Positions 1-64,000 of a stretch of DNA of 64,000 bases are shown piece after piece; within the stretch, counting starts at the first letter, position 1, and every line of letters starts with the position of its first letter. The notes under the pieces were generated by a model, which saw nothing but the letters and a program-made list of their open reading frames with translations, was not told the origin of the DNA and did no database searches. Position numbers and translations under genes: made by a program. Origin of the DNA: the human T2T-CHM13v2.0 reference genome, Homo sapiens; the NCBI RefSeq assembly GCF_009914755.1, contig NC_060939.1, one strand, 5' to 3'.

Positions 1-1776
<1,776 letters not shown>

Positions 1777-1926
1777 TGTAAGTAATGCATTTCCTCAAAA
1801 AATTATAGGTAATTAGTATTAATCCACTGTATGTAATTGACATCTATTAACCACTTCATCCAACAACAGCAGGGACTCATTCTTCTCAAGCTGTCACAGA
1901 ACACTCACCAAGATAGACCATAAAAC

Positions 1927-2180
1927 GGGAATTGAACAATGAGAACACATGGACACAGGAAGGGGAACATCACACACCAGGGCCTGTTGTGTAGTGGGGG
2001 GAGGGGGGAGGGATAGCATTAGGAGATATACCTAATGCTAAATGACAAGTTAATGGGTGCAGCACACCAACATGGCACATGTATACATATGTAACAAACC
2101 TGCACGTTGTGCACATATACCCTAAAACTTAAAGTATAATAATAATAAAATAAAAATAAATAAATAAAATAAAATAAAAT
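1927..2180 (+). mobile_element. 5'-truncated L1PA4/5-like 3' UTR stub
   Basis: gggaattgaacaatgagaacacatggacac...cttaaagtataataat followed by a (TAAAA)n tail. Confidence 0.9.
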
Positions 2181-2298
2181 GAGACAGCAACCACACACAA
2201 AAAAATACTTATAAAACAGATTTTAAAAAATATTAATCACATAATGTCTACTCTCAGACCTCAGTGGAATTAAACTGAAAATCAATAGAGAAAGATAG

Positions 2299-3611
<1,313 letters not shown>

Positions 3612-4579
3612 AGAAAGATAACTGGAAAATCCCAAAATATGTGGAGATTAAACAACTATTTCTGAATAATGCATGGATCAAAGAAGAAATCTCAGGAGAA
3701 ATTTAAAAATATTTTGAACTAAATGAAAATGAAAACACTACTTATCAAAATTTATAGGATGCAGTGAAAGTCATGCTTAGAGGGAAATGTATAGCAGTGA
3801 ATGCATATGTTAGAAAAGTAGAAAGGTCTAAAATCAGTCATTTAAGTTTCCACCTTAGGAAATTGAAAAAAAAAAGGCAAATTAAATCCAAAGTAAGCAA
3901 AATAAAAGACATAATAAAAAATTAGAACAGAAGTCAATAAAATTAAAAACAGGAAATCATTAGAGAAAATCAATGAAACCAATAGCTGGTTCTTTGACAG
4001 TATTAATAAAAATGCATAAGCCTCTAGCAAGGCTAAGAGAAAAAGAGAGAGGACACAGATTACTTCTGTCAGAAATGAAAGAGGGTTATCACTACAGATC
4101 CCATGGACATTAAAAGGAAAATAAAGGAATACTATGAACAACTCTGTGCCTACCAATTTGATAACCTAGATGAACTAGACCACTTCCTTGATAGACACAG
4201 TCTGCCAGCTCTACAAAAAGATAATCTGAACAGGTTTATATGTATTAAATAAATTGAATCAATAATAACCTTCCAAAGCAGGAAGCACCAGGTACAGATG
4301 GGTTTGCCGGTGAATTCTACCAAATATTTAAGAAGAAACTATACCCCTTATCTACAGTCTCTTTCAGAAGATAGAAGCAGAGGGAATACTTCCTAATTCA
4401 TTCTATGATGCCATTGTTATGCCAGTACCAAAACCAGAGAAAGACACTACTACAGACCAATGTCTCTCATGATCTTAGATGAGACAAAACTACAGACCAA
4501 TATCTCTCTTGATCTTATATGCAAAAATTCTCAATGAAATATTAGCAAGTTGAATTCAACAATGTATACAAGAATTATA

Positions 4580-11913
<7,334 letters not shown>

Positions 11914-11925
11914 ACTTAACACTTA

Positions 11926-14568
<2,643 letters not shown>

Positions 14569-14744
14569 CGTTATGTTTTAAGGAAGCATTGTGGTTAATA
14601 ATTTATATTTTTGGTAGAGATTATTTTTCTAAAAGCACTCTCAGAGGAAAAAATTAAGCTATAAAAATTTAAAAATCCTAACAAATTGCCAGTCTTGATA
14701 TTAAAATTATAATTAAAAATTTTTCTTAGATATCTTATAAAACA

Positions 14745-14956
14745 GACATTGGCAAACTACCAGGTGGCCATTTGTTTTAATAAATAAAATTTTACTGAAA
14801 CATAGACATACTCATTTGTTTATATATTGCCTATGGTTGCTTTTCTGCTAGAACAGCAGAATTGAGTAAGGCCCACAGCCTGAAACACTTACTGTCTGGC
14901 CCTTTTTTTTTTTTTTTTTCTGTCTGGCCCTTTAAGAAAAAGTTTTTAGATCCCTG
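14745..14956. mobile_element. MER58-like hAT DNA transposon fragment
   Basis: ttggcaaactac...ttttactgaaacatagacatactcatttgttt...tctggccctttaagaaaaagttt...ccctg resembles MER58A. Confidence 0.7.
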
Positions 14957-14989
14957 TTTTAAAGGACACAAATTTGAATCCTTCCTATA

Positions 14990-16690
<1,701 letters not shown>

Positions 16691-16696
16691 GGAGCC

Positions 16697-16752
16697 TGCG
16701 TTAGGGTTCCCTAGAGGTACAGAACTAATAGGAGATATATACATATAATAGG

Positions 16753-16806
<54 letters not shown>

Positions 16807-16879
16807 CGGCTACCACACCCGGCCACCTCTGTTATTTCTGTTCAGCTCTCAGCCCTATATCATTTTAGATATGTGTGTG

Positions 16880-16925
<46 letters not shown>

Positions 16926-17380
16926 TATGTGTGTATATATATGTATATATGTACATATACATTCTTAGATTTGTGGATTGATGTTTTTCACCAAATGATT
17001 CTTCCTCAAAAATGCCTCCCCTGACCAAACTATCTAAAATAGAGCCTCCCACCACTCTCTATCACATCTCCCTGTTTTAATTTATACACAGCACTCTGAC
17101 ATTTATATTATGTTCTATAACTTTTGTTTATTTATTGTTATCTCCCCAACAAGAATGTAAGCTTCGTAGGACAATAACTTGGTCTGTTTTGTTCACTGCT
17201 GAATCTCCAGCTGTTTAAAACAGTTCTTGGCAGGGCACAGTGGCTCACGCCTGTAATCCCAGCACTTTGGAAGGCCAAGGCGGGCGGATCGAGAGATCAG
17301 GAGTTTGAGACCAGCCTGTATGTATATATATACATATACAGCCTGTATATGTATATATATACACACATATATATATGCAT

Positions 17381-17415
<35 letters not shown>

Positions 17416-17953
17416 AAGGGGAGTTTATTAAGTATTAATAAAGCCTGGATGACAAAGCAAGACTCCATCTTAAATAAATAAATAAAATTTAAAATGTGTG
17501 TAACTTGAGTCCTAGAAGGATAAAAAAAGATAGAATTTTAAAATTTGAATAATATATGATCTGAATAAAGGGGAGTTTATTAAGTATTAACTCATACGAT
17601 CACAAGGTCCCACATTAGGTTGTCTGCGAGCTTGAGGAGCAAGGAGAGCCAGTCCAAGTCTCAAAACTAAAGAATTTGGAGTCTGATGTTTGAGGGCAGG
17701 AAGCATCCAGCACGAGAGAAAGATGTAGGCTGTTAAGCTAGGCCAGTCTCACCTTTTCTCGTTTTTCTGCCTGTTTTATATTCGCTGGTAGTTGATTAGA
17801 ATTTGCCCATCAGATTAAGGGTGGGTCTGCCTTCCCCAGCCCACTGACTCAAATGTTAATCTCCTTTGGCAACACCCTCACAGACATATCCAGGATCAAT
17901 ACTTAAAGTATCTTTCAGTCCAGTGAAGTTGACACTCAATACTAACCATCACA
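16697..17953 (-). mobile_element. MLT2A1-like (ERV-L) solo LTR containing a complex insertion
   Basis: TG...CA ends, 5-bp TSD gagcc (16692-16696/17954-17958), MLT2A sequence (cccactgactcaaatgttaatctcctttggcaacaccctcacagac). Confidence 0.85.
16759..16804. repeat. Pure (TA)23 microsatellite; compound (TG)/(TA) arrays at about 16870-16960 and 17318-17412
   Basis: Read directly from the sequence. Confidence 0.95.
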
Positions 17954-19639
17954 GAGCCTGTTGATTCTGTCAGGCTTGTTTATGCTTTGGTTTTTTGCTT
18001 CATTAGAGCAAGTTAGTTTTTATTTTGTTTTTAGTCTCAGAGCATGGCCTTTAACTCTAGAGTGTGGCCTAAAAATGATAATAATCATAAGTAATTAGTC
18101 TAGTGTGGTGATGTGCTCCTATAGTCCCAACTACTCAGAAGGGTGAGGTGGGAGGATCATTTGAGCTCAGGAGATTGAGACTGCAGTGAGCTATGATCAT
18201 GCCACAGCACTTCAGCCTGGGCACTAGAACAAACCCCAACTCTAAGAGCGTGGTCCCTACTCTTAAACTATGGCCTTGTAGCAACTCATCTGAATACCGA
18301 AGATGGTTGGTGCTCCATGACCTCTGTTATTTCCTTTATTTTTTATTTTTAATAGGGAAGACGGGGAGAATTTTAGCCTTTTTTGTGTATGTGTGCAGTG
18401 GTGTGATTGTAGCTCACTGAAGCATCTACTTCTTGGGCTCAAGCTCTCCTCCCACCTTTGCCTCTGAGTATCTGGGACTACAAGTGTGTGCCAGCATGCC
18501 CACCTAATTTTTTTAATTTTTAGTAGACACGAAGTCTCACTATGTTTTACAGGCTGGTCTCAAATTCCTGAGCTCAAGTGATCTCCCACCTTGGCCTCCC
18601 AAAGCACTGGGATTGCAGGGATGAGCTACCACACCCAACCACCTCTGTTATTTCTGTTCAGCTCTCAGCCCTATAGGAGGAGCTGTCTGTTAGACCCCAT
18701 GAAGTCTCACCCTGTGCATACACAACCTGGGGCTTGGCCAAAGACCTAAGAGGAAATCCCCATATAGATTTCTGCTCTCCGTTTCATCCCCCACAGGTTC
18801 CTCCTCTGTAATATCCTTTCCTGCAAATTCTAGCCACCTCAGCAGGCCAAACTCTGATGATCTCTGTCTCCTCTGCTCACAAAGACTGCCTATTCATATA
18901 TATCCCTTCTTTTAAGGACCATGGTCTTGTGCTGATGGTTGTACAGTGCTTACAAACAGCTGCCTCATGTATTTTTCCTGCCTTTATAATTGTTTAGGGT
19001 AGAGGAAACCCAATACTGGTTAGTATGTCATTGCTAGCAGTGGAAGTTCATGTTGTCCTTTTTAAATTAAATAAATCCATCTCTAAGTTTAAAGGAAACT
19101 CATTACTCACAGACCATGTCTCAGGAGCCATATGAGAACATAATTTTAAGTAGTACATGTAGACATTTACCTATATTTCATGGAGGGCTGAGATAGTCCC
19201 ACTAACCAGTATTTGAGCAAATTTCAAGTGTGTTGTATCTGTTCATATACACAAAGCAAAGAAAGAATGTTATATCGTTGTTTTGTATTTAATGTTTATG
19301 TTTCAGAATGATTAATATTACTTCATCTCTTTCTAGGAGTTTTTATGGTCAATTGCTGATCTGAGTTTCAGTAACTTTCCAAAACATTACTATAAGTAAA
19401 TATTCATCAGGACTCTGAAGTGCAAGTCAACTATATAATCAGGAGGCTCAGAAAATTGATCACAGCCGGTCAATAAATTGATTAGTTTTACATGTAAATT
19501 GTAAAACTAATCAGATTTTCTCAATCTAAATCTTAGATTCTCTTTCATTCTAAGGATAAATACATTACTTTGACAACTCTAAATACTCCAGTATGTATTA
19601 ATCACCAACTATTTGCTAGGCTTGTCTCATAATCCAGAG

Positions 19640-20850
19640 GAAAATATTCTCACTTAGTCCCCACATTGATCATGCAGGGTAAATGGCATCATCTTTATTT
19701 TATAGATGAGGGTTGAGGCTTAGAAAAATTAGGAACTAATCCAAAGTCATGCAGTTAATAAATTACAGAGCCATGATTTGACTCTCTAAAAGAGAAAATC
19801 TGGTCTAACTCCAAAGCTCATGTATTTTATTCTTTTATTCTCTTGGCTGTGCAGTAGAACCACCTTTGGAGCTTTCAGTAAATATAGAAACCCATGCCCC
19901 ATTCCCATGTTCAGTACGTCTGTGGTAGTGTCTGTAATATTAGAATGCAGCCAGAGTTGAGGACCACTGCTTATCAGTGCCATACTCCTTCTCTATAGCC
20001 ATAGGCACTGGATCATGAAGTCCTGTTAGTCAGGAAATTGGAAGTCTAGACAGTTTTGAGATTATAGCCCTGCTGTTAGAGTAAGAAAATGGGAGGAAAA
20101 GGCAGGATCAGTTCTTTTTTTGCCTCTCAGAGTAGGGGCTGCAACTGAAGCCTAAAAGAGAAGTAGAGGACGATTAATCCTAAACCACCTGTCATCTTTG
20201 TAAGCATCTTACCAGTTTCTTTAGAAATGTTTACTCTGAATTTTTAAGTCAAGTGAGAGGTATGTCTTATCTCTACTGTCATGAGCTTTTTGTTTCCTCA
20301 CCTTTGAAAAAGGGATATCTATCTAATTTAGAGGTAAGGGTGACATGAGACTAGTGCCTGGTTATTGCCTCCTTAGGAGCTACCAGATACAGTCCCAGCC
20401 CCCAGTTACCTCTGCCACCTAGCCACCTATTCTTAAAGTTTTTACTATTGTGTCTCTAATATGGCCCCTTCTTTCCTGTCTCCCTCATTTCTAACACTTT
20501 TTCCTCACTCCTTAGCTTCTCCTCAAATATGCTGCGCATGCTCCTGTCTCAAGGCCTTTGTACTTGCTCGTCTTTGTTTGAATGTTCTTCCTCCAAGTTT
20601 CATTCATACCTCTGCTCAAATGATTCCTCCTCAAAAATGCCTCCCCTGACCAAACTATCTAAAATAGAGCCTCCCACCACTCTCTATCACATCTCCCTGT
20701 TTTAATTTATACACAGAACTCTGACATTTATATTATGTTCTATAACTTTTGTTTATTTATTCTTATCTCCCCAACAAGAATGTAAGCTTCATAGGACAAT
20801 AACTTGGTCTATTTTGTTCACTGCTGAATCTCCAGCTGTTTAAAACAGTT
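19640..20850. mobile_element. Ancient MIR, MER5-like and L2 fragments
   Basis: ttttatagatgagggttgaggcttaga (MIR core); gcagccagagttgaggaccactg (MER5-like end); agaatgtaagcttcatagg...tgttcactgctgaatctccag (L2 3' end). Confidence 0.6.
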
Positions 20851-20856
20851 CTGGGC

Positions 20857-21810
<954 letters not shown>

Positions 21811-22001
21811 TATTGTCAAATGATTAAATTTCTACACTGATAACTCTGCTTTATAAATAATACAAAAATCAGTGATAGGATAAAAACTATATGCTCTAAT
21901 GGCTTTGGTGGCCTGTATTTTCTCTTTGTGATAAATACATTTTATTATTTTATCTTTGATACTTTTCCTTAATAATGGCTTTATCAATGATATATGTTTT
22001 A

Positions 22002-22562
<561 letters not shown>

Positions 22563-22675
22563 GCAGCCTAGCTATTAATGGTATTTTCTGATAGCAGCAT
22601 GATATTCCCTGTTGACTTGTATATTTTTCCCCTGGCTCTCTGGTCTTCAATGAAGAGGACCGGGTTAAAATATAA

Positions 22676-27199
<4,524 letters not shown>

Positions 27200-27345
27200 T
27201 CAATTAGTAACTGTAAATAAATTAGCATACCAACTATAAGGATTACAAAATTAGAATAAACATCATAGAATTAGTGCAATGTAAATTGATTCACGGTGGT
27301 TTTTTTTTTTTTTTTTTTTAGAAATCATAGTATCAATGGGAATAA

Positions 27346-27498
<153 letters not shown>

Positions 27499-28470
27499 TG
27501 AAACCAACTTACTAGTCATGTACAGTTATATAGTGTATAAAATATATCACTTAGCAGTATAGTGAAATAGCATTTATTCTTTGAGGTAATGTTATTTTTT
27601 TTTAGACTAGTAAAAGCAGAGAGAAATAATAATCTGAAACTCCACTTTATCTGGTGGATTGTTAGTCTTTTTCTTAAGAACAGAAGAATTATTTATTATG
27701 CCACTCTGAGCTACATTCCCTTTCCTCTCTGCCTGCTATACAGGTTTAGCTTCTTCAAAATGTGTTCAAATTTATCTCATAGAGGCCTTCTATAAATTAC
27801 AGTGCCCACCTATATTAAAATCTTCGTACTTATGAATGTATTTGTTTATTTTCTAAACACTCATTCCATTTTATAGAACATTTCCCTGAAATGAGAGTAG
27901 ATATGATTGAAGAGACCTGCTTAAGGGAGATGATGGAAAGGAAAAAGGTCAGAGTGGAATAGGATGTTTTGGGATCCAAAATTAAAGTCATTGATGAGGA
28001 TAAAAAGGGAGGTGGGGAAAGAGAGGTGGTATCCAGTAGATAATGCTAAGAAAGAATCAAGAGTCAACACTTGTGAGTCACTGTATAGTGAAGATGACTT
28101 AGAGAGTAGAAATTTCAAAAGCCTTACTGGATTTTGGAGATTTCTGATAGTGATATGGAATTTGGAGGGAGGAAAAGATATGAGTATCATTGCTATATTA
28201 ATCTATGGATTTCTACTGTATATCTTTTTGGTGAATAAGTTTATGGCCATTAGTGGAGATACTCACCTGGGAATGATCAGTAAACTTCCCACAGCTAAAA
28301 TCACATTGGTTATAATACTTGATTAAAGAAATGAGAATAAACCTTTAAAAAAAAAAAAAAAAGCTTTGTGGCTACCCAATGTTAAACAATAGTGTGTCTT
28401 AGCTTTCTAAAGCAGATCTTGTGAAATTCATCTTTAAAAGATTAAATTAAATTATATTCTTTTAATTTGA

Positions 28471-28698
<228 letters not shown>

Positions 28699-30461
28699 TA
28701 AATGTAATATGAATTAAGGTCTTCATTATTCTGCTCTCTAATAAATGTATAGTGAAGTTATATATATTTAAAGAGAAGGTATGAAAGTGTCAAAATTTAA
28801 AGGAAATACAGGTTTTAAATGGATAGATACGATTTTAAAGAAAACTTTAAAAAGGTTCTCATGTTCTCCATTGTTAAATAATAAATTTCAGGTGAGTTGA
28901 CTTTTTTTAAAAATACAATTAGTTCTTATGAATATAAACTTTTTTGGAGAAATGAGAAAAATATATTTTGATAGGCTTACAAATGAAAACTTTGATTAGG
29001 GAGGAGAGAAAATAAATAGTTTTGAAAAATGGAACATTCTGGGAGAAACATACACTCTGGGGGATTGCCTTAGTAGATTGCTCAATACTGCTTCCTCCTC
29101 CATTCCCTGCAATTGCATTTTCCTCATTTAGATGTTAGAAGTATAAGAAAAAATTCTAGTAGTAGAATTTGAGGCAGGAGAGTGTCCCTTAGATCAGCTT
29201 CCTTAAACTGTGCTTTTCACTGGTTCTGCTTTTCATGGCATCTTCTTACCTTCAATTCTGAATAGACAGAATCTCTAAAAGCTTCAGTTTGTCTTTGGTT
29301 TATTTATTTATTTTTAATTTTTATCAGTCACCAGGAGTAAGATCAAGTCTTTGGTTTTTATGATGGCTTCTGTCTATGGCAGCAACTGTGCAGAGCACTG
29401 GTTAGGCAGTTATTTGTACAAAGATTGCGTGTAAGCTAATAATTGAACAATGTTATATTTGTGAATTTATTCAAGGTATTTTATTTTATTTCTTTATTTT
29501 TATTTATTTATTTTTAGAGACGGGGGTCTCGCTTTGTTGCCCAGGCTGGTCTTGAACTCCTGGGCTGAAGTGATCCTCCCGCCTTAGCCTCACAAAGTGC
29601 TGGGATTACAGGCGTGATTCACTGTGCCCAGCCTATTCAAGGTATTTTTGTTGATCTTGTAACAGTTATTCAAATTTATTCATATATGTGAATGTATAGT
29701 TTGCATTAATTTAATTGGCTTTCCTTTCTTTTTTCTTTTTTTCTGTTTTCTTCAAATAGGAAATTCCTTGATATTTTAAAGCATATCTGTGTATCTTGAC
29801 CAAAGTATTGTGTGAAAAACATTTTTATTACAAAGATTTAGCTAACATTTTAAATATAATGAAAAAATATTTCCTCAAAATTGGGTTGGGGGATTGGCCT
29901 GAAAACTTACATCTCAACAAGAAGAGGTGTACAGTAAGAGCATAACAAATAAAATATCTTAATTTGATCACTTAAGATTTTCTTCTTTTTTTTTTAAATT
30001 TTTTTTGAGATGGAGTCTCACTCTGTCACCCAGGCCAGGAGTGCAGTGGCAGGCAGGAGTGCAGTGGTGCAATCTCAGCTCACTGCAACCTCCGCCTCCC
30101 AGGTTCAAGCGATTCTTCTGCCTCATCTTCCTGAGCAGCTGGGATTACAGGTCCACATCACCATGCCTGGCTAATTTTTGTATTTTTAGTAGAGATAGGG
30201 TTTCACCGTGTTGGCCAGGCTAGTCTCGATCTTCTGACCTCAGGTGATCCGCCCGCCTCGGCCTCCCAAAGTGCTGGGATTACAGTCATGAACTACTGCT
30301 CCCGGCCAAGATTTTCTTCTAACCTTATATTTATTCTATACATTTTTTTAATTGTTGCCTTACCTGTATATATTTTTTTAACTGATATTTGGGTAAAGAA
30401 GGTGGTTGGAAATAATTGCTTGGAAATTATTACTCTCTACAATAATTTTGAAAAGAGCCTA

Positions 30462-30599
<138 letters not shown>

Positions 30600-31779
30600 T
30601 CAAAAAAAAAAAAAAAAAAGAAAAGAGCCTATTGAGTTTTAAACCCTCACTCCATATTATTTTCCATTTATCATTAATGTATATGGAGAGTTGAAATCAA
30701 TGCATGCACAATTTTGTGATTTACTTTGACATTATTTCTTACATTCCTTTTTACTTAATTTAAATTTTTATTAATATATACACATATATTCTGTATATAT
30801 TATATACATATACAGAATATATGTATACATATACATATATTCTATTGTGCTTAGGCAATAATAACAGTTTACTTAGGTCTCCTCTCATTGTTTAGATCAT
30901 TTCGTATTTTCTCATTGTAGCTGTCATGATTGTTACTATCATTTTTTTTCTCCAGTTATTTCCTGTTCTTCCTACTTTGCGTGTTCCTTTAAAAGTATAG
31001 TCCTCAGAACGAAATTACTGGGTCAAAGCACTTGACTAGCTTTATAGCACTTGTTAAATAGTGTCAGATTGTTCTCTAGAACAGTTTTAAAGTGTCACTG
31101 GAGTTATTTAAGTTTAGGGGTTTCTCTGTGGCCTGGCCACATTGATTTTTATCGTTTTTATAAGGTATTTAGAATATAACGTTTCCTTAAAAATGTTTTA
31201 ATAATCATTTATTCTGGTGGCCTATATTTATGTGAGTAATTTTATTATAATTATTTCTTGGTATATAATCTGTGCATCAGTTTTGACCACTTAGCCTGAA
31301 AACTTTGTAGATTTGTTCTATTTATTTGTATCAACTCTTTTCTTTTTCTTTTTTTCTTTTTTTTTTTTTTTTTTGAGACAACGTCTCACTCTATCACCCA
31401 GGCTTGGAGTGCAGTGGTGCAGTTGTGGCTCACTGCAGCCTTGACTTCCTGGGTTCAAATGATCCTCCCTTCTCACCTTCCTCAGTAGCTGAGACCACAG
31501 GCATGTGCCATCACACCTGGCTAATTTTTAAAATTTTTAAACAAAAATGAGGTCTCGTTCTGTTGTCCAGACTGGTATTGAACTCCTGTGCTCATGTGAT
31601 CCTCCCATCTCAGCCTCCCAAAATGCTGGGATTACAAGCGTGAGCCACCATTGCCCAGCCCCGTATCAAATCTTTATAGATAATTCAGATTTATCACAGT
31701 TTTCCTCTTATATTGTCGTTCCTGATATAAGACTTTCTTATGCTTTATCATGCAAAAGTTTTTTTAATTAAAAATAATT

Positions 31780-35520
<3,741 letters not shown>

Positions 35521-36455
35521 AAAAGGTCTTTATTTGTATATATTCAAGCATATTGATCTAGACTCTTATGATGATTTTCATTTCTCTTATAGAAGATCAT
35601 TTCTTTTATAAAAATCATTTCTTTTATTCTATCTGGACATAAATATACTGTTCTTTTTTTTGTTTTTGAGACGGAGTCTTGCTCTGTTGGCCAGGCTGGA
35701 GTGCAGTGGCGCAATCTCAGCTGACTAGAACCTCTGCCTCCTGGGTTCAAGTGATTCTCCCACCTGGCCAATATGGTAAAACCCCATCTCTACTAAAAAT
35801 ACAAAAATTAGCTGGGCTTGTTGGTGCATGCCTGTAATTCCAGCTACTCGGGAGGCTGAGGCACAATAATCTTGAACCTGGGAGGCGGAGGTTGCAGTAA
35901 GCCAAGATTGCGCCACTGTACTCCAGCCTGGGCAACAGAGCAAGACCCTGTCTCAAAAAAAAAAAAAAAAAAATCGTTAGTATTCTTGTGTTTATTCAGC
36001 TTTGCTTTCCATAGAGTAAAAACTATTTAGTTATAAGAAAAATTTATTTTATTTTAGTTATTTAAGAGACAGGTGGCCTGGCACAGTGGCCCATGCCTGT
36101 AATCCTAACACTGGGAGGCCGAGGCAGATGGATCACTTGAGCCCAGGAGTTCAAGACCAGCCTAGGCAACATGGTGAAACCCCGTCTCTACAAAAGATAC
36201 AAAAATTAGCTGGGCATGGAGGCGTGCTCCTGTAGCCCCACCTCCTTGGGTGGCTGAGTTAGCAGGATTCTTTAAGCCCAGGAGTTAGAGGCTGCAGTAA
36301 GCCATGATCGTGCCACTGCACTCCAGCCTGGGCAACAAAGCAAGACCTTGTCTCAAAAGAAAAAAAGAGAGAGGGAGAGAGACAGGGTCTTGCTGTGCTG
36401 CCGGGCTGGATTCAAACTCCTGGGCTCAAATCATCCTCCTGCCTTAGCCTCTTGA

Positions 36456-36734
<279 letters not shown>

Positions 36735-38355
36735 TGATCTGCCTGCCTCGGCCTCCCAAAATGCTGAGATTACAGGCGTGAGCCACCACGTCCAGCTTGA
36801 AAATTCATTTTTAAGTACAGTTTTGCTTTATAGTTTTCTTCTTTTTTGACTTACAATTTTTTTCTTTCATTTAACACTTGTCAAATCATTATTTGTATCT
36901 AAATCATTATTCTCAAAAATTTCATTGTGGCCGGGCACAGTGGCACACGCCTGTAATCCCAGCACTTTTGGAGGCTGAGGCAGGTGGATCACTTGAGGCC
37001 AGGAGTTCGAGAGCAGCCTGGCCAACATGGCAGAACCCTGTCTCTACTGAAAATACAAAATTACCCAGGTGTGGTGGTACACGCCTGCAGTCTCAGCTAC
37101 TCAGGAGGCTGAGTGGGAGGATTGCTTCAATCTGGGAAGCAGAGGTTGCAGTGAGCCATGATCACGCCACTGCACTCCAGCTTAGACAACAGAGTGAGAC
37201 CCTGTCTCAAATAAATAAATAAGTAAATAAAAAATAAAAGCACTTGATACTCTGTAGGTACAAAATAACATGCTGTTAGAAAAAAGTTGAAAATTTTATT
37301 GAAAACACTATTAGAAAAGGAGGGGAAGTCCTTAGACTTTATATAGTTATCACCACAATTTTTGTTTTGTTTTGTTTTTTGAGACAGGGTCTCACTCTCT
37401 CACCCAGGTTGTACTGCATTAGCACGTTCATAGCTCACTACAACCTTGACCTCCTTGGGCTCAAGGGATCATCCTACCTCAGCCTCCTGAATAGCTGGGA
37501 CTACAGGTGTGTGCCACCATGCCTGGCTAATTTTTGTATTTTTGCAGAGACAGTTTCACCATGTTGCTCAGGCTGGTTTCAAACTCCTGAGCTCAAGCAG
37601 TCCTCCCACCTCAGTGTCCCAAAGTGCTGGGACTACAGGCATGAGCCACCATTCCTGACCTCACTACAAATTTTTTGGCAGCTTTAACTTTAGTATTTTT
37701 GTTTTATAGCTTAATATATCATACTTATATTGATATATTTATAAAGAGCTGCATATTTTTGTAAATTTAATTTTGTATTACCACATCATGCAAAAGTGGC
37801 TAGAACATTTTGGGGTATATTTCACCATATTTGGAAGATGTATTTGGGTTAGTTTAATTTAAACTTTAGAATGTAGGCTATGTGGTGACACAAAATATAG
37901 TTTAGGGATACTTCAAAGAAACAGACATCTTCCAAAATAGTTGAAACTGAAAATCCAGGCGAGGCCTACATGTTTGCCAGCTAGGAGGGACATACCATTT
38001 GTATTTAGATGCTTTGAATAGAGATAAGAATTTACTTCAAATGTCAGCTCCCATATGGAAAGTCATGAGGGTGGTTACTCCAAACAGTAGGGAGTGATTG
38101 TTGATCAAATTGCTTCTCATATTGGCTTTTCTGTATAGCAGCAGGGTTTCATTTATTTAACAGTGGTTATTAATCATTCTCCCAAGGAACACTGGAGAGG
38201 CAAGCTAGTGTATCACAGAATACCTGATCTTCCTTTACATATAGAATTTTTTTTTTTTTTTTTGAGATGGAGTTTCACTCTTGTTGCCCAGGCTGGAGTG
38301 CAATGGCACGATCTCGGCTCACCCACCGCAACCTCCACCTCCCAGGTTCAAGTGA

Positions 38356-38693
<338 letters not shown>

Positions 38694-38699
38694 AATTAT

Positions 38700-41290
<2,591 letters not shown>

Positions 41291-41346
41291 CTTTTTTTGT
41301 TTGTTTGTTTGTTTGTTTTGAGACACAGTCTCGCTGTATTGCCTAA

Positions 41347-41496
<150 letters not shown>

Positions 41497-41554
41497 TGAG
41501 TAGCTGAGATTACAGGTGCATGCCACAACACCCAGCTAGTTTTTGTATTTTTAG

Positions 41555-42080
<526 letters not shown>

Positions 42081-43414
42081 GCCTTGGAAACGGGGAGATG
42101 GTAAGGTTGTTCAGATGCTGTTTGCCATAAATTCTAGCTACCATGCTTCTTTCATTTCCTTTATTTCTCTTTACCTTCCACAAGTCCAGTCCATCAGTGA
42201 ATAGATTGCTTCCTGTGCCTACTATATGCAGGGCCTATATCCCTTGAGATAGAAATGTGGTCTTTTTGCCCTAATATGTTCCTGATAATGAAATCAATTC
42301 AAAAGCCAGTCAATAGTTTTCCTACAATTGTTTTGTGAAGAAAGCCTGCAGTAACATTTTTGTTACAGTTTGTACACCCCAACCTCCCACCTCTCATGAT
42401 TATAACTCATATCTCAACAGATTATAAGTCATCACGTGTCATTTACCTTCAGGGTACTTGAAATAGTCACAACTCTAGGTATTAAATTGAATAATGCAAG
42501 ATCAGTTGAATGTGTTAACTACCAAATGAATAAATGAAAGTGAATACTGCCAATAGATGAAGGCTAGAAAAAAGAGGCTGCCTTCCTTAAACTTTCCTTT
42601 TCATTCTCTCTAGGTTTATTGTAACTAGCTCTAATAGTTTCATTTTGCTTACAATAGTGGTAATATATTACATTAATGACATAAAAATATAAACTTTTTT
42701 TTTTTTTTGAGACGGAGTCTCGCTCTGTTGCCCAGGCCAGAGTGCAGTGGTGCAATCTTGGCTCACTGCAACCTCCACCTCCCAGGTTCACGCCATTCTT
42801 CTGCCTCAGCCTCTCCAAGGAGCTGGGACTACAGGCGCCCGCCACCACGCCCGGCTAATTTTTTTTTTTTTTTTCTGTTTTTAGTAGAGACAGGGTTTCA
42901 CTGTGGTCTCGATTTCCTGACCTCGTGATCCGCCCGCCTCAGCCTCCCAAAGTGCTGGTATTACAAGCGTGAGCCACTGCGCCCGGCCAAAATATAAACT
43001 TTTAAAAATAAAATAGTTGAGAAATTGAAACCCGTAAACGAACATCAGACTAATGCAGCAAAAGTGACTCATCTTGGTGTTTCCTTTGACTTATAGTACA
43101 GAATTAAAATATACGGCCTAGTTTTTCTTGATTGAAATACCCTCTTGTGATTAAGAAATGTTATTCTCTTATTTTCTACTGGTTTTTTTTTTTGAACGTG
43201 TTTCTATTTTATTTTACCAACAATTTAAAACTATCTTTAGGGCCGGGTGCGGTGGCTAATGCCTGTAATTCTAGCACTTTGGGAGGCCAAGGCGGGCGAA
43301 TCACAAGGTCAAAAGATCAAGACCATCCTGGCCAACATGATGAAACCCCGTCTCTCCTAAAAATGCAAAAATCAGCTGGGTGTGGTGGTACGCGCCTGTA
43401 GTCCCACCTACTCA

Positions 43415-43561
<147 letters not shown>

Positions 43562-43746
43562 TTACCAAAGATTGCCAAATTCATATGAACTTGAAAAGCA
43601 TGCAGGCTAGTTATTTAATTTATAAGTGTTCATTTATTTATAGGTCAGTGATACCATGTAGACAATATACAAACATACATGTATACCTGTACACATAATA
43701 CAGACAGACAAAAGTAAAGACTTTATAACTTTATTTTAAAATTTTA

Positions 43747-44034
<288 letters not shown>

Positions 44035-44997
44035 TCAAAAAAAAAAATTTTTTTTTAATAAAACATAAAATTTTAGCCACGAGAAATGGCTACATTTGCT
44101 TTCTCATTTAACATTTGCTTTCTCATACCTTCCCAATAAAACTCACTAGTTTAAAAGGATAGTTGTATTCAAACTATGCCTTTGTAAATGGAAAAGGTTA
44201 AAGTTTATCTATTCCACATGACCAAAGCCCTTACTCATTTTTTTCTCTACTAGTTTCTGAAGTTTGTAGTCTGATATTTGAGATGTCTTACAGAATGTCT
44301 AGCATTCTGTTTGAAGTTTTATTGTGTTGTTTAGCGTGAATTGAAAAGCGCGTTAAATGCCTAATTAGGTGATGTGGAGCATATGAAGTTAGACCATGTG
44401 GTATATGAATTAAAGTAAAATGTATGAAAAATTACTTCATATACATGCCATACATGCTTATTACATATTTAATAGACTTTAGCTCACTTAGCCCAGAAAA
44501 GGAATTTAAATATGGAAAATAATCTGTTACAATTTTTCAAACTTGATACAACTCAAAGACTTTCAATAGCTAGTGGGTGTGTTGTTTCTTTGTGTTCTCA
44601 TGTTTAAACTATTGGGATGAAGCTATATTGTTGCTGATAATCAAATCATTTTCAGCTGGCCACCAGAGTGAAAATAATATTCAAGCGCACAATTGAATTT
44701 TGCAACAATATAAGGAAATCTAGGATCCAAAGTAAATATAATTACTTTATTACTCCCCTAGCTGGGCACAGATTTAACAGTTTTGTTACGGAGCAGCAGA
44801 ACTGTATTAAAGGTTGTAAAAAGTTGAAATGCCTCAGAGATGAAGTCTACTATTTAATTCCTGTTAATACACATCATAGGCCAGGTGTGGTGGCTCACCC
44901 CTGGAATCCCAGCACTTTGGGAGGCCGAGGCAGGCCGATCACGAGGTCAGGAGATCAAGATCATCCTGGCTAACACGGTGAAACCCCATCTCTACTA

Positions 44998-45230
<233 letters not shown>

Positions 45231-46334
45231 TCAAATGATAACTTTGCCCTCATTACTTCTTTTTTCTCTTCTTAAATATTGTCATTCCCCAAGATCACTT
45301 CTTTGACTTATAGCTGTTTTCTGTAAATATTTATTTCCTAAAATTATATTCTGATAGTTTAACCAATCACCTTGAAATTTATGAGTTTTAAATCTACATG
45401 TTTAGCCCTCACTTTGCACCTACATTCTAGATCCATATAGCTATGTGTCTATAAAACATTTTCATCTGGATGTCATACTGTAGTTCCAAATTCAGTTTAT
45501 CTAAAGCAACATTTGCTTTCTCATACCTTCCCAATTTGGGATATAGGTAGCATTAATTATAGTTTCCAGGCTAGGATTTGGAATCATCCTTTGACTCTTT
45601 CTGCTCCATTATGACATATATTCATTTTGTCATTTTCAAATGTATCTGATTCATCAGTTTCTAACATTTCCTCTGTCTTCCTAGTGTAAGTCCTCATAGC
45701 TTCTTACCTAAATAGATACTGGAGATACTGTAGGGCATAAGGCAGATCAGATTTCAGTTCTCAGGGAGCTTAAAAGAAATCTTGACTACTGGTTATTGCC
45801 TCCTACATAATGTTCAAACTCACTCTATCAAAAGGAAGCCAACTGAAGCCATGTTCAGTTGTCTCCATGTTCAGATGTTACTTTCTAGAGCAGTGTGCAA
45901 TAGCACACGTACTATCACTTCCTAATTTGTTTACTTATCTGTTTTCCTTACTAAGTTATAGGAGATGAAGATAGGATGTTATTTTTGCTTTCTGTTTTTA
46001 TTTTTGAGGCAGAGTCTCATCCTGTCACCCAGGCTGGAATGCAGTGGTATGATCATAGCTTACTGCAGCCTTAAACTCCTAGGCTGAAGCCTCCTGAGTA
46101 GCTGAGACTACAGGTGTGTGCCACCATGCCCAACTGTAGATTTATGATTTATTTTTGTATCACAGTGCATAGTGCAATACCTATCACATACATCAGTGAA
46201 CCATGGATGGATGAAAGCATTGTAGATACTTCCATTATACTTTGTCATTGGATTTAAACAGTGACCACAAGTGAATATAGGAGATTCTATATACTTTGTC
46301 ATTGGATTTAAACAATGAACACAAGTGAATATAG

Positions 46335-46662
<328 letters not shown>

Positions 46663-47475
46663 TAATTTGCTTGTTCAAACTTACTCTAACTTTCTCATAT
46701 AAATCCAGTCAAATTAATCTCTTTACTATCTTCTAAATACCCCATCTTTGTTCTTACCTGTTCTTTCAGTGCTTCTTTCTTTCCCTGTCATAGTCTAATA
46801 TAATTGTCTTCTTTTTGAACTTTCCCTTTTCTCACATTGACATGTGGCTCTTAAATGTTGAATAATTTAGCAGTCCCTTATATTGATCAGTATTATGCAT
46901 TTTTGTCTGTACCGTTATATTCATTCAATGTTTAATGCAAAGTTTGTCTGATCTCCTTAACTTGATTGGCAACTCTGTGTAAGTTGGTTCTGTGTTTTTC
47001 AACTTTTGTTGTCTGTGAAATGTTGGAAGCCCAGTATTAAAGGTTAGCTATAAATATTTCTCCAAACGTGATAATTCTGTATATATAATAGCACAGATCA
47101 CTGTTTAACAAAGGGCAATTGTGTCATTATTCATTCTTGTTGATATTTTTATTATCTGAGTATCTATGTAATTATAGTATTAAAATTTTGACTTAATTTA
47201 GGCTAGTCAGATCATCAAACACCTAAAAAAAGGAAATTTTAAATTGTTCTGTTGGAATATTATAACAGGTACAAGTGGGACATTTCTTTATTCCATGTCT
47301 GACAATATTAGTAAATGATATATATTTTTTAGTACCTTGTCTTAGCCTAATGTTTTGAGTCTTCTGTATTTCATAACTCTGATTTAAAAATGAAGGCCGA
47401 GCGTGGTGTCTCACGCCTGTAATCCCAGCACTTTGGGAGGCCGAGGCGGGCGGATCACCTGAGGTCAGGAGTTCA

Positions 47476-47714
<239 letters not shown>

Positions 47715-48019
47715 CTATATTGACATCATTTATTTTATTATTCAAAAAGAAAGATAATAAAGCCCATCAAAATGCTTGATTTATAATTAGGAGACACTGT
47801 TTTCTTACAAATAGCCTACCTATTCTCTTGTATGTTTCTTTTCTCTAACTCTATTTCATCAACTTTTCTATTTATTTATTTATTTATATATTGTACATAT
47901 CCAAGCTTATACTAGAATAGTTTTAAGATGAATTCATGCTCTTTTTCTTGGCCCCAGTTACTCCAGTTACTTCAGTCTCCTGTTGTCCCCACACCCTCCC
48001 TTCTTTTTTTTTTCTTTGA

Positions 48020-48163
<144 letters not shown>

Positions 48164-48220
48164 TAATTTTGTATTTTTAGTAGACACAGGGTTTCTCCAT
48201 GTTGGTCAGGCTGGTCTTGA

Positions 48221-48463
<243 letters not shown>

Positions 48464-49469
48464 TAGCCAGGATGGTCTTGATCTCCTGACCTTCTGATCG
48501 CCCGCCTTGGCCTCCCAAAGTGCTGGGATTACGGGCGTGAGCCACCACGCCTGGCCACACCCGCCCTTCTTTAAAAGCCTCTGTAAGTGCAATTTGTTCT
48601 TTAACGATTTTTCCTGATGGACTCTTTACCCAACAATTAGAAATACATTGGCTTGATGATGTGATGAACCATCTGTAGAATTGACCAGTACCCCCAGAAT
48701 TCTATTTGTACTTAACCTTTCTTTCCAAGCAAAGGAAGCTGTTTATTTTTTTTCCTGAGTGTTCCATTGCAATGTAAATTTTATTTATTTATTTATCTAT
48801 GTATTTATCTTCAGAGATAGAGTCTTGCTGTTGCGTAGGCTGGGGTGCAGTGGCACAATCTTAGCTCACTATAACCTCAAACTCCTGACCTCAAATGATC
48901 CTCCTGCATTAGCCTCCCAAGTAGATGAGACTACAGACCCCTGGCTAATTTTTTTTTTTTTTAAGAGACGAGGTCTCACTCTGTCACCCAGGCTGAAGTA
49001 CAGTGGCAATATCCTAACTCACTGTAGCCTTGGACTCCTGGGCTTAAGCAATCCTTCTACCTCAGCCTCCTGAGTATCTGAGACTATAGGTGTGGACCAC
49101 CATACCCAGCTAATTTTTGTATTTTTTGTAGAGATGTTACCCAGGCTGGTCTCAAACTCCTGGGCGTAAGCAGTCCTCCCACCTTGGCCTCCCAAAGTAC
49201 TGCTATGACAGGCATATGCCACTGCACCCAGCCTGCAATATAAATTTTTGAAATATATTTTTAAAAATTTAGACCTATCACAGAAAGTTGTTAAATTTCT
49301 AAGTCTTAAAGTCTTGCATTATTAGGAAGTTAATTTTATGGATTAAAATAAATCTACTTTTATGCTAAGTTAAACTTAATGTCTAAATATAGTTTTAGTT
49401 GTATTGCATTTCTAAATCAGATCCTAGTGTGCCTAACATTTTTATTTTCAATGTCTAATTGTTGAATAG

Positions 49470-49845
<376 letters not shown>

Positions 49846-50549
49846 TAATATACTGGCCTGTTATAGGTCAGTTTTCTTAAGATTCCATTGTCTTTTTAAA
49901 AATCTGTCTTAGGAAATGAGAAGAGATACACCAGAATTACTTGGGATTTTTTTTTTTTAAACCACTAGGGATTCTGATGGCTTACCTTCTTTGTCATCCC
50001 TTTTTGGAAATCCAAAATGCACACCACCATACCCAGTTAATTTTTGTATTTTTTGTAGAGAAAGGGTTTTACCATGTTTCCCAGGCTGGTCTCAAACTCT
50101 TGAGCTCAAGCAATCCACCTACCTCAGCCTCCCAAAGTTCTGGGATTACAAGTGTGGGCCACTGCACCAGGCCTAGATTTTCAAATTTTAAATATGTATC
50201 ATATCTAGTAATAAAATAATTTATTCTCCTAAAGTGTTAATTTAGTCATACTTATATTAGAGAAGTCATTGGTTATTAGGAAAACATTCCTAAAAATGGT
50301 GCCCATTTCTTTAAGAAATCATTCAAATTTTAAGTGGCAAGCACTAAAATTAACACAAAAGAGAAATTCTTAATAAAAATTACATATTTTCAGAGTCTTC
50401 CCTCTTATATACTTTTGTCTTGGATAACCTTCACAAAATGTATCCTTTTATATCCAGTACCCCAAAAGTTGCCAGCTTTCACTTGTTTACTTTCTGGTCT
50501 GCCTTCCGTATAGATTCCTTCTTTTCTTCTCTCTTTACTCTTGAATTAA

Positions 50550-50798
<249 letters not shown>

Positions 50799-50827
50799 AT
50801 TTGTGTAGAATTTCCCCCACTTATTAG

Positions 50828-51228
<401 letters not shown>

Positions 51229-53228
51229 TAAATTATTTTAATTTTTAAAAATTTTGGTTATCTTATGTGTATTATTGATACAGCTATGATTTAAAACTTA
51301 GAATCTTCAGAAATTTTAGAATTAAATTGTTTAAAATGACTCTAGACTTTACCTAAGGCAAATGCTTCTAGAAAATACACTTTTCCAATTTCTCATCTAA
51401 AAACATTTTGTTATTTCAGGTACAAATATTGCCCAGGTAGCTTTTTCGTTATAAGGAAAGCCACAAAGGGAATGGTTTTCTCCACACTGAAGATAAGATT
51501 ATTTCACCACTGACATAGCAGAGGAAGGCTATTTTTGAATTTTTTCTGAGAGGCTTAAAATTTATATTTAACAATCAATATGTGAAGAGTTTTTTTTATA
51601 TTTATTACACAGATTCAACATATTTTTCTTATTCACTGTGTTACTTCTGCTGAGCATTTAACTTAGTGAAAGTTCAGAATCTACCTGTGTGCATGCAGCC
51701 CTACCCATGCATGCATATCAGAGTGTTTTACTCTATTACAAGTTTTTAGGCTAGTTTTCTGCCTGCTTATATTGTTTAGTAGTATTTGTGGAGCTATTTC
51801 TCTTTTCTATAAAAGTTGATTGTGACCTTAGTGTGTGATACATTACATTTTTATGTGATACATGGAAATTTTTCATCATAACATGCTTTGATTTCTTCCT
51901 TAGCTGTTTTTAAAGTAATTAAATTTTTATTTAGGCTCATGACAAGCATTGTTTTTATAAAACCCAGAAGAAAATGTAGTTGTTCTAGAAAATTATATGG
52001 TTTGTAGAAAAAAGGGAAACTAGAGACTGACTTTTACCTAGGCACTGTTTTCATAGTTCATTTTAGTTTAGGAAAATTATGATTATTGGGGATAGAAAAG
52101 AGATTCATATGTGCTAGGAGTTATATAAGGTTATATTTATAAGAATTTTTCAAACACTTTTTGGTAATATTGATATTGATATAAATATAACCTTACAATA
52201 TTATGTACTTTTTCTATAATCTCATCCTTTTTTCATAAATTTTATCATTTTTTCTCATTGCTTTTGTGATTTGTTTGGATTATATTTATTTGCAATTATT
52301 TATAACGTTTTAAGGCTTTTTCATGCATGTATATCATATCACCAATTAGATTGTAAGCTCTTGGAGGGCAGGAATTTTTATTTATTTTGCCTTCCATTTT
52401 GTTTGTATCCTTTTCTACCTTTATACCCACCCCCCACAGTACTTTGCACATCACCCACCCGCCACAGTACTTTGCACATTGTCTTTAACTGATAATTGCA
52501 TGCTTTTCTCGTTGAGCATTTATTCTTATAACTGTGACTAGGGTAATAACTCTTTAACTTCTGGTATTACAAGGTTGCTTGGTTTACACTTTCAATATTC
52601 TCTAATTTTTGTAAGGGCTTTTTCATCTCATTGGATAATTTTGAGGTTTTTATTATAGTGGTTTATCTCAATCTTTGTTGTCAATCATTTCTTATATCTT
52701 AAAGGTGATAATTGTCAGAAAATTTTGATTTAATATTTGTATGGATTTCAATCTATTGTAAGTAGATTTATTTTCAGTGCCTTCTCTCTCCCTTTCTTGT
52801 ACTCTTCTCCTTCTTCCTCCCCTGGTTCTTACTGCCACCTTCTACTTCAAGTCCCCAAGACCCTCATGTTGCCCTCCCATTCCTTTCACAAGAAAATAAA
52901 TTCACCGATACTAAGGAATATAAGGAAATGACAAAAGATGATGTCCTCAGTGAAGTAGAGAAGGGGCTGTTACATTTTTGGATTTCCCTATTTGCAAGTT
53001 AATCTTACGTGAGCTGAGTGTTGCCATTTAACATTTCTTGTCTCATTCTGGCATTCTCTAGATGATAGTGGCAGGATAGGGCACCTACAAAGGGGACCAA
53101 GAACAAAAAGATGCAGGAACATCAGCTCCAACAAATAAAGAGGGATAAGTTTGGGTGAACTGACTAAAAAGGAATACTGAGGAGACCTAAATAATTGTTA
53201 ACATGTTTCCAGGGATCCTTTTTTTTAA

Positions 53229-53426
<198 letters not shown>

Positions 53427-53487
53427 TGAGTAGCTGAGACTACAGCCGTGCACCACCACGTCCAGCTAAGTTTTGTATTTTTAGTAG

Positions 53488-53724
<237 letters not shown>

Positions 53725-54709
53725 TAATGGTTGGGTTCCCAGTATGGTTTGCACTTGTAGCCAAAGCAGGCAGAACATAGAGTAGAAAAAAACATTAGTC
53801 AGCCAGGCGCAGTGGCTCACACCTGTAATCCCAGAACTTTGGGAGGCCAAGGCAGGCGGATCACCTGAGGTCAGGATTTCGAGACCAGCCTGGCCAACCT
53901 CTCTACTAAAAAATACAAAAATTAGCTGGGTGTGGTGGCAGGCGCCTGTAGTCCCAGCTACTTGGGAGGCTGAGGCAGGAGAATTGCTTGAACCCGGGAG
54001 GCAGACGTGTGGTAAGCCGAGATTGCACCATTGCACTCCAGCCTAGGTAGCAGAACGAGACTCTGTCTCAAAAAAAGAAAGAAAAAAAGAAAAAAACATT
54101 AGTCTAGAATCAAGAGATAGTCTGTGTATTGCTTTTCAAGTCACTTAAACTCTCTGGGCCACAATTTCTTCATCTGTATGAAGACTGCTGAATTAGAATA
54201 AATGATCTTTCTCAGTTTTAAAATTCTGTGGCCACATTCAAGTTGGAATCATTATATATAACACAAGTATTATGAGAAAATATGTTTCAGATTTCAGGAT
54301 GTCTGAAACAGATCTATTCCCAAATCCATGAAAGAAAGTAGAAACTTTATTGCCACTATTGTGACTCTACAGTGAAAGATAACAAAAAATGAAGCACACA
54401 CTTAATGCTCAATCAATAGGGGCTCTTCTCTGCTCTCTAGTAGTAGGAGTAGTTTCTTAAGTTGTGAGGTCCCTAGGATTAGAGATTCCAGCTGCAGGAT
54501 AAGATTCTGGCTTCACCTAAATATACTTTGGCTTTGGTCTCCAAAATTGTGTATTATGAATTGAGGCTTTGGCAGCATATCTGCCAGTAGGGAGCTGAAG
54601 CATTCCAGCCTTTTATCTGATACCTGTTCATTTCATATTAATCATTGGGGTCAGCACTACTTGTAGAGTGTTTTGTAGAATTGAGGCCTATTTTTCCTGT
54701 GTTTACAAT

Positions 54710-55049
<340 letters not shown>

Positions 55050-55316
55050 TGATCCTCCCACCTCAGCCTCCTGAGTATCTGGGACTACAGGCATGCACCA
55101 CCACGGCTGGCTAGTTTTTTGTATTTTTTGTAGTGGCAGGATTTAGCCATGTTTCCCATGTTTCCCAGGCTGGTCTTAAACTCCTGGACTCAAGCAATCA
55201 GGCCACCTCGGTCTCCCAAAGTGTTCGGATTATAGGCATGAGCCGCTGCACCTGGCTCCTCACTGGCTTTTTGCCCCGAATTCTTGCTTTTTTTTTAAAT
55301 TTTTTTTATTTTCTAA

Positions 55317-55652
<336 letters not shown>

Positions 55653-56378
55653 TGAACTCCTGACCTCATGATCTGCCCGCCTCAGCCTCCCAAAGTGCTG
55701 GGATTACGGCGTGAGCAACCACACCCAGCCATGGTAGCGCTTTCTTTAATGGAGGTGGCCTTTCTTGACTTCAGAGGGAATTTAGGAATTATTTAATAAA
55801 CTATGGATATCTTTAAAATATTCCTTTAATATTCATTTTACCTTGATGAACTATTTAAAATTTTGCTGCTTCCTAAAAGGAACTAAAATATTAGTTCTTA
55901 TAATTATATTTAGTGGTTATCTGTTATTCTACATTAGATTTGGTTAGGTGATTTCATAATCATGTACTACTGCTTTACAGATAAATGCAAAGAGGTTGTT
56001 GGTAGAAACTTGAATTCTGGGTAGAATAGCTACACTGAATATGAACTCCAGTTAATTTAAAAGTCCTATGAAATTCTGAAAACAATGTGAAGATACCATA
56101 TTAAAACTTTGCTAACAGGTATAAATTAACAAAAAAATACTTCATATTTATTGAGGACATTGCAAGTAATGACTGCCTTCATGTATATTATTTTGAGGTA
56201 GGAAACACAGTTGTTATCTCTATTTTCCTGAGAAGATAATTACAGGTCCAAATAATTTTAGGAACTAGATCATGTTTGTTAAGTACGTGAGCTGGGAGTA
56301 CATTTGTTTTTCTGTTCCTAGACATTTGCTCTTATCCTGATTTCGCTTTTTATTTGTTCACTTAAAAATTCCAAAAAG

Positions 56379-57664
<1,286 letters not shown>

Positions 57665-57956
57665 CTAGAAAATTATCCACTGCTACATGATGATTAAGTC
57701 TTATCTTAATTTAATCATTATATTAAAGTCCTAAAAGATGTGTTTATAGCCATAAGGTGAGGTTCTATAATGTGGATCCTAAGGAGAGCTTTCTGGAGAG
57801 GTACCCGTGATTATTTTCCCTTTTAAAAACAAAGATAGGCTGGGCGCGGTGTCTCATGCCTGTAATCCCAGCACTTTGGGAGGCCGAGGCGGGCGGATTA
57901 CGAGGTCAGAAGTTCGAGACCATCCTGGCTAACACGGTGAAACCCCGTCTCTACTA

Positions 57957-58109
<153 letters not shown>

Positions 58110-58693
58110 TCAAAAATATATACATAATTTTTTTTAAGTAAAGAGTTCATTGATAATTGATTAGCATGTATATAAAGTAAAAGTGTGAAATGGATATAAT
58201 TTCAGGCTTTAACACATATTAAGACAGATTTGGGATTATCATACCTAGTGGATTATACTATTTAAAGATAGATCATTTGTTAAGAATATGGGGTAGGCTG
58301 GGTGCAGTGGTCACAGCTGTAATTCCAGCACTTCGGGAGGCTAAGGTGGGCAGATCGCTTGAACCCAGGAGTTAAAGGCCAGCCTGGGCAACATGGTGAA
58401 ACCCTGTCTCTACAAAAAAAAAAAAAAGGAAAAATTAGCTGGGCATGTGGTGTGTGCCTGTAGTCCTAGCTACTCAGAAAGTTGAAGTGGGAGGATCCCT
58501 TGAGCCCTGGGAAGTTGAGGCTGCAGTGAGCCGAGATTGTGCCACTGTACTCCAACCTGAGTGATGGGACTGAGACCCTGTATCAAAAAAAAAAAAAAAA
58601 AAAAGGTGCAAAATGGTTACCTGAAATTCTAGAAATGAAAATTTCTGTAAGTTTAACAGGAAAGTTGTTGAAAAAGAAAGTTGGTTTGTTTGA

Positions 58694-58939
<246 letters not shown>

Positions 58940-60442
58940 TGATCTGCCTGCCTCTGCCTCCCAAAGTGCTGGGATTGCAAGCTTGGACAACCATGCCTGG
59001 CCTGTTTTGCATTTTTGAAAGAAGAAAGTTTTAGAGTGTTAAAACCTCTCATACCTAAAGTAATAGTTTTTAGAAAACTATAGTATACATATGAATTTAG
59101 ATTCCAATGTATGACTTTCTTTAAATTATATTAACAAAAATTAAGCTATTGGGTAATAGTATGTGACCCAGAATGTAAGAAAAGTGATTTTTTAAGTCTG
59201 CAGAGAAGCCAAAAGATATCATAAAAATCCATGTACTCTACGCCAGGCGCGGTGGCTTATGCCTGTAATCCCAGTACTTTGGGTGGCTGAGGCAGGTAGA
59301 TCACAAGGCCAGGAGTTTGAGACCGGCCTGGCCAACATGGTGAAACTAAAAATACAAAAATTAGCTGGGTGCGGTGGCAAGCGCCTTTAGTCCCAGCCAC
59401 TCAGGAGGCTGAGGCAGGAGATTCCCTTGAACCCAGGAGACAGAGGTTGCATTGAGCTGAGATCATGCAACTGCACTCCAGCCTGGGCGACAGAATGAGA
59501 CTGCATCTCAAAAAAAAAAAAAAAAAAAATCCATGTACTCCAAAGGGACTCTCCAAGGCTCTCATCAAAATACTTTTCATTCTTGTTCTAATATAATTTT
59601 AATACTCTTGGCTGAGGCCGGTGGATCACTTGAGCCCAGGAGTTCCAGACTAGCCTGGGCAAATGGCAAAACCCTGTCTTTACAAAAAATACAAAATGTA
59701 GCCTGGTGTGGTGGCGTGCACCTGTGGTCCCAGCTACCTGGGAGGTTGAGGTGGGAGGATTACTTGAGGCCGGGAGGTTGAGACTGCAAGTGAGCCATGA
59801 TAATACCACTACACTTGAGCCTGGCCAACAGAGCAAGATTCTGTCTCAGAAAAACAAACAAACAAACAAACAAAAAAACCTCTTCAGCAGTCTCATTTCA
59901 AAACCTGTAATTTGCAGCAAAATTAGAAAAGAAGGATTGCTATTGGCAGGTAAATTGACAAGAAGGCAAAGTGATCACAACTCATAGCCAAGAAAGAGCC
60001 AGAAAAATCTGTAATAGCCAAATAAATCAAACTCCATAGCACTATTTGGAGTAATTTAATACAGCCACTCAAAGAGGCTTTGAGGATTTTAGTAACAGTA
60101 ATCTTTTTTTTCTGTTTAGTTAAGAAAAGGTTAAACTTTGGTTGTTATACCCCATTTAGGAAGCCAAGAGGAAGCTACTTTTGCAGAGACGTAAAGAAAT
60201 TCACTAAAATGTTAAATGTTGGGATTATGAGTGACTTTTATTTTTCTGTCTTTTATAATTTTAAAAATACTAATATTGGATACTTTTATAATTTAGAAAA
60301 AAAAATTGATGTTTAAAAGCCTGAAAATGTGTACAGAAATGTTTCTACCAAAGCTTTAATTTAAAGGACTAAATATCATCTATATAGAAATAATATATTT
60401 AGGCTGGGCACTGTGGCTCACGCCTGTAATCCCAGCACTTTA

Positions 60443-60718
<276 letters not shown>

Positions 60719-60994
60719 TTAACTCCTCAATATTTGTGCGTTCCTAAAGTTTTACTAGTTATGTCTATCTGGCTCTATTTCTGTTTGTCTGTCATCTATG
60801 TCTATTTTCTAAAGATTTGTTAAAATTAATCTTGCAAAATAGTTCCACATACTTTTCACTCTTTAGCCAAGCAACTAAGAAATAGAACACTATTTGTACT
60901 AGGTGTAAAATAACAAGCAGGAAACTACCTTAAGGCTATGAAAAACTGAGACATTAATTGGATTTCTGCAGTGATTTAAAAAATAATATGTTGA

Positions 60995-61087
<93 letters not shown>

Positions 61088-61488
61088 GTCCTAAAGGAAT
61101 GCTTCAGAAAACCTAAAGTGCTGTAAAATGAAATCATTCTACTTTGTCCTTTCTGACTTTTGTTGTAAAGACGAATTGTATCAGTTGTAAAGATACATTG
61201 AGATAGAATTAAGGAAAAACTTTAATGAAGGAATGTACCCATGTACATATGTGAACTTTTTCATATTGTATTATCAAGGTATAGACTTTTTTGGTTATGA
61301 TACAGTTAAGCCAAAAACAGCTAATCTTTGCATCTAAAGCAAACTAATGTATATTTCACATTTTATTGAGCCGACTTATTTCCACAAATAGATAAACAGG
61401 ACAAAATAGTTGTACAGGTTATATGTGGCATAGCATAACCACAGTAAGAACAGAACAGATATTCAGCAGAAAACTTTTTATACTCTAA

Positions 61489-61823
<335 letters not shown>

Positions 61824-63416
61824 TAATTCTTGTTAGCCCAACAGCTGTTCTGTTCTATCTACCCCTCATTTCACGCTCAAGGAGTCATACCTAGAATAGT
61901 TACACACAAGAGGGAAACTGGAAGCCAAACACTGTACAGTATTGTGTAGAAAGTCACCTCCCTACTCCTTTTATTTTACATGAGTGCTGATGTGTTTTGG
62001 CAGATGAGCTTTCAGCTGAGGCCTGATGGAAATTGAGATAACCTGCAAAGACATAACAGTATTTATGAGTTATATCTTAGTTCTTGAAATTGTGGAATGC
62101 ATGATTGACAATATATTTTTAATTTTTATTTTTTCAAGTAATACCAGTACTGTTTAACTATAGCCAGAACTGGCTAAAATTTTTATATTTTCAGAGTTGA
62201 AGTTGGTGAAGACATTCATGATTTAAACACCAGATCCTGAAAGGGGTTAAATCTACTTTGAAATGAATCTGCAATCAGTATTTCAAAGCTTTTCTGGTAA
62301 TTTTAGTGATCTTATTTGATTAGACTTTTTCAGAAGTACTAAATAAGGAATTTTAACAGGTTTTTATTAATGCACAGATAAATAGAAGTACAGTGAGGTC
62401 TATAGCCATTTTATTAAAATAGCTTAAAAGTTTGTAAAAAAATGAATCTTTGTAATTACTTAATATGTTAGTTAAGAACCCGTCAAGCTTATATTTGCTA
62501 GACTTACAAATTATTTTAAATGCATTTATCTTTTTTGACACTATTCAGTGGAATGTGTAAGCTAGCTAATTCTTGTTTTCTGATTTAAAGCACTTTTAAA
62601 TCTTATCCTGCCCCCTAAAAACAAAAGGTTTTGATCACAAGGGGAAATTTAAGATTGTTAACCCTGTTTTTCAGAAGGGCTACTGTTAATTGCACATAAA
62701 CATGAAATGTGTTTTCCCCTGTGTACTAACACATTCTAGGCAAAATTCAAACTTATAGTGGTAAAGAAACAGGTTGTTCACTTGCTGAGGTGCAAAAATT
62801 CTTAAGACTTCTGTTTGAAATTGCTCAATGACTAGGAAAAGATGTAGTAGTTTACTAAAATTGTTTTTCTACCATATCAAATTAAACAATTCATGCCTTT
62901 ATAGGGTCAGGCCTACAATGAATAGGTATGGTGGTTTCACAGAATTTTAAAATAGAGTTAAAGGGAAGTGATGTACATTTCGGGGGCATTAGGGTAGGGA
63001 GATGAATCAAAAAATACCCCTAGTAATGCTTTATATTTTAATACTGCAAAAGCTTTACAAATGGAAACCATGCAATTACCTGCCTTAGTTCTTTTGTCAT
63101 AAAAACAATCACTTGGTTGGTTGTATTGTAGCTATTACTTATACAGCAACATTTCTTCAATTAGCAGTCTAGACATTTTATAAACAGAAATCTTGGACCA
63201 ATTGATAATATTTCTGACTGTATTAATATTTTAGTGCTATAAAATACTATGTGAATCTCTTAAAAATCTGACATTTTACAGTCTGTATTAGACATACTGT
63301 TTTTATAATGTTTTACTTCTGCCTTAAGATTTAGGTTTTTTAAATGTATTTTTGCCCTGAATTAAGTGTTAATTTGATGGAAACTCTGCTTTTAAAATCA
63401 TCATTTACTGGGTTCT

Positions 63417-63434
63417 AATAAATTAAAAATTAAA
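63417..63434 (+). terminator. Distal polyadenylation signal cluster
   Basis: AATAAA 63417-63422, ATTAAA 63422-63427 and 63429-63434, followed by CA and a U/GU-rich stretch (cttgtttcactgttttg). Confidence 0.8.
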
Positions 63435-63562
63435 CTTGTTTCACTGTTTTGCTGATTCTAATACATACACAAACATCACACCCATGATGTAAATACATTT
63501 TAACACTAAAATCTGAGTAAGTTTAGCACTCATTTTAAGTTAAGCTAAACTAAAAAACCAAA

Positions 63563-63854
63563 TTTTTTTTTTTGAAACGGAGTCTCACTCTGTTGCCCAG
63601 GCTGGAGTGCAGTGGCGCATCTCAGCTCACTGCAACTTCTGTCTCCCGGATTCAAGCAATTCTCCTGCCTCAGCCTCCCAAGTAGCTGGGATTACAGGCA
63701 CGTGCCACCACACCTGGCTAATTTTTGTATTTTTGGTAGAGACAGGGTTTCACCATGTTGGCCAGGCTGGTCTCAAACTCCTGACCTCAGGTGATCCACC
63801 TGCCTTGACCTCCCAAAGTGCTGGGATTACAGGCATGAGCTACCATACCCGTCC
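63563..63854 (-). mobile_element. Antisense AluS downstream of the gene end
   Basis: Alu consensus; TSD aaaaccaaat. Confidence 0.9.
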
Positions 63855-64000
63855 TGAAAACCAAATATTTTTACACCAGGGCTCTTTACTGTAGGTCTAG
63901 TTTATTCAACAAATATTGAATGCCTATTATGTGCCCAGCATTGTTCTAGGTATTAAGATAAGTGGATAAGATAGACAAGGTCTCTGTTCGCATGGAGCGT

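What the first reader, a model, noticed from the sequence alone, without database searches (positions are those of the whole stretch)
16804..17590. Chain of at least four templated insertions from nearby DNA, fixed at a (TA)23 tract inside an MLT2A LTR
Seen directly: the LTR is interrupted by a mosaic. A: 16809-16859 = 18625-18675 (49/51, direct). B: 16962-16996 = 15694-15728 (34/35, direct). C: 16992-17317 = 20617-20856 + 21158-21243 (about 96%, direct). D: 17442-17569 = reverse complement of 15746-15876. B and C overlap by CAAAT. D returns to the LTR through ATAAA, and the LTR 26-mer ataaaggggagtttattaagtattaa is duplicated (17413-17438/17565-17590). Pieces A, C and D span Alu/flank junctions, so they are not independent repeat insertions. 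Donors B and D are only 17 nt apart. Established: serial short templated copies joined by microhomology mark MMBIR/FoSTeS or Pol theta repair, and long (TA)n tracts form cruciforms and break. Inference: a miniature chromoanasynthesis-like event occurred in the germline and became fixed, and the donors (-1.3 to +4 kb) show what was near the break.
Basis: partly seen in the sequence, partly recalled or inferred. Interest (0 to 1): 0.8.

Follow-up and report, generated by a model that had tools for sequence, protein, structure and literature searches.

The report
Patchwork of copied DNA in LTR
An old retroviral LTR in a GOLM2 intron carries about 800 extra bases at its TA repeat, stitched from at least four copies of DNA lying 1 to 4 kb away: a well-preserved but mechanistically ordinary scar of break repair by template switching.

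Summary
All four copied pieces are at the stated coordinates (A 49/51, B 34/35, C about 97%, D inverted, 8 mismatches and 4 gaps in 125). Their non-Alu parts match only the local donors in the whole CHM13 genome. The CAAAT and ATAAA overlaps, the duplicated 26-mer and the 17-nt gap between donors B and D are all exact.

The host is a solo LTR (16697-17953) with a 5-bp target duplication. It is intact on both sides of the patchwork.

Piece C lacks an Alu that now sits in its donor, and copies differ from donors by 2-6%. So this is an old germline event (roughly 8-41 My), not an assembly error.

Best reading: a break or collapsed fork at the LTR's TA repeat was repaired by serial, microhomology-primed template switching (MMBIR/FoSTeS-like).

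One event for B-C-D is favoured but not proven, because D is more diverged than the other pieces. Piece A could be a separate event.

New here: of 49 other copies of this LTR, 20 are expanded at the same site and 4 are cut there. One holds a second kb-range mosaic. Another holds a mitochondrial fragment plus an inverted copy.

The mechanism is known, so interest is moderate.

The parts
16697..17953 (+). Solo LTR (TG...CA ends), 1257 nt instead of about 445 nt in its relatives. It is interrupted by the mosaic and intact on both sides of it.
   Evidence: Sequence. 39 other matches at 87-89% over the right 390 nt. The left anchor was found in most relatives.
16692..16696 (.). Left 5-bp target-site duplication GAGCC of the LTR. 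The right copy is at 17954-17958.
   Evidence: Read directly.
16759..16804 (.). Pure (TA)23 tract at the LTR's native microsatellite site. It forms the left edge of the mosaic.
   Evidence: Regex; TRF. Hairpin of -12.8 kcal/mol as single-stranded DNA (the shuffle control is uninformative for a dinucleotide repeat).
16804..16823 (+). Join of the TA tract to piece A, with 4 extra bases CCCG. The 7-mer ACCCGGC occurs twice (16804 and 16817). This looks like a short aborted copy of the same donor followed by re-priming.
16809..16859 (+). Piece A: a copy of 18625-18675 (16 nt of an antisense Alu head plus 35 nt of flank), 49/51.
   Evidence: It is the only other match in the genome.
16860..16871 (+). 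Filler TCATTTTAGATA of unknown origin.
   Evidence: No other copy in the window with up to 2 mismatches.
16872..16961 (.). Compound TG/TA microsatellite between A and B. It roughly mirrors the CA/TA array at 17344-17412.
   Evidence: Mirror score is 48, against up to 41 for unrelated microsatellites: inconclusive.
16962..16996 (+). Piece B: a copy of 15694-15728, 34/35. Its left join is blunt.
16992..17317 (+). Piece C: a copy of 20617-20856 plus 21153-21243. It overlaps B by CAAAT and reproduces the donor as it was before the Alu at 20857-21152 arrived.
17312..17348 (+). The C/microsatellite join CAGCCTGTAT occurs twice, 27 nt apart (17312 and 17339). This is a small duplication that includes the join itself.
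17318..17412 (.). Compound TA/CA microsatellite between C and the LTR's right part.
17413..17438 (+). First copy of the LTR 26-mer, followed by 3 filler bases TAA (17439-17441).
17442..17569 (-). Piece D: an inverted copy of 15746-15876 (Alu 3' end, A-rich tail and flank). 8 mismatches and 4 gap events.
17565..17590 (+). Second copy of the LTR 26-mer. It overlaps D by ATAAA.
15694..15876 (.). Donor region for B (15694-15728, copied direct) and D (15746-15876, copied inverted). The two donors are separated by 17 nt.
18625..18675 (+). Donor of A.
20617..21243 (+). Donor of C. It now holds an Alu at 20857-21152, flanked by a target duplication of about 14 nt. This Alu keeps 22 CpG and is absent from the copy.

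Best explanation
A double-strand break or collapsed replication fork arose in the germline inside the TA-rich microsatellite that this LTR family carries about 50 nt from its 5' end. [quoted passage not shown] Between bouts it jumped with 0-5 nt of microhomology. It returned to the microsatellite at least twice, and re-entered the LTR 26 nt behind the point where it had left.

The result is a net gain of about 820 nt, with no LTR sequence lost and the donors untouched. This is MMBIR/FoSTeS-type serial template switching on a small scale.

Shown: the pieces are templated, the joins are as described, the event is old, and the site is hit recurrently in the LTR family.

Inferred: the initiating break at a TA hairpin or cruciform, which polymerases acted, and that B, C and D (and perhaps A) belong to a single event.
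For: Evidence at this locus:
1. Four pieces of 51, 35, 326 and 128 nt match local donors in register. The donors continue on both sides, so the mosaic is the copy.
2. The non-Alu parts have no other match in the 3.1-Gb genome.
3. The joins are 5 nt (CAAAT), 5 nt (ATAAA), about three blunt or 1-nt joins, and fillers of 4, 12 and 3 nt. In human-cell MM-BIR events read on single molecules, 51-56% of joins overlapped (median 2-3 bp), 11-16% were blunt and 28-38% carried unmapped filler. Insert medians there were 77-234 bp (PMC13065848, passages).
4. Donors B and D are 17 nt apart, do not overlap, are in opposite orientations, and have C between them in the product. Chance of such adjacency within +-5 kb is 0.003. 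[quoted passage not shown]
5. A 26/26 duplication of the LTR flank brackets D, as expected when a nascent strand re-engages behind its exit point.
6. Two small stutters repeat donor or join sequence: ACCCGGC twice and CAGCCTGTAT twice.
7. Copies differ from donors by 22/532. C reproduces the empty site of an Alu that still keeps 22 CpG. The structure is therefore old and real.

Evidence from other copies of the LTR:
8. Of 49 other copies sampled, 25 have 39 nt or less at this site, 20 are expanded by 54 to about 1050 nt, and 4 lose the LTR's left part exactly at the TA tract.
9. One copy (chr13, L018) holds a second mosaic. It has a 78-nt piece from 4.5 kb away (77/78) and an inverted 71-nt piece from 3.9 kb on the other side.
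10. Another copy (chr2, L040) holds a COX1 mitochondrial fragment (Pfam E=1e-12) plus a 141-nt inverted copy of its own LTR start and upstream flank.
11. Four expansions hold inverted flank copies that 0 of 200 shuffles reach.

From the literature:
12. TA repeats extrude cruciforms, are cut by ERCC1-ERCC4 or MUS81, and are repaired by Pol theta MMEJ (PMC13645644, passages).
13. Microsatellite-induced BIR gives template switches and roughly 1000-fold mutagenesis (PMC11161834, passages).
Against: - D is more diverged than the other pieces: 8/125 against 8/316 substitutions (Fisher p=0.085), and 4 against 0 gap events. D could therefore be older, which would split the event.
- A is separated from B by about 100 nt of microsatellite and has no link to the other pieces.
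- Only 2 of about 8 joins show clear microhomology.
- The TA tract's length at the time of the event is unknown.
- The hairpin energy of (TA)23 does not differ from dinucleotide shuffles (z=-1.0). That control cannot discriminate for a dinucleotide repeat.
- No orthologue, read or population data could be examined.
- The 49 relatives are the best-scoring matches of more than 4000 candidates. They were chosen for an intact right half, so they are not a random sample, and there is no matched control of TA tracts outside LTRs.
Confidence: 0.75

Rival explanations
1. Stepwise accretion. The microsatellite broke several times over millions of years, and each repair added one templated patch. For example D came first with its 26-nt duplication, then B-C, then A. 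The mosaic would then be a pile of simple events rather than one complex one.
For: - D shows 6.4% substitutions plus 4 gap events, against 2.5% and 0 gaps for A+B+C1.
- The pieces are separated by microsatellite, so each could have entered a repeat tract on its own.
- The same site in 24 of 49 relatives has been hit independently, so repeated hits at one locus are plausible.
- The join duplication at 17312/17339 shows that at least one later or secondary change occurred.
Against: - B and C are joined directly by microhomology.
- The B and D donors are 17 nt apart (chance 0.003). This is hard to explain for events separated in time, unless that donor spot is intrinsically favoured.
- The excess in D is only marginal for substitutions (p=0.085). 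Its gaps all lie in A/T runs.
- Error-prone synthesis during break-induced replication could make D more diverged from the moment it was copied (PMC11161834; PMC4937565, search listing and abstract start only).
Confidence: 0.2
2. RNA-templated or LINE-1-mediated patches (templated sequence insertions). Pieces of GOLM2 pre-mRNA, from the same intron, were reverse-transcribed into a break.
For: - All donors lie in one intron of a + strand gene, and A, B and C are in sense orientation (hub annotation).
- Class 2 templated sequence insertions are described as break patches (PMC5110952, abstract).
Against: - No piece ends in a poly-A tail, and there is no TTTT/A-type target. The only duplication is 26 nt and brackets D alone. 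The class 1 features listed in PMC5110952 are therefore not met.
- Extending the two break ends on sense RNA would place inverted pieces next to the left end and direct pieces next to the right end. The observed order is the opposite (inference from strand polarity).
- The donors are local, not distant.
Confidence: 0.03
3. Assembly artefact or chance resemblance among repeats.
For: The region is rich in simple repeats and Alus, which can confuse assemblers and readers.
Against: - The copies differ from their donors by 2-6%, and a chimeric assembly would give identical copies.
- The whole structure is under 1 kb.
- The non-Alu parts are unique to their donors in the genome.
- The pieces cross Alu/flank junctions.
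Confidence: 0.01

Closest known systems
MMBIR / FoSTeS complex templated insertions (germline CNV breakpoints; human-cell MM-BIR events in PMC13065848)
   Same: Several short copies of other DNA are chained with 0-5 nt overlaps, blunt joins and short fillers. Both orientations occur, donors are clustered and non-overlapping, and a flank is duplicated on re-entry. Piece sizes of 35-326 nt fall inside the reported ranges.
   Different: Here all donors lie within about 4 kb in cis and the net change is under 1 kb. The event is an old germline one seen only as a fossil. The published single-molecule events mostly draw on many chromosomes and were induced at telomeres or nuclease cuts.
Breaks at TA repeats repaired by Pol theta MMEJ (PMC13645644), and microsatellite-induced BIR (PMC11161834)
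   Same: A TA or AT-rich repeat is the fragile site, and repair uses microhomology and template switches with local mutagenesis.
   Different: Those are somatic or cancer and reporter systems. Typical Pol theta inserts (recalled, not read here) are tens of nt copied from within tens to hundreds of bp. C is 326 nt from 3.6-4.4 kb away.
Short-range template switches in great-ape evolution (PMC7954356)
   Same: Fixed evolutionary template-switch mutations. [quoted passage not shown]
   Different: Those are single switch-and-return events. The abstract sets them below the kilobase-to-megabase scales usually studied. This locus has at least four pieces from kb-range donors.
Templated sequence insertion polymorphisms, classes 1 and 2 (PMC5110952)
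   Same: A patch of DNA templated elsewhere fills a break (class 2).
   Different: In those, the donors are distant and RNA-derived, and each is usually a single patch. The class 1 hallmarks (poly-A, TTTT/A site, short target duplication) are absent here.
NUMT and other filler-DNA capture at breaks (PMC2567098, search listing and abstract start; PMC3467031, abstract)
   Same: One relative LTR (L040) captured a COX1 fragment at the same TA site. NUMTs are reported to sit next to A+T oligomers.
   Different: The window's own mosaic holds only nuclear, local donors.

Membership tests
MMBIR/FoSTeS-type serial template switching | Two or more inserted segments, each a copy of another locus whose original is retained | tested here: met
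   Four pieces, with donors intact and continuing on both sides. The donors are unique in the genome.
MMBIR/FoSTeS-type serial template switching | Microhomology at the switch points | tested here: inconclusive
   Two joins have 5 nt (CAAAT, ATAAA). About three are blunt or have 1 nt, and three have 3-12 nt of filler. The mix resembles published MM-BIR joins, but microhomology is not universal.
MMBIR/FoSTeS-type serial template switching | All segments laid down in one event | tested here: inconclusive
   For: B and C are directly joined, and the B/D donors are 17 nt apart (P=0.003). Against: D is more diverged (p=0.085 for substitutions; 4 vs 0 gaps). Orthologues are needed.
MMBIR/FoSTeS-type serial template switching | Raised mutation density in or near the newly synthesised tracts | tested here: inconclusive
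   D's excess differences fit this, but they cannot be polarised. Paralogues cover only 15640-15763.
Pol theta end joining with templated inserts | Short inserts copied from sequence close to the break, with repeated abort and re-anneal cycles (definition recalled, not read here) | tested here: inconclusive
   The stutters ACCCGGC x2 and CAGCCTGTAT x2 fit. Pieces of 128 and 326 nt from 1.3-4.4 kb away are larger and farther than I recall as typical. A Pol theta start handing over to a processive polymerase, as proposed in PMC13065848 (abstract; passages), would reconcile both.
LINE-1-mediated insertion (class 1 TSIP) | Target-site duplication, poly-A tail and a TTTT/A-type target (PMC5110952 abstract) | tested here: not met
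   No piece ends in a poly-A run. The only duplication is 26 nt around D, and D's ends are not A-tails.
Chromoanasynthesis | Large-scale clustered copy gains across a chromosome region made by serial template switching | tested here: not met
   The net gain is about 820 nt at one point. It shares the proposed mechanism, not the scale.
ERVL-type solo LTR (reader: MLT2A) | TG...CA termini, short target duplication, many dispersed copies | tested here: met
   Starts TG at 16697 and ends CA at 17953, with GAGCC on both sides. 4265-4807 first-look candidates, of which the 40 scored per search were 87-94% identical.
ERVL-type solo LTR (reader: MLT2A) | Match to the curated MLT2A family model | not testable with these tools
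No Dfam or Repbase library is available.

The most novel reading that the evidence does not exclude
The TA microsatellite about 50 nt inside this ERVL-type LTR family (more than 4000 copies) may be a genome-wide class of recurrent germline break sites. These sites heal by synthesis-dependent repair and leave readable scars: fold-back copies of the LTR's own flanks, kb-range templated mosaics, mitochondrial DNA capture, and truncations. The family would then serve as thousands of natural, datable replicate reporters of how primate germ cells repaired TA-tract breaks over tens of millions of years. The window's locus would be the most complex example seen so far.
Probability: 0.4. Interest if true: 0.6.

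Novelty: new member of a known kind. Interest (0 to 1): 0.45.

Why it matters
Serial template switching is mostly studied in patients, tumours and engineered cells. Clean germline examples that can be dated by sequence divergence are less often described.

This locus preserves every join, the donor map and a relative date, because an Alu entered one donor after copying. It therefore gives a concrete test case for one-event versus stepwise models once ape and monkey assemblies are aligned.

The wider pattern would be more useful if it holds in a full census. The same LTR site is expanded, cut or filled with foreign DNA in about half of 49 sampled copies. That would give a repeat-family-wide readout of germline break repair at TA tracts. 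It would also mean many 'split' LTR annotations are repair scars.

No effect on GOLM2 is indicated, since the site is deep in an intron.

Tried and rejected
- Primate orthologues, reads and pangenomes: no tool holds them. The genome tool states that the human genome has no relatives here.
- Polarising D's differences with paralogues: the old repeat that holds donor B ends near 15763, so most of D's flank has no outgroup.
- Mirror symmetry of the TG and CA microsatellite arms around B-C (a possible fifth, inverted piece, or a palindrome-centre break): score 48 against a maximum of 38 in 300 unit shuffles. But unrelated microsatellites in the window reach 41, so this was left as inconclusive.
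- Origin of the 12-nt filler TCATTTTAGATA: no other copy in the window.
- Hairpin energy of (TA)23 against shuffles: uninformative.
- By-eye calls of inverted flank copies in relatives were re-tested against shuffles. Only 4 of 20 expansions are clear, 3 are marginal, and L057 and L068 were not supported.
- Literature: a search for 'MLT2A' with 'microsatellite' and 'insertion' gave 3 papers, none about this site by title. Searches found the mechanism papers cited, but nothing on a TA-tract hotspot in an LTR family. Subscription journals are not covered.

Full report
WHAT IS THERE

The host element is a solo LTR at 16697-17953. It starts with TG, ends with CA, and is flanked by a 5-bp target duplication GAGCC at 16692-16696 and 17954-17958. 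Its relatives elsewhere in the genome measure about 445 nt; this copy measures 1257 nt.

The distance between the last conserved left-hand bases (window 16752) and the first conserved right-hand bases (17577) is 824 nt here. It is -8 to +39 nt in 25 of 49 other copies. The LTR is complete on both sides of the extra DNA, so the change is a pure gain.

Reading left to right, the extra DNA consists of:
- a pure (TA)23 tract (16759-16804)
- four bases, CCCG
- piece A (16809-16859)
- a 12-nt filler
- about 90 nt of TG/TA repeat
- piece B (16962-16996)
- piece C (16992-17317)
- about 95 nt of TA/CA repeat
- the LTR 26-mer (17413-17438)
- three bases, TAA
- piece D (17442-17569)
- the same 26-mer again (17565-17590), followed by the rest of the LTR

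CHECK OF THE OBSERVATION

- A equals 18625-18675 at 49/51.
- B equals 15694-15728 at 34/35.
- C equals 20617-20856 at 98% and then 21153-21243 at 93%.
- D equals the reverse complement of 15746-15876, with 8 mismatches and 4 gap events over 125 aligned bases.
- B and C share CAAAT. D and the LTR share ATAAA. The 26-mer copies are identical.
- Donors B and D are 17 nt apart.

A search of the whole 3.1-Gb assembly found the non-Alu parts of all four pieces only at these donors. A, C and D each cross an Alu/flank boundary, so they cannot be independent Alu insertions. At each donor the sequence continues on both sides, so the mosaic is the copy and the donors are the originals.

AGE AND REALITY

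Copies and donors differ at 22 of 532 aligned positions, 8 of them at CpG sites. An assembly chimera would be identical to its sources, so the structure is real.

Piece C runs straight from unique DNA into the head of the Alu at 21153. It skips the Alu at 20857-21152, which is flanked by a target duplication of about 14 nt. The copy carries the undisturbed target sequence. That Alu still keeps 22 CpG in 284 nt, whereas its neighbour keeps 10, so it is the younger element and entered the donor after the copy was made.

With substitution rates of 0.5-1.5e-9 per site per year (recalled values), the divergence gives about 8-41 My, depending on which pieces are used. A neutral variant of that age should be fixed. 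This is an inference; no population data were available.

HOW IT MOST LIKELY AROSE

The anatomy matches serial, microhomology-primed template switching after a break or fork collapse:
- several short copies of nearby DNA, in both orientations
- donors left intact
- joins that mix 5-nt overlaps, blunt ends and short fillers
- a 26-nt flank duplication where the growing strand re-entered the LTR behind its exit point

Two small stutters fit a polymerase that starts, falls off and re-primes. ACCCGGC occurs twice at the start of A, and the C/microsatellite join CAGCCTGTAT is repeated 27 nt later.

Single-molecule data from human cells show the same mixture. In those data 51-56% of joins overlapped (median 2-3 bp), 11-16% were blunt and 28-38% carried unmapped filler. 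Insert medians were 77-234 bp. [quoted passage not shown] The B/D donor pair, with C between the pieces in the product, is exactly that pattern. The chance of a 17-nt adjacency within +-5 kb is 0.003.

The initiating lesion is inferred, not shown. TA repeats extrude cruciforms under transcription-driven supercoiling, are cut by structure-specific nucleases, and depend on Pol theta end joining (PMC13645644, passages). Structure-forming microsatellites trigger break-induced replication with template switches and roughly 1000-fold mutagenesis (PMC11161834, passages). The site lies in a transcribed intron of GOLM2 (hub annotation).

Pieces of 128 and 326 nt from 1.3-4.4 kb away are longer and more distant than I recall for plain Pol theta inserts. 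I therefore favour an MMBIR-like process, perhaps started by Pol theta and continued by a more processive polymerase, as that paper proposes.

ONE EVENT OR SEVERAL

In favour of one event for B, C and D: B and C are joined directly, and the B/D donors are adjacent.

Against one event:
- D has 8/125 substitutions against 8/316 for A+B+C1 (Fisher p=0.085).
- D has 4 gap events against none in the other pieces. All the gaps lie in A/T runs.
- Error-prone synthesis could explain this excess, but so could greater age.
- I could not polarise the differences, because paralogues of the donor region end near 15763.
- A has nothing that ties it to the others.

My odds are about 0.65 that B-C-D are one event, and about 0.5 that A belongs to it too.

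RIVALS

- Stepwise accretion is the serious rival (0.2).
- RNA-templated or LINE-1-mediated patches are unlikely (0.03). There are no poly-A tails and no TTTT/A-type target, and only a 26-nt duplication around D (compared with the class 1 features in the abstract of PMC5110952). Extension of the two break ends on sense RNA would also put inverted pieces on the left and direct pieces on the right, which is the reverse of what is seen.
- Artefact or chance is close to excluded (0.01).

I sampled 49 other copies of the LTR.
- 29 came from a search with the window's right half (40 matches scored of 4807 candidates).
- 20 more came from a search with a relative's right half. Of its 30 loci, 10 were dropped because they repeated places already sampled.

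At the same site:
- 25 copies have 39 nt or less.
- 20 are expanded by 54 to about 1050 nt.
- 4 lack the LTR's left part within 400 nt, meaning the LTR is cut at the TA tract.

Many of the expansions contain more than simple repeat:
- L018 (chr13) holds a second kb-range mosaic. It has a 78-nt piece from 4.5 kb away on the same strand (77/78) and a 23-nt filler. It also has a 71-nt inverted piece from 3.9 kb on the other side, which spans the start of another LTR copy plus 27 nt of that copy's flank (27/27).
- L040 (chr2) holds a fragment of about 235 nt that matches many nuclear mitochondrial copies at 70-82%. It translates under the mitochondrial code to COX1 (Pfam PF00115, E=1e-12). Next to it lies a 141-nt inverted copy (94%) of the LTR's own start and upstream flank.
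- Against 200 dinucleotide-unit shuffles, inverted flank copies are clear in L013, L018, L040 and L061. They are marginal in L038, L021 and L032, and unsupported in L057 and L068, which I had first called by eye.
- Several other expansions show tandem repeats of flank sequence (L031 by BLAST; L015, L017, L019 and L021 by eye).

This supports the idea that the TA site of this LTR family breaks repeatedly and is mended by synthesis that copies whatever is at hand.

Limits of this survey: the sample is small, it was chosen for an intact right half, and there is no control set of TA tracts outside LTRs.

COMPARISON WITH WHAT IS KNOWN

The mechanism class is well described (MMBIR/FoSTeS, Pol theta repair at TA repeats, microsatellite BIR, short-range template switches in apes, filler-DNA and NUMT capture). 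The locus is a new, unusually legible member of that class, not a new kind of thing.

It is not chromoanasynthesis by scale. It is not a class 1 templated insertion. The LTR family name could not be tested.

I found no paper on a TA-tract hotspot inside this LTR family. The library lacks most subscription journals.

VERDICT

The finding is a new member of a known kind, with interest 0.45. The family-wide hotspot is the most novel reading still open (probability about 0.4).

Noticed in passing
L018 (G000 C13:22520860-22521270, minus strand): Another copy of the same LTR has its own templated mosaic at the TA site. It holds a 78-nt piece from 4.5 kb away (77/78) and a 23-nt filler. It also holds a 71-nt inverted piece from 3.9 kb on the other side, which crosses the start of a neighbouring LTR copy. 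The filler contains a 9-mer that also lies 4 nt beyond the second donor piece.
   Followed up: yes
L040 (G000 C2:166871809-166872208 and upstream): At the same LTR site there is a mitochondrial COX1 fragment of about 235 nt (Pfam E=1e-12). It sits beside a 141-nt inverted copy of the LTR's own start and upstream flank. The total expansion is about 1050 nt, including long AT-rich arrays.
   Followed up: yes
L020, L030, L035, L071: In four relatives the LTR's first 50 nt or so are missing, and unrelated DNA abuts the TA tract directly. The LTR appears to be cut at that tract (a deletion, rearrangement, or an insertion longer than the 400 nt inspected).
   Followed up: partly
window 20857-21152: A young-looking Alu (22 CpG in 284 nt) with a target duplication of about 14 nt landed immediately in front of the head of an older Alu (21153 onward, 10 CpG). 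Piece C preserves the undisturbed target.
   Followed up: partly
window 16723-16758: The LTR's left flank motif AATAGGA...ATAT occurs twice in tandem just before the (TA)23 tract. Similar flank repeats are seen in several relatives (L017, L021).
   Followed up: no
window 16360-16456: A second compound CA/TA microsatellite lies 300 nt upstream of the LTR's TA tract. It resembles the arrays inside the mosaic (score 41 vs 48 for the mirror pair), so similarity between the mosaic's repeat arms cannot be read as copying.
   Followed up: partly
window 54710-54960: A 250-nt compound AT-rich array (units of 11-78 nt by TRF). It is the other large AT-rich array in the window and was not inspected for embedded foreign pieces.
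   Followed up: no
window 15723-15741: The 17-nt gap between donors B and D, together with B's end, holds two short palindromes, CCAAATTTGG and GAAATTTC. B stops at the centre of the first one.
   Followed up: no
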